Notes under the pieces: generated by a model | What the model saw: the letters and a program-made list of their open reading frames with translations, nothing else | What the model was told of the DNA's origin: nothing | Databases searched by the model: none | Translations under genes and position numbers: made by a program | Source: Escherichia phage vB_EcoM_Shinka | Length of the DNA stretch: 64,000 bases | Sequence record: MZ502379.1 | Reading direction: 5' to 3' (one strand) | Shown: positions 1-64,000 of the stretch, piece by piece | Position numbering within the stretch: the first letter of the stretch is position 1 | Layout of the letters: each line of letters opens with the position of its first letter

Positions 1-25
1 CAGTAGTATCTTTAGACAGTTTCAT
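1..25 (-). CDS. 45: Sliding clamp gp45, first 8 codons only; gene continues beyond the window start
   Basis: Reverse complement of 1-25 reads ATG AAA CTG TCT AAA GAT ACT ACT (MKLSKDTT), the recalled gp45 N-terminus; position downstream of rpbA fits T4 synteny. Confidence 0.45.
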
Positions 26-80
26 GTAATTTCCTTCAATTCAAATGAGATTTAATTTTATAACTAATTTAATAAAGCAA

Positions 81-470
81 TTAACGATTAAAATCAGCCG
101 CAATTGTTTCCGCAACAATTTGAGCAGCAACAATTAGACGTTCATCTGCATTACCGCAATAATCATCTTCAAGACGTTCACCACATGAAGTCATAATAAA
201 TTTAGCACCGGCGTTTAGGGATTCTGTAGTATGTTTGCGCATTAGTTCAATCCATTTATTACTTACTTCACGATCGATAGCTTCATAATACGCATGACGA
301 GCAGGTGCAGATTTAATTTTGTTCTGAATAACTTCCATTGCGTTATCAGAAAGAGACAAAACCCATGCTCGACGAATTTTATTTTGGTTTTGTGGATTTG
401 ATTCAGAACGCACGTGTTTTGGCTGAATATCTTTTACATCAACAGTATAATTCACAGTAATTTTAGTCAT
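81..470 (-). CDS. rpbA: RNA polymerase-binding protein RpbA (129 aa)
   Basis: 129-aa ORF between genes 45 and 45.2/46; size and position match T4 rpbA. Confidence 0.55.
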
Positions 471-479
471 AATACACCT

Positions 480-668
480 TTAGTCATAATAATCAGTAAC
501 AGTCCAAGCTTCATTTCTATTGGACATTATTTTTGTATATTCTGCTTTAAATGCATTCCTAAGCATAGATTCAGTAACTATATGCTCTTCATTAGAAAAA
601 TTATTTCTCAGAATATATCGTTTTATTTCAGGAATAGTTAATAGATGCTGTCCGGTTGAATATTCCAT
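480..668 (-). CDS. Small hypothetical protein (T4 45.2-like, 62 aa)
   Basis: 62-aa ORF immediately downstream of gene 46 on the same strand; size and position as T4 45.2. Confidence 0.45.
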   Translation of the reverse strand: MEYSTGQHLLTIPEIKRYILRNNFSNEEHIVTESMLRNAFKAEYTKIMSNRNEAWTVTDYYD

Positions 669-723
669 GTTTTTCCTCCATAGAGATTATACTCTAATAA
701 ATTAAAGCATAATCTCTTATAAA

Positions 724-2406
724 TTAAACCATTACAGTAAATCGACCAACTTTCTTCATTTGAAGATGCTGACCGTATGCTTGTGGGTCATGGTCTCTAT
801 GCGAAATAACAAAAACATTAGTATTTTTTAAACTATCTAAAATAGTTGAAATAGCTTTTACACCTTCAACGTCGGTCGCTGAATCAAAAACTTCATCAAG
901 AATTAGTGTGTTTATTTTAACACCTGAAACTTTTTCAGCAATATCACGCCAAGTAAATAAAAGAGCAATATCAATTCGTGCTTTTTCACCTTGACTGAAT
1001 GAAGCATAACTAAAATCTTCACGACCACGGGATTTAATTGTCTCATTAAATTCTTCATCTAATGTAAACACATAATCCGCTTCCATTATTTTAAGATAAT
1101 AGTTAATCTGCTTATTAAATAATGGAATGTACTTTTTAATAATAGCACCTTTAATACCAGAATCTTTGAGCATATCAGTCAAAATTCCTCGGTGGTATTT
1201 TTCCATTACTAAATTAGTTTTTGTCTTAACAATTTTATCAAGTTCTTCTTGAAGCAGTGCTATTTCATCAGCATGGTCAATAAACTCAGAAGATGCTTTT
1301 TCTATAGCCGCTTTAACTTTTTTAGCTTTATCTACCGTCGTGATTAGAGATTGCTTTTTATTGCGAATATCATTTGCCAACGACTGCTGGGTTTTAATAT
1401 TATCTCGGTATTCATCAACAAGAACTTTTAAATTATCACGATGTGTTGAAAGCTGTTCAAACGAATGCGTGCATTCAGAAACTTTATCTTTAATTTTAGA
1501 AACAACTTTATCACCGGAACTCAATTGTGACAAGCAGGTTGGACATAATCCACCTTCGTGATACATATTAATGACTTTATTATACGAGTCAATTTTTGAT
1601 TTAATTAAAACTGCTTCTTGACCGATTTTATTAAATGCATCAGTCGGGTCTTCGTCTAAAACAATATTAACTAATCTTTCATTAGCTTCTTCTATTTCCG
1701 ATTTTAGCGTTCTAGCTTCTTTTGCCAAATCATCATACATATTTTGCAGACGAGTAAGATTGTCACCCGTTAATTTTTTCTGGCGTTCAACGTTATCATT
1801 ATATATTTTAATTTGTTGGATAATACTATCTTTTTTAACATCAAGCACTTGGTTTTGTGAATTTAATTCACGTATTAGTGCTTTATTAAGCTTATCCATT
1901 TCAGCTAATGTTCCTACCTCAAGCAGGTCTTCCACAAGCTTTCTTCGTGCAGGGGTCGACAAACCCATGAAAGGGGTATACCCTGCTGTACCAAGGACAA
2001 CAATCTGCTTGAAACTGGCATATGACATTCCGATAAGCTGTTCAAATTCTGCTTGGAAATCTTTACTGCTGGCAGATTCATTAAGACGTGTACCGTTAAC
2101 GGTGATTTCGAAAACGTTTGGTTTTTGTCCTCTTTTGATATAGTACTTTTTCTCATCATATTCCATCCACAGTTCAACTAAAAGTTCTTTCTTATTTGTG
2201 CTGTTTATTAATTGACCTTTCTTTACATCACGAAATGGCTTGCCAAAAAGCCCAAATGTGATGGCTTCTAACATAGTAGACTTACCACCGCCATTTCGTC
2301 CAGTAATAAGAGTTTTTTGAACCTTATCTAGTTGAATGTCAATAGGATTTCCACCTACTGACATTATATTTTGATACCTAACTCGGTTTAGTTTAAAATT
2401 CTTCAC
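724..2406 (-). CDS. 46: Recombination endonuclease subunit gp46 (SbcC/Rad50-like ATPase, 560 aa)
   Basis: 560-aa ORF with N-terminal Walker A (GRNGGGKST), long central coiled coil, CPTC zinc hook and C-terminal ABC signature/Walker B (ILDEVFD). Confidence 0.9.
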   Translation of the reverse strand: MKNFKLNRVRYQNIMSVGGNPIDIQLDKVQKTLITGRNGGGKSTMLEAITFGLFGKPFRDVKKGQLINSTNKKELLVELWMEYDEKKYYIKRGQKPNVFEITVNGTRLNESASSKDFQAEFEQLIGMSYASFKQIVVLGTAGYTPFMGLSTPARRKLVEDLLEVGTLAEMDKLNKALIRELNSQNQVLDVKKDSIIQQIKIYNDNVERQKKLTGDNLTRLQNMYDDLAKEARTLKSEIEEANERLVNIVLDEDPTDAFNKIGQEAVLIKSKIDSYNKVINMYHEGGLCPTCLSQLSSGDKVVSKIKDKVSECTHSFEQLSTHRDNLKVLVDEYRDNIKTQQSLANDIRNKKQSLITTVDKAKKVKAAIEKASSEFIDHADEIALLQEELDKIVKTKTNLVMEKYHRGILTDMLKDSGIKGAIIKKYIPLFNKQINYYLKIMEADYVFTLDEEFNETIKSRGREDFSYASFSQGEKARIDIALLFTWRDIAEKVSGVKINTLILDEVFDSATDVEGVKAISTILDSLKNTNVFVISHRDHDPQAYGQHLQMKKVGRFTVMV

Positions 2407-2666
2407 AAAAGATTCCTTTTAATGTATCTTTTAGACCATTCTATCATATCATCATAATCTAAAAAGTATTCATCAAATTCAGCCATGCAAACAACGCCTT
2501 GTGCTGCTTTTGATGTGATATAAATTATTCCAACATATCTAGAATCTTCTTCGGTGTAATCAATATTTGCTATGAATTCATCATTAATGTCAAATGTCGA
2601 AAACTTCACAGTATGCATCCTTAATACAAGATACAGCCATATCTTGTAATGATTTAGGTGTGTCAT
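2403..2666 (-). CDS. Hypothetical small protein between genes 47 and 46; start uncertain (internal Met at 2618 possible)
   Basis: 87-aa ORF whose stop overlaps the gene 46 start; overlaps the neighbouring ORF 2590-2853 unless the start is internal. Confidence 0.4.
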   Translation of the reverse strand: MTHLNHYKIWLYLVLRMHTVKFSTFDINDEFIANIDYTEEDSRYVGIIYITSKAAQGVVCMAEFDEYFLDYDDMIEWSKRYIKRNLL

Positions 2667-2853
2667 TATCTAAAATGTTGAAGTTAAAAGATACAGCCCA
2701 ATCTGTACAGACCGTAACCTTTTTAATACAATTATCTTCAACCTCTAACGGTTCAAACCAATATTCAATAATTTCTTTATGACCAATATCATCTTTTACT
2801 TCGCATTCAAAATGCTTACTCATCATAACATTTTTAAATTCATCAAAAGTCAT
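2590..2853 (-). CDS. Hypothetical small protein between genes 47 and 46
   Basis: 87-aa ORF, start overlaps the gene 47 stop (coupled arrangement). Confidence 0.45.
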   Translation of the reverse strand: MTFDEFKNVMMSKHFECEVKDDIGHKEIIEYWFEPLEVEDNCIKKVTVCTDWAVSFNFNILDNDTPKSLQDMAVSCIKDAYCEVFDI

Positions 2854-3869
2854 TGTGTTGCCTCTACATATAGCTGGTTTGCATATTGAATAAGTGCTTC
2901 GCGATCAGAATCAGTGATGTCTGGAATTGCATTAATGTATTCTTCCATCAACGTCTGAAGAGATTGAACTTCAACTTCTTCACTTTCATCTGACTCGACA
3001 GAGTTATCAATTTTTGACACAACTCGTAATGAATGCACAACTTTTTCTAGTTCAGATTCGAACTTCGTCAGATTTTTGTCTACTTCAGTTACTATAACAC
3101 GTACTGATAGATTTGTAAAATCTTTATAGTCAATTTTTCCTTTAAATGGATAATGAATTCTACGATGCCAGGTAGTATTGTTTGGAATAAATTCCATTCG
3201 TTCTGTTTCTGTATCAAACATCCAGAACCCGCGAGGGTCATTCTCGTCACCTGCAGTTAGTGTCCATGGTGTCCCAATATATCTGACGTTAGCAGCCTCA
3301 GAGATAGTATGGAAGTGACCAGACCACACCTCTTTATAAGTCTTAAGGAAATCAGGTTCAAGACCATGAGATTTCATTCCTTTATAAAAATAAAATCCAT
3401 TCAGTTCCCAGTGACCAACGCAAAAAGAAGCAGATGAAGTTTTGATGTGTTCAAGAATTTCACCAGTATTTTCTTCACACATCCAAGGAATTAAATCAAT
3501 TAAACATCCGTCAAAATCTACCGTAGTAGGCTTATCATATACTTTAACATTAGGATATTTAGCCAAAAGCTCAGTAGAGGCATTTGGAGTTAAAGTATTT
3601 TTAAAGTGCATATCATGATTTCCTACAACAGTATGTAGGGTAATACCAGCATCATCAAGCATTTGAACTATTTCACGAGCGAACTCCATAGTTTTATGCG
3701 TGATTGCTTTTCGCACATCAAAAATATCGCCGTATTGAATCCAGGTAGTAATTCCATTTTTCTTAGAATATTCTATTGCTTGTTTAATTCCATCCAACTG
3801 AATGGATTGAACCCACTCATCATCGGCTTTAACGCCTAAATGCCAATCACCTAAATTTAAAATTTTCAT
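2850..3869 (-). CDS. 47: Recombination endonuclease subunit gp47 (SbcD/Mre11-like phosphoesterase, 339 aa)
   Basis: 339-aa ORF with calcineurin-like phosphoesterase motifs (DWHLG, GDIFD, GNHD, GHWE/GHFH). Confidence 0.9.
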   Translation of the reverse strand: MKILNLGDWHLGVKADDEWVQSIQLDGIKQAIEYSKKNGITTWIQYGDIFDVRKAITHKTMEFAREIVQMLDDAGITLHTVVGNHDMHFKNTLTPNASTELLAKYPNVKVYDKPTTVDFDGCLIDLIPWMCEENTGEILEHIKTSSASFCVGHWELNGFYFYKGMKSHGLEPDFLKTYKEVWSGHFHTISEAANVRYIGTPWTLTAGDENDPRGFWMFDTETERMEFIPNNTTWHRRIHYPFKGKIDYKDFTNLSVRVIVTEVDKNLTKFESELEKVVHSLRVVSKIDNSVESDESEEVEVQSLQTLMEEYINAIPDITDSDREALIQYANQLYVEATQ

Positions 3870-4030
3870 ATATCAAGAACCGTCATTGAAATGCAAAATA
3901 AAATTATTGAAATAAACCCATCTGGCGTGCTAAAGAACCCAATCCAACATGCTCTAGTGAATAGATAAAATGCAAGAAAAAGTATCACATATCCAAGAAA
4001 TATCATTATATCAAACTCCGTATAAAGCTA

Positions 4031-4050
4031 AAGGGCCGAAGCCCTTTATT
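4031..4050 (-). terminator. GC-rich hairpin with CGAA/UUCG loop at the 3' end of a-gt
   Basis: aaagggc-cgaa-gcccttt perfect inverted repeat overlapping the a-gt stop; flanking U-run is weak. Confidence 0.35.
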
Positions 4051-5248
4051 TTGTAATAATGTCAAACTGTTCTTTAAAGCAGAAGCTTGAATCTTGATGC
4101 TGATACAAAAATTCATAAGCTTTTTCGCGTTCGCGGTCATAAAGAGCTCGGTCAGATGACAGTTCTTTAATACGTTCGAATGTTGATTCCATGTCATTTT
4201 CATCAAACCAAATGATACCGCTATCATGCGAGGTCAAAGGAGTACTATCAACACGGAATTTTAAATTTTCGCCAGTAGATTTCCAAAATACCGGAATTGT
4301 TCCACATGCACCAAGCTCGAGATGAGTATATTCTAAAGAGCGCTGTAGATATTTTTTATCCAACTTACTCAGCTGATAACCAAAACCGGATTTACTCATG
4401 CGTTCAAGCATTTCGCTATTTACATAACGGTCAAGAATTTGCGTTGGCAAATTAGGAGCAATTTTAATTTGGTCTACTTGATGAAGACGATAATACTCGT
4501 ATGGAATTCCTTTTTCTTTAATAGGAATGAACGCTGGAGAACGTTCCAGACCTTCCATAATAGTACTTAGTCCTGCAGGTTTAAGATGCTTTTCATGAAA
4601 ATCAAACATCTGATAAAAACCTTTCCATGTAGTCGTACGACCAATCCAACGGTTGATATTCATGTTAATTTCAGAAACATCTTTCCAGTAGGTTGACCGA
4701 ACCTTCGCAATATCCATAGGAGGCTGAAAGTTATATACAGTCGGCGCTTCTTCAATATCATCAAACAGAGAAACTGTTTCTGGATACCATTCTTTCATCA
4801 GAACTTTATTAAAATCACCATTATCAGAATGGCTAAAAATAACATCAGCTCGACGAACAGTTTCTTCTAATCCCAAATTTCGACGCAAAGAAAGAGAAGA
4901 ATGGTCATGTTGATAAACTACAACACGAACAGAAGGTTTAATGTTATCAATAATTTTTTTATAGTTATTAATAGTGTCTTCTTCAACCGAAGTAGCAGGA
5001 ACTGAATTAATAATTAGAATATCACAATCATTTACCAGCTTAAGTGTTTTATCATATTCTTTTGCCAATAAAACCGGAATTGAAAATGATTTATAATCAT
5101 GCGCGCAATTACGAGTAAATGATTTATCTTTAGCATAAACCAAAGTTACTTCATGACCATTTTTAATAAACCAATCACGTTGCTCGAGTGAGAATTTTGT
5201 TACACCACAACCTTCAAGACCTCGAGCCATAAAAATACATACTTTCAT
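4046..5248 (-). CDS. a-gt: DNA alpha-glucosyltransferase (400 aa)
   Basis: 400-aa ORF; N-terminus MKVCIFMARGLEGCGVTKFSLEQRDWFIKNGHEV matches recalled T4 AGT; position between 47 and 55. Confidence 0.85.
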   Translation of the reverse strand: MKVCIFMARGLEGCGVTKFSLEQRDWFIKNGHEVTLVYAKDKSFTRNCAHDYKSFSIPVLLAKEYDKTLKLVNDCDILIINSVPATSVEEDTINNYKKIIDNIKPSVRVVVYQHDHSSLSLRRNLGLEETVRRADVIFSHSDNGDFNKVLMKEWYPETVSLFDDIEEAPTVYNFQPPMDIAKVRSTYWKDVSEINMNINRWIGRTTTWKGFYQMFDFHEKHLKPAGLSTIMEGLERSPAFIPIKEKGIPYEYYRLHQVDQIKIAPNLPTQILDRYVNSEMLERMSKSGFGYQLSKLDKKYLQRSLEYTHLELGACGTIPVFWKSTGENLKFRVDSTPLTSHDSGIIWFDENDMESTFERIKELSSDRALYDREREKAYEFLYQHQDSSFCFKEQFDIITK

Positions 5249-5292
5249 TTAATATCCTCTTTGTTTTGGTTTATTTTACCAAAAATTTATAA

Positions 5293-5312
5293 AGCAATAT
5301 AGGAGCCGAAGC
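5293..5312 (-). terminator. Rho-independent terminator candidate (UUCG-loop hairpin)
   Basis: taggagc-cgaa-gctccta hairpin; on the minus strand it is followed by a T-rich run; lies between ORF 5315-5506 and a-gt. Confidence 0.45.
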
Positions 5313-5314
5313 TC

Positions 5315-5506
5315 CTATCCACATAATACGCCATACAGAGGCTCGTTAGAACTTTTAAATTTTATGCGCTTATATTTTATAGTTCCTTCTGCTTTAGCTT
5401 TATCATGAGACTCTTTAAAGCGTCTCATCATTTCCTCTTGAGAGGAACGAATTTTATTATAATCTATTTCAGAAGTCTGGTGTTCATCTTTCATAACTGC
5501 CACCAT
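5315..5506 (-). CDS. Hypothetical small protein (63 aa)
   Basis: ORF in the a-gt to 55 early block, same strand as neighbours. Confidence 0.4.
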   Translation of the reverse strand: MVAVMKDEHQTSEIDYNKIRSSQEEMMRRFKESHDKAKAEGTIKYKRIKFKSSNEPLYGVLCG

Positions 5507-5697
5507 TTTTTGACTTGATAAGAATCAACCCACACTTTCATATTGGGGTCTGCTCTTACAATAGGAGGATTAACTTCTTTAATTGAACTATCATGGTATT
5601 CTTTTTCAGAAATTTTCACACAAAGATGACCATTCAAAGATTCAGTAAATCCTGCATTATTTTTAAGACGCTTGAATTTTACGTGTGTAAGCATCAA
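5491..5697 (-). CDS. Hypothetical small protein (68 aa)
   Basis: ORF in the a-gt to 55 block; overlaps neighbours by a few codons. Confidence 0.35.
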   Translation of the reverse strand: MMLTHVKFKRLKNNAGFTESLNGHLCVKISEKEYHDSSIKEVNPPIVRADPNMKVWVDSYQVKKWWQL

Positions 5698-5980
5698 TCA
5701 TATCCTCAATCTGTGATCTAGTAGTCTTCCAAAGAATACTGATGAGTTCATCGTTATATGGCTGTTTTAGAATATCCCGACTTTTCTTGATAGCATATTC
5801 GTATTGAGCAAAATTATTATTTTCAGCTGCGATCTGAGCGTGCTTATAAAGACGATTCAGTTCGCGTTTGTTTTTAGACAATAACTTATTTGCTTTTCTT
5901 TCTGCTTCAAGACGGTTCTTTTCTTCAATAGAAGAAATAAGCTTTTCCACTTCATCATTAATTTCGGGTTTATCAGTCAT
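5663..5980 (-). CDS. Hypothetical protein (105 aa, charged/helical)
   Basis: ORF tightly packed with neighbours in the a-gt to 55 block. Confidence 0.45.
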   Translation of the reverse strand: MTDKPEINDEVEKLISSIEEKNRLEAERKANKLLSKNKRELNRLYKHAQIAAENNNFAQYEYAIKKSRDILKQPYNDELISILWKTTRSQIEDMIDAYTRKIQAS

Positions 5981-5981
5981 A

Positions 5982-6200
5982 TTATTTCTCTAATATAAAA
6001 TAAAAATCATCATCTGTTAAATGATACCTGTAATTTAATTCTACACCATTAGATTTAAAAGCGGTATCATACGGATTTTCTGGATCAATATCAATGTCAA
6101 GAGCTAAAACTTCCCTGAGATACATTTTAAGTAAATAGGGAATAGCTTCAACTTCAGGTATTTCTTCCAAGAATCCGGAGAGGTTAATCGTTAGCCTCAT
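5982..6200 (-). CDS. Hypothetical small protein (72 aa)
   Basis: ORF immediately downstream of gene 55, same strand. Confidence 0.45.
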
Positions 6201-6741
6201 ATAAAAAATCCAAACTAGGAGAATCGTCTACAACACTTTTCTTTTCAGCCCCCGGTGTTCTATAGGTTGATTCTTCGTAATGCGTCATTTTATCGTAGAT
6301 GTCTTGAATAAAAGTTTCATCTACTAACGCAACCATATCGTCGTCACGGCTGTCATAGACATTGTGAACGAAGTAACTGTATTTCTTTGCAACTTCCTTA
6401 CGTTCTTTTTTAATACGTTGGACGAATGCATTAAAACAAGCTTGAGTTATATATGCATGCGGGTTTTTATATTTCGTTTCATCAAAATTGTGAAGCCCCT
6501 TAATAGAAGCTTCTATACCATCTGCAATCATTTCTTGTTTCCAAGACTGGGTGTATCCTGAAAAGTTGAAACGTTTAGATAAGCCTTCTGCAATAAGCAT
6601 AATGGCTAATCCGATAGTATCATTCTGACGAACTACTTTATTTGGGTCTTTATTATTTGCTAATTCTGTTTTCCAATCAATAATAGCTTGTAAAAGCTCT
6701 TTATTGTTTACGTAATTATATTTAGGCTTAGTTTCTGACAT
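6184..6741 (-). CDS. 55: Late-transcription sigma factor gp55 (185 aa)
   Basis: Sequence from the second Met ([23 protein letters not shown]...) matches recalled T4 gp55 over its full 185 aa; the ORF track adds two codons upstream. Confidence 0.9.
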
Positions 6742-6819
6742 TTTCACCTCTTAGCTCAATTCATAGATCTATTATATCATAATATTTGAAGATCTATCTT
6801 AAAGCATAGAGGATATCAG

Positions 6820-7089
6820 TTATCTAAGTAAACAGTATGCTTGGAACACTTTTTCCATCATCTTTTTAAATTCATGAATATCTATGTAATGACTAGTTAA
6901 ATCAGCATGATATAAAAAGTCTAAAAACTTTTCATGTGTACTAACATATTCACTTTCATTTAATTCAGAAACATGGCTTTCCCAATATCCAACACCAGTC
7001 TTATTTGGGAAAAATGAAATTTTCATGTATTTGTCAACATAGAAAATGCCATAATTTTCAATAGTAATAGAAATATTAATAAATTTCAT
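6820..7089 (-). CDS. Hypothetical protein (89 aa)
   Basis: ORF in the 55 to nrdH early block; coupled stop/start with the next ORF. Confidence 0.45.
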   Translation of the reverse strand: MKFINISITIENYGIFYVDKYMKISFFPNKTGVGYWESHVSELNESEYVSTHEKFLDFLYHADLTSHYIDIHEFKKMMEKVFQAYCLLR

Positions 7090-7301
7090 ACATTCATCAA
7101 CTTAGCCGCTTCAAGAGCTGCATCTAGTGAATCAAATTGATCAACATATTCAATCAATTCGCCATAATTAGCATATAACCACCATTGGCTAAATTCATAC
7201 TCAAGGATGAATCCGTTTCCTTCAATTTGAGTTAAACCAATGCCATTTGTATTTACTTCATACCCAGCAAGACGTAAATCGTTAATAAGAGCTTCGTTCA
7301 T
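7086..7301 (-). CDS. Hypothetical small acidic protein (71 aa)
   Basis: ORF with ATGA-type overlap with downstream ORF. Confidence 0.45.
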   Translation of the reverse strand: MNEALINDLRLAGYEVNTNGIGLTQIEGNGFILEYEFSQWWLYANYGELIEYVDQFDSLDAALEAAKLMNV

Positions 7302-7303
7302 AA

Positions 7304-7630
7304 TTATACCTTAGTAATTTTCAGGTCTGCAAATTTTTTCTTGCGTTGATTTTTCATGCGACGAATAGTTTTATCGGAAATTTCATGCTTTTGATAAGCT
7401 TTAGATTCTACACCAAAAGCTTTAACATCAAATTCTGACAAGATATATTGAACCAACAATTCACGGACAGTATTGCGTCCAATCTTCTGATCATTCTGTT
7501 TCATCGTCTGATGAAGCTCTTTTTCCCATTTATCCAAAATTTGAGGAGTTACAATATCGCCTTTTTCTAGCAAAGAAACTACTTTATCATATGCGTAAGA
7601 ATTAATGACGTTTTTAATTTGAATAGTCAT
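7304..7630 (-). CDS. Hypothetical protein (108 aa, basic C-terminus)
   Basis: ORF in the early block; follows a terminator-like hairpin. Confidence 0.5.
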   Translation of the reverse strand: MTIQIKNVINSYAYDKVVSLLEKGDIVTPQILDKWEKELHQTMKQNDQKIGRNTVRELLVQYILSEFDVKAFGVESKAYQKHEISDKTIRRMKNQRKKKFADLKITKV

Positions 7631-7666
7631 ACATTATCCTCAATTACGTTAAAATTTTATTATCCA

Positions 7667-7686
7667 AAAAGGGCCGAAGCCCTTAG
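7667..7686 (-). terminator. Rho-independent terminator candidate (UUCG-loop hairpin)
   Basis: aagggc-cgaa-gccctt hairpin; on the minus strand followed by TTTTTGG. Confidence 0.45.
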
Positions 7687-7883
7687 CTAAACTTTTTGGC
7701 ACCCTTCCAGCCTTCGTACATCATTGCGACTGACAATGACAAAGCTCCTTCACATGCTGCATACTTATTATTCCAGAACCAATTTAGAAAAACTTCATCC
7801 TCAATACCATTGTGTTTCATGTTCTGGAAAAATTTGGCGCGTTCTTCAGCAATTCGCTGTGATAATTTAGATTCAGGATTCAT
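7683..7883 (-). CDS. Hypothetical small protein (66 aa)
   Basis: ORF in the early block. Confidence 0.45.
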   Translation of the reverse strand: MNPESKLSQRIAEERAKFFQNMKHNGIEDEVFLNWFWNNKYAACEGALSLSVAMMYEGWKGAKKFS

Positions 7884-8102
7884 TTAAATTTCCCACCAAT
7901 TGCCATTTTCATCAATAAATTTAATCCAGTCATTTACTGACCACTTGGTCGTATCGCCTTTTGGAGTAACATTTAAAGTATATAGTCCTTGCTTAAAAAG
8001 CATTCGTTTGATATTCATATTTTCCTCAGCTGTAACGATAACACTCGTTTGATTTACGTTTAGCAACTCGTTGAGAAGTATTATAATCAAAATCATCGTC
8101 AA
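7884..8102 (-). CDS. Hypothetical small protein; start uncertain (internal Met at 8018 would avoid overlap)
   Basis: ORF overlaps the upstream ORF 8026-8319 in a different frame unless the start is internal. Confidence 0.35.
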   Translation of the reverse strand: MTMILIIILLNELLNVNQTSVIVTAEENMNIKRMLFKQGLYTLNVTPKGDTTKWSVNDWIKFIDENGNWWEI

Positions 8103-8319
8103 TGTAAACTGATTTTTTCAACTTTCTTACTTCACCACGTAATTGGCGATTTAGCTCATCTTTAACTTCTGAATCAATGCCTTTCATTCTACGCCATTTA
8201 TCTGAGCGAAAAATGTTTTCAACCATATCTTTATGACTTACACCATCAGGAGCTTTACGCTTTCCGAAATAGTCATAATCACGTACTTTTAAATCTTTAC
8301 GACGATACGTTTTACCCAT
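8026..8319 (-). CDS. Hypothetical basic protein (about 97 aa from internal Met)
   Basis: Lys/Arg-rich ORF; start moved to Met14 so that it only overlaps the upstream stop. Confidence 0.45.
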   Translation of the reverse strand: MGKTYRRKDLKVRDYDYFGKRKAPDGVSHKDMVENIFRSDKWRRMKGIDSEVKDELNRQLRGEVRKLKKSVYIDDDFDYNTSQRVAKRKSNECYRYS

Positions 8320-8494
8320 GGAGTTTAATTTCCTTAGCAACTGAACTAAATGCAGCACGATCGCAAATCATGCGTTTATGTAACTTGAGTATAATATAGC
8401 AAACTTCAAAACTATTTACATGAGTAACACGAACAGCATTACCATTAATGAGATAATACTGTCCCTTTTTAATTTCTTTATCAACCATAACCAT
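8312..8494 (-). CDS. Hypothetical small protein (60 aa)
   Basis: First ORF downstream of an early promoter; GAGGA RBS upstream of the start. Confidence 0.45.
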   Translation of the reverse strand: MVMVDKEIKKGQYYLINGNAVRVTHVNSFEVCYIILKLHKRMICDRAAFSSVAKEIKLHG

Positions 8495-8524
8495 ATCAAT
8501 TCCTCAAAGGTAATTCATATGTTA

Positions 8525-8554
8525 ATAATACCACGGTTTGAACTTGTTGTAAAC
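8525..8554 (-). promoter_or_regulatory. T4-type early (sigma70-like) promoter
   Basis: Minus strand reads GTTTACA, 17-nt spacer, TATTAT; lies downstream of the terminator at 8630-8648. Confidence 0.55.
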
Positions 8555-8629
8555 AACTTTGTGAAAAATATTTCAGGGAATGATAAGAAAGGAACGATAG
8601 CTTAGAATGGTAATATACAGAATGTAAGA

Positions 8630-8648
8630 AAGAAAGGCCCAGAGGGCC
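8630..8648 (-). terminator. Rho-independent terminator candidate
   Basis: ggccc-aga-gggcc hairpin just after the nrdH-like stop; minus strand follows with TTTCTTTCTT. Confidence 0.45.
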
Positions 8649-8652
8649 CATC

Positions 8653-8976
8653 TTAGTCTTCTATGATATCTCTATCATATCCAAGTGAAATGAGAGTTTC
8701 TTTGAAGTGTTTAATGTTCTTTTGTCTGGAATCATTAATGAAAATGACTGGATAACGAATGTTAAGAGATGTGAATCCAGCGCGTTTAGCAAGAGATACA
8801 ATCAGTTGACGATCATACTCAATATTACCATTATTAGTAAGAACTTTATAAAAAGTAAAAGGAGCATTGAGCTCCTTTAGAAGTTTTGTAACTGATTGAC
8901 ATCCAGGACAACGACCTACTTCATCTGGAATTCCATAGACTTCAATCTTATTCTTTAAGTTCGAGTTTTGTTCCAC
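8653..8976 (-). CDS. Glutaredoxin/NrdH-like redoxin; start uncertain (probably non-ATG)
   Basis: C-terminal ~100 residues show beta-strand IEVYG followed by CPGC redox motif and a thioredoxin-fold pattern; the hydrophobic N-terminal extension in the ORF track overlaps the upstream gene, so a GTG near 8976 is the likely start. Confidence 0.5.
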   Translation of the reverse strand: MEQNSNLKNKIEVYGIPDEVGRCPGCQSVTKLLKELNAPFTFYKVLTNNGNIEYDRQLIVSLAKRAGFTSLNIRYPVIFINDSRQKNIKHFKETLISLGYDRDIIED

Positions 8977-9259
8977 GAGAAATAATTCCTTGGTAAGCCC
9001 AATAAGGAGGATTAACAGAATCCTCACCAGAGTTTTCTTCAGGAAAATAAACCTGGATAACGAAGCCGGATTCATCAAAGGTAAAATAAACCGTAGGCAG
9101 TTCACCTAACAAATCGGCACGAGCGTTGATTTCTTCGAGGTCTTGTTCACGTCCAGCCCAGAAGCTTGGGTTCAGACTACATTCATAGAAATAATAGTCA
9201 TTACCGAACATATCAAAACCATTCCAACTCTCTACTACATACCGCTCAAAACTAATCAT
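8948..9259 (-). CDS. Hypothetical protein (103 aa, acidic)
   Basis: ORF between nrdG and the nrdH-like gene. Confidence 0.5.
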   Translation of the reverse strand: MISFERYVVESWNGFDMFGNDYYFYECSLNPSFWAGREQDLEEINARADLLGELPTVYFTFDESGFVIQVYFPEENSGEDSVNPPYWAYQGIISRGTKLELKE

Positions 9260-9261
9260 AA

Positions 9262-9477
9262 TTAAGCCTTTTTATCAAGAACCGCATTCAGCTTGTTAGT
9301 AATTTTATCCAGACGCTCATTGAACTCACTAGAAGATAAGCCCTTTTCTGGAGAAATTAAACTAATCACGAAAAATACAACAATAAAAGGAATAAGAAAA
9401 ATAGCTCCAACTGCCATAAACAGAAAGAACGTTACAGTTGTAAGAAAATCAGCTAAACCTTTACGAAATTTATACAT
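9262..9477 (-). CDS. Small membrane protein (71 aa, one TM helix)
   Basis: Hydrophobic stretch FLTTVTFFLFMAVGAIFLIPFIVVFFVISLI. Confidence 0.5.
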   Translation of the reverse strand: MYKFRKGLADFLTTVTFFLFMAVGAIFLIPFIVVFFVISLISPEKGLSSSEFNERLDKITNKLNAVLDKKA

Positions 9478-9592
9478 ATTTTACCCTTAATTGATTAACC
9501 AAGCATTGATAAGCACTAAACTATATTGCGAATAAAATTCTGGACCAAAATGAAAAATCATATCATTTATAGTATCCATAATGTAATTCAAT

Positions 9593-10063
9593 TTAATCAT
9601 GTGTCCACACCCCATCGGTATTTGACCAAAGTCGCTGATTATCTGATCCTCGCCACAGCTTTTTAGTCGGAAGATTTTTCTCATACTTCCCATCAATAAT
9701 AACATCAACATATTTAAGCATTTCTAGTTGTTTAATATCTTCAAACTTATATCCTGTCCACAACCAAATGCTTTTATTGGGATAAAGATTTTTAATAGTT
9801 TGAACCACAGAGTGAATCACGTCTCTGTTATCAGGATAAAGAGGGTCACCTCCGGTTATAGTTAATCCTTCTATATAATCATTATTCAAACATTCAATTA
9901 ATTGTTCTAGTGTTTCACCAGTGAATGGAACACCATTTCTAGCATTCCATGTTGATTTATTATAACACCCTTCACATTTATGCAAACAACCTGTAACGAA
10001 AAGAACGGTCCTGCAGCCAGGACCATTAACAAAATCGCAAGGATAAAATCTATCATAATTCAT
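9593..10063 (-). CDS. nrdG: Anaerobic ribonucleotide reductase activating protein (radical SAM, 156 aa)
   Basis: CLHKCEGC radical-SAM cysteine motif; start overlaps the nrdD stop. Confidence 0.9.
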   Translation of the reverse strand: MNYDRFYPCDFVNGPGCRTVLFVTGCLHKCEGCYNKSTWNARNGVPFTGETLEQLIECLNNDYIEGLTITGGDPLYPDNRDVIHSVVQTIKNLYPNKSIWLWTGYKFEDIKQLEMLKYVDVIIDGKYEKNLPTKKLWRGSDNQRLWSNTDGVWTHD

Positions 10064-11877
10064 TGGTGCTTAACCCTATGCATGATTTCTTTATTTTTGC
10101 CGAGATTAAATCCGCGTTCGTTCGGATTTCCCAAATAACCACATGTTCTTCTTATTGTGTTCATCTTTTTAGGATCAGTTTCTCCACAAATAGAACAAAC
10201 AAATCCGTTTTCAGTAGGAGTCATTTCATGGGTACTTCCACATGTAAAACATTTATCTACTGGCATATTAACACCAAAATAATCTAAATGTTGTGCAGCA
10301 TAATCCCAGACAGCCTCAAGACCTTTTAAGTTATTTTTCATATCAGGAAGTTCAACATAAGAAATGTGACCACCTGTCGCAATGAAATGATATGGCGCTT
10401 CACGAGAAATCTTTTCAAACGGAGTAACATTTTCTTCTACTGAAACGTGGAAACTGTTAGTGTACCAGCCTTTATCAGTAACATCCTTTACACTTCCATA
10501 TTTTTCTGTATCAAGTTTACAGAAGCGATAGCACAGGTTTTCAGCAGGAGTAGAATACAAACTAAAAGCAAAACCAGTTCTTTCAGTCCACTGTTTAAGA
10601 TGAGCATTCATTTTAGTTAAAATTTCTTGCCCAATATCACGACCGACAAGAATATTCAATTCGTGAATACCAATGTATCCTAAAGACACTGAACTTCTAC
10701 CGTTTTTAAATAACTCAATTATGTCGTCATCAGGTTTAAGACGAACCCCGAATGCACCTTCTTGGTAAAGAATAGGAGCAACAGTTGCTTTAACTCCTTT
10801 TAAGGAACTAATTCTACACATCAAAGCTTCAAAACATAAATCCATTCGTTCATTAAATAATTCGATAAATTTCTGTTCATTGAACTGTGTTCCAATATAA
10901 GAATCTAACGCGATGCGAGGAAGATTCAATGTTACAACACCAAGATTATTACGTCCATCAAGAATTTCATTGCCAGTCGAATCTTTCCATACGCTCAAGA
11001 AACTACGGCAACCCATTGGAGAAACAGGAACAGATGAACCAGTGATAGCTTTATTGTTCTTAGCTGAAATAATATCAGGATACATCCTTTTGCTTGCACA
11101 CTCTAGAGCAAGCTGCTTAATATCATAGTTCGGATCGTCTTTATAAAGATTAACACCTTCTTCAACGAACATAACAAGCTTAGGGAAAATAGGAGTTATC
11201 CCATCACGACCGAGACCTTTAATACGATTTTTCAGAATTGCTTTCTGAATCATTCGTTCAGTCCAGTCAGTTCCCGTACCAAATGTAATTGTTACAAAAG
11301 GAGTCTGTCCGTTTGAACTAAAGAGAGTGTTTACTTCATATTCATAAGCTTGGAATGCATCGTATACATCTTTTTCTGTTTTAGATTGAGCATAATTCAA
11401 CGCATCAGCGATTTGCCATTTTTCTGCATCCTCAATATGTTTTGCATAGGTGCGTTTAACATAAGGAGAAAGTACTTTATCTACATTCGCAAAAGTCGTT
11501 CCGCCATATTGATGGGAAGCAACTTGCGCAGTAATTTGTGCCATAATTGCAGTAGCAACACCGATTGATTTAGGAGTTTCAATCTGTGCATTACCAAGCT
11601 TAAATCCGTTCTCAAGCATTCCTTTTAAATCTACTAAACAACAATTAGTAAAAGGCAATGATATACTGTAATCTAAATCATGAAAATGAATTAATCCAAC
11701 ATTATGGGCATTTACAATATGACTTGGAAGAATACGACAAGCGATATGTTTAGAAACAATACCGGCCATTAAATCTCTTTTTGTTGGAAAGACGCGAGAA
11801 TCTTTGTTGGCGTTTTCTGTATTTAATTCTTTATCTTTATTTGAAATAAAATTTAAAACATCTTTTTCTAAAGACAT
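10060..11877 (-). CDS. nrdD: Anaerobic ribonucleoside-triphosphate reductase (605 aa), uninterrupted
   Basis: 605-aa continuous ORF with C-terminal glycyl-radical region (RTCGYLG) and zinc-ribbon cysteines (CFTCG...CSICG); no intron-sized interruption. Confidence 0.9.
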   Translation of the reverse strand: MSLEKDVLNFISNKDKELNTENANKDSRVFPTKRDLMAGIVSKHIACRILPSHIVNAHNVGLIHFHDLDYSISLPFTNCCLVDLKGMLENGFKLGNAQIETPKSIGVATAIMAQITAQVASHQYGGTTFANVDKVLSPYVKRTYAKHIEDAEKWQIADALNYAQSKTEKDVYDAFQAYEYEVNTLFSSNGQTPFVTITFGTGTDWTERMIQKAILKNRIKGLGRDGITPIFPKLVMFVEEGVNLYKDDPNYDIKQLALECASKRMYPDIISAKNNKAITGSSVPVSPMGCRSFLSVWKDSTGNEILDGRNNLGVVTLNLPRIALDSYIGTQFNEQKFIELFNERMDLCFEALMCRISSLKGVKATVAPILYQEGAFGVRLKPDDDIIELFKNGRSSVSLGYIGIHELNILVGRDIGQEILTKMNAHLKQWTERTGFAFSLYSTPAENLCYRFCKLDTEKYGSVKDVTDKGWYTNSFHVSVEENVTPFEKISREAPYHFIATGGHISYVELPDMKNNLKGLEAVWDYAAQHLDYFGVNMPVDKCFTCGSTHEMTPTENGFVCSICGETDPKKMNTIRRTCGYLGNPNERGFNLGKNKEIMHRVKHQ

Positions 11878-12689
11878 AATTCTAATTTATCCTTTTGAAA
11901 TTCTTCGTCTAAATATGGGTTCCAACCCATTTTAAACCTTTTGATGAAATTATCAATTCTAAATTTCGGTAAGTTTAAATCCGCAAAAATAGATGATTTA
12001 CTTTTAAAATCTGGACTTAAATAATCATATAAAATTTCTGCGTATTTTAACCATAATATACAAGTACCAGATTTAATTGCTCTCGGAGTTTTCCAAGGTT
12101 TTACACCATACATCGGATTTCCACTTCCTTTATGCCTGATAGAAGATGAAATTCCAATTTTAATTTTAGCTTCCTTTGTATGCGAAAATCCACGATGTGG
12201 ATTTTCTTTCCAGTATTTTTTAGAAGCTTCTGATATTTTCTTTCTGGCTAAATTAGTATGATGCTTTCCATAAAATCCATGATTTTTGCCTTTATTACGA
12301 TTTCTTTTAATCATGGTTATTGATTGCTTTTCTCTAGTTTCTTTAGAAGGAGAAATACCATATGTTGTAAATTGGCCATCAGCATATGCTAAATTAAAAT
12401 ACTCTTTATTCCATACATCTTTTTCTATATTCTTTTGAAATTCAGCTTCAATGCTAGTTATTTGTTCATCTCCGACTAATTGAAAATATAATATTTCAAC
12501 TTTCGGCGTTTCTTTCAATAAGGCTTTTTGAAATTCGGAAGATGACGAAGACGAATAATAAAATTTACCATTTTTATCAATAATATTCGTTCCATCAAAA
12601 GTGCAATTGGTTTTACTTCCAATGTAATAATATGGTGGGATTTTAGCATTAATTCTATTAATAAATGATAGTTTATATACTACATTCAT
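11868..12689 (-). CDS. Free-standing GIY-YIG homing endonuclease-like protein (273 aa)
   Basis: N-terminal VVYKLSF and YYYIGSKTN motifs (GIY-YIG) plus basic NUMOD3-like repeats (KGKNHGFYGKHHT, HKGSGNPMYG); overlaps gene 49 stop and nrdD start. Confidence 0.7.
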   Translation of the reverse strand: MNVVYKLSFINRINAKIPPYYYIGSKTNCTFDGTNIIDKNGKFYYSSSSSSEFQKALLKETPKVEILYFQLVGDEQITSIEAEFQKNIEKDVWNKEYFNLAYADGQFTTYGISPSKETREKQSITMIKRNRNKGKNHGFYGKHHTNLARKKISEASKKYWKENPHRGFSHTKEAKIKIGISSSIRHKGSGNPMYGVKPWKTPRAIKSGTCILWLKYAEILYDYLSPDFKSKSSIFADLNLPKFRIDNFIKRFKMGWNPYLDEEFQKDKLELCL

Positions 12690-13159
12690 TTTAAACTCTT
12701 TCTAAGCTGCTTCTTAAATGAAGCTATTAATTGTGTTTTGGTGTCAGATTCATTATATTCAAATCCTCTTTGAAGCATCTCGGCCATCATTTCCTCTTTT
12801 CCTAAACGAGAAAATTCCTTTGATTTATCTCCAACAAAGTTAGGGTGAATATTATTTTGGGTGTAATCGGATTTTAAATAAGTAAGTAAATTTTCTAACC
12901 ATTCAAGATAATCAACACCTTGTCCCTTTAAGCCAGAACGATTAAATTTATGCTTCATTTGACCTTCTGCGGCATTGCATAGATTACAAAGCAATCCACG
13001 TACCTTTCCTGCTTTTGGTCCATTTAATTCATGGTCATGATCAAGATGATTAGCTTGAACATCAGGATTTAGTTCTCGTTGGCAAATTAAGCATTTACCG
13101 TTTTGTGCATTATAAAATTTTTGTTTTTCTTCTTTGTATAATTTGCCAGTCAATAACAT
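12686..13159 (-). CDS. 49: Endonuclease VII, Holliday junction resolvase (157 aa)
   Basis: Sequence MLLTGKLYKEEKQKFYNAQNGKCLICQRELNPDVQANHLDHDHELNGPKAGKVRGLLCNLCN matches recalled T4 gp49 with its zinc-binding cysteines and HNH-like core. Confidence 0.9.
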   Translation of the reverse strand: MLLTGKLYKEEKQKFYNAQNGKCLICQRELNPDVQANHLDHDHELNGPKAGKVRGLLCNLCNAAEGQMKHKFNRSGLKGQGVDYLEWLENLLTYLKSDYTQNNIHPNFVGDKSKEFSRLGKEEMMAEMLQRGFEYNESDTKTQLIASFKKQLRKSLK

Positions 13160-13201
13160 AATAAAACCCTTACCTTAAATAGATAAGGGTATTTATTATT
13201 T

Positions 13202-13687
13202 TTAAGTATTGTAAAACATTCGATGCAATCGTTTATATTGCTGAATCATTCGGTCAGAAAAAGAAATTTGGGTTTCAAGCCATTCAATATATTCTGCCGC
13301 AGCTTGCATCAAATTTCCTTCATAGCCATCGTTATTTTCTTGTGCAGCTAATTTAGCTAATGCGTATGAAATACGTTCACCTTGAAAAGCGGCTTTAGGC
13401 TTCTGAACATCTTGGCTAGTTCTCTCTACAACTTCTTCAATTTCGCCATTTTCAACGGATTCAGTATTCCACAAACACCAGTATGTAATTGGCTTATCAT
13501 AGATGTTAATAATCTTTCCGTCGGAAAGTTCAATTTCAATAATTCCAGTATCAGGTTCTATATCATCTTCACATTCTTTTGCAAGTTCACGAACTTTAAA
13601 GACAGTACCTGCACTAAGTTCCGGCCAGTAATTACATAGCCCTGTATCAACACGATTAATTCTAAACCACTTATCTACTGTAATCAT
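13202..13687 (-). CDS. pin: Pin-like protein (host protease inhibitor), 161 aa from internal ATG
   Basis: Position after gene 49 and size match T4 pin; the ORF track start is a TTG six codons upstream of the first ATG. Confidence 0.55.
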   Translation of the reverse strand: MITVDKWFRINRVDTGLCNYWPELSAGTVFKVRELAKECEDDIEPDTGIIEIELSDGKIINIYDKPITYWCLWNTESVENGEIEEVVERTSQDVQKPKAAFQGERISYALAKLAAQENNDGYEGNLMQAAAEYIEWLETQISFSDRMIQQYKRLHRMFYNT

Positions 13688-13809
13688 GTCCCATCTCCAT
13701 ATCAATTAAGTCATTTATCGTTGGTTCATTATATACTGTTTCTTCATCAGTGTAAACCGGTTCTTCCGGCTCTGGCTCTACAGTTTCCCATCTAGCCGCC
13801 CACCAAGGT

Positions 13810-13980
13810 TTAACCCCGAAGCTTATTAAGTTCTTCATAATCAATCCAGGATTCTAATCCTGATGGCAAATCAGATTCAATTTCCCAAAGAAGCTCTTCA
13901 ATTTTCTGAAGACGATCTAGTTCTTCGGCTGGAATAGTAACCATTGACGGAGTTCTTGATACATTAATATCGTAAATCAT
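13810..13980 (-). CDS. Small acidic hypothetical protein (about 56 aa), below the ORF track cutoff
   Basis: ATG at 13980 opens a frame reading MIYDINVSRTPSMVTIPAEELDRLQKIEELLWEIESDLPSGLESWIDYEELNKLRG; fills the otherwise empty gap between pin and ORF 13983-14198. Confidence 0.3.
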   Translation of the reverse strand: MIYDINVSRTPSMVTIPAEELDRLQKIEELLWEIESDLPSGLESWIDYEELNKLRG

Positions 13981-13982
13981 AT

Positions 13983-14198
13983 TTACCCCAATTTAACCAT
14001 ACAATCGCCGTATTTCCACTTAGAAATAGACTTTTCACCATTAGAATAATAAACTTCGAGTTTAGCACGATTATTTTTAATTTGAATAACCTTGGCTGTC
14101 ATCAAAGTTCCATACCCATAGTAAACTGCAACTTCATCACCTACATATACCGCGCTTCCGCGGTAATCATGAATATAGTCAGTTCCTTCGAGCATCAT
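13983..14198 (-). CDS. Hypothetical small protein (71 aa)
   Basis: ORF whose start overlaps the nrdC stop. Confidence 0.45.
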   Translation of the reverse strand: MMLEGTDYIHDYRGSAVYVGDEVAVYYGYGTLMTAKVIQIKNNRAKLEVYYSNGEKSISKWKYGDCMVKLG

Positions 14199-14458
14199 TT
14201 AAAATATTCTCGCAGTTGGTCAAATCCACCAATATGACTTCCATCAGGAGCAAATACCTGGGGCATTGTCAAGCCGATTTGAGTATCACGACCTAGTTTA
14301 GTCAGAAGCTCAGCAATTTTCTCATCATCAAAAACACCTTTTTCCGGCATAATGTTGATAAATTCAAACGGCTGTTTCTTCACGGTCAAAAGACGTTTTG
14401 CATTATCGCAATACACACATTTATGAATGTTGCTATCATAACCATATACTTTAAACAT
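14195..14458 (-). CDS. nrdC: Glutaredoxin/thioredoxin NrdC (87 aa)
   Basis: MFKVYGYDSNIHKCVYCDNAKRLL with CVYC active site; matches recalled T4 NrdC. Confidence 0.9.
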   Translation of the reverse strand: MFKVYGYDSNIHKCVYCDNAKRLLTVKKQPFEFINIMPEKGVFDDEKIAELLTKLGRDTQIGLTMPQVFAPDGSHIGGFDQLREYFK

Positions 14459-14459
14459 A

Positions 14460-14702
14460 TTATTCCTTAATTCCTAGTACTTGTTTAAAAGTCTCGTCGT
14501 AATCAAGACTTTGGCCCGTTTGTTCTTTATGTTTGTATATAATATCACTTACTTCTGATAGCATATTTTTATATGAACGAGTTAAAGCAGATTTAAGCAC
14601 GCTGTATCTATCAGGAAATTTACCATGTTCATTATAATAAGCTATTGCTAATTCACGGACTGCCTTTTCAGCAGCCTCCATATATTCTTTACGCTTGGTC
14701 AT
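14460..14702 (-). CDS. Hypothetical protein (80 aa)
   Basis: ORF upstream of nrdC, same strand. Confidence 0.5.
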
Positions 14703-14704
14703 TT

Positions 14705-15094
14705 TTAATCCAAAATATTATTAGGCATTGGTTGAACACTCACAAGTTCTTTAAAGAACTCAGTAGAGTCAGGCAATTTAACCATTTCCGGAGCATGCTT
14801 ACTGAATTTATGTTTACATTGACGGCATTTATATTCAAGCTCTGGTTTACGCCAGTTAATCAATTGAACTTGTTCAGTACCGCATTCAGGGCAATTAGGA
14901 ACGTTTTTAGAAGCTCTTTCACGTCGTTCAACCATAGCCATAATAGCATCCCATGCTGGAGGTTTAAAATCTAAATCGTCGCAGCCGTGAATCTTTCCAC
15001 GCATTTCCATATCATCTTCCTCACCAGCCATAATAATTTTAATTAAACTGGAATTACTTGAAGCTGCAATGTCTTCTAATAAACGCTTTTTCAT
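14705..15094 (-). CDS. Zinc-ribbon protein (129 aa)
   Basis: CPECG...(14 aa)...CRQCKH four-cysteine pair near the C-terminus; acidic N-terminus. Confidence 0.5.
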
Positions 15095-16017
15095 TTCAAT
15101 ACCTCAATAGCATTACGTAAACCATTTGCTTTGGCGGTTAAAGCCTTAAGAACTTTAGTATGCTCTTCAATCTGTTTTTCAACTTCAATCAAACGGGCAC
15201 TGAGATATTCGCGTTCTTCTTTCATAGTATCATTTCCATGATTGGATTTTGGGGTAGGTTTAAATTCACTAGGGTCCTTTAATTTAATAACAAATTTAGT
15301 TTCAAACAGCGAAAGACCATAATTCGTATTATCATCAAAGGATTTGACTACATCCATATCAGATAATAACACGCGTAAATTATAAGCCAAAGAACTAATA
15401 GTTTCATTGTGTTTATTAGCTTCGCGTGGTTTCATATACGGAAGATTTTTATATATCTCGTGCGGAGCACAAATGATAATTGACAATTCAAATTGCCCAT
15501 TCTGGGACGATGGAGTGAATTTAGCCGTAACCCAGTCTTTTACATTCACATTAATAGTACGGTTATCACCATGACAAAACAGTCTACGAGAATGCTTAAA
15601 AAGCATATTCACGTTATTATTGAATTCGTGTGAAAATTCACTAGCAAATTTTTCTTTACTATCTTTAGAAAACCATTCTTCTAAATAAGTTCTTTTCACG
15701 TCGTTAATAATATTAAATGTAACAACACTAGCATTTGATACATTAGTCTCAATGTAGCTTGGATACATAAATTTTTTAACATTATTAACAGCTATCACAG
15801 AAGATAGTAATCGGGAACGTTTGAACCACTCGAGCAAAGAACCAAGAGAATGTGAATACGCATTTTGTGTATCTTTACAAATATGGTTTTCCCATCCAAT
15901 ATAGTCTAAAAAATCACGAAGAATATTATTGATTACTGCTCTGTGTCCTATCTGATAATTACGATGTTTAGTAATAAGACTGTCAAAATAATCAATATAA
16001 TGTTTACGAGTTTTCAT
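15091..16017 (-). CDS. Member 1 of a tandem paralogous family with C-terminal coiled coil (308 aa)
   Basis: Starts MKTRK; C-terminal 40 aa heptad-like ([42 protein letters not shown]); shares internal blocks with the next two ORFs. Confidence 0.6.
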   Translation of the reverse strand: MKTRKHYIDYFDSLITKHRNYQIGHRAVINNILRDFLDYIGWENHICKDTQNAYSHSLGSLLEWFKRSRLLSSVIAVNNVKKFMYPSYIETNVSNASVVTFNIINDVKRTYLEEWFSKDSKEKFASEFSHEFNNNVNMLFKHSRRLFCHGDNRTINVNVKDWVTAKFTPSSQNGQFELSIIICAPHEIYKNLPYMKPREANKHNETISSLAYNLRVLLSDMDVVKSFDDNTNYGLSLFETKFVIKLKDPSEFKPTPKSNHGNDTMKEEREYLSARLIEVEKQIEEHTKVLKALTAKANGLRNAIEVLK

Positions 16018-16069
16018 GTTCTTCTCACTTGGTTAATGATTTATACTCCGAGCCATCCTTGGCTTTAAA

Positions 16070-17071
16070 TTACTTAATTAACTGTAAAGCTTGTTCCAGA
16101 CGATCAAGACGATTAACAGATTCTTCCCAAATCCTTTTAGCCTGCTCATATTCTTTCTGCGCTTTATTAGAAATTTCTAGAACTTCTTTATAAGCTTTTT
16201 CTAGTGCAATAACTTCTGGACGAATTTCTATCGGTTCAGGTGAATCATCAAGACATTCCATTAGTTCCTCAAGGGTAGTTTCTTCTTTAGGAGTATTCAC
16301 AATTTCATCACATTTTTGTTGGTAAATTTCTTTATCAGTAGGTGAATAAGCACATTTCACTTCACGAAGGCTAATTACGAGTTTATATCCTTCCCAACCG
16401 CATATATTCTTAAAAGGATATGTATGAATATTTTCTACTGTTTCCATACAAAGTAATGCGGTCTCTAATTGACGAGTTATAGTGCTAGCAATTGAGAAAA
16501 ATTTATTAATATTCTTTTGGTTAGTTTCTGGTGTAAAAAATCCATAATTCACAAAAATAGATACTTTATTTTTATCAAGTTCATATTCTTTTATGATAAT
16601 CATATCAGAAGCCAAAGGATGAATTTGACGATAATCGCCATAACATAATTTAGAAGCTGATTTTAGAATTTGTTTCTTAAAAAGTCTGAAATTACTGATC
16701 CAACGACGAGTAAAAATATTCTCAGGGTCTTCTTTAATATTAAGATGATAAGAATTAACATCACCGAACCAATTGTATCCTACTACATCTTTAGTTCGTT
16801 TAATTTCTTTCCCAAAATTACCAAGAATATCCCGATTAACCAAATATGAAAGAAGACGAGACTCTTTAAAGGTTTTCTTGATAACATCTTTATCTACACG
16901 GCTAGAAATTTTACGAATTTCATGAATAAATTTAGTAGAAGAAACAATACTTGCATCAACACTATTGAGCCATTGATTGATAATAGAAAGAACGCTATTT
17001 TGGCCAAACATCGGTATAGCTTTATCATCAATAACGCTATTGAATGATTTGATATATTCGTTACGAGTCAT
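16070..17071 (-). CDS. Member 2 of the paralogous family (about 333 aa from internal Met)
   Basis: Block FRLFKKQILKSASKL aligns with ALFRRQLKQILSTASRL of member 3; C-terminal coiled coil. Confidence 0.6.
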   Translation of the reverse strand: MTRNEYIKSFNSVIDDKAIPMFGQNSVLSIINQWLNSVDASIVSSTKFIHEIRKISSRVDKDVIKKTFKESRLLSYLVNRDILGNFGKEIKRTKDVVGYNWFGDVNSYHLNIKEDPENIFTRRWISNFRLFKKQILKSASKLCYGDYRQIHPLASDMIIIKEYELDKNKVSIFVNYGFFTPETNQKNINKFFSIASTITRQLETALLCMETVENIHTYPFKNICGWEGYKLVISLREVKCAYSPTDKEIYQQKCDEIVNTPKEETTLEELMECLDDSPEPIEIRPEVIALEKAYKEVLEISNKAQKEYEQAKRIWEESVNRLDRLEQALQLIK

Positions 17072-17128
17072 AATAATCTCCTCAGTAGAAAGTAAAAACA
17101 TTATACCACATCCTTGTGGCAAAGTAAA

Positions 17129-18157
17129 CTAGTTCAGTGCATTTAGTGCATTGTTCAGTTTAGAACGTTGCTTTGTCAGATTTTGAACCCTTGACTGAGC
17201 TTGTTCTAACGCCTTTTCAGCTTCTAGCATTTCATTGGTCGCTTTAACGAGTTCATCATCTACTGCCTTAAGAGACTTTTCAATCGCATCAGCGTGCCAT
17301 TTTTCTACAGGTTTAAAATTTGAATTTTCAGTAGGAAGAAAACTCACTTTATTAAGTTTACATGCATCTATGTTACTTGAACTGTACATCCAACATTTAG
17401 GATCGTTTGATAAGTAATTGGATAAATTTAAATTTAAGGTATCTTGCACTTCCTGCTTTTTCTCTTGAACAATTTCATCCTTTCTCAAAAATTCATATTT
17501 AAATGAAACGATCATATCAAGTTCATATGTTGTTGTATGTTCCCAATTTCGCTCAAAACGAGGTAAAATCTTAGATTGAACAGCAGCAACAACATCCATA
17601 TACTTAAATGCTTCTGTCAGCTGTGATTTAAGACATTCACAAATTGAAAGAGAATTTTTAGTATTAGGCTTAAAGCTAATTCGTGCAGTTCTATTATTTT
17701 CTTTTAACGGTCTTACTTCCATCTGAAGAGTATAACCATCAAATTTCAGGTTCTTTAAGTTAATGTCAGAACCTTTTAATCGACTAGCCGTCGACAAAAT
17801 TTGCTTTAATTGTCTACGGAACAGAGCAATAAATCTCCATTCAATTCGATAATGATTTGGATTGAAAAATCCAGATGATAAATCGACCTTACTTTGACCA
17901 ACGCCTTGAACAATCAAAGGATTTTTATAATCAATAGTTTTACAGAAATCGGTGAGCTGTTCACGAGCAGTCATTTGTGTAATATACCCTGCTTTACTAA
18001 AATTACGCACCCATTCACTGCTATTCGTATACTTAAAGTGATGAATAACACGATTAACTTTATCAGGGTCTAAATTATTTTCACACAAAAATGTCATAAC
18101 ATCACGAGTATAGCTGGCATTACGAACCATATCTTCAATTTGAGAACGAGTTTTCAT
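17129..18157 (-). CDS. Member 3 of the paralogous family (342 aa)
   Basis: Starts MKTRS like member 1; shared internal block with member 2; C-terminal coiled coil. Confidence 0.6.
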   Translation of the reverse strand: MKTRSQIEDMVRNASYTRDVMTFLCENNLDPDKVNRVIHHFKYTNSSEWVRNFSKAGYITQMTAREQLTDFCKTIDYKNPLIVQGVGQSKVDLSSGFFNPNHYRIEWRFIALFRRQLKQILSTASRLKGSDINLKNLKFDGYTLQMEVRPLKENNRTARISFKPNTKNSLSICECLKSQLTEAFKYMDVVAAVQSKILPRFERNWEHTTTYELDMIVSFKYEFLRKDEIVQEKKQEVQDTLNLNLSNYLSNDPKCWMYSSSNIDACKLNKVSFLPTENSNFKPVEKWHADAIEKSLKAVDDELVKATNEMLEAEKALEQAQSRVQNLTKQRSKLNNALNALN

Positions 18158-18165
18158 GGTGTTCC

Positions 18166-19068
18166 TTAAGATTTAAGTAAATCAACGATTTTAATTAATT
18201 TTTCACGCTCAGATTTAGCTTTACTACTCAATCCAGATAGTCTGAAAATTTCATCATCATATTGCTGAATAGAAATATTTAGCTCTTCAATCTGCTTATT
18301 AAAATAAGCAATTTGTTCAGAATGTTTTTCATTACTGCGAACTGGTACAGGTTTTGTAGGTAATTTAGATGAACTGGATTCATCCGGGCGATAAATTAAA
18401 ATACAACTTGAACCAATCGGACATTTAGCACCAGATGAATATTCTAATGTTCCAGCTTCTTTTAAAACTTCAAAAGCTAAACAGAGATGATGCCCCATAT
18501 TGACATAATCTGTAGAGTGAGCTCTGATGTAATAATCATCTCCACGAGTACTAAATTTAAAGCATTTAAGGTCTTCTGTATTATTGGTCTTAAAAATCAT
18601 TTGTTTATCTAGACCTTTAGCTAATCGAGCGCCTAATGCTAATAATCGTCGTTGATTTTCCCACAAATCCGCAATCATTTGGTCAAATGATAATTTCGGC
18701 ATTAGTCGACCATAAAGGTCATATCCTTTATTATAATTGCGAAGGATTTCACTCGCATTAATACGAGACAACGCTCCAATTTTATTAAGGGCTTTCATGA
18801 TGCGATTAGATAAACCCATTCCAGATCCGTTTGTTCGTTGCAAATGTTTATCTAATCCAAACCCAATATCAACTTTAAATTTATCTAAAATTTCAGCATG
18901 AACATCTCTGTCAATAACATTCAAATCCAAAGTTGGGTTAAATCTATGAAAAAATTTATCTGGCTCTCCACGACGAAGTACAGTCCATTCATTTAATTTT
19001 TTATTAACTAAAGATTTAATTACTGCATTGACATTATTAATTACTACTGACATATTTTTCTCACTCAA
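18166..19068 (-). CDS. Protein with C-terminal coiled coil, possible fourth family member (300 aa)
   Basis: Same size class and C-terminal coiled coil (QIEELNISIQQYDDEIFRLSGLSSKAKSEREKLIKIVDLLKS); N-terminal domain similarity to members 1-3 is not evident by eye. Confidence 0.55.
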   Translation of the reverse strand: MSEKNMSVVINNVNAVIKSLVNKKLNEWTVLRRGEPDKFFHRFNPTLDLNVIDRDVHAEILDKFKVDIGFGLDKHLQRTNGSGMGLSNRIMKALNKIGALSRINASEILRNYNKGYDLYGRLMPKLSFDQMIADLWENQRRLLALGARLAKGLDKQMIFKTNNTEDLKCFKFSTRGDDYYIRAHSTDYVNMGHHLCLAFEVLKEAGTLEYSSGAKCPIGSSCILIYRPDESSSSKLPTKPVPVRSNEKHSEQIAYFNKQIEELNISIQQYDDEIFRLSGLSSKAKSEREKLIKIVDLLKS

Positions 19069-19469
19069 TTTTCAATTTTACTAAATACACAGAATATGAT
19101 GGAAAAGACTATATAAGCACCGCATACAGATTGAACTAATACCATTCCAAAGAACCAAACAATATTATCAAACAATGTCTGTTTTACGTCGAAAGGACGT
19201 AAACTTACAGTAATATTATCGCCTTTTTCTATTGATGAATACATCTCTGGTGAAATATATTCACTAAATCTATAACCGTCTTTGAGTTCATATACGGCAA
19301 TAAACGATAAACTAGACCCCTTTCCTTGAGTTCCTGTAAGGGTATTAACTACAGTAACATCATAATCTTTATAATGCATATAATCATTAATTGCATAATA
19401 ACCATATGCAACTACTACACATAAACAACATATCAATAAATTCAATCTTTTAATTATCAACTGTTTCAT
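19065..19469 (-). CDS. Membrane protein (134 aa, N- and C-terminal TM helices)
   Basis: Hydrophobic segments LNLLICCLCVVVAYGYYAI and IVWFFGMVLVQSVCGAYIVFSIIFCVF. Confidence 0.55.
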   Translation of the reverse strand: MKQLIIKRLNLLICCLCVVVAYGYYAINDYMHYKDYDVTVVNTLTGTQGKGSSLSFIAVYELKDGYRFSEYISPEMYSSIEKGDNITVSLRPFDVKQTLFDNIVWFFGMVLVQSVCGAYIVFSIIFCVFSKIEN

Positions 19470-19524
19470 AATAATCTCAATTAAAAGGGCTTAGAACCAT
19501 TATACCATCCTTGGTATAAAGCGG

Positions 19525-20052
19525 TTATGCGAGTACCGTCTTTAACCGTTCTTCAAACTTCCGAAGAGTATTTTGGCGTTCAGCTCTTTGCTTTTTGTAA
19601 GTTTCAATACGCTCTGAAATGAGAGTGTATCGTTCATTTACTGATTCTTTCATAAAATCAGGAATTTCACGAGAAGCTTTAATCTCGTCAAATTTATCAA
19701 TAACTGCTTGCTCTTCAGCAATTAAGTTATCATACATCAAAATATCTTTCTTGATGAACTCAATATCTTCTTGAGTTACACGAGATAATTTAGATGCTTT
19801 ATCCTTTTTGTACTGTTCGTTAGTATCACGAGACCAGTGTAATGTACGATTTTTATTCGTATTCTTGTAAATTTCTACAATACCAATCTCATCGATAATA
19901 ACGATCCAATTCCAACGAGATTTGTAAATTTGTCCTCCGTCAACCGTGATTTCACCTCCGATTGAGATGTCATTAAAGAACTTGCTTTGTGCTTCAGATT
20001 TAAATTTACCATCGTTGTAATTTACCAGGTTGAAAATATCTTTAGCGTTCAT
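19525..20052 (-). CDS. Hypothetical protein (175 aa, helical charged C-terminus)
   Basis: ATG at 20052 preceded by GGAGG RBS and an early promoter. Confidence 0.55.
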   Translation of the reverse strand: MNAKDIFNLVNYNDGKFKSEAQSKFFNDISIGGEITVDGGQIYKSRWNWIVIIDEIGIVEIYKNTNKNRTLHWSRDTNEQYKKDKASKLSRVTQEDIEFIKKDILMYDNLIAEEQAVIDKFDEIKASREIPDFMKESVNERYTLISERIETYKKQRAERQNTLRKFEERLKTVLA

Positions 20053-20080
20053 TTTGTGTTCCTCCGTAGTTGATAGTTGT

Positions 20081-20110
20081 ATAGTACCACAGAGGAACAG
20101 TCTTGTAAAC
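20081..20110 (-). promoter_or_regulatory. T4-type early promoter (repeated promoter module)
   Basis: Minus strand GTTTACA, 17 nt, TACTAT, then conserved TATCAACTAC and RBS; near-identical modules at 32787, 35664 and 36028. Confidence 0.55.
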
Positions 20111-20112
20111 CA

Positions 20113-20427
20113 CTAAAAGAAACTTCTTTCACAATTTTTTCCACTGAACCATGCGCTTACCGCTTTCTTAGTCTCAGGAGCAGTGTTATCCATAAACCAT
20201 TCAAAGGCAGCCTTTTTATGATTCTGGAGGGCTTCTCGGGCTTTAATCTGCTCACGGTCTATTAACACTAACATATGAGCCTTTCTTGTCACCATGGGCT
20301 TCTTATGATTTTTTGAATACTCCCAATCATTTGTCCAACGCATTGTCGTTGCGAATTGAAATACAGCTTCTTTAATTTTAGTTTCGTAAATTTCACGAGC
20401 CTTTGAGTATAACATCATTACCTCCAT
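20113..20427 (-). CDS. Hypothetical protein (104 aa)
   Basis: ORF in the nrdC to rI block. Confidence 0.5.
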   Translation of the reverse strand: MEVMMLYSKAREIYETKIKEAVFQFATTMRWTNDWEYSKNHKKPMVTRKAHMLVLIDREQIKAREALQNHKKAAFEWFMDNTAPETKKAVSAWFSGKNCERSFF

Positions 20428-20516
20428 TTACCAGTTTAATTCTAGTCATCTTTTTGATGGCAGTCCATATAATCTATTTCTGAACTGCCTTTTTATCTTA
20501 GAAGGCCTCTTATGAA

Positions 20517-20822
20517 TTATTTCAGAAGAGTAACCTCAGCGATTTCTTCCCAACCGTTTTTGTCGGTCATAATAAAGTCAGCAAGATAAAGAGCAGTACG
20601 CAGTGAAACATTGCGTAAACGATTAACATTGACTTTCATCCATGATAATGCTTTATAAGTTTCTTCATCAGAAAGACCGCGTTTTTGCATCATGTCAGTT
20701 GAAAGAATAACATCTTCAACCCTGACCATAATTTCTTCATTAGTGTGAACACCCAAATCCAAATAAACTGAGCGGGACACTAATGCTTGTAAATGTGGAG
20801 CAAGTTTAGTACCACAGCTCAA
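20517..20822 (-). CDS. Hypothetical protein (101 aa)
   Basis: ORF downstream of the terminator at 20846-20868. Confidence 0.5.
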   Translation of the reverse strand: MSCGTKLAPHLQALVSRSVYLDLGVHTNEEIMVRVEDVILSTDMMQKRGLSDEETYKALSWMKVNVNRLRNVSLRTALYLADFIMTDKNGWEEIAEVTLLK

Positions 20823-20845
20823 ACGGAAAGTAAACCGGTAAAATG

Positions 20846-20868
20846 AAAAAAGTCTCCCGAAGGAGACT
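20846..20868 (-). terminator. Rho-independent terminator
   Basis: Minus strand reads agtctcc-ttcg-ggagact followed by TTTTTTCATTTT, immediately after the stop of ORF 20873-21259. Confidence 0.55.
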
Positions 20869-20872
20869 AATG

Positions 20873-21259
20873 TTATTCGAGGGAAAGAAGATACTTACTC
20901 TGGTAAAACATTCCAGTAATATCATCTATCGTGCTTTGGATGGCTGGAGGCATTTCTTTATAAATGCTGTTAGATTGGTCTAGTATGCGATCAATCATTT
21001 TAATTGTGTCGGTAGGAAGTTTACTGGCATCTGGAATTGAAGGTGTGTATTTTCTACCAGAATACCCCAAATATTGCTCACCAAATTTATCAATCAAATC
21101 TGGCAACTCGGAGAAAATAAAATCGTATGCTTTGTGTCTAGCATAACTTTTAGTTTCAAAATGTGCAGAATGAAAATAAGCTTGTGCAGCCATTAATAAA
21201 CCTAAGTATTCATCTGCCTTTGAAGGTTTTCCACTTTGTGAAAAGTCGCTGAATTTCAT
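20873..21259 (-). CDS. Hypothetical protein downstream of rI (128 aa, rI.-1-like position)
   Basis: ORF with start overlapping the rI stop. Confidence 0.5.
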   Translation of the reverse strand: MKFSDFSQSGKPSKADEYLGLLMAAQAYFHSAHFETKSYARHKAYDFIFSELPDLIDKFGEQYLGYSGRKYTPSIPDASKLPTDTIKMIDRILDQSNSIYKEMPPAIQSTIDDITGMFYQSKYLLSLE

Positions 21260-21549
21260 TCAGTCTCCAATTTAATGTTCATAATTCTAGCGTATGATTG
21301 TGCCATCTCCGCGCCTCGCTCTATACATTCAAAATCAGAAGAGCACGGGTCATTTTTATAGGTCGTTCTCATAAAACTATAGAATTGTTCAGACGATTCT
21401 ACGCTTTTATTTTCAAAAAGCATATAAACGTGCCTAATACCAGATTCCATAAATTTATCAAAATGAGGATCGACATTCGCTTCAATCGATGGAGATAAAA
21501 CAAATGACAATCCTAGCATGGCAAATAGTGCCGTTGCTTTTAAGGCCAT
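21256..21549 (-). CDS. rI: Lysis-inhibition regulator RI (97 aa, signal-anchor protein)
   Basis: 97 aa with N-terminal hydrophobic signal anchor (ALKATALFAMLGLSFVLS) and periplasmic domain; position next to tk as in T4. Confidence 0.7.
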   Translation of the reverse strand: MALKATALFAMLGLSFVLSPSIEANVDPHFDKFMESGIRHVYMLFENKSVESSEQFYSFMRTTYKNDPCSSDFECIERGAEMAQSYARIMNIKLETE

Positions 21550-21561
21550 AAAGGCCTCCTA

Positions 21562-21774
21562 TCATTTTTGTCCTGTATTTACTTTATGCCGATGCACGGC
21601 CTTAACTTTATCAAGGTATTTTTCAAAATTTCGCAATCTAGTATAGTCTGCCGGAGATTGGTTGAGTGATACCTCTCGACGCAAAGCTGAAATAACATTT
21701 CCAACTTCCCTACGAATTTCATCTAATTGAAGAACAGTAAGATTGCGAAGTTGCTTTTCAGTTAATTGTAGCAT
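21562..21774 (-). CDS. Hypothetical small protein between tk and rI (70 aa)
   Basis: ORF between tk and rI, same strand. Confidence 0.45.
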
Positions 21775-21816
21775 ATATACCCCTTTAGTTAGATAAACCT
21801 ATTTATAACTTTTGCA

Positions 21817-22398
21817 CTAACCGAGCTTTTTAGTTAATTCATTCCAATGTTTTCTACACAAAGAAACATAAATTTCATCACCAATACAGATTTGATTACC
21901 TTCTTTAACTGGTGTTCCATCTTCCATTAATCGAGCTGTCATAATCGCTTTTTTGCCGCAATGACAAACTGCCTTTAGTTCAATAAGTTTATCTGCAATC
22001 GCTAAAAGTTCTTTAGAACCTTCAAACAATTTTCCAGCGAAATCAGTCCTTAATCCATAAGCCATAACAGGAACATTATATGTATCAACAATTCGACTTA
22101 ATTGATGCACTTGTTCAGTTTTTAAAAACTGAGCTTCATCTACAAATACGCAATGAATATCTTTTTGTGCTTCAGCCCATTTATAGAACTCGAAAATATC
22201 CATATCATCTGTAATAATATTCGCTTCCTGTTTAATTCCAATGCGAGAAACAACTTCACAGACAGAATCGCGAGTATCAATAGCAGGCTTAAGAACTAAT
22301 ACACTCATTCCACGTTCTTTATAATTATGTGCAGCAGTCAAAAGAGAAGCAGATTTTCCAGCATTCATTGCTGCATAAGTAAAAATTAAACTCGCCAT
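21817..22398 (-). CDS. tk: Thymidine kinase (193 aa)
   Basis: P-loop AMNAGKS, conserved VDEAQF and C-terminal zinc-binding cysteines (CHCGKK...CRKH). Confidence 0.9.
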   Translation of the reverse strand: MASLIFTYAAMNAGKSASLLTAAHNYKERGMSVLVLKPAIDTRDSVCEVVSRIGIKQEANIITDDMDIFEFYKWAEAQKDIHCVFVDEAQFLKTEQVHQLSRIVDTYNVPVMAYGLRTDFAGKLFEGSKELLAIADKLIELKAVCHCGKKAIMTARLMEDGTPVKEGNQICIGDEIYVSLCRKHWNELTKKLG

Positions 22399-22407
22399 AT
22401 CACCTTC

Positions 22408-22593
22408 TTAAAGCGTATTCACATAAGCTATTAATTCATTTTCTTTCTTATCAAACCGATCAGCAAATTCTTCCTGCTGTTCGGGAGATAGCGGGCCGTA
22501 TTCATCATAAAAGGTGTTTGCTTCTATATGCTCATCTAGAAGTTCATGGATAAGCTCAAACAATTTATCTTTTTGTTCTTTACTCAGACTCAT
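22408..22593 (-). CDS. Hypothetical small acidic protein (61 aa)
   Basis: ORF immediately upstream of tk. Confidence 0.45.
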   Translation of the reverse strand: MSLSKEQKDKLFELIHELLDEHIEANTFYDEYGPLSPEQQEEFADRFDKKENELIAYVNTL

Positions 22594-22763
22594 ATATTAA
22601 TTTCCAGGAGTTTTAAAATAATTCGCTTTTGCTTAAATATTTCCATAGTTAAATGACCAGTATCTTTTTGACCGATTCCAATGGCAAAACCTTTATTAAC
22701 AGCGAGTTCAATTAAATTATCAAGCTCACGTAACACTTCGTATTGTAACTCAAAACTATTCAT
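22590..22763 (-). CDS. Small hypothetical protein (57 aa), below the ORF track cutoff
   Basis: ATG near 22763 opens MNSFELQYEVLRELDNLIELAVNKGFAIGIGQKDTGHLTMEIFKQKRIILKLLEINI; ATGA overlaps with both neighbours. Confidence 0.3.
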   Translation of the reverse strand: MNSFELQYEVLRELDNLIELAVNKGFAIGIGQKDTGHLTMEIFKQKRIILKLLEINI

Positions 22764-22987
22764 TTTGGTTTACCTTCTTTAACGAAATCAGGATAAGGAT
22801 AAAATCCTGAATAAAATCCTTCACCTTTATGATTGATGCATCCTTTATTAGAACAATAGCACCAATAATCGAAATCACAAGCCATTTCATCATTACATAA
22901 AGCAAAAACAACAGGCCATTTACACTTTTCACAATGGGCATTTTTAAGAATACTAGTTTGGCTCATAACCATGTAACCTTTAAGCAA
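22760..22987 (-). CDS. Cysteine-rich small protein (75 aa, putative metal-binding)
   Basis: Nine cysteines including HCEKCKW and CYCSNKGCINHKG. Confidence 0.45.
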   Translation of the reverse strand: MLKGYMVMSQTSILKNAHCEKCKWPVVFALCNDEMACDFDYWCYCSNKGCINHKGEGFYSGFYPYPDFVKEGKPK

Positions 22988-23175
22988 TATTCTTCTACAT
23001 GTTGTTTACGACCTTTCTTATCAATAAAGGTATATTCAACGAATGTTCCAATGTAGTCTTTATCTACATCATGTGGACTATTAATTGGACATTTAGTACG
23101 GCAAATGCGTTCCCATTGACGAATAATTTCCACTTTGTTTTTAGGATCAAACGGATGTGGGTAATGTACTTTCAT
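22963..23175 (-). CDS. Hypothetical small protein (70 aa)
   Basis: ORF overlapping the macro-domain gene stop. Confidence 0.4.
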   Translation of the reverse strand: MKVHYPHPFDPKNKVEIIRQWERICRTKCPINSPHDVDKDYIGTFVEYTFIDKKGRKQHVEEYCLKVTWL

Positions 23176-23626
23176 AATCCACCACTATTAAATCAATATC
23201 AGGAGTAAACATGTCGATTAATTTAGAAACCTTATCCCAATCGCCGCCAGCAATACCACAACCTATGCGTGGAATGTAAATTACTGGTTTAAACAAAAGG
23301 GTTTCTGCCTGTAGATTTAATTCTATCATGCAGTTTACTAAAGCACCATAATCAAGATTAGGACCTGGTTCGTATTGCGTATACAGGTTATAGCATATAC
23401 CAAAACCATTAGGTTTATGTTTAAAAACAATAGACATATCGCCTAATTTATCACGAGAACCGTACTCAGTAGTGGTTTTATCTATTTCTAAAATTTTGGG
23501 ATAGGCTCTTGCTAATTGACCAGCTACACCTGAACCCATAGTATGAAAACAATTGCACCCGTGCGCAATAATATTACCTTGAAGAAATAGGGCGACAATA
23601 TCGCCCTTGATATATTTTACAATCAT
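23147..23626 (-). CDS. Macro-domain protein (ADP-ribose binding/hydrolase-like, 159 aa)
   Basis: KGDI...IAHGCNCFHTMGSGVAGQLARA and IPRIGCGIAGGDWD follow the macro-domain pattern (GDIT ... NAAN ... GGGV ... and C-terminal G-rich loop). Confidence 0.6.
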   Translation of the reverse strand: MIVKYIKGDIVALFLQGNIIAHGCNCFHTMGSGVAGQLARAYPKILEIDKTTTEYGSRDKLGDMSIVFKHKPNGFGICYNLYTQYEPGPNLDYGALVNCMIELNLQAETLLFKPVIYIPRIGCGIAGGDWDKVSKLIDMFTPDIDLIVVDYESTLPTSV

Positions 23627-23967
23627 CTAGTACTCAATCCTCGATTATAAGAATCTACCAAACGGTCAACCATTGAATGACAAGCGGCTTTATCTTTCTC
23701 CTCCGCAACTGAACATTCTAAGGTATTCCACTTTTTAGCATATCGTTTTAACAATGTATCATTTTTGTATCTGCTTGATTTATCTCTTTCTCCGTCTTTA
23801 TATGCATATATTAATTTCTGCGCAAATTCAGCTTGACATGCTTTATTTTTCCCGCAATAATCCGCTGCAGTACGGTTTACATATTCTCTAATTTCAGTAT
23901 ATGATGATGTATCTGCTAACGCAGAAAATGAAATTAATCCTATACATAAAACCAAAATTTTAGTCAT
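23623..23967 (-). CDS. Secreted hypothetical protein (114 aa, signal peptide)
   Basis: N-terminus MTKILVLCIGLISFSALA is a signal-peptide pattern; four cysteines in the mature part. Confidence 0.5.
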   Translation of the reverse strand: MTKILVLCIGLISFSALADTSSYTEIREYVNRTAADYCGKNKACQAEFAQKLIYAYKDGERDKSSRYKNDTLLKRYAKKWNTLECSVAEEKDKAACHSMVDRLVDSYNRGLSTR

Positions 23968-24505
23968 TTACTATTTCCAAAAGTTTATTATTTTTAAGGT
24001 AATTAGCCTTTTCTAGGACTTCAGAAGCATATTTAGAACCTGCTTTAACATTCCATCCCGAATTATAAGAGGATATTGCTTTTCTTATATCGCCCTTATG
24101 TATATTTAACCAATAAGAAAGTTCAATGTACGCCCAGGAAGCTGAATTGGACCGTTTATTCAACATTCTTTTTATTTCAGCATCGGTCATATTATAACCA
24201 AGTTCCTTAACTCTTGCTCGCATAGTAGGCAAATAATTTTGGAACATTCCGTAGGCGTGATGCTTTGCTTTAGATTTTAAATTAACTCCGCCAGAGCTTT
24301 CTTGCCATAAAATAGCAGCCATTATATGACCCAATCCGCTCTTGTGGATATTTTTGTGTGTTTTATATTTTCCATCCTTAGAAAATTGTTCCCCGAATTG
24401 ATACGCGTAACGCATGTTATCGAGTTGGACATTACTGAAAGTATGCTCGGAGCTATGTGCCATCATTGAAATGGCCAATAGACCAGCGAGTAGTGCTTTT
24501 CTCAT
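23960..24505 (-). CDS. Secreted lytic transglycosylase-like protein (SLT/lysozyme-like domain, 181 aa)
   Basis: Signal peptide MRKALLAGLLAISMMAHS; WQESSGG ... AYGMFQ resembles the SLT catalytic Glu and GLMQ-type motif. Confidence 0.55.
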   Translation of the reverse strand: MRKALLAGLLAISMMAHSSEHTFSNVQLDNMRYAYQFGEQFSKDGKYKTHKNIHKSGLGHIMAAILWQESSGGVNLKSKAKHHAYGMFQNYLPTMRARVKELGYNMTDAEIKRMLNKRSNSASWAYIELSYWLNIHKGDIRKAISSYNSGWNVKAGSKYASEVLEKANYLKNNKLLEIVND

Positions 24506-24512
24506 GCTTACC

Positions 24513-24974
24513 TCATTGAGTTTTAATTACTGCTTTAGAAGCCTTTCCTGGTAAACGACGACTGTTGATAATTGCCATCCTGCATTGAAGTGACGGGTCT
24601 TTGAACTTCTCATTAGGCTTACAAACCGTAAATCCAAGCCAAAGATTTCCATCTGTGATTTCTAAACGTCCAGGACGATATTCAACCCCATCAATAAAAT
24701 CCTCGTCAATGTCAGGACGCGGAGGCATACTCAGGAATTCATTAACTTCTAAAACATGGTCTTTTATTTTATGGAATAATTCAAAAACATATGTCTCATC
24801 AATCTCCCGTTGAATTGCACGATCAAGAAGATGTTGAGAATATTTTAGATGAAACGATGAGACTCCTGCTGCTTTTGATGCCTCACGAATCTCATTGTTA
24901 ATTTGACGAAACTCCGACTCAAAGTGACGACGAAGCTTATTTCGACGGATAAAAACTTCTGTATTGATAGTCAT
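24513..24974 (-). CDS. regB: RegB endoribonuclease (153 aa)
   Basis: 153-aa ORF MTINTEVFIRRNKLRRHFESEF... matching recalled T4 RegB; position after tk. Confidence 0.7.
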   Translation of the reverse strand: MTINTEVFIRRNKLRRHFESEFRQINNEIREASKAAGVSSFHLKYSQHLLDRAIQREIDETYVFELFHKIKDHVLEVNEFLSMPPRPDIDEDFIDGVEYRPGRLEITDGNLWLGFTVCKPNEKFKDPSLQCRMAIINSRRLPGKASKAVIKTQ

Positions 24975-25033
24975 GTTGTTCTCCTCTTAACTGATAGAAA
25001 AATTATACCACAGTCAAGAGGAAAAGTAAACAG

Positions 25034-25354
25034 TTATTCTTTAAATCTAATCAATTTATTCATAGACTTTGAAACTTCTGCACGAACCTCATGTAAGTTT
25101 TTAAGCTGTTCAAGACGCTGCTCATAGTAAGCAATTTCATCTTCTTCGAGACAGTCCTGTGAATCTTCTTTAAGATAGCGTGCATAGTCCTGGAAAGCTT
25201 TACGGACTACTTCCTGGAAGTCATCAAGACTTTGAATTTTCTTAGGAGCGGCAGATACACGACGAGGGGCAGTATAATACTCATAACCAAACCCTGCACT
25301 TAATTGAGCCATTAGTATTTTTCCTCTGGTTGGAACACAGCACGGCAAGCCCAC
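25034..25354 (-). CDS. Hypothetical protein (106 aa)
   Basis: ORF in the regB to ip block. Confidence 0.45.
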
Positions 25355-25614
25355 ATACTTGCTTCTTTGAGTTTCGTTTTAGCAATAGTTAACTGATCGA
25401 GGCTTTCGGCGTAATTCTTCGCGAGTTCATCATCTTCACAGCTATCAAATGCTTCCCAGAATTCATCGTATAAAGCGTCAAAGATAAGTCCTAAACGAAC
25501 TTCAGCGTCTTTGATAGCATTCACTTTACCGATTTTCTCTTCAGTATGCGGCTTATAACCTTTAATGTCTTCAATCATATTTGACTTCCTCACCAGTACA
25601 TAAATCGTATTCAA
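25312..25614 (-). CDS. Hypothetical acidic protein (100 aa)
   Basis: ORF in the regB to ip block. Confidence 0.45.
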
Positions 25615-25792
25615 CTAAACGAATAGGTTCATGAATGCCATATCCCTGAACAGAAATTTCTGTAGTAGGATAAATTCCATCAATATCACCCATATTCCAC
25701 GCTTCGTTAAATTGCTGTTCGCCTGAATTACTAAACCACTCGGCGAAAGCATTTAGCACATCTTTAGAACCTTCAATAATTATCTTTGCCAT
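25571..25792 (-). CDS. Hypothetical small protein (73 aa)
   Basis: ORF with start abutting the upstream stop. Confidence 0.4.
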   Translation of the reverse strand: MAKIIIEGSKDVLNAFAEWFSNSGEQQFNEAWNMGDIDGIYPTTEISVQGYGIHEPIRLVEYDLCTGEEVKYD

Positions 25793-26154
25793 TATAAGCT
25801 CTCAGTAAAGGTACGAGCAATAACGTCGCGCTGCTGTTCCGGAGTCAGAGAGTTAAAGCGAACTGCATAACCGGATACACGGATGGTCAGCTGCGGATAT
25901 TTTTCCGGATGCTTAACTGCATCTTCCAGAGTTTCACGACGCAGAACGTTAACGTTTAGGTGTTGACCACCTTCAATTTTAACTGTAGGCTGTGGCTCAA
26001 TTTCAATTTCACGAGCATGCAAACCGTAGAAAATTTCTGGGTCTACAAAAGAGTCCTCTTTAAAGGTTTTAGAGACAATAATTCGTGCTTGAATACCATC
26101 TTCAAAATAAATAGTACCTTTATGTGTGCCTTCAAGAATTTGATATGCTTTCAT
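25792..26154 (-). CDS. Autonomous glycyl-radical cofactor (YfiD/GrcA-like, T4 Y06I-type, 120 aa)
   Basis: C-terminal [25 protein letters not shown] is the glycyl-radical enzyme C-terminal motif. Confidence 0.8.
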
Positions 26155-26161
26155 ATAAACC

Positions 26162-26542
26162 TCAATTAGAAAATAAATTTATCCAAGATTGTTCTTTAAT
26201 TAAAAATGGCTCAGAATCATATGCCATTAAACTTTGGGTGATTAGTCCTTTAAAAGGTCCATCAATAAATTCCATGGTAAAATATGGAATTTTATTCATT
26301 AACTGTGCGTTAGGAGCAGTGCACAAAACTCTGCATCCTTTGAATACACCTTTTTGTAATTTGTATTGCTTGGGATAAAATTCGCTTAAAATGTTGTTAT
26401 TTGCCAAAATTTCAAAATGATTTACCAATTTATTTTTAATAGTTTTTGGCGAAAAATAGAGATATTCGAAAAGCTGTGTGTCTGTCATTATTGCATTCCG
26501 ATTACGAAAAACTGTGGACGAGTAATACCACCAATGCAACAT
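26162..26542 (-). CDS. Hypothetical protein (126 aa)
   Basis: ORF in the regB to ip block. Confidence 0.45.
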
Positions 26543-27075
26543 TTACTATTACAGCAGTAGTGTACAGTGTCAATATGGACGCTATAAATCTTATCCATAT
26601 CAGGAGATTTGACAGGCTCATCAATTATATACAAAATTCGCGAAAGCGATAAACCTCTGAACTTGCTTCCTTTATTACCAATAAAACTGCGCACAGAATC
26701 AGTAAATAAACGAAAACGTATATCATCATTAGAATAACGCGAAAATTCCTTTTTAATGTTATTTGCAGAAATTTTAGCGTAAGCTGAAGTATTAGAAAGA
26801 ACAATAACTGTTCCGCCATCATACAGCCAATTAGCAGCAAAGTTAGTCACAGCAATTGATTTACCGGATTGACGTCCACCATCTATACGAAGTGTGCAAT
26901 ACTGTTTAAGTAAGTCTTCAAATGGTGGGATATAATCGTTTTTACAAATTTCTTCTACTCTAGCATCAGAATGGTGTGTAAAAGCATTCATCAGGGATAG
27001 ATAAGGACCAGTTAAAAATGTTCTCATTTTATTCTCTCTAAATTTGGGCCATTCCGTGGCGCATGAATTGTCCAT
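26488..27075 (-). CDS. P-loop NTPase-like protein (195 aa; start uncertain)
   Basis: Walker A-like GGRQSGKS and Walker B-like ILYIIDE. Confidence 0.5.
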   Translation of the reverse strand: MDNSCATEWPKFRENKMRTFLTGPYLSLMNAFTHHSDARVEEICKNDYIPPFEDLLKQYCTLRIDGGRQSGKSIAVTNFAANWLYDGGTVIVLSNTSAYAKISANNIKKEFSRYSNDDIRFRLFTDSVRSFIGNKGSKFRGLSLSRILYIIDEPVKSPDMDKIYSVHIDTVHYCCNSKCCIGGITRPQFFVIGMQ

Positions 27076-27204
27076 TTCTGTATTTACCCATTACCGCACT
27101 CAGGCTCGACCTTATTACAGGTTGGCGGGAATCCCTCATAGAATCATGAGGTCCAGGTTGTTCCCATATTATTTGAATGTAAATAGGTCTGAGTATTCGC
27201 TTTA

Positions 27205-27783
27205 TTAGGAATTACGGGCTGCATTAGCAACGGCATACGCGTACTGAACATTAGCGTCTTTAAACGTACCTTTAGAGGTATCTAGTTCTGCCTTAAAGCC
27301 GCCTTTAGCCATAACATCGGCAAATTCTTTACGGAAAGCCATTGCATCAAGACCTTTCCATGATGATTTATGCTTGGCAAATTCAAGACCAGCGTAGTTG
27401 ACAGCCTTAGCTAATTTATTATCAATAACCCATTTACCGGCTTTAGGCACAAACACCGGGCCTTTCTGTTTGGAGAATAGTTTTAAATTCCAGCGACGAA
27501 GGTCACCGTCAGCTTTAACAAAAGCTGCGTCCAAGTTACTAGCAACAACATCTTGAATATGGCCAAATTTAAGCCCATCAACTTCAATATTTAGATCGGT
27601 ACGCCAGCGAAGTCCTTCCCAAGCGAAGGCTTTAAAGTCGGAAGCCTTTGTAGCTAAGTACCGTTCAATAGGAGCTGTTTTAGGGTCAAAGCCGTTTCCA
27701 GATCGGTATGTCCACTCATCTTTGTTAATGCCTTTGGCCTTTACTACAGAAGCTTCGGCAATAAATTCTTGATATGTTTTCAT
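27205..27783 (-). CDS. ipIII: Internal protein III (capsid-packaged, 192 aa)
   Basis: N-terminal capsid targeting sequence MKTYQEFIAEA with LxE cleavage site and close match to recalled T4 IPIII; own early promoter and RBS. Confidence 0.75.
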   Translation of the reverse strand: MKTYQEFIAEASVVKAKGINKDEWTYRSGNGFDPKTAPIERYLATKASDFKAFAWEGLRWRTDLNIEVDGLKFGHIQDVVASNLDAAFVKADGDLRRWNLKLFSKQKGPVFVPKAGKWVIDNKLAKAVNYAGLEFAKHKSSWKGLDAMAFRKEFADVMAKGGFKAELDTSKGTFKDANVQYAYAVANAARNS

Positions 27784-27811
27784 GTGTTTCCTTGTTTGTT
27801 TTGATAGAGTA

Positions 27812-27841
27812 ATTATACCATATTAATACTTAAGCGTAAAC
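27812..27841 (-). promoter_or_regulatory. Early promoter upstream of ipIII
   Basis: Minus strand GTTTAC, 18 nt, TATAAT, then AAGGA RBS and the ipIII ATG. Confidence 0.55.
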
Positions 27842-27844
27842 CGT

Positions 27845-28105
27845 TTAAGCTTTACCGCCAGAAATAATTCCGAAGTTGTTAAAATCATATCCAATATCGT
27901 CAACATCTACTTTAGGACTTGCTACAACATAAGCAATTTCACTACGTTTTGCACAGGTGTTGATTTCTTTACCATCGCCACCTAAGAAAGAATACCCATT
28001 ACGTTTTAATGAGCCAAAGTCTTCCGCATCACCAATGAAAGCTTTAACTTTAAATTTAGAACCTTTGGCATCTGCTTCAACGATAAATTCTTGATACATT
28101 TTCAT
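27845..28105 (-). CDS. ipII: Internal protein II-like (86 aa)
   Basis: N-terminal MKMYQEFIVEA capsid targeting sequence. Confidence 0.6.
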   Translation of the reverse strand: MKMYQEFIVEADAKGSKFKVKAFIGDAEDFGSLKRNGYSFLGGDGKEINTCAKRSEIAYVVASPKVDVDDIGYDFNNFGIISGGKA

Positions 28106-28274
28106 TTTTCCTTAGTAAATTGATTTACCAAAGTATTTGTACCAAGTCGGACGTTGAGCAATTTTTTCATCTAAGCGTGCTTGACTTATCGCAATGGACG
28201 CTTCGGACGGGACATAATTTCCTCCAAGTAGTTGATGAATGTATAGTATCAAAACCCTTGGAGGAAGTAAACAA

Positions 28275-29515
<1,241 letters not shown>

Positions 29516-29534
<19 letters not shown>

Positions 29535-30004
29535 TCAGTGATAAAGTTATTTAAATTTTGAACGTATTTCTTTTCATCAAAAATCTTTTGTTGTCTGCGT
29601 AGCCGCCATGGCATTTCAATGAACGTGTACCATATCCCAGATAATATTGCTGCTGTAAAAATATTAACAAGTATGGTTAAAAGAATCCAATCTCCTATTC
29701 TGTCCATTGGATTTTTTATAAAAAAGTAAAATACGAATGATGTCACAGGAAGACTAATAATATACCACAGAATCATAATTTTATCTGTGAACCAATCAGC
29801 GTTCGTTAACTTAGCGCGACCATTATGAATACACACGAATTTATCATCTGTTATAATAGATGGCTTAGCTGCTTGATATCCCATTCTAAACTCCCTAATC
29901 AACAAATTTTTCATATCTTCGGAACAACCATTCCAGTCAACTCTATCAACTGAAATGCCATCATCCCCATCATCTAAATCATACCAGCGAGTTTTTAAAA
30001 TCAT
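29516..30004 (-). CDS. Membrane protein (162 aa)
   Basis: Two hydrophobic TM segments (IMILWYIISLPVTSFVFYFFI, ILLTILVNIFTAAILSGIWYTFI). Confidence 0.5.
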
Positions 30005-30363
30005 TTAATTTTCCTACAATCACTCACAAACTCTTCCATTGATTCTTTTTCAATATAAGACATGTAGCTATTATATTCCTTTAATTGTATTTTGTAATCC
30101 TTTTTTCTTTGCCAATTTATTTTAAAATTATCATAATGAAAATATAACATTGTACCAAAGAATGAAAATAATGAAATAATTTTAGTATAGTGAAGTTCAC
30201 TCCAAACTTCTATTATATTTACTGTGCCGTCAATGTTTAAAATAAGACAGTCAATTAACAATCCAAAAAGACTACCCGCAAGAGCTGCAGCCAACGCCAC
30301 AGCAAAAATTAAAAATGACTCAGGAAGAGAATATTTGACTTTATTTAGTTTTGGCTTTTGCAT
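30001..30363 (-). CDS. Membrane protein (120 aa)
   Basis: Hydrophobic segments FLIFAVALAAALAGSLFGLLIDCLIL and IISLFSFFGTMLYF. Confidence 0.5.
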   Translation of the reverse strand: MQKPKLNKVKYSLPESFLIFAVALAAALAGSLFGLLIDCLILNIDGTVNIIEVWSELHYTKIISLFSFFGTMLYFHYDNFKINWQRKKDYKIQLKEYNSYMSYIEKESMEEFVSDCRKIK

Positions 30364-30758
30364 CGTGATTCCTTAACAAATTTCATAATTTCATCAAATT
30401 CATACGCAGCAAGTTTAAGCTGGTGTTCCTTTTTAATCTTTTTACACTGTGCTTTCCAATCACGTACGCGTTTACGATAATGTCTTCCTTGATACCAGTA
30501 TCCTACCCAATTTACAGGTACTAATAAAAATGGAACTATCATTGGAAGAATTAATGTTGACGCAAATATTATATTAGATTCAATATCAGTCATAACATCT
30601 ATAACTATTCCAACCCCCAGTAGAATTACAAATGATACAGCTATTACAGGACCTATTAATACATCAGTAGAAATTAGCTGGCGCTTTAATTCATACTTCA
30701 ACGGTTTACTTGGAAGATACATTGATGGCTTTGACATATTCTCTACATTCCTTAACAA
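30345..30758 (-). CDS. Membrane protein (137 aa)
   Basis: Hydrophobic segments IGPVIAVSFVILLGVGIVIDV and IIFASTLILPMIVPFLLVPV. Confidence 0.5.
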   Translation of the reverse strand: MLRNVENMSKPSMYLPSKPLKYELKRQLISTDVLIGPVIAVSFVILLGVGIVIDVMTDIESNIIFASTLILPMIVPFLLVPVNWVGYWYQGRHYRKRVRDWKAQCKKIKKEHQLKLAAYEFDEIMKFVKESRCKSQN

Positions 30759-31314
30759 ATTTTTCTAATAATAAATCGCTTTCAAAATTGGGATTTTCTA
30801 CGAATTTATCAAAAAGATCATCAACAATATTCAAGATATTCCTTTTACTAAGAATACGTTTATTTTCATGCTTCGTTTCAGAATCAACTATAAGAGTAAA
30901 GAAATATTTCTTGCCCTGAAATTTTACAGTAGTATCAATATAGAATAAATTTGACTTTTGTAAATTACGTTTAAACCATGCGTCACTTAAACTATAAACA
31001 CCGAGATAATCAAAATCGTCGTTTAAATAACATACTGTCCATTCAGGAGAAATGAAATCAGTAAATTCAACATCAAAATCACACGTCAATGAATGAATTG
31101 ATTCAATACTGTTAATAAGTATTCCAGGACGTATTAAAGACTTTTTACCTCTGGAAAATCTTCCAGAAAGACTTTCATTAGTTTCATATGAAGAACCCCA
31201 ATAATAATTACGCCCTTCTGCCATACGTTTAAGAGCATTTAGTAATTGGTCTGGAACATCAACTTGTCTTTGGAACTCTTCAAACATTGAATTGAAATCA
31301 CTTTGCATTTTCAT
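30706..31314 (-). CDS. Hypothetical protein (202 aa)
   Basis: ORF upstream of the three membrane-protein genes. Confidence 0.5.
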   Translation of the reverse strand: MKMQSDFNSMFEEFQRQVDVPDQLLNALKRMAEGRNYYWGSSYETNESLSGRFSRGKKSLIRPGILINSIESIHSLTCDFDVEFTDFISPEWTVCYLNDDFDYLGVYSLSDAWFKRNLQKSNLFYIDTTVKFQGKKYFFTLIVDSETKHENKRILSKRNILNIVDDLFDKFVENPNFESDLLLEKFVKECREYVKAINVSSK

Positions 31315-31332
31315 TCCTATTTACTCTAAGTA

Positions 31333-31349
31333 ATAGGGGCCCGAAGCCC
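31333..31349 (-). terminator. GC hairpin with CGAA/UUCG loop (weak terminator candidate)
   Basis: aggggc-ccgaa-gcccct palindrome between ORFs; no clear U-run. Confidence 0.3.
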
Positions 31350-31356
31350 CTTATCA

Positions 31357-31950
31357 TTATTTCAGAGAATTAATATATTCCTGAACATCGGCAGAGGTAG
31401 TTTCAACCCCAGAAATATTGCCATTAAAGGTTTCAACTCGGGCAAGAGTATCTTCAATATCAACTTTAGTCAGTGCTGCAATTTCAACTACATCATCAGC
31501 AGTACTAATTCCAAGGGCATTCGCAGCACGAGTTTCACGGATATATTCCAATTTAACTGCAAGTTCTTGGCGAGCATCATCTAACTCAACTACTTTCTTG
31601 GCGATTTCAATTCGCATTTCAGCATACCCATCAGCTTTAGTAGTCAACTGCTCAGCTGTTCGACGATATAGCAAGCCGAGTTTAGCATGCATTGTTACAT
31701 CTTGACCTTCGGAAAGAAGCTTGCGAATTTCACGCTCTTTTGATTCGGCCTGCTTATTCTTTTCGACAATAAGTTCACGAATACGCTTTTCTTCATTAAT
31801 AGATTTAACAGAAGCAGTTTTTAGGTCTTTAATTTTATCAAGCAGTTTTGCTGCTGCGGCAGTATACTGTTCTTCAACAGATAGATTTTTAGCCATAGCA
31901 GAACCAAGTTTAGTGCGAATAAACTCAACAATTTTCTTCAGTGTGTTCAT
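31357..31950 (-). CDS. Coiled-coil protein, possibly PspA/IM30-like (197 aa)
   Basis: Predominantly helical charged sequence with long heptad-like stretches; family assignment is pattern-level only. Confidence 0.45.
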
Positions 31951-32025
31951 AGTAGTTCCTTAGGTTGATTAAGATTTAAAATCCATGAGAGTATTATACC
32001 CTGTTATTTGAGGGATGTAAACATT

Positions 32026-32424
32026 TTATTTCATTTTTGCGAGGCAGATTTCATTGGCTTCCCATTGAGCTTGCTTAATAATAGCTTTGGATACAGGAAC
32101 CTTTTGACCATAAGTTTTTGACGTTGAGAGAACAATATATTTGTTTGCCTCATTATGCCAACCCCATGATTTTTCGCCATGAGTACCTTTAATTACGGCC
32201 GACACTTCAACAGAGCATCCATCAGAACTAATCTTGGTGTCTACAATCCATTCATTTCTCTCGACAGCTTCATTTTCCGATCTCATTTTTTCTTCATACA
32301 CGGCGGCCCAATCAGTTTTTGTCAAGCTTAAACTAAGAGCTTTCTCTAATTCTTTGGCAGCCTTTTGTTGTTCGGGTGTTAATGAATTATATAACTCTCG
32401 CATTTCTTTATCTTCAATATTCAT
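32026..32424 (-). CDS. Hypothetical protein (132 aa)
   Basis: ATG at 32424 preceded by GAGGAG RBS and an early promoter with stem-loop. Confidence 0.5.
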   Translation of the reverse strand: MNIEDKEMRELYNSLTPEQQKAAKELEKALSLSLTKTDWAAVYEEKMRSENEAVERNEWIVDTKISSDGCSVEVSAVIKGTHGEKSWGWHNEANKYIVLSTSKTYGQKVPVSKAIIKQAQWEANEICLAKMK

Positions 32425-32449
32425 TATGTTCTCCTCAAGTTATAGGCTC

Positions 32450-32479
32450 ATAATATCTCAATCATGAGCCTATGTAAAC
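32450..32479 (-). promoter_or_regulatory. Early promoter with flanking stem-loop (PeSL-type module)
   Basis: Minus strand GTTTACA, 17 nt, TATTAT; inverted repeat taggctcat/atgagccta brackets the -10 region. Confidence 0.55.
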
Positions 32480-32743
32480 TTATTTCATATTATTGAAATA
32501 TTCTTCTGCGATTTCATCGTTATCATGGTAAACTTTAGAAGACAGTTTAACATAACCTTCAGCAGTGAACATGTTAATCACAACCTTTACAGTATACCAC
32601 TGACCATCTTCATTACCCATTACTGCGTAAGTTTCAAACATCGGATGATCAGGACCGATAACTTTAATATCATTCACTGTACGACCAAAATCTTCTGAAA
32701 CACATTTCATAAAGAAGTTGAACAGTTCGCCGTAATTATCCAT
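32480..32743 (-). CDS. Hypothetical small acidic protein (about 87 aa from internal ATG)
   Basis: The ORF track start lies inside the promoter; the ATG at 32743 is preceded by GGAG RBS. Confidence 0.45.
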   Translation of the reverse strand: MDNYGELFNFFMKCVSEDFGRTVNDIKVIGPDHPMFETYAVMGNEDGQWYTVKVVINMFTAEGYVKLSSKVYHDNDEIAEEYFNNMK

Positions 32744-32786
32744 TTCATTCTCCAAGTTGTTTTCTGTATCAGTAGTTGATAGTTGT

Positions 32787-32816
32787 ATAGTACCATGGAA
32801 GGACAAGGATGTAAAC
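32787..32816 (-). promoter_or_regulatory. T4-type early promoter (repeated promoter module)
   Basis: Minus strand GTTTACA, 17 nt, TACTAT, then TATCAACTAC. Confidence 0.55.
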
Positions 32817-32950
32817 CGTTTTGTGAAAAAATTTTTTAAAAAGTTTTAGGGAATTCTAGGGTAGGGAGGGGCAATTAAAAGATAGGATAATATATTATAA
32901 AGGGTAGAAACTAAATGATGCCTAGAGAGGCCCGGAAAGGCCTAGATACC

Positions 32951-32980
32951 AAAAAGCCCCAACCTTTTGGTCGGGGCTAA
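32951..32980 (-). terminator. Rho-independent terminator (copy A of a 30-nt repeat)
   Basis: Minus-strand RNA forms gccccgacc/ggttggggc stem with G-U pair and is followed by UUUUU; 29/30 identical to 33506-33535. Confidence 0.5.
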
Positions 32981-32985
32981 GAATG

Positions 32986-33459
32986 TTATTTGATTTGTTT
33001 AGCAGACCAAATGCGGTCTTTAATAATTTTTTGGATGTCTTCAACATACTCAAGAGAGTGAGCATGTGGGTTATCTTTGAAACTATAAGCACGAGCTAAC
33101 TTTTGACCTTCAGTTTTGATTACTAAAAGCTCTTTAAGGATAGCTTCATATCTGGAGATAATTCCTTTAACGATATTTTTCTCTTGTGTGACTTTAGGAT
33201 CTGCTTTAGGAGCAGGTTTACCTGAAGCCTTTGCAAAAGCAGCTCCAGTAGCAACTAAACTTTTCCAAGCCATACTAACTGCATTCCCTGTAAATCCTTC
33301 GGCTTTCATATCACGAGCAAATTGGAATCGTGATTCATCGGAAGCATCTTTATAGGAATATTTACCCGCGGCAATGGCTGCTTTTGCGACAGCTTGAATT
33401 TCGGTGCTAGATGCTTCATTTAACACCGCTTCATTTAAAAATTGAGCATATGATTTCAT
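32986..33459 (-). CDS. Internal-protein-like capsid-targeted protein (157 aa)
   Basis: N-terminus MKSYAQFLNEA fits the capsid targeting sequence with LNE cleavage site; TATAAATA late promoter about 35 nt upstream; flanked by near-identical terminators. Confidence 0.55.
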   Translation of the reverse strand: MKSYAQFLNEAVLNEASSTEIQAVAKAAIAAGKYSYKDASDESRFQFARDMKAEGFTGNAVSMAWKSLVATGAAFAKASGKPAPKADPKVTQEKNIVKGIISRYEAILKELLVIKTEGQKLARAYSFKDNPHAHSLEYVEDIQKIIKDRIWSAKQIK

Positions 33460-33495
33460 CTTATTTCCTGTTTTAATTCGTGGTTTTAATATACT

Positions 33496-33503
33496 TATTT
33501 ATA
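33496..33503 (-). promoter_or_regulatory. Late promoter (TATAAATA) upstream of the IP-like gene
   Basis: Plus strand tatttata at 33496-33503, i.e. TATAAATA on the minus strand. Confidence 0.45.
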
Positions 33504-33505
33504 CT

Positions 33506-33535
33506 AAAAAGCCCCAACCTTTCGGTCGGGGCTAA
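33506..33535 (-). terminator. Rho-independent terminator (copy B of the 30-nt repeat), end of the tRNA/stable-RNA transcript
   Basis: aaaaagccccaacctttcggtcggggctaa; hairpin plus U-run on the minus strand. Confidence 0.5.
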
Positions 33536-33584
33536 GCCTTGCGGCAACCTTGTCGGGGTTCCACCTGCTAAGGCAAGTGTTTGT

Positions 33585-33676
33585 ACGAAACGCCGGGATT
33601 CGAACCCGGTTATTAAGTAGTTGACGCTACTCAATATTTTTAAAAGGCCATATCTCGACCATATCCGAACGTTCCG
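33585..33676 (-). ncRNA. tRNA-like structured RNA candidate (possible small stable RNA)
   Basis: Perfect T-arm (ccggg-attcgaa-cccgg) with a 7-bp acceptor-like stem closed by cgttccg at 33670-33676, but no canonical D or anticodon arm; lies distal to tRNA-Arg. Confidence 0.25.
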
Positions 33677-33850
33677 TCAAAAACGCTACTCGGCTTATGG
33701 CAAAGATATTTCCTCGAATCGATAATTCGGTGCGCCGTTTCTGCTGTGATATAAGGGGGCATTAACAAAAACATAAAGATTTATTAATGCCAGTCCTTAA
33801 ACAGGGAACATCAGTCCGACGACTTGCCGGTAGCGACCCGGCTTCTTGTC

Positions 33851-33926
33851 TGGTCGAGGCAGTAGGGATCGAACCTACGACCCAGGACTTAGAAGGTCCT
33901 TGCTCTTCCTTCTGAGCTATGCCTCG
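33851..33926 (-). tRNA. tRNA-Arg (anticodon UCU)
   Basis: Manual fold: acceptor cgaggca/tgcctcg, T-arm gtagg-gatcgaa-cctac, anticodon loop CUUCUAA; CCA encoded. Confidence 0.8.
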
Positions 33927-33930
33927 TATT

Positions 33931-34005
33931 TGGCGGACGTGATAGGATTCGAACCTATAACCAATCGCTTAACAGGCGATCGCTCTGCCATTGAGCTACA
34001 CATCC
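33931..34005 (-). tRNA. tRNA-Asn (anticodon GUU)
   Basis: Manual fold: GGATGTG acceptor, D-arm GCTC-AATGGCA-GAGC, anticodon loop CUGUUAA, T-arm ATAGG-TTCGAAT-CCTAT, CCA encoded. Confidence 0.75.
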
Positions 34006-34009
34006 AAAT

Positions 34010-34096
34010 TGGTGGGGAGTGATGGAGTCGAACCACCCGAGTCGCAATGACAATGGATTTACAGTCCACACCGCTACCTCTACGGGATAACTCCCC
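34010..34096 (-). tRNA. tRNA-Tyr (anticodon GUA), class II with long variable arm
   Basis: 87 nt; acceptor GGGGAGT, anticodon arm GTGGA-CUGUAAA-TCCAT, long variable hairpin, T-arm with TTCGACT loop, CCA encoded. Confidence 0.7.
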
Positions 34097-34105
34097 AAAT
34101 TAATT

Positions 34106-34180
34106 TGGTGGCCCTGGGTAGAATTGAACCACCATCTGGCGATTATGAGTCGCTTGCTTGAACCTTCCAGCTACAGGGCC
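34106..34180 (-). tRNA. tRNA with CAU anticodon (Ile2-type or Met)
   Basis: Acceptor ggccctg/cagggcc, anticodon loop CUCAUAA, T-loop TTCAATT; Ile versus Met cannot be decided from sequence alone. Confidence 0.7.
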
Positions 34181-34181
34181 T

Positions 34182-34257
34182 TGGTGCTGATTGACGGAAT
34201 CGAACCGCCGACGTCCTCATTACAAGTGAGGTGCTCTACCTACTGAGCTAAATCAGC
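34182..34257 (-). tRNA. tRNA-Thr (anticodon UGU)
   Basis: Acceptor gctgatt/aatcagc, anticodon stem cctca/tgagg with loop CUUGUAA, D-stem gctc/gagc. Confidence 0.8.
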
Positions 34258-34262
34258 AAAAC

Positions 34263-34352
34263 TGGCGGAGGCGATAGGATTTGAACCTATGAGTCGCCGG
34301 AGCGACTGCCGGTTTTCAAGACCGGTGCATTAAACCACTCTGCCACGCCTCC
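34263..34352 (-). tRNA. tRNA-Ser (anticodon UGA), class II
   Basis: 90 nt with long variable arm; anticodon stem ccggt/accgg, loop CUUGAAA; acceptor ggaggcg/cgcctcc. Confidence 0.8.
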
Positions 34353-34354
34353 AG

Positions 34355-34428
34355 TCTCCATACAAGGATTTGAACCTTGGACCTCCTGATCCCAAATCAG
34401 GCGCTCTACCAAACTGAGCTACACGGAG
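34355..34428 (-). tRNA. tRNA-Pro (anticodon UGG)
   Basis: Anticodon stem cctga/tcagg with loop UUUGGGA; D-arm GCTCAGTTTGGTAGAGC; CCA not encoded. Confidence 0.75.
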
Positions 34429-34438
34429 TAAATTAAAT

Positions 34439-34512
<74 letters not shown>

Positions 34513-34517
34513 AAATT

Positions 34518-34604
34518 TGGTGCGAGAAGTGGGACTCGAACCCACAAGGAAATCATTCCGCAGCATTTTAAGTGCTGTGCCTTTACCAATTTGACCATTC
34601 TCGC
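34518..34604 (-). tRNA. tRNA-Leu (anticodon UAA), class II
   Basis: 87 nt; acceptor gcgagaa/ttctcgc, T-arm gtggg-actcgaa-cccac, anticodon loop CUUAAAA, long variable arm. Confidence 0.8.
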
Positions 34605-34605
34605 G

Positions 34606-34678
34606 CTGGGAATAAAGGACTCGAACCTTTGCATCCTGGAATCAAAATCCAGTGCCTTACCAACTTGGCTAATTCCCA
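34606..34678 (-). tRNA. tRNA-Gln (anticodon UUG)
   Basis: Acceptor tgggaat/attccca, anticodon stem ctgga/tccag with loop UUUUGAU; CCA not encoded. Confidence 0.75.
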
Positions 34679-34775
34679 ATTATTAACAAAGGCTCTCAAG
34701 CAAGAACCCTTGATGATAGAGGGTATTAATCAGTGCGGTATGAGTTAATAATAACAAATAATTCTTAAAGCATAT

Positions 34776-35063
34776 TTACCATTTATGATAATACATATTT
34801 ACGATGCATTCAAGACCCAAAGGATTCTTGAAAATATCATATTTAAGAGGACCTTTTTCTGTTTCAATAAAGAAATCAAAATTTACTGTATTAAATTTAC
34901 GGTCTTCCTTCACTAATTTAACTTGAGAAGATGAACGGTCAACATAAACCTTTTCAACTTCAAAACATGTTAAAATGCCATAATCATCAATCAAGGCTTT
35001 AGCTGCTTCTTGATCATATTTATATCCATTTTCAATGGACGATACTTTAGCATAAAGAATCAT
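34776..35063 (-). CDS. Hypothetical protein (95 aa)
   Basis: ORF between the tRNA array and ipI. Confidence 0.45.
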   Translation of the reverse strand: MILYAKVSSIENGYKYDQEAAKALIDDYGILTCFEVEKVYVDRSSSQVKLVKEDRKFNTVNFDFFIETEKGPLKYDIFKNPLGLECIVNMYYHKW

Positions 35064-35065
35064 TA

Positions 35066-35446
35066 TTAGCCTTCATCAACAATAGTATGAGTATGGGCAT
35101 TTACAATTTGCCACCAATCAAAGCGATTGGAACCATACATTGGTTTGTTTTCATTTTCTTTGATAATGTCACGGAGTTCATCTTCGGTAGCGGCTTTCGC
35201 GATTAAATCAGCATATCCACCACGAGGATAATAATTATCACCTGCAAAAAGTAAAAAGTTTGGTTTAATGTTATTGAACTCTTCAATAGTAATAACTTTT
35301 CCTGTTGGTTGAACAATCTCTACATATTTATATCCCAATTTTTGAGCAGCATCTACTGCTTCAAGCAAAGTATCATGAGCCCATCCAATTTGACAACCTG
35401 GCTTTTCAGATGGATTAGCCTGATAATCCGCATACACTTTGTACAT
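35066..35446 (-). CDS. Hypothetical protein (about 126 aa from internal ATG)
   Basis: ATG at 35446 (MYKVYADYQ...) preceded by AAGGTG RBS; the ORF track start lies inside the upstream gene. Confidence 0.5.
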   Translation of the reverse strand: MYKVYADYQANPSEKPGCQIGWAHDTLLEAVDAAQKLGYKYVEIVQPTGKVITIEEFNNIKPNFLLFAGDNYYPRGGYADLIAKAATEDELRDIIKENENKPMYGSNRFDWWQIVNAHTHTIVDEG

Positions 35447-35447
35447 T

Positions 35448-35633
35448 CTATTCACCTTTAGAAATTTTATCCATAACGATAGCAATTAAACCAATTAAAA
35501 ATGCTACTACAAGTGAAAACACATTTTCTGCTGTAGTCAATAATCCGCATATAAATCCAACAAACATTGAAAAACTAAAAGCAGAAGCAGAAATTGCAAT
35601 AGCAACATTTCGAATTAATTCACAACGTTTCAT
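35448..35633 (-). CDS. Small membrane protein (61 aa)
   Basis: Two hydrophobic stretches; ATG at 35633 preceded by GAGGAG RBS and an early promoter. Confidence 0.45.
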   Translation of the reverse strand: MKRCELIRNVAIAISASAFSFSMFVGFICGLLTTAENVFSLVVAFLIGLIAIVMDKISKGE

Positions 35634-35663
35634 TTTATTCTCCTCGGTAGTTGATAGGGTAAT

Positions 35664-35692
35664 AGTATCACAACTAAAACCCTATGTAAACA
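35664..35692 (-). promoter_or_regulatory. Early promoter with stem-loop (PeSL-type module)
   Basis: Minus strand GTTTACA, 16 nt, TACTAT; inverted repeat atagggt/accctat brackets the -10; followed by TATCAACTAC and RBS. Confidence 0.55.
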
Positions 35693-35709
35693 ACTTTGTG
35701 AAATATTTA

Positions 35710-35997
35710 TTACAAAAGATTTTTAGCAATAATCTTGAGATGTGCCGCAGAAATGTGTTTAGCTTTAAACAACGCAGTTTCTTCAGCAGGAGAGATAACG
35801 ATTGTAGCACCATCCTTTTTAGCAGACCACCCATCACCTAGGTAAACAGTACCTTTGATTTCTTCGCCATCAACCAGACTAATCATTGGTTTACCTTCTC
35901 GTCCTTTATTTGCTTTAATAACTTCAGAAGTAAGAGTAGCCTCGGTAATGGTAGAAACCGGGGTAGTTGTAGAAGTAAATTCTTTGAAAGTTTTCAT
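35710..35997 (-). CDS. ipI: Internal protein I (95 aa)
   Basis: MKTFKEFTSTTTPVSTITEA... capsid targeting sequence with ITE cleavage site; matches recalled T4 IPI; position next to 57B. Confidence 0.8.
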   Translation of the reverse strand: MKTFKEFTSTTTPVSTITEATLTSEVIKANKGREGKPMISLVDGEEIKGTVYLGDGWSAKKDGATIVISPAEETALFKAKHISAAHLKIIAKNLL

Positions 35998-36027
35998 TTT
36001 ATTTTCCTAATTAATTTTGATGAGATA

Positions 36028-36057
36028 ATAGTATCACTACCTCATCAACGTGTAAAC
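36028..36057 (-). promoter_or_regulatory. Early promoter with stem-loop upstream of ipI
   Basis: Minus strand GTTTACA, 17 nt, TACTAT; inverted repeat tgatgag/ctcatca around the -10; AGGA RBS. Confidence 0.55.
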
Positions 36058-36069
36058 AACTATGTGAAA

Positions 36070-36766
<697 letters not shown>

Positions 36767-36767
<1 letters not shown>

Positions 36768-37480
36768 TATAGTACCTTTAGTGTATTTTTAATTTTAGAA
36801 AAAAGTTCTTCAAGAGAACCATCGTTTGTAATTACTAAATCGCCATCACGAATTGGCAATCCAGCTTCTGTAATATGAGTATCATTGGATTTTTGACCAG
36901 GACGAACTACATGAATTACTGTAGCACCCATCGCCCTAGCCGCATCCATTTCATGATCTTGACGAGTATCAGGAACGATATAATAATCATAACCTGAGTT
37001 AAATTTATCAAGATAATCTAAAGCAAATAATTTTACCCAATACATGCGGTCGAAGTTATTAACAATCAAATCCGTACCTAGGGCTTGCATCAGACGACGG
37101 ACTGACCATTGATCTTCAATATTATTTATAACGTCAGCAATCTTGTTAAATGCTACGAAATTAACTGCGTCATCAAAAACAAACACACCTTTAATTGGGC
37201 TTTTACTATTAAGATAGCAAAATGCTTGTTCCATAATCGTGATTACTTCTGATTTAGTCAGATTTAAATTAGTCTCACGATCATAGTCAATTCCTTCAAA
37301 CTCTTTACGAGTTAAGCAAGGATAGTCAGTGTTTGCTGCAAATACTCCCCATGCATAAGCCAATGCATCCTTAATAGGACCAGCAAGTTGGTATTTAACT
37401 GCAGAATAATTGCTCATGATAAAATCAGCAGTAGTATCTTTTCCACTACGCTTTACACCGCTTAAAAAGATTAGTTTCAT
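36767..37480 (-). CDS. 1: Deoxynucleoside monophosphate kinase gp1 (about 237 aa)
   Basis: From the ATG at 37480: MKLIFLSGVKRSGKDT (P-loop) preceded by GAGGAG RBS; the ORF track extension upstream is TTG-initiated. Confidence 0.8.
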
Positions 37481-37529
37481 GTGTTTCTCCTCAAATTTAA
37501 TTAAGATTATAACACACAAAACTGAAGCA

Positions 37530-38060
37530 TTAAACTTCTGCTATAATTTTTCCATCTTTTTCTACTTGAAAATAGGTGTAAGGAATCGTAGCTGTACATA
37601 CTAAAGCCGGGTCTGAATCTTCTGTGTAGCTAAATTCTACTTCAGATAGGTCAGAAACCCAAGGCTTATAAAAATTTATTGACATCACGATTTCAGTTTT
37701 GCTATTATCTAAGATGTAAAGCGTAATGTATTCAGGACCTGTTTTTTGAGCAGTATTTTCACCTGTAAGATAGTTGCTAGTTCCTAGCATCCATTCATAC
37801 ATTCCTATCCACGACTTAAGTTCTTCATCAACTATAAATCTCACAATGAGTGGATCATACTCAAATGTAACACCTGGACGCTGTGCTCGGCCCAGTCCAA
37901 ACGGCCCAGTCACGGTATCAGTAACAGGTATTCTAATTCCTGGAATAGGAACTGACTGAGCATTTAAAGTAAAAGCAGATGTAGTATTACTATGTGGTAT
38001 TGATACTACAAAGTTAGTTGTATTTGCTTGGTTAAAAATTTGTTGCAGAGCTTGCGACAT
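37530..38060 (-). CDS. 3: Tail completion/sheath stabiliser gp3 (176 aa)
   Basis: From the internal Met: MSQALQQIFNQANTTNFVVSIPHSNTTSAF... matches recalled gp3; coordinate from codon offset in the ORF track. Confidence 0.8.
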   Translation of the reverse strand: MSQALQQIFNQANTTNFVVSIPHSNTTSAFTLNAQSVPIPGIRIPVTDTVTGPFGLGRAQRPGVTFEYDPLIVRFIVDEELKSWIGMYEWMLGTSNYLTGENTAQKTGPEYITLYILDNSKTEIVMSINFYKPWVSDLSEVEFSYTEDSDPALVCTATIPYTYFQVEKDGKIIAEV

Positions 38061-38166
38061 ATATTCCTCATAATGCTTTATAACTGTTGGTGGTATAATG
38101 GGTCTAAGTCCCTTCCATTCAATTCCATTTAGAACAAACAACAGAAAAGAATGGAAGATAATAGAA

Positions 38167-38991
38167 TTAGATATTTGACCAGACTTTGTTTGCAGAGAAA
38201 CGTTTTCCTTTTGAAACGAACTGCTGAAGTGGCATCAACACAACGTTCGCCCAGTCTTTCGGGGCGATTTCAACAAGGCTACCCATAATATTACCAGGTA
38301 TATATGCCTTAATCATTTGGTCTGCACCCCTAAATCCTTTCACTTGACTCCAATCAATTTTTAATTTCGTTTTATTAGTAATAGTAGGTGTATTTGCATA
38401 TTGCTTTAAAAGCTCTTCTAGGAATTGCTGACGAGCTTTAGGTGGAATATAGTGCAAGTTTAATCCGTACATTAAATTATGCTTACCTAAACCAAGGTAA
38501 ATTATCAAAGGAAATTTATCCCAGTAAGGAAGAGTTTCCTTGTGTTTAGCATCATAAGCAAAAGCATATATTCGTCCCGGCTGCGGGCGAACAACTTTAT
38601 GTCCTTTTACTTGCTTAATAGTTTCAGCAAACCACTTTCTGGTTTTATTATTAATTGCTGCGCCTTCATTACGAATTTTATCACGCAATGTTTGCCTGAA
38701 TGAATTTATCATAAGCAGTTGTCTTTCTTGCTTATTGAGTTTATTCATTGGTTTTGATTCAAGCTTTTGAATCTTTTCAGCCGTTTTAATTCCTGAAGCA
38801 TATTTTGACATTGCCGAAGTAAACGTAGAGTATTTGATTCCTCTTTCTTCAGCAAATTGCTTTCCTGTCATTCCTTTTGCTTTGGCCTTTCTGTATTCAA
38901 GACCTATCTGAATCCATTTCTTTTCGTTTAATGATTGCTTAACCTTTGGAACTTGGGGAGTGCTTTCATTAATTATTTGAAAAATAGCCAT
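38167..38991 (-). CDS. 2: DNA end-protector protein gp2 (274 aa)
   Basis: 274-aa basic protein between genes 3 and 4; start overlaps the gene 4 stop. Confidence 0.8.
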
Positions 38992-39443
38992 TATGCCCCC
39001 TTAAAGCCAAGAGCTCGTAATCCATCTTCTGTTAGAATTCTAAATTTTATTCCACGCTTTTCAGCTAAAGCTTGCGCTGCTTTCCATTTATCAGTGTTCA
39101 CAGACCAGGTATAAATTTCATTCATAAATCTTTTCTTCGCTGCGGTTGTTAGATGTGCTGGTTTAACTGGTGGTTGTGTTTCTTTTTTAGGTTTTATTTC
39201 AATAAAAAATTCTTGTCCAGAAGAATCTTTCATCCAAATATCCATGAAGTATCTACGTTTTTTCCCTTCGGCATTACAAAAATAAGGAATTACTGCTGTT
39301 TCACTACCCCATGCAATAATTTCTGGATTTTTATCTAACCATTCAAAAAAGAATTTTTCCCAATTTGATCTATACGTAATTTTTTTAGGGTCACCTCTAT
39401 ACTTTGATATATTTTTAGGAACCCATTTTCCAGAATATGCCAT
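38991..39443 (-). CDS. 4: Head completion protein gp4 (150 aa)
   Basis: 150-aa ORF; last early-strand gene before the divergent late promoter region. Confidence 0.85.
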
Positions 39444-39454
39444 TGGATTCTCCT

Positions 39455-39462
39455 TATAAATA
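39455..39462 (+). promoter_or_regulatory. Late promoter (TATAAATA) for gene 53
   Basis: Exact TATAAATA about 30 nt upstream of the gene 53 ATG with GGAGGG RBS. Confidence 0.6.
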
Positions 39463-39471
39463 GATAATATA

Positions 39472-39479
39472 TTTATAAA
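39472..39479 (-). promoter_or_regulatory. Late promoter (TATAAATA) directed toward gene 4
   Basis: Plus strand tatttata, i.e. TATAAATA on the minus strand; divergent from the gene 53 promoter. Confidence 0.5.
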
Positions 39480-39490
39480 CAGGAGGGCCC

Positions 39491-40081
39491 ATGCTCTTTA
39501 CATTTTTTGATCCGATTGAATATGCGGCCAAAACGGTGAATAAAAACGCGCCGACTATTCCTATGACAGATATTTTTAGAAACTATAAAGACTATTTCAA
39601 ACGTGCTCTTGCGGGATACCGCTTACGTACTTATTATATTAAAGGTTCACCACGCCCGGAAGAATTAGCAAATGCTATATATGGAAATCCGCAGTTGTAT
39701 TGGGTTTTATTGATGTGTAATGATAATTATGATCCGTATTATGGATGGATTACTTCGCAAGAAGCTGCTTATCAAGCATCTATACAAAAATACAAAAACG
39801 TAGGTGGAGACCAAATAGTATATCATGTGAATGAGAACGGTGAAAAATTTTATAATTTAATATCATATGATGATAATCCATATGTTTGGTATGACAAAGG
39901 CGATAAAGCTAGAAAATATCCTCAATATGAAGGAGCACTTGCCGCGGTCGATACGTATGAAGCTGCTGTTCTTGAAAATGAAAAACTTCGTCAAATAAAA
40001 ATAATAGCAAAATCAGACATCAATTCATTTATGAACGACCTTATACGTATAATGGAGAAATCTTATGGAAATGATAAGTAA
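39491..40081 (+). CDS. 53: Baseplate wedge protein gp53 (196 aa)
   Basis: 196-aa ORF at the head of the conserved 53-5-6-7-8 baseplate block. Confidence 0.85.
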   Translation: MLFTFFDPIEYAAKTVNKNAPTIPMTDIFRNYKDYFKRALAGYRLRTYYIKGSPRPEELANAIYGNPQLYWVLLMCNDNYDPYYGWITSQEAAYQASIQKYKNVGGDQIVYHVNENGEKFYNLISYDDNPYVWYDKGDKARKYPQYEGALAAVDTYEAAVLENEKLRQIKIIAKSDINSFMNDLIRIMEKSYGNDK

Positions 40082-41792
40082 TAACCTTAATTGGTTTGTT
40101 GGTGTTGTTGAAGATAGAATGGACCCATTAAAATTAGGTCGTGTTCGTGTTCGTGTAGTTGGTCTGCATCCACCTCAAAGAGCACAAGGCGACGTAATGG
40201 GTATTCCAACTGATAAATTACCATGGATGTCAGTTATTCAACCTATAACTTCTGCAGCAATGTCTGGAATTGGAGGCTCCGTTACTGGTCCGGTAGAAGG
40301 AACTAGAGTTTATGGTCATTTTTTAGACAAATGGAAAACTAACGGAATTGTCCTTGGCACGTATGGTGGAATAGTTCGCGAAAAACCGAATAGACTTGAA
40401 GGATTTTCTGACCCAACTGGGCAGTATCCTAGACGTTTAGGAAATGATACTAACGTACTAAACCAAGGCGGAGAAGTAGGATATGATTCCTCTTCTAATA
40501 TTATCCAAGATAGCAATCTAGACACTGCAATAAATCCTGATGATAGACCACTATCAGAGATTCCAACTGATGATAATCCAAACATGTCAATGGCTGAAAT
40601 GCTTCGCCGTGATGAAGGATTAAGACTAAAAGTTTATTGGGATACCGAAGGATATCCGACAATTGGTATTGGTCATCTTATCATGAAGCAGCCAGTTCGT
40701 GATATGACCCAAATTAATAAAGTTTTATCAAAACAAGTTGGTCGTGAAATTACCGGAAATCCAGGTTCTATTACAATGGAAGAAGCGGTAACTTTATTTG
40801 AACGTGATTTAGCTGATATGCAACGCGACATTAAATCGCATTCTAAAGTTGGCCCAGTCTGGCAAGCTGTCAACCGTTCTCGTCAAATGGCATTAGAAAA
40901 TATGGCATTTCAGATGGGTGTTGGCGGTGTAGCTAAATTTAACACAATGTTAACTGCTATGTTAGCAGGAGATTGGGAAAAAGCATATAAAGCCGGTCGT
41001 GATTCATTGTGGTATCAACAAACAAAAGGCCGTGCATCCCGTGTTACTATGATTATTCTTACGGGGAATTTGGAATCATATGGTGTTGAAGTGAAAACTC
41101 CAGCTAGGTCTTTATCGGCAATGGCTGCGACTGTAGCTAAATCTTCTGACCCTGCTGACCCTCCTATTCCAAATGACTCGAGAATTTTATTCAAAGAACC
41201 AGTTTCTTCATATAAAGGCGAATATCCTTATGTGCATACAATGGAAACTGAAAGTGGGCATATTCAGGAATTTGATGATACCCCTGGGCAAGAACGATAT
41301 AGATTAGTTCATCCAACTGGAACTTATGAAGAAGTATCACCGTCAGGAAGAAGAACAAGAAAAACTGTTGATAATTTGTATGATATAACAAATGCTGATG
41401 GTAATTTTTTGGTAGCCGGTGATAAAAAGACTAACGTCGGTGGGTCAGAAATTTATTACAACATGGATAATCGTCTTCACCAGATAGATGGAAGCAATAC
41501 AATATTTGTGCGCGGCGACGAAACTAAGACGGTTGAAGGTAATGGAACTATCCTAGTTAAAGGTAATGTTACTATTGTAGTTGAAGGTAATGCTGACATT
41601 ACAGTTAAAGGAGATGCTACCACTTTAGTTGAAGGAAATCAAACTAATACAGTAAATGGAAATCTTTCTTGGAAAGTTGCCGGGACAGTTGATTGGGACG
41701 TTGGTGGTGATTGGACAGAAAAAATGGCATCTATGAGTTCTATTTCATCTGGTCAATACACAATTGATGGATCGAGGATTGACATTGGCTAA
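40065..41792 (+). CDS. 5: Baseplate hub subunit and tail lysozyme gp5 (575 aa)
   Basis: Central lysozyme domain homologous to e (MAEMLRRDEGLRLKVYWDTEGYPTIGIGHLI) and C-terminal beta-helix repeats (VEGNGTILVKGNVTIVVEGNADITVKGD). Confidence 0.95.
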   Translation: MEMISNNLNWFVGVVEDRMDPLKLGRVRVRVVGLHPPQRAQGDVMGIPTDKLPWMSVIQPITSAAMSGIGGSVTGPVEGTRVYGHFLDKWKTNGIVLGTYGGIVREKPNRLEGFSDPTGQYPRRLGNDTNVLNQGGEVGYDSSSNIIQDSNLDTAINPDDRPLSEIPTDDNPNMSMAEMLRRDEGLRLKVYWDTEGYPTIGIGHLIMKQPVRDMTQINKVLSKQVGREITGNPGSITMEEAVTLFERDLADMQRDIKSHSKVGPVWQAVNRSRQMALENMAFQMGVGGVAKFNTMLTAMLAGDWEKAYKAGRDSLWYQQTKGRASRVTMIILTGNLESYGVEVKTPARSLSAMAATVAKSSDPADPPIPNDSRILFKEPVSSYKGEYPYVHTMETESGHIQEFDDTPGQERYRLVHPTGTYEEVSPSGRRTRKTVDNLYDITNADGNFLVAGDKKTNVGGSEIYYNMDNRLHQIDGSNTIFVRGDETKTVEGNGTILVKGNVTIVVEGNADITVKGDATTLVEGNQTNTVNGNLSWKVAGTVDWDVGGDWTEKMASMSSISSGQYTIDGSRIDIG

Positions 41793-42321
41793 TATACTTC
41801 CAATGAGCGCTGATTTAGGAGAATCCATGGAAGGTTCTTCTATCGACGTCACCTTTACCGCTCAATTAGAAACAGGTGAAACGTTAGTATCTATAAATAT
41901 AACTAGTTACGAAGAAACTCCTGGGGTTTTAGTAGAAGAAAATCGCTTATATGGAACATATGAATCTGTGTTTGGATTTGGAAATAACGCGTTGAAATAT
42001 CGTTTAGGCGATGAATTTAAAACTGCTGCTTCATGGGAAGACCTTCCAACTGATTCTAATACTCAGCTATATCTATGGAAAGCTCCTCAAAACCTCCAGA
42101 AGACATTCACTTACGAAGTAACATTAATATATGACTACCAAGAACAAAGTGAATCTGGAGGTTCTGGCAGTAATTCTAGGTCATCTTCTGATACTACTGA
42201 ACCGACAGATCCTCCTGCTCCAGTAAGAAAAACTCTCGTTAAAAATTATACTAAAACTATAGTTGGAAATTGGAGTCGTTGGGCTAATAAATTAAGAAGC
42301 TATGTGTATGAGAGGTCATAG
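41764..42321 (+). CDS. 5.1: Baseplate hub-associated protein gp5.1 (185 aa)
   Basis: ORF between genes 5 and 5.4 as in T4. Confidence 0.7.
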
Positions 42322-42615
42322 ATGTCAGGATTAAGTTATGATAAATGTGTTACTGCTGGTCATGAAGCATGGCCTCCAACAGTTGTGAATGCTACACAAA
42401 GTAAAGTATTCACTGGAGGAATTGCTGTTCTCGTAGCAGGTGATCCAATTACAGAACATACAGAAATTAAAAAGCCATATGAAACACATGGCGGAGTGAC
42501 ACAACCCAGAACTTCTAAGGTATATGTCACTGGAAAGAAAGCTGTTCAAATGGCTGATCCAATATCATGCGGTGATACTGTGGCTCAGGCATCATCTAAA
42601 GTATTCATTAAATAG
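42322..42615 (+). CDS. 5.4: PAAR-repeat spike tip protein gp5.4 (97 aa)
   Basis: 97-aa ORF with PAAR-like repeats; immediately upstream of gene 6. Confidence 0.8.
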
Positions 42616-42623
42616 GATTTAAA

Positions 42624-44606
42624 ATGGCAAATACCCCTGTAAATTATCAATTAACAAGAACAGCAAATGCTATTCCCGAGATATTCGTCGGGGGTACGTT
42701 TGCTGAAATAAAACAAAACCTCATTGAATGGCTTAATGGCCAAAATGAATTTTTGGATTATGATTTTGAAGGCTCAAGATTAAACGTTCTGTGTGACCTT
42801 TTAGCTTATAATACATTGTACATTCAACAGTTTGGTAATGCTGCTGTGTATGAAAGCTTTATGCGTACTGCTAACTTACGAAGTTCAGTTGTTCAAGCTG
42901 CACAAGATAACGGATATTTACCTACTTCAAAATCCGCTGCGCAGACCGAAATTATGTTAACATGCACCGACGCATTGAATAGGAATTACATTACTATTCC
43001 TCGCGGAACTCGCTTTTTAGCATATGCAAAAGATACTTCTGTTAATCCATATAACTTCGTTTCTACCGAAGACGTTATTGCTATTCGTGATAAAAATAAC
43101 CAATATTTTCCGCGTTTAAAATTGGCCCAGGGACGTATAGTAAGAACTGAAATCATTTATGATAAATTAACACCTATTATCATTTATGATAAAAATATTG
43201 ATAGAAACCAGGTTAAATTATACGTTGATGGAGCAGAATGGATTAACTGGACAAGAAAGTCAATGGTTCATGCTGGTTCTACATCGACAATTTACTACAT
43301 GCGTGAAACTATTGATGGAAATACTGAATTCTATTTTGGTGAAGGTGAAATTTCTGTTAATGCTTCTGAAGGAGCTTTGACCGCTAATTATATCGGAGGT
43401 CTTAAACCTACCCAGAACTCTACGATTGTTATTGAGTACATCAGTACTAACGGTGCAGATGCGAATGGCGCAGTCGGATTTTCATATGCAGATACATTAA
43501 CAAATATAACTGTCATCAACATTAATGAAAATCCAAACGATGACCCAGATTTTGTTGGGGCAGATGGCGGCGGCGATCCAGAAGATATTGAACGTATTCG
43601 CGAATTGGGTACTATTAAACGCGAAACCCAGCAGCGCTGCGTAACTGCGACTGACTATGATACATTCGTTTCAGAGAGATTTGGTTCTATTATTCAAGCA
43701 GTTCAGACGTTCACTGATTCTACTAAACCTGGTTATGCATTTATTGCTGCTAAACCTAAATCAGGTCTGTATTTAACTACTGTACAGCGTGAAGATATTA
43801 AAAATTATCTCAAAGACTATAATTTAGCTCCTATTACGCCATCAATTATTTCTCCTAATTATCTTTTTATTAAGACTAATTTAAAAGTCACATATGCTTT
43901 AAATAAGCTGCAAGAATCCGAACAGTGGCTCGAAGGTCAAATAATTGATAAAATTGATCGTTATTATACCGAAGACGTAGAAATTTTTAATTCATCTTTC
44001 GCTAAATCTAAGATGTTGACATATGTAGATGATGCAGATCATTCTATCATTGGCTCATCAGCGACAATTCAAATTGTTCGTGAAGTACAAAACTTCTATA
44101 AAACGCCTGAAGCAGGTATTAAATACAATAATCAAATAAAAGATCGTTCTATGGAATCTAATACGTTTTCATTTAATTCTGGACGAAAGGTTGTAAATCC
44201 TGATACTGGTTTAGAAGAAGATGTATTATATGACGTTCGCATAGTATCAACAGACCGAGATTCTAAAGGAATTGGTAAAGTTATTATTGGTCCATTTGCT
44301 TCTGGCGATGTTACAGAAAATGAAAACATTCAGCCATATACAGGCAACGATTTTAACAAATTAGCAAATTCTGATGGACGCGACAAATACTATGTTATCG
44401 GTGAAATAAATTATCCAGCTGATGTGATTTATTGGAATATCGCTAAAATTAATTTAACATCTGAAAAATTTGAAGTTCAGACCATCGAATTATATTCTGA
44501 CCCAACCGATGATGTTATCTTTACTCGCGACGGTTCACTGATTGTATTTGAAAATGACTTACGTCCACAATACTTAACTATCGATTTGGAGCCTATATCA
44601 CAATGA
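42624..44606 (+). CDS. 6: Baseplate wedge protein gp6 (660 aa)
   Basis: 660-aa ORF in conserved position and size. Confidence 0.9.
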   Translation: MANTPVNYQLTRTANAIPEIFVGGTFAEIKQNLIEWLNGQNEFLDYDFEGSRLNVLCDLLAYNTLYIQQFGNAAVYESFMRTANLRSSVVQAAQDNGYLPTSKSAAQTEIMLTCTDALNRNYITIPRGTRFLAYAKDTSVNPYNFVSTEDVIAIRDKNNQYFPRLKLAQGRIVRTEIIYDKLTPIIIYDKNIDRNQVKLYVDGAEWINWTRKSMVHAGSTSTIYYMRETIDGNTEFYFGEGEISVNASEGALTANYIGGLKPTQNSTIVIEYISTNGADANGAVGFSYADTLTNITVININENPNDDPDFVGADGGGDPEDIERIRELGTIKRETQQRCVTATDYDTFVSERFGSIIQAVQTFTDSTKPGYAFIAAKPKSGLYLTTVQREDIKNYLKDYNLAPITPSIISPNYLFIKTNLKVTYALNKLQESEQWLEGQIIDKIDRYYTEDVEIFNSSFAKSKMLTYVDDADHSIIGSSATIQIVREVQNFYKTPEAGIKYNNQIKDRSMESNTFSFNSGRKVVNPDTGLEEDVLYDVRIVSTDRDSKGIGKVIIGPFASGDVTENENIQPYTGNDFNKLANSDGRDKYYVIGEINYPADVIYWNIAKINLTSEKFEVQTIELYSDPTDDVIFTRDGSLIVFENDLRPQYLTIDLEPISQ

Positions 44607-47600
44607 CAGTAAAAGCACCTTCAGTCACTAGTCTCAGAATTTCCAAGTTATCCGCAAATCAGGTGCAAGTACGCTGGGATGACGTTGGTGCTAATTTCTA
44701 CTATTTTGTAGAAATCGCTGAGACAAAAACGAACTCGGGGGAAAATCTCCCGAGTAATCAATACAGATGGATTAACTTAGGATATACTGCAAATAACAGC
44801 TTCTTTTTTGATGATGCTGACCCATTGACATCATACATTATCAGAGTAGCTACAGCTGCGCAAGATTTTGAGCAGTCTGATTGGATTTATACCGAAGAGT
44901 TTGAAACTTTTGCTACAAATGCTTATACATTTCAAAACATGATTGAAATGCAATTAGCCAATAAATTCATTCAGGAAAAATTTACTCTTAATAATTCTGA
45001 TTATGTTAATTTTAACAATGACACTATAATGGCTGCATTGATGAATGAATCATTTCAATTCAGCCCATCGTATGTTGATGTTTCATCAATAAGTAATTTT
45101 ATTATTGGTGAAAATGAGTATCATGAAATACAAGGTTCTATTCAGCAAGTATGTAAGGATATTAACCGAGTTTATTTGATGGAATCAGAAGGAATTCTAT
45201 ATCTTTTTGAGCGCTATCAACCTGTAGTTAAAGTATCCAATGATAAAGGACAAACCTGGAAAGCCGTAAAGCTCTTCAATGACCGTGTAGGATATCCTTT
45301 ATCTAAGACAGTATATTACCAATCTGCGAACACAACATACGTTCTAGGATACGACAAGATTTTCTATGGCCGTAAATCGACTGACGTTAGATGGTCAGCA
45401 GATGATGTCAGATTCAGTTCGCAGGATATAACATTTGCTAAACTTGGCGACCAGTTACATTTAGGATTTGATGTAGAAATCTTTGGTACTTATGCGACTT
45501 TACCAGCGAATGTATATCGTATAGCTGAAGCCATTACTTGTACGGATGATTATATCTATGTTGTTGCCAGAGATAAAGTTAGATATATAAAAACGAGCAA
45601 TGCACCTATAGATTCTGATCCATTATCTCCAACATATTCGGAAAGGCTATTTGAATCTGATACAATGACTATAACTGGAAATCCTAAAGCAGTATGCTAT
45701 AAAATGGATTCTATTGGTGATAAAGTTTTTGCTCTTATTATCGGTGAAGTTGAAACATTAAATGCTAATCCTAGAACGTCAAAAATAATTGATTCTACTG
45801 ATAAAGGAATATATGTTTTAAATCATGACACAAAAACGTGGAAAAGAGTTTTTGGCAACACTGAAGAAGAAAGAAGACGTATTCAACCTGGGTATGCGAA
45901 TATGTCAACTGATGGTAAATTAGTTTCTCTATCTTCGAGTAATTTTAAATTTTTAAATGATAACGTTGTTAATGACCCTGAAACTGTAGCAAAATATCAG
46001 TTAATCGGTGCCGTTAAATATGAATTTCCTCGTGAATGGTTAGCTGATAAGCATTATCATATGATGGCATTTATAGCAGATGAAAAGTCTGATTGGGAAA
46101 CTTTTACGCCTCAGCCAATGAAATACTACGCAGAACCGTTCTTTAATTGGTCTAAAAAATCTAACACACGCTGTTGGATAAACAACTCTAATAGAGCTGT
46201 AGTAGTTTATGCTGATTTAAAATACACTAAAGTTATAGAAAATATTCCGGAAACATCACCAGATAGATTAGTTCATGAATACTGGGATGATGGTGATTGT
46301 ACGATAGTAATGCCAAATGTTAAATTCACGGGATTTAAAAAATATACGTCTGGGATGCTTTTTTATAAATCTTCTGGTGAAATAATTTCTTATTATGATT
46401 TTAACTATCGTGTGAGAGATACAGTAGAAATTATTTGGAAGCCGACTGGAGTATTTTTAAAAGCATTTTTACAAAACCAAGAGCATGAGACTCCTTGGTC
46501 GCCAGAAGAAGAGCATGGATTAGCTGACCCTGATTTAAGACCATTAATTGGCACAATGATGCCTGATTCTTATTTGTTGCAGGATTCGAATTTTGAGGCA
46601 TTTTGTGAAGCATATATTCAATATCTTTCTGACGGATACGGAACTCAGTATAATAATTTACGAAATTTAATTCGTAATCAGTATCCACGAGAAGAGCATG
46701 CGTGGGAATATTTGTGGTCAGAGATATATAAAAGAAACATTTATTTAAATGCTGACAAACGTGATGCTGTTGCAAGATTTTTTGAATCACGTAGTTATGA
46801 TTTTTATTCTACTAAAGGAATTGAAGCATCATACAAATTTCTTTTTAAAGTTCTTTATAATGAAGAAGTTGAAATTGAAATTGAATCTGGAGCTGGTACT
46901 GAATATGATATAATCGTTCAATCTGATTCTTTGACTGAGGATTTAGTAGGACAAACGATTTATACAGCTACAGGAAGATGTAATGTTACTTATATAGAAA
47001 GAAGTTATTCTAATGGTAAATTGCAATGGACCGTGACTATACATAATCTTTTGGGGCGTTTAATAGCAGGGCAAGAAGTTAAAGCAGAAAGACTCCCTAG
47101 TTTTGAAGGCGAAATTATTCGTGGAGTTAAAGGAAAGGATTTGCTTCAAAACAATATAGACTATATTAATAGAAGTAGATCATACTATGTAATGAAAATT
47201 AAATCCAATTTACCTTCTTCCCGCTGGAAATCTGACGTTATTCGTTTTGTTCATCCAGTAGGATTTGGATTTATAGCAATTACCCTTTTAACGATGTTTA
47301 TTAATGTTGGTTTAACTCTTAAACATACAGAGACCATAATTAATAAATACAAAAACTATAAATGGGATTCTGGATTGCCTACTGAATATGCTGATAGAGT
47401 AGCTAAATTAACTCCAACCGGTGAAATTGAGTATGATTCAGTAACAGGCGAAGCAATTTATGAGCCTGGCCCAATGGCTGGTGTAGAATATCCTCTTCCT
47501 GATGACTATAATGCTGAAAATAATAATTCAATATTTCAAGGTCAATTGCCGTCTGAACGACGTAAATTAATGAGTCCCCTATTTGATGCTTCTGGAACAA

Positions 47601-47701
47601 CATTTGCGCAATTTAGGGATTTAGTTAATAAACGTCTAAAAGATAATATAGGAAATCCAAGAGACCCTGAAAATCCAACACAGGTTAAAATAGATGAATG
47701 A
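44603..47701 (+). CDS. 7: Baseplate wedge protein gp7 (1032 aa)
   Basis: 1032-aa ORF, the largest baseplate protein, in conserved position; overlaps gene 6 stop and gene 8 start. Confidence 0.9.
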   Translation: MTVKAPSVTSLRISKLSANQVQVRWDDVGANFYYFVEIAETKTNSGENLPSNQYRWINLGYTANNSFFFDDADPLTSYIIRVATAAQDFEQSDWIYTEEFETFATNAYTFQNMIEMQLANKFIQEKFTLNNSDYVNFNNDTIMAALMNESFQFSPSYVDVSSISNFIIGENEYHEIQGSIQQVCKDINRVYLMESEGILYLFERYQPVVKVSNDKGQTWKAVKLFNDRVGYPLSKTVYYQSANTTYVLGYDKIFYGRKSTDVRWSADDVRFSSQDITFAKLGDQLHLGFDVEIFGTYATLPANVYRIAEAITCTDDYIYVVARDKVRYIKTSNAPIDSDPLSPTYSERLFESDTMTITGNPKAVCYKMDSIGDKVFALIIGEVETLNANPRTSKIIDSTDKGIYVLNHDTKTWKRVFGNTEEERRRIQPGYANMSTDGKLVSLSSSNFKFLNDNVVNDPETVAKYQLIGAVKYEFPREWLADKHYHMMAFIADEKSDWETFTPQPMKYYAEPFFNWSKKSNTRCWINNSNRAVVVYADLKYTKVIENIPETSPDRLVHEYWDDGDCTIVMPNVKFTGFKKYTSGMLFYKSSGEIISYYDFNYRVRDTVEIIWKPTGVFLKAFLQNQEHETPWSPEEEHGLADPDLRPLIGTMMPDSYLLQDSNFEAFCEAYIQYLSDGYGTQYNNLRNLIRNQYPREEHAWEYLWSEIYKRNIYLNADKRDAVARFFESRSYDFYSTKGIEASYKFLFKVLYNEEVEIEIESGAGTEYDIIVQSDSLTEDLVGQTIYTATGRCNVTYIERSYSNGKLQWTVTIHNLLGRLIAGQEVKAERLPSFEGEIIRGVKGKDLLQNNIDYINRSRSYYVMKIKSNLPSSRWKSDVIRFVHPVGFGFIAITLLTMFINVGLTLKHTETIINKYKNYKWDSGLPTEYADRVAKLTPTGEIEYDSVTGEAIYEPGPMAGVEYPLPDDYNAENNNSIFQGQLPSERRKLMSPLFDASGTTFAQFRDLVNKRLKDNIGNPRDPENPTQVKIDE

Positions 47702-48698
47702 TTCAAGTGTTATCTATCGTGCGATAGTTACTTCAAAATTTAGAACAGAAAAAATGCTGAATTTTTATAATTCAATTGGAAGTGGTCCGGATAAAAACAC
47801 TATCTTTATCACATTTGGAAGATCAGAACCGTGGTCATCAAATGAAAATGAGGTGGGCTTTGCCCCACCTTATCCAACCGATTCTGTATTAGGCGTAACT
47901 GACATGTGGACGCATATGATGGGAACAGTAAAAGTTCTTCCATCAATGCTTGATGCTGTTATTCCTCGCAGAGATTGGGGAGATACTAGATATCCGGATC
48001 CATACACATTTAGAATTAACGATATTGTAGTGTGTAACTCAGCTCCTTACAACGCTACTGAATCAGGCGCAGGCTGGTTAGTATATCGTTGTTTAGATGT
48101 TCCTGATACTGGAATGTGTTCAATCGCATCTTTAACTGATAAGGATGAATGCCTTAAATTAGGCGGAAAATGGACACCTTCTGTTAGGTCAATGACTCCT
48201 CCTGAAGGTCGAGGAGATGCTGAAGGAACAATTGAACCTGGGGACGGGTATGTATGGGAATATCTTTTTGAGATTCCACCCGATGTATCTATAAATAGAT
48301 GCACGAATGAATATATCGTAGTTCCTTGGCCTGAGGAATTAAAAGAAGACCCGACTAGATGGGGATATGAAGATAATCTCACTTGGCAGCAAGATGATTT
48401 TGGATTAATTTACCGGGTTAAGGCAAATACTATCCGTTTTAAAGCATATTTAGATTCAGTTTATTTTCCTGATGCTGCATTGCCAGGAAATAAAGGATTT
48501 AGACAAATATCAATAATCACGAATCCTCTTGAAGCTAAAGCTCATCCAAATGACCCAAACGTTAAAGCTGAAAAGGATTATTATGACCCAGAAGATTTAA
48601 TGAGGCATTCGGGCGAAATGATTTATATGGAAAATAGGCCACCTATTATTATGGCAATGGATCAAACAGAAGAAATCAATATTCTGTTTACATTTTAA
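47694..48698 (+). CDS. 8: Baseplate wedge protein gp8 (334 aa)
   Basis: 334-aa ORF followed by a terminator. Confidence 0.9.
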   Translation: MNDSSVIYRAIVTSKFRTEKMLNFYNSIGSGPDKNTIFITFGRSEPWSSNENEVGFAPPYPTDSVLGVTDMWTHMMGTVKVLPSMLDAVIPRRDWGDTRYPDPYTFRINDIVVCNSAPYNATESGAGWLVYRCLDVPDTGMCSIASLTDKDECLKLGGKWTPSVRSMTPPEGRGDAEGTIEPGDGYVWEYLFEIPPDVSINRCTNEYIVVPWPEELKEDPTRWGYEDNLTWQQDDFGLIYRVKANTIRFKAYLDSVYFPDAALPGNKGFRQISIITNPLEAKAHPNDPNVKAEKDYYDPEDLMRHSGEMIYMENRPPIIMAMDQTEEINILFTF

Positions 48699-48703
48699 AT
48701 TAA

Positions 48704-48727
48704 GGGAGCCCATGGGCTCCCTTTTTT
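48704..48727 (+). terminator. Rho-independent terminator after gene 8
   Basis: gggagcc-catg-ggctccc hairpin followed by TTTTTT. Confidence 0.7.
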
Positions 48728-48730
48728 CTT

Positions 48731-48738
48731 TATAAATA
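48731..48738 (+). promoter_or_regulatory. Late promoter (TATAAATA) for gene 9
   Basis: Exact TATAAATA about 25 nt upstream of the gene 9 ATG. Confidence 0.65.
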
Positions 48739-48762
48739 TTATAAACTCATAAGGAAACCGCT

Positions 48763-49629
48763 ATGTTCATTCAAGAACCAAAGAAATTGATTGATACCGG
48801 CGAAATTGGTAACGTTTCTACTGGTGATATCTTATTCGACGGTGGTAATAAAATTAATAGTGATTTTAACGCAATTTATAATGCGTTTGGCGATCAGCGT
48901 AAAATGGCAGTAGCAAATGGCACTGGAGCAGATGGTCAAATTATCCATGCTACTGGGTATTATCAAAAACACTCTATTACAGAGTACGCAACTCCAGTGA
49001 AAGTTGGCACTAGACATGATATTGATACCTCTACTGTAGGTGTTAAAGTTATTATTGAAAGAGGCGAACTCGGCGATTGTGTTGAATTCATTAACTCTAA
49101 TGGATCAATATCAGTTACTAATCCTTTAACAATTCAAGCTATTGATTCAATTAAAGGTGTTTCAGGTAATTTAGTAGTAACTAGCCCATATAGTAAAGTA
49201 ACTTTACGCTGTATTTCATCTGATAATTCTACATCGGTTTGGAATTATTCTATTGAAAGTATGTTTGGACAAAAGGAATCACCAGCTGAAGGTACATGGA
49301 ATATTTCTACATCCGGATCAGTTGACATTCCATTGTTTCATCGTACTGAATATAACATGGCTAAATTGTTAGTTACATGCCAATCAGTAGATGGAAGAAA
49401 AATTAAAACGGCAGAAATAAATATTCTTGTAGATACTGTTAATTCAGCGGTCATTTCTTCTGAATATGCTGTCATGCGGGTTGGAAATGAAACAGAAGAA
49501 GACGAAATCGCTAATATTGCATTTAGTATTAAAGAAAATTATGTAACGGCAACTATAAGTTCTTCAACTGTCGGTATGAGAGCAGCAGTTAAAGTTATCG
49601 CTACGCAGAAAATCGGGGTGGCTCAATAA
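48763..49629 (+). CDS. 9: Baseplate protein gp9, long tail fibre socket (288 aa)
   Basis: 288-aa ORF in conserved position; own late promoter. Confidence 0.9.
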   Translation: MFIQEPKKLIDTGEIGNVSTGDILFDGGNKINSDFNAIYNAFGDQRKMAVANGTGADGQIIHATGYYQKHSITEYATPVKVGTRHDIDTSTVGVKVIIERGELGDCVEFINSNGSISVTNPLTIQAIDSIKGVSGNLVVTSPYSKVTLRCISSDNSTSVWNYSIESMFGQKESPAEGTWNISTSGSVDIPLFHRTEYNMAKLLVTCQSVDGRKIKTAEINILVDTVNSAVISSEYAVMRVGNETEEDEIANIAFSIKENYVTATISSSTVGMRAAVKVIATQKIGVAQ

Positions 49630-51434
49630 TGAAACAAAATATTAATATCGGTAATGTTGTTGATGATGGTACCGGTGACTACCTGCGTAAAGGTGGTATA
49701 AAAATAAATGAAAACTTTGATGAACTTTATTATGAACTTGGCGATGGAGATGTTCCATATTCAGCCGGTGCCTGGAAAACTTATAATGCTTCATCCGGTC
49801 AAACATTAAAAGCTAAGTGGGGAAAATCATACGCTATTAATACCTCTTCTGGAAGAGTAACTTTACAACTTCCTAAAGGAACTGTTAATGATTATAATAA
49901 AGTAATTAGAGCTAGGGATGTATTTGCAACATGGAACATTAATCCAGTTACTTTAGTAGCTGCTTCTGGGGATACAATTAAAGGGTCGTCATCGTCAGTT
50001 GAAATTAATATTCAATTTAGTGATTTAGAGCTCGTTTATTGTGCTCCAGGACGTTGGGAATATGTCAAAAACAAACAAATTGACAAAATTATTAGTTCAG
50101 ATATTAGTAATGTAGCACGTAAAGAATTTTTAGTCGAAGTTCAAGGACAAACAGACTTTTTAGATGTTTTCCGCGGAACTAGCTATAATGTTAATAACAT
50201 CCGAGTAAAACACCGCGGTAATGAATTATATTATGGCGATGTATTTAGTGAAAACAGTGACTTTGGCTCTCCTGGGGAAAATGAAGGAGAATTGATTCCT
50301 CTTGATGGATTTAATATTAGGTTAAGACAGCCTTGTAATATTGGTGACACTGTTCAAATTGAAACATTTATGGATGGTATATCACAATGGAGAAGTTCAT
50401 ATACAAGACGCCAAATAAAAGTATTAGATTCAAAATTAACGTCAAAAACTTCTTTAGAAGGAAGTATTTACGTTACTGATTTATCAACAATGAAATCAAT
50501 TCCATTCTCTGCATTTGGATTAATTCCTGGAGAACCTATTAATCCTAATTCTCTTGAAGTTCGTTTTAATGGAATTTTACAACAACAAGCTGGAACAGCA
50601 GGATATCCTCTGTTTTTGTGTGAAGGTGCTAACTCAGATACGCAAGCAGGATGTATATCTCTTGGTGGTGAATGGAAAGAATCTAACACAGATTATTCTA
50701 TAGAATATGAAGATGGAAAACCTGTCAGTCTTTTATTTGATAGAAAATTTGAATCAGGTGATATAATCGTTATAACATGGTTTAATAATGATTTAGGAAC
50801 TCTTTTAGAAAAAGATGACATTATTGAATTAACTGATGACCGTTATGTTAGTAAAGGATCATCTACTGAAGTTACTGGGGATGTAGCCTTAACAGATTTT
50901 GATAAAATCGGTTGGCCAAATGTTGAAAAAGTTGATTCTTATACTAGAACGTATAATTCAATATCATCTATTTTCGATAGCATTTATCCTGTAGGTTCAA
51001 TTTATGAAAATGCTATAAACCCAAATAATCCGGTGACTTATATGGGGTTTGGTTCGTGGAAATTATTTGGTAAAGGACAAGTTTTAGTAGGATGGAACGA
51101 TGATGTTACAGATCCAAACTTTGCATTAAACAATAATGATTTAGATTCTAGCGGAAATCCTTCACACACTGCCGGTGGAACAGTTGGAACAACATCGGTG
51201 ACACTTGAGAACGCAAATCTTCCTGCGACTAAAACTGATGAAAAAGTTTTAATTGAAGATGAAAACGGATCAGTTATTATTGGAGGTTGTCAATATGACC
51301 CAGACGAAACTGGTCCTATATATACAAAATATCGTGAAGACTACGCAACAACAAACTCTTCACATACTCCTCCTGCTAATATTAGTAATATTCAACCGTC
51401 TATTACTGTATACCGTTGGATAAGGATTGCATAA
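49629..51434 (+). CDS. 10: Baseplate wedge/tail pin protein gp10 (601 aa)
   Basis: 601-aa ORF; stop overlaps the gene 11 ATG. Confidence 0.9.
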
Positions 51435-52093
51435 TGAGTTTACTTAATAATAAAGCGGGAGTTATTTCCCGCTTAGCAGATTTTCTTGGTTTTAGAACTA
51501 AGAAAAATGATATTTCGGTTATGAATAATCAGCCAGTAGGCGCTGTAACAATTTCACAAATAGCAAAAGGTTTTTATGACCCAAATGTAGAATCTGCTAT
51601 CAATGATGTTAGAAATATGGCAGAGCAACAGGTTGGAGCTGTATTAGTTAATATAAGCGGCGTATCTCCTACTGGCGTGCAACAAACAGACTATTGGTCA
51701 TTTGAAGGAACCGTTACTGATACTTCAGCCAAACCAGGTGATCCAGTTATTGTTAACATGTTTGGTATTCCAGTTAAAGCTACTAATGGAATGACTTCAA
51801 TTGAATTTACTAGTGCTGTTAGAACAGCTCTACAGGAAATGGTTGTAAAATTTATTGCAATTGATTCATTTGAAGACCATCCTACTATAGGGAATAAAAT
51901 ACAAGTTAAGTATTTAGATAACCAAGAACATATCTTAGAGCAATACTCTGATAAAGGAATTACTTTCAAACAAGAAATAATTTCTCCTTCTAAACCCGGG
52001 TATGGAACTTGGCAATTATTAGGTGCGCAAACTGTTACGCTAGATAGTCACACACAACCTACAGTATTTTATTATTTTGAGAGAATAGCATGA
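51434..52093 (+). CDS. 11: Baseplate wedge protein gp11, short tail fibre attachment (219 aa)
   Basis: From the internal Met: [20 protein letters not shown]... matches recalled gp11 at 219 aa; the ORF track start is six codons upstream. Confidence 0.9.
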
Positions 52094-53640
52094 GTAACAA
52101 TACATATCAGCACGTATCAAATGAATCAAAATATGTTAAATTCGATCCCACTGGATCGAATTTTCCTGGCACTGTTACGACAGTACAGTCTGCATTATCA
52201 AAAATAAGTAATATCGGCGTAAATGGTATTCCTGATGCAACTATGGAAGTTAAAGGAATAGCAATGATTGCATCAGAGCAAGAGGTTTTAGATGGAACAA
52301 ATAATTCTAAAATCGTTACACCAGCTACATTAGCAACAAGATTATTGTATCCAAATGCTACTGAAACTAAATATGGTTTAACGCGCTATTCAACAAATGA
52401 AGAAACATTAGAAGGCTCAGATAATAATTCATCAATAACGCCGCAAAAACTGAAATACCATACTGATGATGTGTTCCAAAATAGATATTCGTCTGAGTCA
52501 TCAAACGGGGTTATTAAAATATCATCTACGCCTGCAGCTTTGGCTGGTGTCGATGATACTACGGCGATGACTCCGTTGAAAACCCAAAAACTTGCAATAA
52601 AATTAATTTCACAAATAGCTCCTTCCGAAGATACTGCATCAGAATCTGTGAGAGGTGTGGTTCAATTATCAACTGTTGCGCAAACTCGTCAAGGAACTCT
52701 CCGCGAAGGATATGCAATTTCTCCGTATACCTTTATGAATTCTGTTGCAACACAAGAATATAAGGGTGTTATACGTTTAGGAACACAATCGGAAATTAAC
52801 AGTAATTTAGGAGATGTTGCAGTAACAGGTGAAACACTAAATGGTCGAGGAGCTACCGGTTCTATGCGTGGAGTAGTTAAATTAACGACGCAAGCCGGTA
52901 TTGCCCCTGAAGGTGATAGCTCTGGAGCATTAGCATGGAACGCAGATGTAATTAATACTCGTGGTGGACAAACTATTAATGGTTCTTTAAATTTAGACCA
53001 TCTTACAGCAAACGGAATTTGGTCGCGCGGTGGAATGTGGAAAAATGGCGATCAACCTGTTGCCACTGAAAGATATGCGTCCGAACGAGTTCCGGTTGGA
53101 ACTATTATGATGTTTGCGGGTGATTCAGCACCTCCAGGTTGGATTATGTGTCATGGTGGAACCGTGTCAGGTGACCAATTTCCTGATTATAGAAACGTAG
53201 TTGGAACAAGATTTGGTGGTGATTGGAATAATCCTGGTATTCCTGATATGCGAGGTCTTTTCGTCAGAGGAGCCGGCACAGGCGGTCATATTTTAAATCA
53301 ACGGGGACAAGATGGTTATGGGAAGGATAGACTTGGCGTAGGATGTGACGGAATGCATGTTGGTGGTGTTCAAGCACAACAAATGTCATACCATAAACAC
53401 GCCGGTGGTTGGGGGGAATATAACAGAAGTGAAGGCCCATTTGGCGCGTCTGTTTATCAAGGATATCTTGGAACTAGAAAATATTCCGACTGGGATAACG
53501 CTTCATACTTCACTAATGATGGATTTGAATTAGGTGGACCGAGAGATGCTCATGGTACACTTAATCGTGAAGGATTAATTGGTTATGAAACTAGACCATG
53601 GAATATATCATTAAACTATATTATTAAAGTTCATTACTAA
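52090..53640 (+). CDS. 12: Short tail fibre protein gp12 (516 aa)
   Basis: 516-aa ORF with Gly/Thr-rich repeats and C-terminal receptor-binding region; between 11 and wac. Confidence 0.9.
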
Positions 53641-53649
53641 GGATTACAA

Positions 53650-55107
53650 ATGATTGAATTAAAAGAGTTACCTTTTGTTGATAGCGTTCCTGACGAAGGT
53701 CAGGAACGTATTTCATGGATTAAAAATGGTGAAGAAATATTAGGAGCTAGTACTAAGTATGGAAATGATGGATCAATGAATAGACCAATTGTTTCCGTGT
53801 TTAAAAACGTCGAAGTTCTTGATGAAAATGTGGGAATTCTTAAAACTGCCATTGAAACATCACAGAAAGATATTAAAACAATTCAAGGAGTTTTAGATGT
53901 ATCAGGAGATATAGAAGCACTATCGCAGATCAGTGTTAATAAAAATGACATATCGAATTTAAAGACACTTACCAGTGAACACACTGATATATTAACTGGA
54001 ACTAATAATACAGTTGACAAAATTATTGCTGATATAGGTCCATTTAATGATGAAGAAAACTCTGTTTATAGAACAATTAGAAATGATTTATTGTGGATTA
54101 AACAGGAATTAGGACAATATTCTGGCCAAGACATTAACGGTCTTCCTGTTGTTGGTAATGCTAGCACAGGAATGAAACACAGAATAATAACAAATAGTAC
54201 ATTATTATCTTCACAGGGCATTCGTTTAAGCGAATTAGAAAATAAATTTACTGAATCTGACGTAGGATCATTAACTGTTGAAGTTGGTAAATTACGTGAT
54301 GAACTTGGTAATAAACCAGTAGATTTTGGGCCAAATATTTATAATAGATTAAACACCATAGATGATAAACAAACTTTAATAATTTCTGATATAGCAGAAA
54401 TTAAATCTTCTATTGGATACCCAGAAAATGTTTCTATAATAACAGAAATTAATAATAACAAAAGTAGCATTGAAGCTATTAATAATGAATTAAATCAGAG
54501 TGAAGGTGTTAAACAGCGCTTAACGGCTATTGAAACTTCTATAGGTTCAGATGATATTCCTTCTAGTATTAAAGGAAAAATTAAAAATCACACAACTTCT
54601 ATTGAGTCTTTAAACGGAATTGTTGGTGAAAACACTTCGTCTGGTTTAAGAGCGAATGTTTCGTGGTTAAATCAAATTGTTGGAACTGACTCCAGCGGAG
54701 GACAACCGTCTCCTTCTGGATCTCTATTAAATAAAGTTTCAGTGCTTGAAGGAGAAGTTTCAGTTTTAAACAATAATGTTCAAAATATACAAGTTGAAAT
54801 AGGAAATAATAGAACAGGAATTAAAGGTCAAGTTATTGAACTTACTTCACTTATAAATGGAAATAATCCTGACGGATCAACTGTTGAAGAACGAGGATTA
54901 ACTAATTCTATAAAAACGAATGAAACCAACATTGCGGCAGTCACACATGAAGTAAATACAGCTAAAGACAATATATCCTCTTTACAGAGCAGCGTTCAAG
55001 CTCTACAAGAAGCAGGTTATATTCCTGAAGCTCCAAAAGATGGCCAAGCTTACGTTCGTAAAGACGGCGAATGGGTACTACTTTCTACCTTTTTATCACC
55101 AGCATAA
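53650..55107 (+). CDS. wac: Fibritin (whisker antigen control, 485 aa)
   Basis: Segmented coiled-coil repeats throughout and C-terminal foldon-like [27 protein letters not shown]. Confidence 0.9.
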
Positions 55108-55110
55108 CAT

Positions 55111-55126
55111 GGGGCCGCAAGGCCCC
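55111..55126 (+). terminator. Hairpin after wac (terminator candidate)
   Basis: ggggcc-gcaa-ggcccc palindrome immediately after the wac stop; no clean U-run. Confidence 0.35.
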
Positions 55127-55138
55127 AAAGGATTTTAA

Positions 55139-56840
<1,702 letters not shown>

Positions 56841-56881
56841 TAAATATTATAAACTAATTAAAGCCCAGATTAGGAGAAATC

Positions 56882-60019
<3,138 letters not shown>

Positions 60020-60050
60020 ATATATTAAAGCATATTAAAGAGGATTAAAA

Positions 60051-62030
60051 ATGACTTTATTATCTCCGGGCATTGAGCTCAAAGAAACTACGGTTCAAAG
60101 CACCGTGGTTAATAACTCTACTGGTACAGCAGCTTTGGCCGGTAAATTCCAGTGGGGTCCTGCTTTTCAGATTAAACAGGTTACAAACGAAGTAGATTTA
60201 GTTAATACTTTTGGTCAACCTACAGCTGAAACTGCTGACTATTTTATGTCTGCAATGAATTTCTTACAATATGGAAATGATTTGCGAGTTGTGCGCGCTG
60301 TCGATAGAGATACCGCTAAAAACTCATCTCCGATTGCTGGTAATATTGAATACACAATTTCTACCCCAGGTAGTAACTACGCGGTTGGAGATAAAATCAC
60401 GGTCAAATATGTTTCAGAAGATGTTGAAACAGAAGGTAAAATTACCGAAGTAGATGCTGATGGAAAAATTAAGAAAATTAATATTCCTACTGCAAAAATT
60501 ATTGCTAAAGCTAAAGAAGTTGGCGAATACCCAACATTAGGTTCTAACTGGACTGCAGAAATTTCTTCATCTTCTTCCGGTTTAGCTGCAGTAATAACTC
60601 TTGGAAAAATTATTACTGATTCCGGTATTTTATTAGCTGAAATCGAGAGCGCTGAAACTGCTATGACAGCAGTTGATTTTCAGGCAAATCTTGAAAAATA
60701 TGGAATTCCAGGAGTAGTAGCTCTCTATCCAGGCGAATTAGGCGATAAAATTGAAATTGAAATCGTATCTAAAGCTGACTATGCGAAAGGCGCTTCTGCA
60801 TTACTGCCAATTTATCCAGGTGGTGGTACTCGTGCATCTACTGCCAAGGCAGTATTTGGATATGGGCCGCAGACTGACTCACAGTACGCTATTATAGTTC
60901 GTCGAAATGATGCTATTGTTCAAAGCGTTGTTCTTTCAACTAAGCGTGGTGAAAAAGATATTTACGATAGTAACATCTATATTGATGACTTTTTCGCAAA
61001 AGGTGGTTCAGAATATATTTTCGCAACTGCGCAAAACTGGCCAGAAGGCTTCTCTGGAATTTTAACTCTGTCTGGTGGATTATCATCAAATGCTGAAGTA
61101 ACAGCAGGAGATTTGATGGAAGCTTGGGACTTCTTTGCTGACCGCGAATCTGTTGACGTTCAGTTGTTTATTGCGGGTTCTTGTGCCGGTGAATCTTTAG
61201 AAACAGCATCTACTGTCCAAAAACACGTCGTTTCAATTGGAGATGCTCGCCAAGATTGCTTAGTATTGTGCTCACCACCGCGTGAAACTGTTGTTGGAAT
61301 TCCTGTAACTCGTGCAGTAGATAATTTAGTTAACTGGAGAACTGCGGCAGGTTCATATACTGATAATAACTTTAATATTAGTTCAACCTACGCAGCAATT
61401 GATGGTAACTACAAATATCAGTATGACAAATATAATGATGTAAATCGTTGGGTTCCATTAGCAGCTGACATTGCTGGTTTATGCGCGAGAACTGATAACG
61501 TTTCTCAGACTTGGATGTCTCCAGCTGGTTATAATCGTGGTCAGATTCTTAACGTTATTAAACTTGCTATTGAAACTCGCCAAGCTCAGCGCGACCGTTT
61601 ATATCAAGAAGCTATCAACCCAGTAACTGGTACAGGTGGTGATGGTTACGTATTGTATGGTGATAAAACAGCTACTTCTGTTCCTTCTCCATTTGATCGT
61701 ATTAACGTTCGTCGTCTGTTTAATATGTTGAAAACGAATATCGGACGTAGTTCAAAATATCGTTTGTTCGAATTAAACAACGCGTTTACTCGTTCATCAT
61801 TCCGCACAGAAACTGCCCAATACTTACAGGGAATTAAAGCTCTCGGTGGAATTTATGAATATCGTGTAGTTTGCGATACAACAAATAACACTCCGTCAGT
61901 AATTGATAGAAATGAGTTTGTTGCAACATTCTACATTCAACCGGCTAGAAGCATTAACTACATTACCTTGAACTTCGTAGCAACTGCTACTGGTGCAGAT
62001 TTCGATGAGTTAACTGGTCTTGCTGGTTAA
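60051..62030 (+). CDS. 18: Tail sheath protein gp18 (659 aa)
   Basis: 659-aa ORF in conserved position. Confidence 0.95.
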   Translation: MTLLSPGIELKETTVQSTVVNNSTGTAALAGKFQWGPAFQIKQVTNEVDLVNTFGQPTAETADYFMSAMNFLQYGNDLRVVRAVDRDTAKNSSPIAGNIEYTISTPGSNYAVGDKITVKYVSEDVETEGKITEVDADGKIKKINIPTAKIIAKAKEVGEYPTLGSNWTAEISSSSSGLAAVITLGKIITDSGILLAEIESAETAMTAVDFQANLEKYGIPGVVALYPGELGDKIEIEIVSKADYAKGASALLPIYPGGGTRASTAKAVFGYGPQTDSQYAIIVRRNDAIVQSVVLSTKRGEKDIYDSNIYIDDFFAKGGSEYIFATAQNWPEGFSGILTLSGGLSSNAEVTAGDLMEAWDFFADRESVDVQLFIAGSCAGESLETASTVQKHVVSIGDARQDCLVLCSPPRETVVGIPVTRAVDNLVNWRTAAGSYTDNNFNISSTYAAIDGNYKYQYDKYNDVNRWVPLAADIAGLCARTDNVSQTWMSPAGYNRGQILNVIKLAIETRQAQRDRLYQEAINPVTGTGGDGYVLYGDKTATSVPSPFDRINVRRLFNMLKTNIGRSSKYRLFELNNAFTRSSFRTETAQYLQGIKALGGIYEYRVVCDTTNNTPSVIDRNEFVATFYIQPARSINYITLNFVATATGADFDELTGLAG

Positions 62031-62046
62031 TACGGTGCATTCTAAA

Positions 62047-62064
62047 GGCCTGTTTCGGCAGGCC
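62047..62064 (+). terminator. Hairpin after gene 18 (terminator/attenuator candidate)
   Basis: ggcctg-tttcgg-caggcc inverted repeat 17 nt after the gene 18 stop; no U-run, directly abuts a late promoter. Confidence 0.35.
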
Positions 62065-62065
62065 A

Positions 62066-62073
62066 TATAAATA
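62066..62073 (+). promoter_or_regulatory. Late promoter (TATAAATA) upstream of gene 19, copy 1
   Basis: Exact TATAAATA. Confidence 0.55.
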
Positions 62074-62124
62074 CACTATATCCTTAATTCTTTAATTCTA
62101 TATGCCCTAGGTTAAACATAGGGA

Positions 62125-62132
62125 TATAAATA
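62125..62132 (+). promoter_or_regulatory. Late promoter (TATAAATA) upstream of gene 19, copy 2
   Basis: Exact TATAAATA about 15 nt upstream of the gene 19 ATG. Confidence 0.55.
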
Positions 62133-62146
62133 CTACAGAGGCTAAT

Positions 62147-62638
62147 ATGTTTGTAGATGATGTAACACGAGCGTTTGAATCTGGTGATTTTGCTCGACCT
62201 AACTTATTCCAAGTAGAAATTTCTTATCTTGGACAAAATTTTACATTCCAATGTAAAGCCACTGCTTTACCAGCTGGTATTGTAGAAAAAATTCCAGTCG
62301 GATTTATGAACCGTAAAATTAACGTAGCAGGCGATCGTACATTCGATGACTGGACTGTTACAGTAATGAACGATGAAGCTCATGATGCTCGCCAGAAGTT
62401 TGTTGATTGGCAAAGCATTGCTGCTGGTCAAGGAAACGAAATTACTGGTGGAAAACCTGCAGAGTATAAAAAGAGCGCTATTGTTCGTCAATATGCTCGT
62501 GATGCTAAAACAGTAACAAAAGAAATTGAAATTAAAGGTCTGTGGCCTACTAACGTGGGTGAACTTCAATTAGATTGGGATTCAAACAATGAAATCCAAA
62601 CCTTTGAAGTAACTCTTGCTCTCGATTATTGGGAATAA
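62147..62638 (+). CDS. 19: Tail tube protein gp19 (163 aa)
   Basis: 163-aa ORF in conserved position. Confidence 0.95.
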   Translation: MFVDDVTRAFESGDFARPNLFQVEISYLGQNFTFQCKATALPAGIVEKIPVGFMNRKINVAGDRTFDDWTVTVMNDEAHDARQKFVDWQSIAAGQGNEITGGKPAEYKKSAIVRQYARDAKTVTKEIEIKGLWPTNVGELQLDWDSNNEIQTFEVTLALDYWE

Positions 62639-62644
62639 AATGAA

Positions 62645-62660
62645 TGGGGAGAAATCCCCA
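62645..62660 (+). terminator. Hairpin after gene 19 (terminator candidate)
   Basis: tgggga-gaaa-tcccca inverted repeat just after the gene 19 stop. Confidence 0.35.
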
Positions 62661-62670
62661 TCCTGCTTAA

Positions 62671-64000
<1,330 letters not shown>

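Follow-up and report, generated by a model that had tools for sequence, protein, structure and literature searches.

A predicted homing endonuclease gene of the T4 Seg type, linked to a divergent nrdD start, at the gene 49/nrdD junction of Escherichia phage vB_EcoM_Shinka

Introduction

The free-standing homing endonucleases of phage T4 cut in a flanking conserved gene; their genes frequently have no promoter of their own and in many cases overlap the ORF upstream (PMC2988022). SegG is listed among them as an active GIY-YIG enzyme targeting gene 32 (PMC2988022, Table 1). For SegF, in the pairing of T4 gene 56 with T2 gene 56, it was shown experimentally that spread carries the neighbouring allele along and excludes the markers of the other phage (PMC2988022). 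Free-standing endonuclease genes also occur at the nrdG/nrdD junction, where mobC and SegH are found in T4 and its relatives (PMC2988022, Table 1). In phage Aeh1, mobE splits nrdA (PMC2988022), and HEG-island and allele-exchange patterns are described in ICP1-like phages (PMC10448857). None of the 15 homing endonucleases catalogued in T4 lies at the junction between gene 49 and nrdD.

This article concerns a gene at that junction in a 64,000-nt stretch of DNA from phage Shinka (MZ502379.1), referred to throughout as the window. The gene belongs to a well-known class. It is itself uncharacterised, and no paper naming or characterising it was found; the paper on phages fPS-2 and fPS-90 mentions homing endonucleases in a figure legend only.

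Organization of the locus

The gene and its neighbours are laid out as follows.

12686 to 13159, minus strand: gene 49, endonuclease VII (Pfam PF02945 and PF09124), 98% identical to its T4 and T2 counterparts.
12686 to 12799, minus strand: last ~114 nt of gene 49, presumed left homology arm (alignment of gene 49 from 23 loci).
11868 to 12689, minus strand: predicted homing-endonuclease ORF, 273 aa, intact, with an ATG start (ORF list and PHROG matches).
10060 to 11877, minus strand: nrdD, large subunit of the anaerobic ribonucleotide reductase, 605 aa, intronless, with a chimeric 5′ end (PF13597, E 1e-170).

An earlier sequence-only reading had described an ORF wedged between gene 49 and nrdD and overlapping both, next to an nrdD in one continuous 605-codon frame, and this anatomy holds once the minus strand is added. 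The TGA stop of gene 49 lies inside the ATGA that opens the ORF, and the start of nrdD overlaps the 3′ end of the ORF by 10 nt. The ORF has the same orientation as the conserved genes on either side and lies outside any intron or intein. In T4 and T2 no gene intervenes, and gene 49 and nrdD overlap directly by ATGA, which defines a clean empty site. The ATG of the ORF occupies exactly the position of the nrdD ATG in those phages. The last ~114 nt of gene 49 are near-identical across Tequatrovirus and Mosigvirus, with or without the insertion (23 loci aligned), and the 3′ end of gene 49 provides the ribosome-binding region used by nrdD in non-carriers.

Since its ATG sits where nrdD begins in non-carriers, the endonuclease gene, with no promoter of its own, would take over the ATGA-coupled start that follows gene 49. 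Translation of nrdD probably starts by re-initiation 10 nt ahead of the endonuclease stop codon, and the two genes may be translationally coupled. The T4 late-promoter motif (TATAAATA) was not found in or near the endonuclease gene, and hairpins predicted to cover the start codons of the endonuclease gene and of nrdD were not significant (z ~ -1.8). One sigma-70-like pair might conceivably act as an embedded promoter; sites of this kind in the region numbered 15 against 10.8 ± 3.6, not above chance.

11929 to 11956, minus strand: sigma-70-like pair TTGATA-16-TAAAAT, ~50 nt ahead of the nrdD ATG and within the endonuclease gene (3′ end).

The encoded protein

Three regions can be distinguished in the protein.

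12375 to 12689, minus strand: N-terminal predicted catalytic domain, ~residues 1-105, SegG-like, of a divergent GIY-YIG type.
12135 to 12353, minus strand: NUMOD3 repeat region, ~residues 113-185 (Pfam PF07460), presumed minor-groove DNA-binding linker.
11871 to 12134, minus strand: C-terminal region, ~residues 186-273, presumed target-specific DNA-binding domain with no family match.

The ORF was taken from the outset for a free-standing homing endonuclease gene, and SegG homology and NUMOD3 motifs bear this out: by sequence it is a gene of the T4 Seg type, encoding a predicted nuclease. The N-terminal 126 residues are 39% identical to T4 SegG (tblastn E 1e-16), and direct comparison by BLASTP gave E 2e-26, with 39% identity over 128 aa. 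Matches were also obtained to three PHROG families annotated as homing endonucleases (7504, 314 and 655; E 2.9e-34 for PHROG 7504). The NUMOD3-like middle noted earlier scores above the Pfam cutoff (29.6 bits versus 20.4, E 6.5e-7) in two stretches, the better being residues 130-153, and the motif G-x-N/H-x-x-YGK-x-HT aligns with many NUMOD3 proteins. The C-terminal region shows no similarity to SegG in pairwise comparison. It resembles only a homologue that is likewise linked to nrdD (P0002; 55% identity over residues 47-268), and its predicted structure is of low confidence (pLDDT 38-57). Among 11 intact copies the whole protein is under purifying selection (pN/pS 0.16). Profiles A1-A3 detected no further SegG-like or NUMOD3/GIY-YIG ORF in the window.

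The identical protein is recorded at NCBI as a homing endonuclease in phages Shinka, fPS-2 and fPS-90. Labels vary across records, among them 'hypothetical', 'SegG', 'HNH endonuclease' and '24.6 kDa protein', and a uniform name would aid annotation.

With respect to the GIY-YIG fold, the assignment is less direct than had been assumed, resting on homology to SegG and on a predicted fold. The motifs first remarked upon, VVYKLSF (residues 3-9) and YYYIGSKTN (residues 20-28), are present, and VVY and YIG (residues 22-24) fall on predicted strands 2-8 and 21-26; Y5 and YIG are invariant. In an alignment with proteins that match PF01541, the GIY, YIG, Glu and Asn positions are occupied by Y5, Y22, G24, E81 and N99. 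All 25 aligned sequences have E81, at the catalytic Glu position, and at least 90% have N99; both residues are invariant across the subfamily, and theirs is the only segment aligned by hhalign. The Tyr, Tyr, Glu and Asn catalytic positions are invariant in a subfamily that includes the active SegG. The spacing from GIY to YIG is 16 residues compared to ~10 in the canonical domain, is longer than in I-TevI, and accommodates a short inserted helix. The Arg that follows YIG (R27 in I-TevI) had no aligned counterpart in the comparison with PF01541-positive proteins; the subfamily has invariant R12 and K26 instead, and T4 SegG likewise lacks an aligned Arg.

Profile searches did not recover the fold. 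The protein matched neither PF01541 nor PF19835 at E ≤ 1, and of 12 N-terminal domains from the subfamily three matched PF19835 (best E 0.013) and one PF01541 (E 1.1). Comparison with canonical GIY-YIG domains by hhalign gave a probability of 8%, phmmer found no match among PDB sequences, and a profile search of the same sequences gave five matches, none of them a nuclease and the best being chance matches to beta-propellers. Foldseek against the PDB returned nothing significant with the full model or with the domain alone. As controls, T4 SegG has no Pfam match and I-TevII matches PF01541 at E 1.3. Since these enzymes are themselves barely detected, the objection from Pfam, and that one only, is weakened.

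Distribution and decay

Close relatives were defined by at least 90% identity over the 49-nrdD region. The endonuclease gene is present in 48-49 of ~686 such records (~7%), always at this junction, and carriers are found in both Tequatrovirus and Mosigvirus. The suggestion of a variable insertion is upheld by this distribution and by the absence of the ORF from T4 and T2, which have nothing at the same position. IMG/VR yielded two carrier contigs only. In the Mosigvirus carriers ST0, JK42 and AV111, identity to the window is 97-99% for the endonuclease gene and 95-99.6% for the nrdD tract described below, but only 81-82% for gene 49. This disparity between the element and its neighbour points to recent directional spread across genera.

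Scars of decay and loss are also seen. Phage Pu-Krd-SF4 has a frameshifted copy of the gene. In OLB35, a record flagged UNVERIFIED, the gene has been deleted in frame, leaving its first seven codons (MNVVYKL) fused to the linked nrdD allele. In a distant contig, L060, endonuclease VII is followed by what remains of an earlier nrdD start (55 codons). Next come a homologue that is 58% identical and frameshifted, and a full nrdD overlapping that homologue by 16 nt. Together the intact carriers of two genera, the frameshift, the deletion that keeps the allele and the distant remnant represent the whole cycle of invasion, decay and loss.

The linked nrdD allele

The linkage of this gene to a divergent nrdD start is new in this analysis.

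11653 to 11877, minus strand: divergent start of nrdD, codons 1-75 (nt 1-225); it belongs to the mobile cassette and is presumed to be a cleavage-resistant allele.

Over nrdD nt 1-240 the window and T2 are identical at 155 of 240 positions, with 97-98% identity downstream. In carriers generally, nt 4-225 share ~65% identity with the non-carrier allele, against 97-98% on either flank. The differences fixed between the two groups of phages extend from nt 4 to nt 225 of nrdD and include the insertion itself, and nothing else; the right boundary is the same in 11 carriers. In the protein, identity to T2 NrdD is 62.7% over residues 1-75 and 99.1% over residues 76-500. The linked allele was found at ≥90% identity in 49 records, namely 48 carriers and OLB35, the sole record with the allele and without the endonuclease gene.

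The search for a donor lineage of this divergent start was negative: unlinked matches at the DNA level reach 67-75% identity at best. The nrdD start of L060 is no closer to that of the window (61%) than the T2 start is (62.7%), and the T2/T4-type allele is nearly invariant across three genera. ST0 carries Tequatrovirus-type markers at nrdD nt 279-678; this mosaic, a single case with nine diagnostic sites, is suggestive at best of co-conversion beyond the tract.

Comparison with known systems

T4 SegG (gene 32.1, between genes 59 and 32) has a homologous catalytic domain (39% identity over ~126 aa). Both genes are free-standing and promoter-less, lie directly upstream of the associated gene and are distributed sporadically. 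They differ in locus (49/nrdD versus 59/32) and in their C-terminal halves, which are unrelated; the present protein exceeds SegG by 63 aa and has NUMOD3 motifs. In addition, the first 225 nt of the flanking gene have here been swapped for a 65%-identical allele, compared to a few polymorphisms at SegG. The concept of intronless homing is the same as for SegF, although the present case is built from sequence comparison.

I-TevII also exploits nrdD. It and the present protein share a YIG...Y-x-SSS pattern within one broad, atypical GIY-YIG group, and both are poorly detected by Pfam. I-TevII is intron-borne at nrdD nt ~537, whereas the present gene is free-standing at nt 1. The genes mobC and SegH flank the same nrdD at its opposite end. 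Some carriers of the present gene also hold an endonuclease gene at the nrdG/nrdD junction, where the window has none. A relationship to the endonuclease at the nrdD/nrdG junction of phage TadeuszReichstein was considered and rejected (E 0.36). What the present case has in common with Aeh1 mobE and the ICP1-like patterns is an endonuclease gene in or next to a ribonucleotide reductase gene whose coding sequence has been remodelled. In contrast to nrdA of Aeh1, nrdD is not split here; its start is replaced by a cassette-borne copy, and L060 keeps the remnant.

A proposed mechanism and its alternatives

The account that we consider probable is that of a mobile endonuclease with a divergent, SegG-like GIY-YIG domain, linkers of the NUMOD3 type and a DNA-binding domain of its own at the C-terminus, spreading by homing together with the nrdD tract. 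The cassette (window 11653 to 12686; 1,034 bp) comprises the endonuclease gene and the re-coded first 225 nt of nrdD, and it replaces 222 nt of the resident allele for a net gain of 812 bp. From the pattern of fixed differences we infer that non-carriers have a cleavage target in the 5′ end of nrdD. When a carrier and a phage without the cassette infect the same cell, the enzyme, if active as its homology predicts, would cut this region in the latter. Resection would then extend to the conserved last ~114 nt of gene 49 on one side and into nrdD from nt 226 on the other, and repair templated by the carrier genome would copy the endonuclease gene and the linked nrdD start. The linked allele, ~65% identical to the target, would give the carrier immunity to its own enzyme. 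That the mobile unit is, more specifically, a 'gene-start replacement' cassette, consisting of the endonuclease gene and a foreign, cleavage-resistant version of the first 75 codons of nrdD, is put forward tentatively, at slightly less than an even chance.

The sequence-only reading had proposed a different homing solution at a shared locus, with intron-containing nrdD alleles as a possible target. Its statement that T4 nrdD carries an intron with I-TevII proved correct; the intron is inserted after nt ~536-538, corresponding to window position ~11341, and alignment with T4 exons confirmed its absence from the window.

11339 to 11342, minus strand: empty site at nrdD nt ~536-538, occupied by a group I intron in T4 (exons of T4, fPS-2, Lv5cm and G8 aligned to the window nrdD).

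Mutual exclusion of the two elements, with the endonuclease cutting intron-containing alleles or the intron site, would fit the lack of the intron in the window, the lack of the endonuclease gene in T4 and the exploitation of nrdD by both. It is nevertheless highly improbable, being contradicted by their co-occurrence in fPS-2, Lv5cm and G8 and, judging by locus length, probably also in F26, Manna and OES_C-3. The endonuclease gene and the intron coexist in several phages and are independent elements. Relatedness of the protein to I-TevII was rejected, with no significant similarity (E 1.0). The divergent tract ends ~311 nt upstream of the intron site, so that the nearest fixed difference between carriers and non-carriers is at nt 225 and none lies near nt 537; over nt 521-600 the window differs from the intronless T2 at three positions (nt 549, 573 and 576).

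The same mobile endonuclease might instead recognise the 49/nrdD junction, which the insertion disrupts as at an intron homing site and which, besides the tract, is what consistently distinguishes carriers from non-carriers. The 225-nt tract could then be a historical passenger from the donor lineage, unneeded for immunity, and its differences at synonymous and non-synonymous sites (62.7% protein identity) do resemble a foreign homologue rather than a minimal escape. We regard this as unlikely: characterised free-standing T4 endonucleases cut away from their own gene (PMC2988022), and the tract is kept with an identical boundary in every carrier of two genera, even after loss of the gene in OLB35. 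In L060, moreover, the old nrdD start survives to codon 55, which places that insertion away from the junction. Still less probable, at less than half the weight given to a junction target, is that the protein is no longer a nuclease and is a relic or domesticated DNA-binding protein kept for nrdD translation, its spread reflecting ordinary recombination in a recombination-prone region. The lack of an evident canonical Arg and of a significant GIY-YIG profile match, the position of the nrdD start inside the 3′ end of the endonuclease gene, the unusual conservation of the whole nrdD region across genera and the name 'NUMOD3 domain-containing DNA-binding protein', all that one source gives, are in keeping with it. 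It is opposed by the invariant catalytic positions shared with SegG, by purifying selection over the entire protein, and by OLB35, in which nrdD works without the endonuclease gene, at least well enough for isolation. Recent directional spread, seen in near-identity of the gene across genera beside a gene 49 at only 81%, also speaks against it.

Significance

General understanding of homing endonucleases is unchanged by this gene. It does bring to three the number of separate sites at which mobile endonucleases flank or invade nrdD: the 5′ end of nrdD, the intron at nt 537 and the 3′ end. The natural series of carriers, decayed copies and remnants narrows the predicted target to 225 nt of the T2/T4 nrdD.

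If gene-start replacement is the correct description, every homing event would produce a chimeric NrdD in the recipient. The endonuclease would take the ribosome-binding site of nrdD itself, and nrdD translation would come to rely on re-initiation at the stop codon of the endonuclease gene. Losing that gene would be tolerated only as a precise in-frame fusion, as in OLB35, and insertion into a distant phage would leave behind a remnant of the original nrdD start, as seen in L060. Such an arrangement would be a compact means for a selfish gene to gain immunity as well as retention, and it may represent a general way in which mosaic N-termini arise in phage core genes.

Organization and distribution of the locus

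The junction of gene 49 and nrdD in Escherichia phage vB_EcoM_Shinka holds a gene for a SegG-like homing endonuclease. The sequence-only reading had placed a 273-codon ORF there, overlapping both neighbors, next to an intronless nrdD of 605 codons. This arrangement is borne out, on the minus strand, and the N-terminal motifs named in that reading are found in the ORF.

12686..13159, minus: gene 49, endonuclease VII, upstream of the ORF (Pfam PF02945 and PF09124)
11868..12689, minus: endonuclease ORF, 273 aa, ATG start
10060..11877, minus: nrdD, downstream of the ORF, one 605-codon frame (PF13597, E 1e-170)
9593..10063: nrdG, overlapping the nrdD stop in the window

A single ATGA contains both the stop of gene 49 and the start of the ORF, and the ORF stop lies within nrdD, 10 nt in. 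A terminator-like hairpin with a T-run (13166..13190, minus), between pin and gene 49, coincides with an annotated 'terminator' feature in fPS-2 and fPS-90.

In T4 and T2 the site is empty and gene 49 overlaps nrdD directly through an ATGA; the endonuclease gene thus represents a net insertion of 812 bp, variable among phages rather than a conserved T4 gene. No element at this junction is listed in the T4 catalogue (PMC2988022). By megablast, the gene is present in 49 phage records, about 42 distinct phages once RefSeq duplicates are taken out, and among the matches listed it always lies between endonuclease VII and nrdD. With about 686 records matching the 49-nrdD region at ≥90% identity, carriers make up roughly 7%. 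They include the Tequatrovirus members fPS-2, fPS-90, TadeuszReichstein and PD112, and the Mosigvirus members ST0, JK42 and AV111. Between carriers of these two genera the endonuclease gene is 97–99% identical, compared to 81–82% for gene 49, which points to recent horizontal spread. The pN/pS ratio of 11 intact copies is 0.16.

Database names for identical or near-identical ORF proteins are inconsistent. Besides 'homing endonuclease', they include 'SegG homing endonuclease', 'hypothetical protein', 'putative 24.6 kDa protein', 'HNH endonuclease' (in a MAG) and 'NUMOD3 domain-containing DNA-binding protein' (filed under E. coli). A literature search found no paper naming or characterizing the gene.

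Identity of the protein

A GIY-YIG domain and NUMOD3 repeats had both been proposed. NUMOD3 scores above the Pfam cutoff (E 6.5e-7), whereas none of the GIY-YIG models matched at E ≤ 1. Of two controls, T4 SegG had no Pfam match at E ≤ 10, and I-TevII matched PF01541 at E 1.3 only, so Pfam is blind to the SegG-like subfamily. Both proteins (SegG, L063 701..1333; I-TevII, L001 2984..3760) are experimentally active yet nearly invisible to PF01541, and annotation pipelines that rely on Pfam therefore miss the subfamily. The ORF protein matches three 'homing endonuclease' PHROGs (best phrog_7504, E 2.9e-34), and residues 1–126 share 39% identity with T4 SegG (tblastn E 1e-16; pairwise E 2e-26), the remainder being unrelated to it. 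SegG is entered as an active GIY-YIG endonuclease with gene 32 as its target (PMC2988022, Table 1).

When the ORF protein was aligned with metagenomic relatives, including some with PF01541, its residues Y5, Y22/G24, E81 and N99 lined up with the GIY, YIG, Glu and Asn positions, respectively. The canonical Arg after YIG has no aligned counterpart in the ORF protein; R12 and K26 are invariant across the subfamily in its place. PF19835 was matched by three of 12 relatives (best E 0.013). Comparison with canonical GIY-YIG N-domains by hhalign gave a probability of 8%, and a profile search of PDB sequences found no nuclease. In AlphaFold models the N-domain is predicted with confidence (pLDDT about 90; pTM 0.78 when modeled alone), its elements running beta-beta-alpha-beta-alpha-alpha; Foldseek with the predicted models gave no significant hit, 1ln0 being top by far (TM-scores 0.44–0.53). 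Assignment to the SegG subfamily is secure; that to the GIY-YIG superfamily is likely, given the status of SegG and the predicted fold. We conclude that the protein combines a SegG-like, divergent GIY-YIG-type catalytic domain with NUMOD3 repeats and a private C-terminal domain.

The linked nrdD segment

Gene 49 is 98% identical to that of T2 all the way to its stop, but the first 240 nt of nrdD match T2 at only 155 of 240 positions, rising to 97–98% beyond. At the protein level, NrdD residues 1–75 are 62.7% identical and residues 76–500 are 99.1% identical. When 11 carriers and 12 non-carriers, together covering three genera, were aligned, the differences fixed between the groups extended over nrdD nt 4–225, with the same end in every carrier; past nt 226, polymorphisms are common to both groups. 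Records with the linked 5′ allele at ≥90% identity number 49, namely 48 full carriers and phage OLB35; the others are at ≤80%, save one in the 80–90% band. From these data the mobile unit is taken to consist of the endonuclease gene and a re-coded start of nrdD (window 11653..12686). The final 114 nt or so of gene 49, near-identical in Tequatrovirus and Mosigvirus with or without the endonuclease gene, would give it a left homology arm.

From nt 226 on, nrdD of the window is 93–96% identical to that of Mosigvirus and Gaprivervirus (95–98% within Tequatrovirus), but for gene 49 the figure is only about 80% (nrdD 10060..11652; loci L016, L017, L020, L027 and L052–L055). In Mosigvirus the jump in similarity comes about 114 nt ahead of the gene 49 stop (window about 12799/12800), in Gaprivervirus about 70 nt ahead of it, irrespective of the endonuclease gene. 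This suggests an older cross-genus sweep of the nrdD region.

Relation to the nrdD intron

The sequence-only reading viewed the gene as an alternative to the T4 nrdD intron, and intron-containing alleles as a possible cleavage target. The first view finds no support, since the two elements coexist in fPS-2, Lv5cm and G8, and probably, from locus length, in F26, Manna and OES_C-3; moreover, the ORF protein is unrelated to I-TevII. Nor is the second supported: the T4 intron inserts after nrdD nt about 536–538 (window about 11341), 311 nt past the end of the linked tract. Gene and intron are independent elements.

In some carriers the mobC/segH position, between nrdD and nrdG, holds an extra endonuclease gene (L003 4838..5677; L050 4762..5496; L051 4646..5476). 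In fPS-2 and Lv5cm, where the intron encodes I-TevII, three endonuclease genes thus lie around or inside nrdD. The window lacks the intron, and its nrdD and nrdG have no gene between them. Its empty intron site and flank (11329..11357; nrdD nt 521–549) equal intronless T2 except at nt 549, and the phage may therefore be able to receive an I-TevII-driven intron.

Scars of loss and decay

The Mosigvirus OLB35 (MH992122.1, flagged UNVERIFIED; L061 2180..2230) has no endonuclease gene. Its nrdD, at an unchanged 1818 nt, opens with 22 nt from the 5′ end of that gene (seven residues, MNVVYKL), in frame to the linked allele. Since MNVVY corresponds to the GIY strand that the endonuclease family conserves, this start is not derived from nrdD, and OLB35 is an in-frame deletion derivative that kept the linked allele. 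The copy in Pu-Krd-SF4 (L062 879..1616) is decaying: a 1-nt insertion at nt 735 of the gene leaves a product of only 245 aa.

A Logan contig from a more distant T4-like phage (SRR27536177; L060 2188..3180) has the order endonuclease VII, a 55-codon nrdD-start remnant, a frameshift-split endonuclease homologue (58% identity) and a complete nrdD, which overlaps the homologue by 16 nt. This endonuclease lineage has therefore long been associated with the nrdD start, and at least one insertion duplicated that start instead of replacing it.

Proposed target, repair and expression

Since a carrier must resist its own enzyme, and the only fixed differences lie there, we infer a recognition site in the junction or in nrdD nt 4–225. 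The junction itself is a live candidate, as it too differs in fixed manner between carriers and non-carriers. The nrdD 5′ region is favored as the putative target because T4 endonucleases of the free-standing kind cleave some way from the genes that encode them (PMC2988022), because the tract is kept in all carriers and even after gene loss, and because the remnant in the distant contig reaches codon 55. Cleavage in the nrdD 5′ region would be followed by carrier-templated repair copying the whole cassette, since recombination resolves only in homologous flanks. The nrdD of ST0, with Tequatrovirus-type markers at nt 279–678 followed by Mosigvirus-type markers (nine diagnostic sites only), is compatible with such co-conversion.

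The ATG of the endonuclease gene sits exactly where non-carriers have that of nrdD, and nrdD would restart within the 3′ end of the endonuclease gene. No late-promoter motif was found near the gene, and hairpins predicted over the start codons were not significant. A sigma-70-like site (11956..11929) may be an embedded promoter, although the number of such sites does not exceed chance.

Replacement of a gene start by a cassette, together with a natural series of scars, makes a tidy case, consistent with established homing-endonuclease biology.

Follow-up and report, generated by a model that had tools for sequence, protein, structure and literature searches.

The tk.4-type gene of Escherichia phage vB_EcoM_Shinka probably encodes a stand-alone TARG1-like (ALC1-class) ADP-ribosyl glycohydrolase, an allele of T4 tk.4/adfM that would reverse the marks left by DarT2 on phage DNA. 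DarTG defences halt a phage by attaching ADP-ribose to its DNA. This assignment draws on the fold, residue mapping and synteny observed in the 64,000-nucleotide stretch analysed here (record MZ502379.1; hereafter the window) and on a phenotype taken from the literature on the T4/T2 allele. We infer that the window allele, 57% identical to that of T4, does the same job, by hydrolysis and specifically on DNA, and we infer the timing of its expression in the same way. The anti-DarTG2 finding is already known in kind from tk.4/adfM of T4, published as a preprint, and the window adds no new kind of system. Its relevance lies in forecasting phage host range on strains that carry DarTG2.

The gene lies between those for thymidine kinase (21817-22398) and RegB (24513-24974). 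Pfam confirmed both, and likewise vs.1 through its SLT domain and, downstream, two small phage genes that are conserved. It occupies the slot between tk.3 and vs, as in T4, and its product is a stand-alone macrodomain protein of 159 residues (17.5 kDa, pI 5.25). The original prediction had placed a macro-domain protein in the tk-regB interval; the reading frame, the motifs it quoted and the confirmed flanking genes are all present, and the macro fold on which it hinged was returned by Pfam, by profile search of the PDB, by AlphaFold2 and by Foldseek. With 33.1 bits (E = 6.2e-8), the match to the Pfam Macro profile (PF01661) exceeds the gathering threshold of 22 and spans positions 2-117 of the 118 in the profile. 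A PDB search with the single sequence matched BT1257, Poa1p, SCO6735, M. tuberculosis DarG and TARG1, and a search with a family profile built from 41 homologs gave E-values of 2.6e-19 for BT1257, 1.4e-17 for TARG1, 6.4e-16 for SCO6735, 3.9e-14 for Poa1p and 6.7e-12 for M. tuberculosis DarG. The AlphaFold2 model, made from the homolog alignment (mean pLDDT 94, pTM 0.88), has the three-layer alpha/beta/alpha macro fold, and Foldseek ranked TARG1, BT1257, Poa1p and DarG at the top, with TARG1 as the best match (E = 1.9e-10, TM 0.72-0.82). In structure the protein is thus nearer to TARG1, DarG, SCO6735/BT1257 and Poa1p than to MacroD or viral Mac1. On these profile and structure matches, the protein belongs to the ALC1-like (TARG1-like) class of macrodomains.

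Table 1. Features of the tk.4 region of the window, with coordinates, strand and basis.
Feature	Position	Strand	Basis or remark
tk.4/adfM-type gene	23147..23626	-	ATG-to-stop ORF, 159 codons
First ADP-ribose-binding loop, residues 22-35 (HGCNCFHTMGSGVA)	23522..23563	-	invariant H22, G23, N25, C26, G33, A35
Catalytic position, residues 80-84 (NLYTQ)	23375..23389	-	profile-to-PDB alignment
Diphosphate-binding loop, residues 119-130 (PRIGCGIAGGDW)	23237..23272	-	profile alignments
Mosaic (allele-replacement) segment	23130..23500		44-68% nucleotide identity to T4, 50-nt identity profile
Overlap of vs stop and tk.4 start, ATGA	23623..23626	-	sequence; same in T4
MotA-box-like middle-promoter motif (TGCTTTAGTAAACTGCATGATAGAAT) inside the tk.4 ORF	23320-23345	-	pattern match
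Early-type sigma-70 promoter-like site, TTTACT-17-TATAAT with extended -10 TG	25002..25030	-	consensus match upstream of regB
vs	23623-23967	-	valyl-tRNA synthetase modifier, 96% identical to T4
61-aa ORF	within 22408-22987	-	54% identical to T4 Tk.2
57-aa ORF, PHROG 3452	within 22408-22987	-	without T4 counterpart
75-aa 'Phage zinc binding domain' protein, PF23895, PHROG 2306	within 22408-22987	-	

The conserved ADP-ribose-binding loops that the original prediction proposed to check were identified, and the residues around the predicted active site are strictly kept. N25 is invariant in all 119 ungapped homolog sequences and occupies the position of the catalytic-site Asn, N27 in SCO6735 (PMC9411070) and N22 in DarG (PMC13309987), while Q84, N80 and Y82 are invariant in 121 of 121 homologs. 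In the profile-to-PDB alignment the family motif 'nlYtq' falls on 'YLITK' of TARG1 and 'NMIGQ' of BT1257, which places Q84 at the position of the TARG1 catalytic Lys84. Its equivalence to SCO6735 Q85 and DarG K80 is transitive, running through TARG1 K84 and the published structural equivalence of SCO6735 Gln85 with TARG1 Lys84 and DarG Lys80 (PMC9411070). A126 is aligned with the TARG1 catalytic Asp125, and the diphosphate loop has the same form as PRIGCGLAGGTW of SCO6735 and PRIGCGLAGGKW of BT1257, without the TARG1-type Asp (GCGLAGGxW).

The presence of Gln84 and Ala126 in place of the TARG1 Lys/Asp pair and the DarG Lys leads us to expect SCO6735-type chemistry; judged by alignment, the reaction should follow the Gln route of SCO6735/BT1257 and not the Lys route of DarG. 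SCO6735 lacks both the Lys and the Asp of the TARG1/DarG type, yet it outpaces both DarG and TARG1 in taking off the thymidine-linked ADP-ribose made by DarT, and it also rescues E. coli exposed to DarT (PMC9411070). Its Q85A variant is inactive and its N27S variant nearly so, and the mechanism proposed for it is water-mediated, with the Gln positioning the distal ribose (PMC9411070).

T4 Tk.4 (NP_049723) lies in the same slot, with the same ATGA overlap with vs, and both proteins fall in PHROG 335. The suggestion that the protein counters DarT-type DNA ADP-ribosylation has been borne out genetically for this T4 gene, which was the sole significant transposon-sequencing hit on a DarTG2 host and whose clean deletion sensitised T4 to DarTG2 (bioRxiv 10.1101/2025.11.20.689424). 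The same preprint, of November 2025, renamed tk.4 as adfM ('anti-DarT factor Macrodomain'), reported that the predicted structure of Tk.4 resembles the M. tuberculosis DarG macrodomain, and described an enzymatic mode of action, with ADP-ribose taken off the DNA, as one that 'seems likely' (bioRxiv 10.1101/2025.11.20.689424). T2 and T4 that lack adfA and adfN stay resistant to DarTG2 (PMC11825919), which fits tk.4/adfM as the DarTG2 counter-factor. T-even phages carry layered anti-DarTG measures, with AdfA and AdfN directed against DarTG1 and Tk.4/AdfM against DarTG2. The published genetics all concern the T4/T2 allele, because the Tk.4 proteins of T2 and T4 are identical (155/155); T2 was accordingly ruled out as a carrier of the window allele. 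No relevant DarTG2 test of phages with the window allele (Bas35, Bas36) was found in a literature search.

RefSeq labels T4 tk.4 as 'phosphatase; contains A1pp phosphatase motif', and some genomes already annotate the tk.4-type gene as a macro-domain protein. Taken literally, the legacy label would make the product a Poa1p-type ADP-ribose-1''-phosphate phosphatase that clears away a side product of tRNA splicing or repair. The phenotype found for T4 tk.4 is, however, confined to DarTG2 (bioRxiv 10.1101/2025.11.20.689424). The label itself stems from an era when every macrodomain was named A1pp. In T4, tRNA repair by Pnk and Rnl1 is not known to include a 2'-phosphotransferase step that would give ADP-ribose-1''-phosphate. 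We regard a phosphatase role as extremely unlikely.

T-even phages encode three ADP-ribosyltransferases (Alt, ModA and ModB), and the editing of such phage-made modifications was the other role originally envisaged for the macrodomain. That proposal gained no support, whether the protein is taken to trim the marks of these enzymes or, more broadly, those made by the host. Alt, ModA and ModB form arginine linkages, and arginine-linked ADP-ribose is cleaved by ARH/DraG-type enzymes and is not known as a substrate of TARG1-like macrodomains, which disfavours an eraser of these marks. SCO6735 and TARG1 do also remove glutamate-linked ADP-ribose from protein (PMC9411070), but tk.4 is dispensable on plain K-12 and has only a DarTG2 phenotype in the reported screens (bioRxiv 10.1101/2025.11.20.689424). 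An eraser of protein ADP-ribosylation is, in our view, highly improbable.

The glycohydrolase reading implies the following course of events. The tk.4-type gene would be transcribed with the regB-vs cluster. Once the host DarTG2 system is triggered, DarT2 would put ADP-ribose on the N3 of thymidine in single-stranded phage DNA and so block replication. The macrodomain cleft would hold this ADP-ribose between the HGCNC...GSG loop and the GCGIAGG loop, with N25 and Q84 positioning the distal ribose, and the bond between thymine N3 and ribose C1'' would be hydrolysed by a Gln/Asn-assisted, water-mediated route. Free ADP-ribose and intact thymine would result, leaving the DNA replicable again.

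Several points weigh against the glycohydrolase reading. The window protein differs from the genetically tested T4 allele in 43% of its residues, including some in the diphosphate loop, and it lacks the longer, Lys-bearing 'mobile loop'. It is acidic (pI 5.25), which is not typical of a DNA-binding enzyme, and the promoter upstream of regB is a consensus match only. In the case of AdfA, another anti-DarT factor, which allele is present is known to make a difference (PMC11825919).

The best T4 match of the window protein is tk.4 (57% over 155 residues, E = 1e-69), whereas the flanking genes are 100% (rI.-1), 100% (rI), 99% (tk), 93% (tk.3), 96% (vs), 99% (vs.1) and 100% (regB) identical to those of T4. 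An identity of 57% inside flanks that are 93-100% identical marks a mosaic replacement. Along the DNA, the 50-nt identity profile stands at 98-100% as far as roughly 23130, drops to 44-68% across about 23130-23500, rises to 78-84% over 23500-23600 and is back at 98-100% beyond about 23600. Along the protein, identity to T4 Tk.4 per 20 residues is 80-90% over the first 40 residues and ranges from 21 to 40% within residues 61-80 and 121-159 (30% for residues 61-80, 21% for residues 141-159). The pattern is that of a cassette-like exchange, one junction of which falls within the gene, just past codon 40 or so.

All 16 invariant positions of the family alignment, N25 and Q84 among them, are nevertheless the same in the two alleles, while the diphosphate loop reads GCGIAGGDW in the window protein and GAGIGKGNW in T4 Tk.4, and the window protein carries four extra C-terminal residues (159 residues against 155). 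At 23147-23175, tk.4 runs at its 3' end 29 nt into the beginning of tk.3 (22963-23175), compared with 4 nt in T4; the four extra residues and the shifted tk.3 junction mark the downstream edge of the mosaic segment.

A 1.1-kb stretch around the gene matches 687 phage records, which places the window in a T4-like phage. Many Tequatrovirus genomes are 99.5% identical to it, among them PhiZZ23, teqhal, FriedrichMiescher and FriedrichZschokke, and Bas35 and Bas36 show the same identity here. A protein at least 90% identical to that of the window occurs in 318 records of the phage collection. Most other T-even-like phages have Tk.4 versions about 55-60% identical to it. The anti-DarTG2 gene of T-even phages thus exists as at least two strongly divergent alleles, exchanged as a cassette. 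Detectable homologs occur in 2,773 of 50,697 phage records (about 5%), spread over Straboviridae, Felixounavirus-, Pakpunavirus- and rV5-like phages and others.

In one scenario, which we consider rather unlikely, the window allele is no mere drifted copy of T4 AdfM but a functionally distinct anti-ADP-ribosylation factor. An arms race would have led it to acquire the stretch that starts near residue 45 and runs to residue 159 from a different lineage. This exchange may then alter which DarT2 variants are neutralised, possibly through direct toxin binding as with SCO6735, or extend the range to uracil-linked RNA or protein ADP-ribosylation. More widely, the macrodomain taken up by T-even phages would be a Gln-type DNA-repair enzyme with a housekeeping role and not a DarG antitoxin. 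If so, the 'orphan antitoxin' origin proposed for AdfN would not apply to tk.4.

A different account would have the protein counter DarT2 mainly by stoichiometric binding and inhibition of the toxin, or by binding together with hydrolysis, with the divergent allele as an adaptation to DarT2 variants. Catalytically dead SCO6735 (Q85A), DarG (K80A) and TARG1 (K84A) all inhibit DarT in vitro, SCO6735 most strongly (PMC9411070), and the exchange of the stretch between about residue 45 and residue 159, with its surroundings almost unchanged, resembles arms-race turnover. The strict conservation of the active site in 121 homologs, among them bacterial stand-alone genes without a recurrent DarT partner, argues instead for selection on catalysis, and the 159-residue protein has no equivalent of the C-terminal DarT-binding domain of DarG. 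Toxin binding as the main mode of action therefore appears improbable to us.

It is very unlikely that the window allele now acts on a different nucleic acid, such as RNA with ADP-ribose at N3 of uridine, and is directed against some defence besides the tested DarTG2. TARG1, DarG and especially SCO6735 do reverse uracil-linked ADP-ribosylation of RNA (PMC13036486), and the window allele is strongly unlike that of T4 outside the catalytic core. The catalytic residues are the same in both alleles, however, and the literature cited here describes no bacterial defence that ADP-ribosylates RNA uracil.

Further variable spots lie close to the gene. Between tk and tk.3 (22408-22987, minus strand) the gene content is unlike that of T4 (Table 1), and no clear ortholog of T4 tk.1 was found within this interval. 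The two extra genes there match RB32ORF110c and RB32ORF111c of T2 by size and position alone. Together, tk.1 to tk.4 make a hyperplastic patch between the conserved tk and vs. At the vs.5 position (25571-25792, minus strand) the window has an ORF of 73 residues compared with 58 in T4, with a local match only (16 of 17 residues); this is another small variable site in a block that is otherwise 95-100% conserved.

The expression of the gene was considered from its sequence context. The ATGA overlap suggests that tk.4 may be translationally coupled to and co-transcribed with vs. A consensus scan found no sigma-70-like or MotA-type promoter directly upstream of tk.4, and the closest site from which a regB-vs.1-vs-tk.4 transcript could plausibly begin is the one upstream of regB; sigma-70-like sites are not enriched in the region (16 found, 18 expected). 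Co-transcription of tk.4 with the early regB-vs cluster can reasonably be presumed. The MotA-box-like motif inside the tk.4 ORF would drive tk.3 and the genes downstream. The window has 14 matches to the pattern TGCTTYA-N11-13-TANNNT, where 2.4 would be expected; the minus (gene) strand carries 12 of these. The vs gene, directly upstream of tk.4, was the T4 gene most depleted in minimal relative to rich medium by HIDEN-SEQ (bioRxiv 10.1101/2025.11.20.689424), which marks it as conditionally important.

A perfect 8-bp palindromic hairpin (AGGGCGATATTGTCGCCCT) lies at 23589-23607, 19-37 nt into the tk.4 coding sequence, where KGDIVAL is encoded. A scan for terminators picked it up on either strand, and it is unchanged in T4. 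It is not significant, with z-scores of -1.8 and -0.6 against shuffled sequences; the stretch is identical in T4, so that no covariation signal is possible.

We collected 80 bacterial loci that carry the nearest cellular relatives (identity 33-42%); Ruegeria, Desulfobacter, Verrucomicrobia, Bacteroidota, Planctomycetota and others are represented. Their ORFs were called and 112 immediate neighbours were scanned against Pfam. Nearly all of the homolog ORFs are 150-180 residues long and stand-alone. Among the 112 neighbours of 79 homologs no recurrent DarT was found in the top 25 Pfam families listed. The commonest neighbour families were aspartate-semialdehyde dehydrogenase (12, mostly in Desulfobacter-type genomes), EamA (4), AraC-type regulators (4), DUF72 (3) and NADAR (2). 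A derivation of the family from DarG antitoxin genes was dropped in view of these varied neighbours, with no recurrent DarT among the 25 most frequent families, and the bacterial relatives resemble SCO6735-like enzymes with a housekeeping role in repair rather than antitoxins.

NADAR is the other known family of DNA de-ADP-ribosylases. The two NADAR-domain neighbours (best E = 2.3e-39) and their macrodomain partners may be a repair module for thymine- and guanine-linked ADP-ribose. A 63-nt blastn match that suggested an inverted piece of tk.4 inside T4 mobD.4 was rejected as an artefact, its subject being the conserved N-terminal motif of a bacterial homolog.

Among characterized macrodomains, the window protein resembles, in its predicted active site, SCO6735 of Streptomyces coelicolor and BT1257 of Bacteroides thetaiotaomicron, stand-alone Gln-type ALC1-like proteins (PDB 5E3B, 2FG1, 2AFC) to which it is 26-29% identical. 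It shares with this subclass the Gln at the catalytic-Lys position and the locking Asn (Q84 and N25). It differs in lacking their hallmark extended mobile loop, which in BT1257 amounts to a six-residue insertion relative to the family profile and in SCO6735 is about five residues longer than in TARG1 or DarG and bears Lys89 and Lys93 (PMC9411070). The authors of the SCO6735 study linked efficient handling of DNA to this Lys-bearing loop (PMC9411070), whereas residues 85-92 of the window protein (YEPGPNLD) contain no Lys. Val25 of SCO6735, for which a role through its backbone carbonyl has been proposed (PMC9411070), corresponds to the invariant Gly23 of the window family by motif register only (H24-V25-x-N27 against H22-G23-C24-N25). 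With the Gln/Asn pair and the GCG[IL]AGGxW loop but no Lys-bearing mobile loop, the T-even proteins thus form a short-loop, Gln-type family of TARG1-like macrodomains.

The DarG2 antitoxin macrodomain (Thermus aquaticus, 5M31/5M3E; M. tuberculosis, 5M3I) uses a catalytic Lys80 where the window protein has Gln. DarG also carries a C-terminal DarT-binding domain within a protein of about 330-400 residues, which the 159-residue window protein does not have. Against DarG models (NCBIfam NF048014, PADLOC DarG), the latter covers only positions 2-142 of 338 and 3-144 of 329, and it scores 27.8 bits on the NCBIfam DarG equivalog (NF048014), for which the cut-off is 250. The phage neighbours of tk.4 are vs and tk.3, with no adjacent DarT. 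The window protein therefore departs from DarG in all four of these defining features (catalytic Lys, DarT-binding domain, DarT neighbour, equivalog score), and the label 'DarG homolog', although true of the fold, would be misleading for the chemistry predicted here. Human TARG1 (C6orf130), which also takes thymidine-linked ADP-ribose off DNA (PMC9411070), has a loop after the catalytic position of the same length as the window family, aligned without gaps, but its Lys84/Asp125 dyad is replaced by Gln84/Ala126 in the window protein.

A functional parallel among phages is gp104 of PhiKZ, a stand-alone chimallivirus macrodomain that counters DarTG2, was independently named AdfM and has been shown biochemically to remove DarT2-made ADP-ribose from DNA (PMC13309987, Cell Rep 2026). 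Unlike the window protein, gp104 is DarG-like (E = 9e-25 to M. tuberculosis DarG; 137.8 bits on the NCBIfam DarG model) and has the Lys motif FPTK, with an Asn/Lys pair of N23 and K78, where the window protein has LYTQ. The two proteins share 37 of 162 residues, with a BLASTP E-value of 1e-3 over 33 residues and an hhalign probability of 96%; the hhalign alignment is out of register around the catalytic strand, and residues were mapped from HMMER profile alignments to TARG1 and BT1257. The name AdfM has thus been given to two non-orthologous proteins, the Gln-type T4 Tk.4 and the Lys-type PhiKZ gp104, and could mislead annotation. The T-even and chimallivirus AdfM proteins belong to different subfamilies and represent independent recruitments against the same defence.

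Follow-up and report, generated by a model that had tools for sequence, protein, structure and literature searches.

The window analysed here, a 64,000-nucleotide stretch of the genome of Escherichia phage vB_EcoM_Shinka (MZ502379.1), carries on its minus strand a small gene that stands between two copies of a terminator-like hairpin. Nucleotide comparison of the region retrieved 654 matching phage records, nearly all of them T-even phages of E. coli, Shigella and Yersinia, with Hafnia phage IsaacDaniel as the closest record (99.6%), followed by RB32/RB33 (98.9%); on this similarity, the phage of the window is an RB32/RB33-like Tequatrovirus. With gene names taken over from the RB33 and T4 annotations, the minus-strand order reads 57B, ipI, tRNA.4-.2, ten tRNAs, rnaD, rnaC, an ORF of 157 codons, e.8 and onward to e. 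The ORF and its accompanying signals, hereafter cassette A, occupy the site between rnaC, the last stable-RNA gene, and e.8, and both classical internal protein (IP) loci of the window, at 35710-35997 and 27205-28556, lie away from this site. The features of the locus, in ascending coordinates, are as follows.

32480..32743, minus strand: e.8 homologue, the downstream context gene (RB33 and T4 annotations and sequence)
32787..32815, minus strand: T4-early-type promoter of e.8, TTTACA-17-TACTAT with TG, identical in T4, which is without the cassette
32946..32981, minus strand: repeat copy 2 (HP1'), CTTAGCCCCGACCAAAAGGTTGGGGCTTTTTGGTAT, with a stem-loop at 32955-32978 followed by a U-run (repeat search, folding, comparison)
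32986..33459, minus strand: cassette A gene, 157 aa, beginning MKSYAQFLNEAVLNEA (ORF translation)
33430..33459, minus strand: CTS-like propeptide, codons 1-10 (MKSYAQFLNE), ending in L-N-E, a predicted gp21 cleavage site (sequence, motif specificity and the rule given in PMC9026906)
33464..33469, minus strand: Shine-Dalgarno-like AGGAAA, 4 nt before the ATG (sequence)
33496..33503, minus strand: TATAAATA, T4 late-promoter consensus (sequence and conservation)
33501..33536, minus strand: repeat copy 1 (HP1), CTTAGCCCCGACCGAAAGGTTGGGGCTTTTTAGTAT, with a stem-loop at 33510-33533 followed by a U-run (repeat search, folding, comparison)
33584..33722 (about), minus strand: rnaC (species 1 RNA), last gene of the tRNA/rnaD/rnaC cluster (transferred from the RB33 annotation, 98.9% match)

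The early promoter of e.8 belongs to the conserved right flank, outside the cassette. On the other side, rnaC forms the upstream context, and its terminator is the one found duplicated.

The original prediction, made from the sequence of the window, had placed two near-identical 30-nt repeats on either side of the ORF. Their coordinates were confirmed: the cores at 33506-33535 and 32951-32980 show one difference, located in the loop (G versus A), and the identity extends to 36 nt in each copy (34/36), the two copies lying 555 nt apart and both on the minus strand. The 36-nt repeat has just two matches in the 64 kb at ≤3 mismatches, and 0 in 100 dinucleotide shuffles. In minus-strand RNA, either copy folds into a 10-bp stem (seven GC pairs and one G-U pair) with a 4-nt loop, GAAA in copy 1 and AAAA in copy 2, and a U5 tail, at −20.3 (z −3.8) and −19.5 kcal/mol (z −3.4), respectively. 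Plus-strand transcripts are weaker (−16.0 and −16.7 kcal/mol), an A-C mismatch opening the stem, so folding bears out the strand asymmetry that had been proposed. The two hairpins are the top two terminator-like sites in 30000-37000, and each predicted structure joins the properties of an intrinsic terminator, namely a GC-rich stem-loop, a U-run directly after it and a position on the transcribed strand. An Rfam search (E≤1, 32700-34000) returned only tRNAs and noise, with no family for either hairpin. Two other accounts of the pair were rejected. Independent convergent terminators are ruled out by an identity that reaches the loop and the unpaired flanks (CTTAG..., ...GTAT), and a dispersed repeat that would also occur at the classical IP loci is ruled out by the finding of only two copies in the window and by the use of early-promoter stem-loops at those loci.

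The further claim that the structure is selected on the gene's own strand stands in part. Within Tequatrovirus, the stem variants GA, AG and AA all pair with UU on the gene-strand RNA, but Mosigvirus copies of the hairpin carry two U-U mismatches at those positions and yet fold at −14 to −16 kcal/mol, so that selection on that part of the stem is not absolute.

The conserved 3' end of rnaC, ...GGCGTTTCGTA, served as an anchor in 16 loci, and HP1 was found at a constant offset from rnaC in T4, RB33, ime09, IME340, RB69, ST0, VR7 and others. As judged from these alignments, HP1, which lies 51-77 nt past rnaC and is shared by every relative, is the intrinsic terminator resident at the end of the tRNA/rnaD/rnaC cluster. 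Because HP1 is resident, the cassette comprises one repeat, the promoter and the gene, a unit of 555 bp made up of one terminator hairpin, TATAAATA, a ribosome-binding site and the 157-codon gene; with the terminator duplicated, the RNA-gene cluster and the cassette end in a hairpin of identical type. The idea of a movable module with duplicated terminators accordingly needs adjustment: the gene is indeed present, absent or replaced at the repeat, but the upstream hairpin is resident and not the cassette's own.

A late-promoter motif upstream of the ATG had also been proposed, and TATAAATA is present at the expected place, where it begins 2 nt past the upstream U-run, overlaps the final 3 nt of repeat copy 1 and lies 36 nt from the ATG (33459). 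Since the count of the octamer alone is unremarkable in this AT-rich window (17 found versus 10.4 expected), its support derives from position and conservation. The motif is kept directly after the T-run in RB33, ime09, fPS-90, SYGD1 and L037, and in cassette C of ST0 and HX01 (see below), and is degenerate in Mosigvirus cassette A (AATAAATA). The predicted promoter combines the suitable distance and the conservation in relatives that characterize T4 late promoters. The fPS-90 record annotates a 'predicted late promoter' here, and fPS-90 and several other genomes carry the annotation 'terminator, late promoter, terminator' around the cassette A gene. Between HP1 and the ATG there is no sigma-70/early-type promoter, and copy 2 is followed by ~130 nt without a promoter.

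Comparison of the cassette A gene with its Mosigvirus homologue gave 23, 20 and 67 substitutions at codon positions 1, 2 and 3, respectively, with 48 synonymous versus 31 non-synonymous codons, and the corresponding counts against ime09 were 2, 3 and 17. Judged by these substitution patterns, the ORF is a real gene under purifying selection. Its product is basic (pI 9.5), and the AlphaFold (AF2) model is all-helical (pLDDT 73), with two helical parts joined by a Lys/Pro/Ala-rich linker. Neither sequence nor structure searches revealed similarity to any characterised protein: Pfam gave sub-threshold noise only, Foldseek returned nothing below E=0.98 against the PDB (ferritin-like helical noise) and only the protein's own family against BFVD, and the PHROGs assignment is phrog_2280, of 'unknown function'. 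Homologues fall into 14 clusters, none of which is named, and every cluster comes from T-even-type phages. The gene is annotated as 'hypothetical', and no record examined names it an internal protein.

The original prediction had described the 157-aa product as bearing a capsid-targeting-like leader, and its first 11 residues, MKSYAQFLNEA, can be aligned to MKTYQEFIAEA, the propeptide of T4 IPII/IPIII. In the experimentally mapped capsid-targeting sequence (CTS) of IPIII, residues 4 and 7 are the main determinants of targeting and residues 8 and 10 those of processing, and gp21 cuts after L/I-x-E (PMC9026906, a review of Black's work). The cassette A leader agrees with all four determinants (Y4, F7, L8 and E10, with L/I at position 8), and MKSYAQFLNE has both the length (~10 residues) and the aromatics at 4 and 7 of a CTS. 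The L/I-x-E motif at residues 8-10 predicts cleavage between E10 and A11, and a second L-N-E lies close by at residues 13-15 (L8-N9-E10↓A11 and L13-N14-E15↓A16); the sequence continues as AVLNEASSTEIQ... from A11 and as SSTEIQAVAK... from A16. A search of the six-frame translation of the window for M[KY]x[YF]x[EQ]F yielded five matches versus 0.14 expected, all of them ORF starts, namely four in the classical IP loci (ipI and three ORFs downstream of e) and the cassette A ORF.

The state of the site was inspected in 18 annotated loci and 42 IMG/VR loci. In T4, Sf24, RB9 and Ec3-ASingh the site is empty, a single hairpin joining the rnaC flank to GGTATCTAGG..., and T2L shows the same 146-nt empty-site match. 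In an alignment with the window and RB33, T4 agrees on the rnaC side and on the e.8 side and has one hairpin between them, the 555-bp gap starting and ending in the repeat. The comparison across T-even genomes that had been suggested thus places the break exactly in the repeat, and, given the empty sites, the repeats do not belong to some longer stretch that carries a gene in every relative. An invariant GGGGCTTTTT starts 68 nt past the rnaC 3' end, and the differing continuations come after it: GGTATCTAGG... in the empty state, (A/G)GTATAAATA... in cassette A, AGTTTGAATCAC... in a cassette B and TGTATAAATA... in a cassette C, the last found in the Mosigviruses ST0 and HX01. The product of cassette B, 187 aa in length, begins MKTYAEFLTEA, and this cassette closes with another hairpin, CCCTATCTAAATGATAGGG, after which comes CTTTTTGGTATCTAGG; the 208-aa product of cassette C begins MYTFNEFLAETEVITEA.

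Cassette A stands alone in the window, RB33 and SYGD1, and cassette B alone in IME340, RB69 and ESh27 (likewise in RB14, by match only). A followed by B occurs in ime09, fPS-90, L030, L037 and L051, and cassette C in ST0, HX01 and L053. At the same point the IMG/VR locus L022 carries TATAAATA, a membrane-protein gene and its own hairpin, with GGGCTTTTTTATA as the direct repeat; Gaprivervirus VR7, empty by comparison with L022, has a non-IP gene with an early promoter after GGGGCTTTTT. Cassette A is covered over at least 80% of the query in 463 of 654 matching records (~70%), and cassette B, in a search of its own and over the same fraction of the query, in 165 records. The junctions among relatives fall inside the hairpin/T-run.

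In our reading, to which we assign a probability of about 0.72, the terminator that closes the tRNA/rnaD/rnaC cluster harbours an optional cassette with a late gene, which is exchanged via the repeats and encodes a virion internal protein. Gain, loss and replacement would proceed by recombination between short direct repeats, 36 nt long for A and restricted to GGGCTTTTT plus 2-3 nt for B and the others, either through deletion or unequal exchange in one genome or through crossover of co-infecting phages in the shared hairpin. HP1 would provide the left crossover point, and HP1' would be both the terminator of the cassette and the right crossover point. The upstream hairpin would stop early and middle transcripts coming from the tRNA cluster, the late promoter 2 nt past its U-run would make the gene late-only and the downstream hairpin would insulate the early gene e.8. 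Made late, the protein would be directed into the prohead core by its 10-residue leader, trimmed by the gp21 protease after E10 and/or E15, packaged in the head and delivered into the cell together with the DNA, as one more 'internal protein'. Ip1, Ip2 and Ip3 are injected inhibitors, each of a different GmrSD type IV restriction enzyme, and other proteins of the two Ip loci are expected to be inhibitors too (PMC12373910); by analogy with Ip1-3, the cassette A protein is probably an inhibitor of a host defence.

The part of this reading that concerns exchange at the hairpin has to be weighed against one or very few ancient indels, with the present patchiness generated by ordinary recombination in the long rnaC and e.8 flanks and the hairpins acting as terminators only. 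Recombination is very frequent in T-even phages, conservation of both flanks is high even across genera, and cassette A has one and the same position in the two genera Tequatrovirus and Mosigvirus, with ~77% identity, as would fit ancestral presence and later loss. The junctions themselves speak otherwise. The exact point after the T-run is occupied by no fewer than four inserts that are unrelated or strongly diverged (A, B, C and the membrane-protein gene of L022). RB69, a Mosigvirus, joins a Mosigvirus-type 5' arm (CCCCTTCC) to a cassette B that is 94.7% identical to the Tequatrovirus B, against a divergence of about 23% between the cassette A sequences of the two genera, which confines one crossover to ~20 nt comprising the loop, the 3' arm and the T-run, in the 3' half of the hairpin. 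Stem markers also swap between the two repeat copies: RB33 and SYGD1 have the GA/AG marker of the 5' arm in their downstream copy, L058 in its upstream one. Finally, three haplotypes ~20 nt downstream (CCGGGCC, CCTTGTC and C[TC][GA]GACC) each occur with and without a cassette, although, given the free recombination of T-even phages, haplotype mixing within ~55 nt is by itself no proof of hairpin-stimulated exchange. The RB69 junction, the stem markers and the haplotypes indicate repeated events at or beside the hairpin, and we regard an origin in ancient indels as unlikely, while it is the alternative that fares best.

A second alternative accepts a real late gene but not an injected product: the leader would be a relic or have another role, and the protein would act in the cell, for example in head assembly, or be loosely associated with the virion. 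Cleavage and injection are here predicted from the leader, IPIII itself affects head morphogenesis (PMC9026906), and both the locus and its flanking elements are unlike those of the classical IP genes. Proteomic data from a relative bear on the question. Gp140 of Yersinia phage fD1, a homologue of the cassette A protein with three substitutions, is listed as particle-associated ('PPAP') by LC-MS/MS of purified virions (PMC8309999 Table S3), in a broad list that holds 113-137 of 277 gene products and includes many non-structural proteins such as thymidine kinase, DenV and NudE. The fD1 result is proof of expression and co-purification of the homologue, not of encapsidation, and lends weak support to packaging. 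The fPS-90 paper has no proteomics in it.

What tells against a non-injected product is the leader, which retains all four targeting and processing residues and is kept in families A, B and C, whose mature parts have diverged, together with the basic pI and the presumed late-only expression, both of which suit a passenger of the prohead core. BLASTP of A versus B demonstrated no homology beyond the leader, and profile comparison of the two likewise matched in the leader only. The same approach linked B to C (96.8%, E 2.5e-10, 166 columns) and A to C (93%, E 3e-7, 161 columns), in both cases from shallow alignments that include a low-complexity K/P/A linker, and in some relatives an A-like N-domain is joined to a C-like C-terminus. 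A, B and C are thus likely to share an origin, with strong divergence and domain swapping. Overall, a product that stays out of the injected set seems to us quite improbable.

An actively mobile cassette, excised as a circle in the manner of PeSL or co-converted from a nearby SegB homing endonuclease site in the tRNA cluster, is very improbable, because although the direct repeats would permit excision of a 555-bp circle, PeSL mini-circles have been detected in RB49/phi1 (PMC2839356) and segB lies ~0.5 kb upstream in T4 and RB33, the cassette contains no recombinase or nuclease and its state does not follow segB (T4, segB+ and empty; RB33, segB+ with A; window, segB- with A).

The optional late-gene cassette that we favour has a mechanism already known in kind, that of optional genes bounded by regulatory motifs in the hyperplastic regions of T-even phages, and the pattern has been known since 1994. 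According to the summaries of Repoila et al. 1994 (EMBO J 13:4181) in PMC2839356 and PMC12373910, IP genes share an 11-residue leader, occupy two loci and lie between conserved regulatory regions, 5' and 3', through which they may be shuffled by recombination; Silas et al. 2025 also speak of 'the two Ip loci' (PMC12373910). Like those loci, the present site has conserved regulatory flanks and holds small, non-essential genes with a leader of ~11 residues alone in common, whose number, order and identity vary among close relatives. Unlike them, it is a third site, neither 57B-tRNA.4 nor downstream of e, and its flanks differ in type. The classical IP genes of the window carry early-promoter/AT-rich stem-loop repeats, with 54-nt early-promoter/stem-loop repeats bracketing ipI and an early promoter ahead of each IP gene downstream of e, whereas cassette A is flanked by a strong GC hairpin and U-run fused to a late promoter. 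The initial interpretation holds in its essentials, and its assignment to the hyperplastic IP loci is supported as regards the IP-like leader and the optional gene, but not as regards the locus or the type of flank. At the protein level, cassette A resembles T4 IPI, IPII and IPIII in its leader, MK(T/S)Y.(E/Q)F(I/L).E↓A, and in being a small, basic product of a non-essential, patchy gene, and differs from them in a mature part without sequence or fold similarity and in an expression that appears late-only from its predicted signals.

Another parallel for the flanks is offered by the PeSL cassettes (Arbiol et al. 2010, PMC2839356; Comeau et al. 2014, PMC4122927), in which a composite of terminator and promoter flanks optional ORFs and, as here, the stem-loop repeated at both boundaries coincides with indel or replacement breakpoints between close relatives. 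PeSL promoters are sigma-70-like and early, in contrast to the late TATAAATA type at this locus, and late promoters are mentioned in neither PeSL paper (PMC2839356, PMC4122927). PeSL are also dispersed in many copies per genome, with mini-circles as intermediates (PMC2839356), whereas the present hairpin has two copies in the 64-kb window at ≤3 mismatches.

In the literature examined, the locus and its protein family appear to be undescribed as IP candidates (Repoila et al. 1994, consulted through summaries, might mention the site). As a tentative extension, on balance still doubtful, the rnaC-e.8 terminator could be a third, hitherto unrecognised IP locus of Tevenvirinae, in which a divergent superfamily of injected, CTS-bearing proteins (A, B, C and chimeras) would each counter a different host defence, such as GmrSD/type IV variants, and terminator plus late promoter would serve as a recombination linker, a late counterpart of PeSL. 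The site enlarges the set of IP candidates by genes that T4 lacks and that bear the label hypothetical in every annotation. Cassette A, present in ~70% of the Tequatrovirus-type records that match, and cassettes B and C are cheaply testable host-range and anti-defence candidates, for example in phage-therapy isolates, and the states of the site (none, A, B, A+B, C) cleanly illustrate, in natural phages, an exchange of genes at a terminator hairpin, through which the idea of the 'regulatory cassette as recombination linker' extends to late promoters.

The junctions of B, C and L022 recall an older observation on T4. Mosig et al. 1998, as cited in PMC2839356, described GGGC/GCCC-associated deletions in hyperplastic regions of T4. 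Like those deletions, the B, C and L022 junctions share only GGGC(T)n plus 2-3 nt, set in GCCCC...GGGGC inverted repeats; unlike those laboratory deletions, as far as the citing paper describes them, the cases at this site are natural polymorphisms.

In the IMG/VR genome IMGVR_UViG_2706795408_000001 (L022), the point after the rnaC terminator at which the internal-protein (IP) cassettes insert is occupied by a different element, in minus orientation at around 8684-9400 of that locus. This insert consists of TATAAATA, a gene whose 184-aa product is predicted to be a membrane protein, and a hairpin of its own, and the matching empty site is found in VR7-type genomes (VR7 itself, L010, together with L021 and L035), the direct repeat being GGGCTTTTTTATA. 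Comparison of the occupied and empty states indicates that the rnaC terminator site also accepts late cassettes that do not encode IPs. Cassette B is a single 187-aa gene in relatives, whereas the RB69 annotation (L007, 1621-2183) splits it into two ORFs that overlap (149c and 148c); the RB69 copy is probably a frameshifted pseudogene.

An unusual form of the empty site occurs in Ec3-ASingh (L015; a single record, flagged 'UNVERIFIED'), where the hairpin GCCCCAACCTTTCGGTTGGGGC lies some 50-75 nt beyond the 3' end of rnaC. Its stem pairs perfectly and its loop reads as the reverse complement of the loop seen elsewhere, as if it had been flipped through recombination between the stem arms. Unrelated viral contigs from IMG/VR (L018, L019, L023, L024 and about 15 more, several of them close to 38 kb long) also contain a nearly identical hairpin, GCCCCGGCCGAAAGGTTGGGGCTTTTT. 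Its context there is unlike the rnaC site and is conserved among the contigs themselves; either convergence of terminators or an element common to these genomes could account for the copies.

Some homologues combine features of two cassette proteins. An N-domain resembling that of cassette A, the 157-aa ORF, is joined to a C-terminal part with the TPDLY motif known from cassette C, which is found in the Mosigviruses ST0 and HX01, in the following proteins:
P0010 and P0011: Yersinia phage fHe-Yen9-01 gene 153 and Klebsiella phage KP01
P0043: fHe-Yen9-01 gene 154
Judged from locus-tag numbering, the A-like and C-like genes of fHe-Yen9-01 adjoin.

The flanks of the 157-aa ORF, a GC hairpin and a late promoter, differ from those of ipI, where a 54-nt repeat on both sides represents, in the window sequence, an early promoter that contains an AT-rich stem-loop. 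The relevant features are:
35710-35997, minus strand: ipI
35651-35704 and 36017-36070: 54-nt repeat copies around ipI, 76% identical to each other
32776-32829 and 32439-32492: related copies of this early-promoter repeat, upstream of e.8 and of the next gene
The repeat around ipI is the classical IP-flank element, which resembles the promoter-early stem-loop (PeSL) elements. Three further ORFs with a capsid-targeting sequence (CTS) lie on the minus strand downstream of the lysozyme gene e, a region that is the classical ipII/ipIII locus:
27205-27783, minus strand: CTS-bearing ORF
27845-28105, minus strand: CTS-bearing ORF
28275-28556, minus strand: CTS-bearing ORF
The leader of one of the three shares the doubled L-x-E of the 157-aa ORF.

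The tRNA cluster of the window (33851-34678) contains ten tRNA genes, including Asn, Tyr and one with a CAU anticodon, and lacks the homing-endonuclease gene segB, whereas T4 and RB33 carry eight tRNAs and have segB in front of tRNA-Arg. A 'hypothetical protein' of ~115 aa (RB69ORF150c type; L003 6-356, L004 11-361, L007 847-1191 and similar) is annotated in several GenBank records immediately upstream of where rnaC ends (3' end at ime09 locus position 617 and RB69 locus position 1452). In T4, RB33 and T2L the corresponding stretch is that of rnaD and the 5' portion of rnaC, and the annotated ORF is probably spurious. Between rnaC and the terminator, the spacer holds a degenerate sequence, CCCCGACAAGGTTG (33545-33558, minus strand), that corresponds to half of the hairpin; it is kept in T4 as well and is possibly the remnant of an older duplication.

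Follow-up and report, generated by a model that had tools for sequence, protein, structure and literature searches.

The 64,000-nucleotide stretch of the Escherichia phage vB_EcoM_Shinka genome analysed here (sequence record MZ502379.1; hereafter the window) carries recurring promoter-like modules of 55-75 bp, several with an inverted repeat, at the head of a number of accessory genes. These modules raise three questions: what they are, whether they move the genes that they precede, and what their hairpins may do. From the letters of the DNA alone, they had been taken for the promoter-early stem-loop (PeSL) cassettes of T4-type phages and for marks of independently mobile early units. We assessed this reading against T4, against relatives of the phage and against the published PeSL literature.

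Census and architecture of the module family

The window is a Tequatrovirus (T4-like) segment with approximately 92-98% identity to T4 34-78 kb, and its top phage matches are Tequatroviruses at 96-97%. All six modules of the original prediction were found on the minus strand, with the G of GTTTAC at 36057, 35691, 32816, 20110, 8554, and 32479. A repeat search that used no promoter pattern returned the same six copies as its biggest family (Table 1). Six further modules (32022, 28272, 27841, 25031, 17129, and the chimeric 20835) brought the census to twelve, all of them minus-strand copies at 8.5-36.1 kb; the half of the window that holds the late genes has none. In 10 of the 12, an intact gene with a Shine-Dalgarno (SD) sequence and an ATG follows; the exceptions are 28272, after which only a denV remnant is left in the window, and 20835, which precedes a truncated nrdC.10. 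Most of the downstream genes are without known function. In the relatives, matches to the strict pattern number 234 on the gene strand and one on the opposite strand.

The promoter reading of the six modules holds: each is GTTTAC-N18-TA(C/T)(T/A)AT, that is, TTTACA, a 17-nt spacer and a -10 element. Across the full set, the -35 GTTTAC(A/T), the 17-bp spacer, and the -10 TAnnAT are exact in 11 of 12 modules; the -10 of the twelfth (20835) is TACTAA, its final base having been lost by deletion. Beyond the two hexamers, the modules are similar in a block upstream (TTTCACAAAGTT), a TGn extension of the -10, and the start region CTATCAACTAC; the consensus is tgTGgTAyWAT with the TTTCACAAAGTT block upstream and ctATCAAc after the -10. 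The spacer sequence itself is not conserved. A promoter scan flagged the TG before the -10 at 36056, 35690, 32815, 27840, and 25030, and not at 32478 or 32021.

Two parts of the initial description needed correction. The copies had been called near-identical, which is overstated, since over 54 nt the copies match the reference copy at 61-76%, and among the six, identity outside both hexamers is 0.30-0.62. The initiation region had been described as conserved throughout, and CTATCAACTAC is exact in only three of them (35691, 32816, and 20110); TCAACTAC is present too in module 28272, which had been overlooked. The longest exact strings that two modules share measure 24 nt for 32816/20110 and 19 nt for 35691/8554, and adjacent modules share exact matches of 6-12 nt only.

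Chance similarity between AT-rich hexamers is virtually excluded as the origin of the family: a generic sigma-70 hexamer scan gave 69 sites against 64.7 expected in shuffles, so that hexamer matches alone are uninformative in this AT-rich genome, but GTTTAC-N15-19-TANNAT-N3-9-TCAACTAC has 4 matches against 0.00 expected, position-weight-matrix scores of the modules are 21-64 bits against a shuffled-sequence maximum of 14, the pattern-free repeat search recovers the family, and the modules lie on a single strand, directly before start codons, with orthologous copies kept in T4. Six strict-pattern matches, at 13757, 8109, 6833, and 38824 (minus) and at 6706 and 23875 (plus), were set aside as chance because they lie inside ORFs, are without the flanking consensus, and fall below the position-weight-matrix threshold. 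A MITE or transposon reading was likewise rejected, given the fixed orientation before a start codon and the absence of terminal inverted repeats, target duplications, and transposase.

Table 1. Modules and associated features on the minus strand of the window. Modules are named by coordinate; repeat copies are those returned by the pattern-free search.
Module	Following gene or feature	Span	Repeat copy	Hairpin	Elements and remarks
36057	ipI (early promoter module)	35998-36069	36017-36070	36018-36047, TGATGAGGTAGTGA/TATTATCTCATCA, z -3.2	Orthologue of T4 PE2; -35 TTTACA 36051-36056; -10 TACTAT 36028-36033; weak SD AGGAAA; ATG 35997
	ipI gene (internal head protein I, nuclease inhibitor)	35710-35997			Pfam IPI_T4, E 7e-54
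35691	trna.4 homologue	35634-35709	35651-35704	35654-35685, ATAGGGT/ACCCTAT, z -1.9	Orthologue of T4 PE1; TTTCACAAAGTT block; -35 35685-35690; -10 TACTAT 35662-35667; CTATCAACTAC; SD GAGGAG; ATG 35633
32816	e.8 homologue	32744-32842	32776-32829	Not significant, z +0.7	24-nt string in common with 20110
32479	ORF 32026-32424	32425-32479	32439-32492	32442-32473, 13 bp, z -5.1	Right after the e.8 stop; 3' arm overlaps -10 TATTAT
32022	e.6 homologue	31951-32025		None, z +1.3	TTTACA-N17-TATAAT
28272	denV-type module	28206-28290		28219-28266, z -2.2	3' arm is SD GGAGGA
27841	ipIII	27784-27844		None, z +0.4	
25031	regB	24975-25033		24979-25025, z -4.5	SD AGAGGAG in 3' arm
20835	Terminator (20851-20868) and chimeric promoter	20780-20868			T4 mobD.5-type promoter joined to nrdC.10 interior
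20110	nrdC.8 homologue (19525-20052)	20053-20125	20070-20123	20057-20099, 14 bp, z -5.1	SD GGAGGAA in 3' arm
17129	nrdC.4 homologue	17072-17134		Not significant, z -0.4	
8554	55.6 homologue	8495-8570	8514-8567	Not significant, z -0.5	TTTCACAAAGTT block

Promoter orthology was judged against the annotated signals of two older partial T4 records, X03016 and L13089; the T4 records NC_000866 and AF158101 hold no promoter features. The 1985 annotation of X03016 gives PE2 with -35 and -10 signals and an overlapping 'pot. stem-loop', and PE1 with -35 and -10 signals and a 'pot. stem-loop, pot. IpI terminator'. Only a few bases separate T4 PE2 and PE1 from the modules before ipI and trna.4, and the PE2-type module is near-identical in T4. 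L13089 annotates -35/-10 signals, including those for msp1, that match modules 32816, 32479, and 32022. The remaining modules are positioned before the T4 orthologues regB, nrdC.8, nrdC.4, 55.6, and ipIII; regB, assigned here to an endoribonuclease PHROG, has a typical early promoter (PMC3014915).

T4 early (Pe) promoters have been reviewed as UP, -35, TGn, and -10 elements with further conserved regions (Hinton 2010, PMC2988021). The modules resemble them in the GTTTAC -35, the 17-bp spacer, the TGn-extended -10, the A/T upstream block, and the start-site positions, and they occupy the same places before ipI, trna.4, e.8, e.7, e.6, ipIII, regB, nrdC.8, nrdC.4, and 55.6. Nothing substantial distinguishes the promoters from those of T4; it is the downstream genes that differ, ORF 32026-32424 standing for e.7 and a remnant for denV. 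Taken together, the sequence features and the T4 orthology indicate that the modules are very probably T4-like early promoters that occasionally serve as crossover points, a system already published. From that orthology and the sequence, we infer both promoter activity and the start site. Each module would act as a very strong promoter for the host sigma-70 RNA polymerase, built of four elements: an A/T-rich UP-like block, the T4-specific -35 GTTTAC(A/T), the 17-bp spacer, and the TGn-extended -10 TA(C/T)(T/A)AT. The conserved start region CTATCAAC after the -10 would be followed by a short leader with an SD and then by the start codon of an early gene, small and in most cases non-essential, with transcription expected to start approximately 7 nt past the -10.

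Gene turnover at and away from the modules

Gain, loss, and replacement of cassettes in relatives are seen at the ipI slot, the e.7 slot, and the second internal-protein locus. The ipI gene is a single-gene cassette between two modules, and in 36 relatives the corresponding 57B-trna.4 slot is filled by 10 or more different sets of internal-protein genes; every alternative gene begins with MKT(Y/F)(Q/K)EF..E, the capsid-targeting sequence. This polymorphism supports the proposal that ipI is a mobile early unit. One relative (L006) has the gene f58 between 29-nt exact copies of the 5' part of the module, and another (L037) has the same layout without that gene.

A similar picture was obtained at the e.7 slot, of which the e.6 module is the downstream boundary. 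Here, relatives carry e.7, an ORF of the 32026-32424 type (f39), or nothing, and two distinct empty-slot junctions both lie within modules. These variable contents bear out the predicted mobility of ORF 32026-32424, which stands where T4 has e.7. The e.6 gene itself is present in all relatives whose locus extends to it. At the second internal-protein locus, the MKT(Y/F)(Q/K)EF..E N-terminus of ipI recurs in ipIII and in ORFs 27845-28105 and 28275-28556, both assigned to 'internal head protein' in PHROGs, and a 32-nt repeat spans three gene 5' ends; the turnover across relatives agrees with the claim that this locus, too, is mobile. In addition, a two-gene cassette of relatives (f50-f46) occupies two alternative sites, always with a hairpin module after it.

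Mobility is weaker for ORF 19525-20052 (nrdC.8), which had been put forward as a further mobile unit: wherever a close relative covers the junction, nrdC.8 follows nrdC.9, and its replacement is limited to T4-like lineages that are more distant, in comparisons between genera. The same module type also precedes regB, nrdC.4, and e.6, whose neighbours are retained (the vs.3-regB and nrdC.5-nrdC.4 junctions are conserved at 0.86-0.90). The claim that modules mark independently mobile units thus applies to ipI, ORF 32026-32424, and the second internal-protein locus and is weaker for nrdC.8, regB, nrdC.4, and e.6. Because stable genes carry modules too, a module marks an early transcription unit and not mobility by itself.

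The chimeric 20835 module sits where, relative to T4, 4.1 kb are deleted, its two parts fused via the 9-nt microhomology GTGGTACTA. A module-mediated origin of this deletion was ruled out, as the event is one-sided and joins the promoter to the interior of nrdC.10.

Of 55 unique homology breakpoints, 10 fall in module footprints, where random placement would give 2.5 (p = 1.5e-4). When gene junctions are compared with each other, breakpoints are found at 7 of 11 module junctions and at 24 of 60 other junctions, no significant excess (Fisher p = 0.13), and mean adjacency conservation is 0.47 at module junctions versus 0.56 at the others (Mann-Whitney p = 0.28). Many indels of the region involve homing endonuclease genes or lie at junctions without a module.

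These comparisons bear on the possibility that the modules act solely as strong early promoters, alike through optimisation for a shared polymerase, with indels ending at them since viable rearrangements must end between genes. We regard this as possible and as the less probable account. It fits the junction statistics, the equal plasticity of many module-free junctions (some with overlapping stop and start codons), and the stability of several genes behind modules, such as regB and nrdC.4; the 6-12 nt of exact match between adjacent modules also makes them a poor substrate for homologous recombination. It does not readily account for events that have both ends in modules with differing crossovers, namely the 29-nt repeat case and the two empty e.7 slots, nor for the two-gene cassette at two sites adjoining modules. 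Moreover, the mini-circles sequenced in the RB49/phi1 system arose by crossing over within flanking PeSLs, between -10 and SD (PMC2839356).

The preferred reading is that of early promoters that are occasional crossover points. As direct repeats with exact matches of 10-30 nt, the modules may now and then offer crossover points to the T4 recombination machinery, and such crossovers would lead to gain, loss, or replacement of cassettes, as in the ipI slot, the e.7 slot, and the two-gene cassette. The predicted role in gene shuffling is only partly supported: individual module-to-module events exist, without a significant excess over other gene junctions.

Hairpins around the -10 element and the Shine-Dalgarno sequence

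A significant hairpin is present in 7 of the 12 window modules (z -1.9 to -5.1) and absent from the other 5. An inverted repeat bracketing the -10 had been proposed for several of the first six; it is found in 36057, 35691, 32479, and 20110 and not in 32816 or 8554. The stem chosen as the example, ATAGGGT/ACCCTAT, exists, slightly displaced from the 35657-35690 given for it (Table 1). In general, the 5' arm lies in the spacer between -35 and -10, and the 3' arm lies just past the -10 or on the SD. Among 114 non-redundant modules of relatives, the mean z is -2.07, 51% have z < -2, and the 5' arm again lies in the spacer. Inner stems around the -10, 6 bp or longer, occur in 52 of 106 modules, compared with 27.9 +/- 4.6 (maximum 38) in a spacer-shuffled null. 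Arm sequences vary between modules with pairing retained, and the stems stand in differing registers.

The 32442-32473 hairpin downstream of e.8 was followed through its orthologues, in which 96.7% of cells are paired versus 27-47% in slid controls. Two pairs are altered on both sides (AU<->GC and UA<->CG). This covariation is suggestive only: it comes from one orthologous hairpin with 7 distinct sequences, and the observed value was reached in 38 of 500 shuffles.

With the module's own transcript expected to start past the -10, the full hairpin would be confined to read-through transcripts of an upstream promoter. There it would most likely insulate the unit, by attenuating the upstream message or stabilising its 3' end. 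In a subset of modules, the hairpin may also mask the ribosome-binding site, so that the gene would be translated mainly from its own transcripts.

For this subset, the hairpin would be a translational insulator in which an anti-SD in the spacer pairs with the SD in read-through RNA. In 28272, 25031 (regB), and 20110 (nrdC.8), the SD itself forms the 3' arm, and the T4 denV promoter is alike. The SD is paired to the region before the start (at least 5 of 6 nt) in 29 of 106 modules, against 19.2 +/- 2.6 (maximum 25) in the null, so that none of 40 shuffles reaches 29. Accessibility of the SD is predicted at 0.38 for read-through RNA and at 0.61 for locally started RNA. There is also a precedent at late promoters, since RBS-sequestering hairpins that span the proximal promoter are documented at T4 e, soc, 49, and I-TevI (PMC3014915). 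The likeness of 28272, 25031, and 20110 to these lies in a 5' arm before the local start and a 3' arm on the SD, leaving the read-through RNA masked; the difference is that the documented cases concern late promoters and early versus late expression, whereas here the promoter is early and the effect is predicted. Against a general role, in most hairpins the partner of the spacer is the stretch right after the -10 and not the SD. The accessibility gap relative to shuffled-spacer promoters is marginal (0.38 versus 0.42, p = 0.07), and SD masking in general was therefore not taken to be the main function. That the early promoter doubles as an RNA-level insulator, with a spacer anti-SD limiting translation in approximately one quarter of modules, is thus a tentative proposal that we think may well be wrong.

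Somewhat less probable still is that the hairpins are terminators or attenuators of the upstream gene, making the cassette a unit of terminator, promoter, and gene. The original PeSL papers proposed such a function for the stem-loops. The restriction of the complete hairpin to read-through RNA would suit it, as does the terminator label given to the PE1 stem-loop in X03016, and an RB49/phi1 PeSL stem-loop cut lacZ expression as much as rrnB T1 (PMC2839356). None of the seven window hairpins, however, is followed by a T-run or detected by a terminator scan, which makes classic intrinsic termination unlikely, and true T-run terminators do occur elsewhere in the region (20851-20868, 32955-32978, and 33510-33533). 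The T-even stems are also AT-rich and weaker than the G/C stems tested experimentally (PMC2839356).

Finally, the inverted repeats might work as DNA, either as operators for a dimeric protein such as an early shut-off factor or as cruciforms that target recombination. The mechanism of early-promoter shut-off has been described as not understood (PMC2988021, PMC3014915), and the PeSL authors speculated on a stem-specific DNA-binding protein (PMC2839356). We consider this highly improbable, as the arms are unrelated between modules, the register moves by several nucleotides, and 5 of the 12 modules carry no repeat. Pairing is kept by compensatory changes that include G-U (G-T) pairs, which points to a folded nucleic acid rather than a sequence-specific protein site.

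Relation to published systems and significance

Recognition of the modules as PeSL-type elements, in which T4-type early promoters embed stem-loops, was borne out by the published architecture. They share with PeSLs (Arbiol et al. 2010, PMC2839356; Comeau et al. 2014, PMC4122927) the order of AT-rich region, early promoter, stem-loop, SD, and start codon; the clustering in hyperplastic early regions before small genes of unknown function; the location, in individual cases, at indel or replacement boundaries between relatives; and stems between -35 and -10 or over the -10, which are among the published subclasses. The window modules also match the T4/PST PeSL consensus TTTACW-N17-TAYWAT reported in 2014 (PMC4122927). 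Several differences stand beside these likenesses. The stems here are AT-rich and variable, in contrast to the G(n)/C(n) stems tested in RB49/phi1; they lie around the -10, whereas a PST figure legend puts them just upstream of the promoter; and the five stemless modules depart from the PeSL layout. Mini-circles have been demonstrated only for RB49/phi1, and T-even elements are described as analogues, not homologues, of the RB49/phi1 PeSLs (PMC2839356).

The T-even internal-protein loci are named by the PeSL authors as the first example of the phenomenon (PMC2839356, Discussion). According to that paper and PMC4122927, Repoila et al. (1994) described these loci as flanked by conserved promoter-containing sequences. 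As these later papers describe them, the loci are the same two as here, 57B-ipI-trna.4 and e-ipIII-ipII-denV, with the same palette of internal-protein genes bearing a capsid-targeting start and promoter/stem-loop modules between them, and on those descriptions no difference was found. Integron cassettes and lambdoid 'morons' are analogies offered by the PeSL authors. They likewise consist of single accessory genes with their own expression signals, gained or lost as units; unlike them, the modules have no integrase, attC-like site, or target-site duplication, and module exchange would depend on short homology and general phage recombination.

Publications thus already cover the promoters, the PE1/PE2 stem-loops, the polymorphism of the internal-protein loci, and the model of PeSL shuffling, and the discovery value of the modules as such is small. 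The idea of a spacer anti-SD that confines translation to the gene's own transcripts is raised in neither of the PeSL papers, PMC2839356 containing no word in 'sequest-' or 'translat-'. Reading the raw sequence alone sufficed to recognise a PeSL-type architecture, and in this data set the shuffling claim is tempered by the lack of a demonstrable recombinogenic excess. The conserved register of the hairpin near the -10 and the start, together with the subset in which spacer and SD pair, suggests a function as an RNA-level insulator; if so, an insulated cassette would be independent of its context and hence easier to move.

Early promoter modules and their T4 counterparts

The pattern GTTTAC-N18-TA(C/T)(T/A)AT was found on the minus strand at all six places listed in the original prediction, and a pattern-free repeat search returned the same six copies as its largest direct-repeat family (D1). 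With the downstream TCAACTAC added, the pattern had four matches in the window and none in shuffles. A position-weight matrix trained on the clear copies and scanned over the window yielded 12 modules, a bigger family than originally described, which we name by the position of the G of GTTTAC (table). The early-gene part of the window contains every one of them, always on the minus strand, which also encodes every gene in the first 37 kb; scores ranged from 21 to 64 bits, against at most 14 for the best site in shuffled sequence. In 76 related loci (IMG/VR), the strict pattern matched the gene strand 234 times and the opposite strand once.

The copies had been called near-identical. Their similarity is real, but this wording overstates it: identity to the reference copy was 61–76% across 54 nt, and pairwise identity without the two hexamers was 0.30–0.62. 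Nor is the similarity limited to the -35/-10 hexamers. An upstream TTTCACAAAGTT block is common to 36057, 35691, 32816 and 8554, the consensus contains a TGn-extended -10 (tgTGgTAyWAT), and the CTATCAACTAC start region is exact in 35691, 32816 and 20110, with TCAACTAC present in 28272 too. The spacer between -35 and -10 showed no conservation across modules. The longest exact matches spanned 24 nt (32816/20110) and 19 nt (35691/8554), and those between neighbouring modules only 6–12 nt. A generic sigma-70 hexamer scan found 69 sites versus 64.7 in shuffles, no excess, indicating that the extended consensus is what distinguishes the modules.

T4 34.0–78.0 kb is collinear with the window at 86–98% identity, with about 16 indels or replacements between, and many Tequatrovirus genomes match the region around the ipI modules at 96–97% identity. 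The modules flanking ipI are orthologues of the T4 early promoters PE2 and PE1, with few base differences. In the T4 tRNA region (X03016), both are annotated with putative -35 and -10 regions and an overlapping "pot. stem-loop structure", the one on PE1 being labelled "pot. IpI terminator". The modules before e.8, the e.7 position and e.6 match -35/-10 signals annotated in L13089, and the remaining modules map before T4 ipIII, regB, nrdC.8, nrdC.4 and 55.6. T4 early promoters have been reviewed as UP/-35/TGn/-10 type with additional regions of consensus (PMC2988021), and the regB promoter was called "a typical early promoter" in the same review series (PMC3014915). Promoter-early stem-loops (PeSLs) are composite promoter/stem-loop cassettes before small genes in hyperplastic regions, with stems between the boxes or overlapping the -10 (PMC2839356); PMC2839356 and PMC4122927 both attribute the origin of the idea to the two T-even internal-protein loci of Repoila et al. 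(1994). The T4/PST PeSL consensus, TTTACW-N17-TAYWAT (PMC4122927), is the pattern written in the original prediction. Taken together, orthology to PE1/PE2 and the match to the published consensus bear out the assignment as T4-type early promoters with PeSL architecture, and such cassettes are already known.

Modules and other features of the window (z, folding score of module RNA relative to shuffled sequence; n.s., no significant hairpin)
Feature	Position	Strand	Detail
57B homologue	36070-36525	minus	one flank of ipI
Module	36057	minus	z -3.2
ipI	35710-35997	minus	Pfam IPI_T4, E = 7e-54
Module	35691	minus	z -1.9
trna.4 homologue	35448-35633	minus	other flank of ipI
Homing-endonuclease absence	33896-34161
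36-nt repeat copy	33501-33536	minus
Classical terminator	33510-33533
ORF, phrog_2280	32986-33459		157 aa
36-nt repeat copy	32946-32981	minus
Classical terminator	32955-32978
Module	32816	minus	n.s.
Module	32479	minus	z -5.1
Module	32022	minus	n.s.
IP-like gene	28275-28556
32-nt repeat copy	28525-28556
Module	28272	minus	z -2.2
denV remnant	28112-28207	minus
32-nt repeat copy	28074-28105
IP-like gene	27845-28105
Module	27841	minus	n.s.
32-nt repeat copy	27752-27783
Module	25031	minus	z -4.5
Classical terminator	20851-20868
Module	20835	minus	z -2.3
4.1-kb deletion vs T4	20780-20868
Module	20110	minus	z -5.1
Module	17129	minus	n.s.
Segment without T4 counterpart	11817-12686		~870 bp, between nrdD and gene 49
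Homing-endonuclease absence	11339-11342
Homing-endonuclease absence	10043-10063
Module	8554	minus	n.s.
Segment without T4 counterpart	6814-7075		~260 bp, near genes 55 and 55.1
Homing-endonuclease absence	5239-5264

Hairpin register and conservation

Folding of each module as a 76-nt RNA, with dinucleotide shuffles as the control, gave significant hairpins in seven of the 12 and none in the other five. All seven have their 5' arm within the -35/-10 spacer and their 3' arm overlapping the -10 or downstream of it; 28272, 25031 (regB) and 20110 (nrdC.8) use the Shine-Dalgarno (SD) sequence itself as 3' arm. No T-run follows any of the seven, which argues against classic intrinsic termination, and a terminator scan of the region reported none of them, finding three classical terminators elsewhere.

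Among 114 non-redundant modules from relatives, mean z was -2.07 and 51% fell below -2. Of 106 modules, 52 carried an inner stem of 6 bp or longer around the -10 (null from spacer-only shuffling 27.9 ± 4.6, maximum 38), and in 29 at least five of six SD nucleotides were paired with sequence upstream of the expected start (null 19.2 ± 2.6, maximum 25). The arm sequences are unrelated from module to module. One orthologous hairpin, downstream of e.8, had enough variants for comparison (seven sequences): 96.7% of its cells were paired versus 27–47% in slid controls, and two pairs were altered on both sides, AU/GC in three sequences and UA/CG with UG intermediates, a pattern suggestive of compensatory change. 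It is unlikely that the hairpins are protein operators, because the arms differ between modules while pairing is the conserved feature. Separately, the T4 reference (NC_000866.4, ~70,340) has an ambiguous N in the 5' arm of the e.8–e.7 intergenic hairpin, ATAGGCTNATG, where all relatives read C or T.

Gene gain and loss at module boundaries

The ipI slot, from 57B to trna.4, was compared in 36 loci around gp57B and is hypervariable, holding ipI, other gene families (f25; f10; f58+f10; f20+f12; f31+f12+f37+f10), several more combinations, or nothing. All slot genes begin with the capsid-targeting sequence known from internal proteins (IPs), MKT(Y/F)(Q/K)EF..E. Homology to relatives with another slot gene spans the upstream module, SD, ATG and ~20–35 nt of targeting sequence, and picks up again after the slot at +17 within the downstream module. 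In one relative (L006), a 29-nt exact repeat, TTAAAATAATTTCACAAAGTTGTTTACAT, flanks f58; in another (L037), f58 is missing from an otherwise identical arrangement. The e.7 slot holds e.7 (T4, L036), an unrelated 132-aa ORF (the window, L014–L016) or nothing; when it is empty, either an e.6-type module directly follows e.8 (L013), or an e.7-type -35 and hairpin are joined to an e.6-type -10 (L037, L051, L054, L056).

The second IP locus of the window reads e, IP-like gene, module 28272, denV remnant, IP-like gene, module 27841, ipIII, whereas that of T4 reads e, ipIII, ipII, denV, and further orders occur in other relatives; ipII is not present in the window. The 5' ends of ipIII and the two IP-like ORFs share a 32-nt repeat coding for the capsid-targeting sequence MK(T/M)Y(Q/S)EF, which adds recombination homology beyond the promoter modules. 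Downstream of module 28272, a strong SD–ATG opens only a 9-codon ORF (MSRPKRPLR*); the next ~100 nt code, in another frame, for a 32-residue stretch that is probably the C-terminus of endonuclease V. At this point L058 and L059, two of the relatives, are longer by 297 bp and carry an ORF of the same family as T4 denV. The remnant is a denV pseudogene.

A two-gene cassette, f50–f46 (~50 and 88 aa), has two alternative positions among relatives, either before nrdC.10 or after nrdC.9 (L052, L056, L075, L078 and L089 versus L061, L067, L069 and L090). A hairpin-bearing early promoter invariably comes next, with a stem sequence that varies by genome. The nrdC.9–nrdC.8 order is kept in every close relative covering the junction; in other lineages nrdC.8 is replaced by f50–f46, f61 or f142/f143. 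The neighbours of regB and nrdC.4 are kept among relatives. The proposal that modules mark independently mobile early units thus holds for ipI and the e.7-slot ORF, whose slots are polymorphic, and for the second IP locus, but is too broad, nrdC.8 being stable in close relatives.

The 4.1-kb deletion relative to T4 (T4 54650 and 58749) removed the 5' part of nrdC.10, nrdC.11, mobD and mobD.1–.5. At the junction, the extended -10 of the mobD.5 promoter shares a 9-nt microhomology, GTGGTACTA, with an internal site of nrdC.10; what remains is a 5'-truncated nrdC.10 after a damaged promoter (TACTAA). Judged from this junction, module 20835 is the T4 mobD.5 promoter fused into nrdC.10 by a one-sided illegitimate deletion.

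Other differences from T4 were also recorded. Two copies of a 36-nt direct repeat, 94% identical and each a classical intrinsic terminator (AGCCCCGACC..GGTTGGGGCT, then a T-run), bracket the phrog_2280 ORF, which is absent from that place in T4; this ORF is a cassette delimited by duplicated terminators, not by promoters. The T4 homing-endonuclease genes mobB, mobC, I-TevII (with the nrdD intron), segB and mobD all lack counterparts in the window genome, and account for about one third of the large early-region differences. Neither segment without a T4 counterpart is linked to a module.

Crossover statistics and proposed function

Comparison with 18 close relatives gave 55 unique homology breakpoints, of which 10 fell inside module footprints (-45 to +75); by chance, 2.5 would be expected there (p = 1.5e-4). 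A viable rearrangement has to end between genes, which makes other gene junctions the appropriate control, and against these no significant excess was observed (breakpoints at 7 of 11 module versus 24 of 60 module-free junctions, Fisher p = 0.13). Mean adjacency conservation across ~40 relatives was 0.47 at module junctions (n = 6) versus 0.56 elsewhere (n = 34), also without significant difference (p = 0.28). Many of the T4 differences are homing-endonuclease genes or lie at module-free junctions. Modules do serve as crossover points in individual events; a role as drivers of regional plasticity is not shown by these data.

By established T4 biology, the modules would recruit unmodified host sigma-70 RNA polymerase right after infection, with transcription starting ~7 nt past the -10. 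This local start is downstream of the 5' arm, so the complete hairpin would form only in read-through RNA coming from upstream promoters. There it could act on the upstream message by attenuation or 3' stabilisation, in the manner of the PeSL terminator model, and in a subset the SD could be masked, limiting translation of the gene to its own transcripts. SD masking by a hairpin is documented at the late promoters of e, soc, 49 and I-TevI (PMC3014915); as a model for these early modules, it is supported for a subset and marginal as a general property. Reading the hairpin register as an RNA-level insulator would be the sole mildly new angle on this promoter family.
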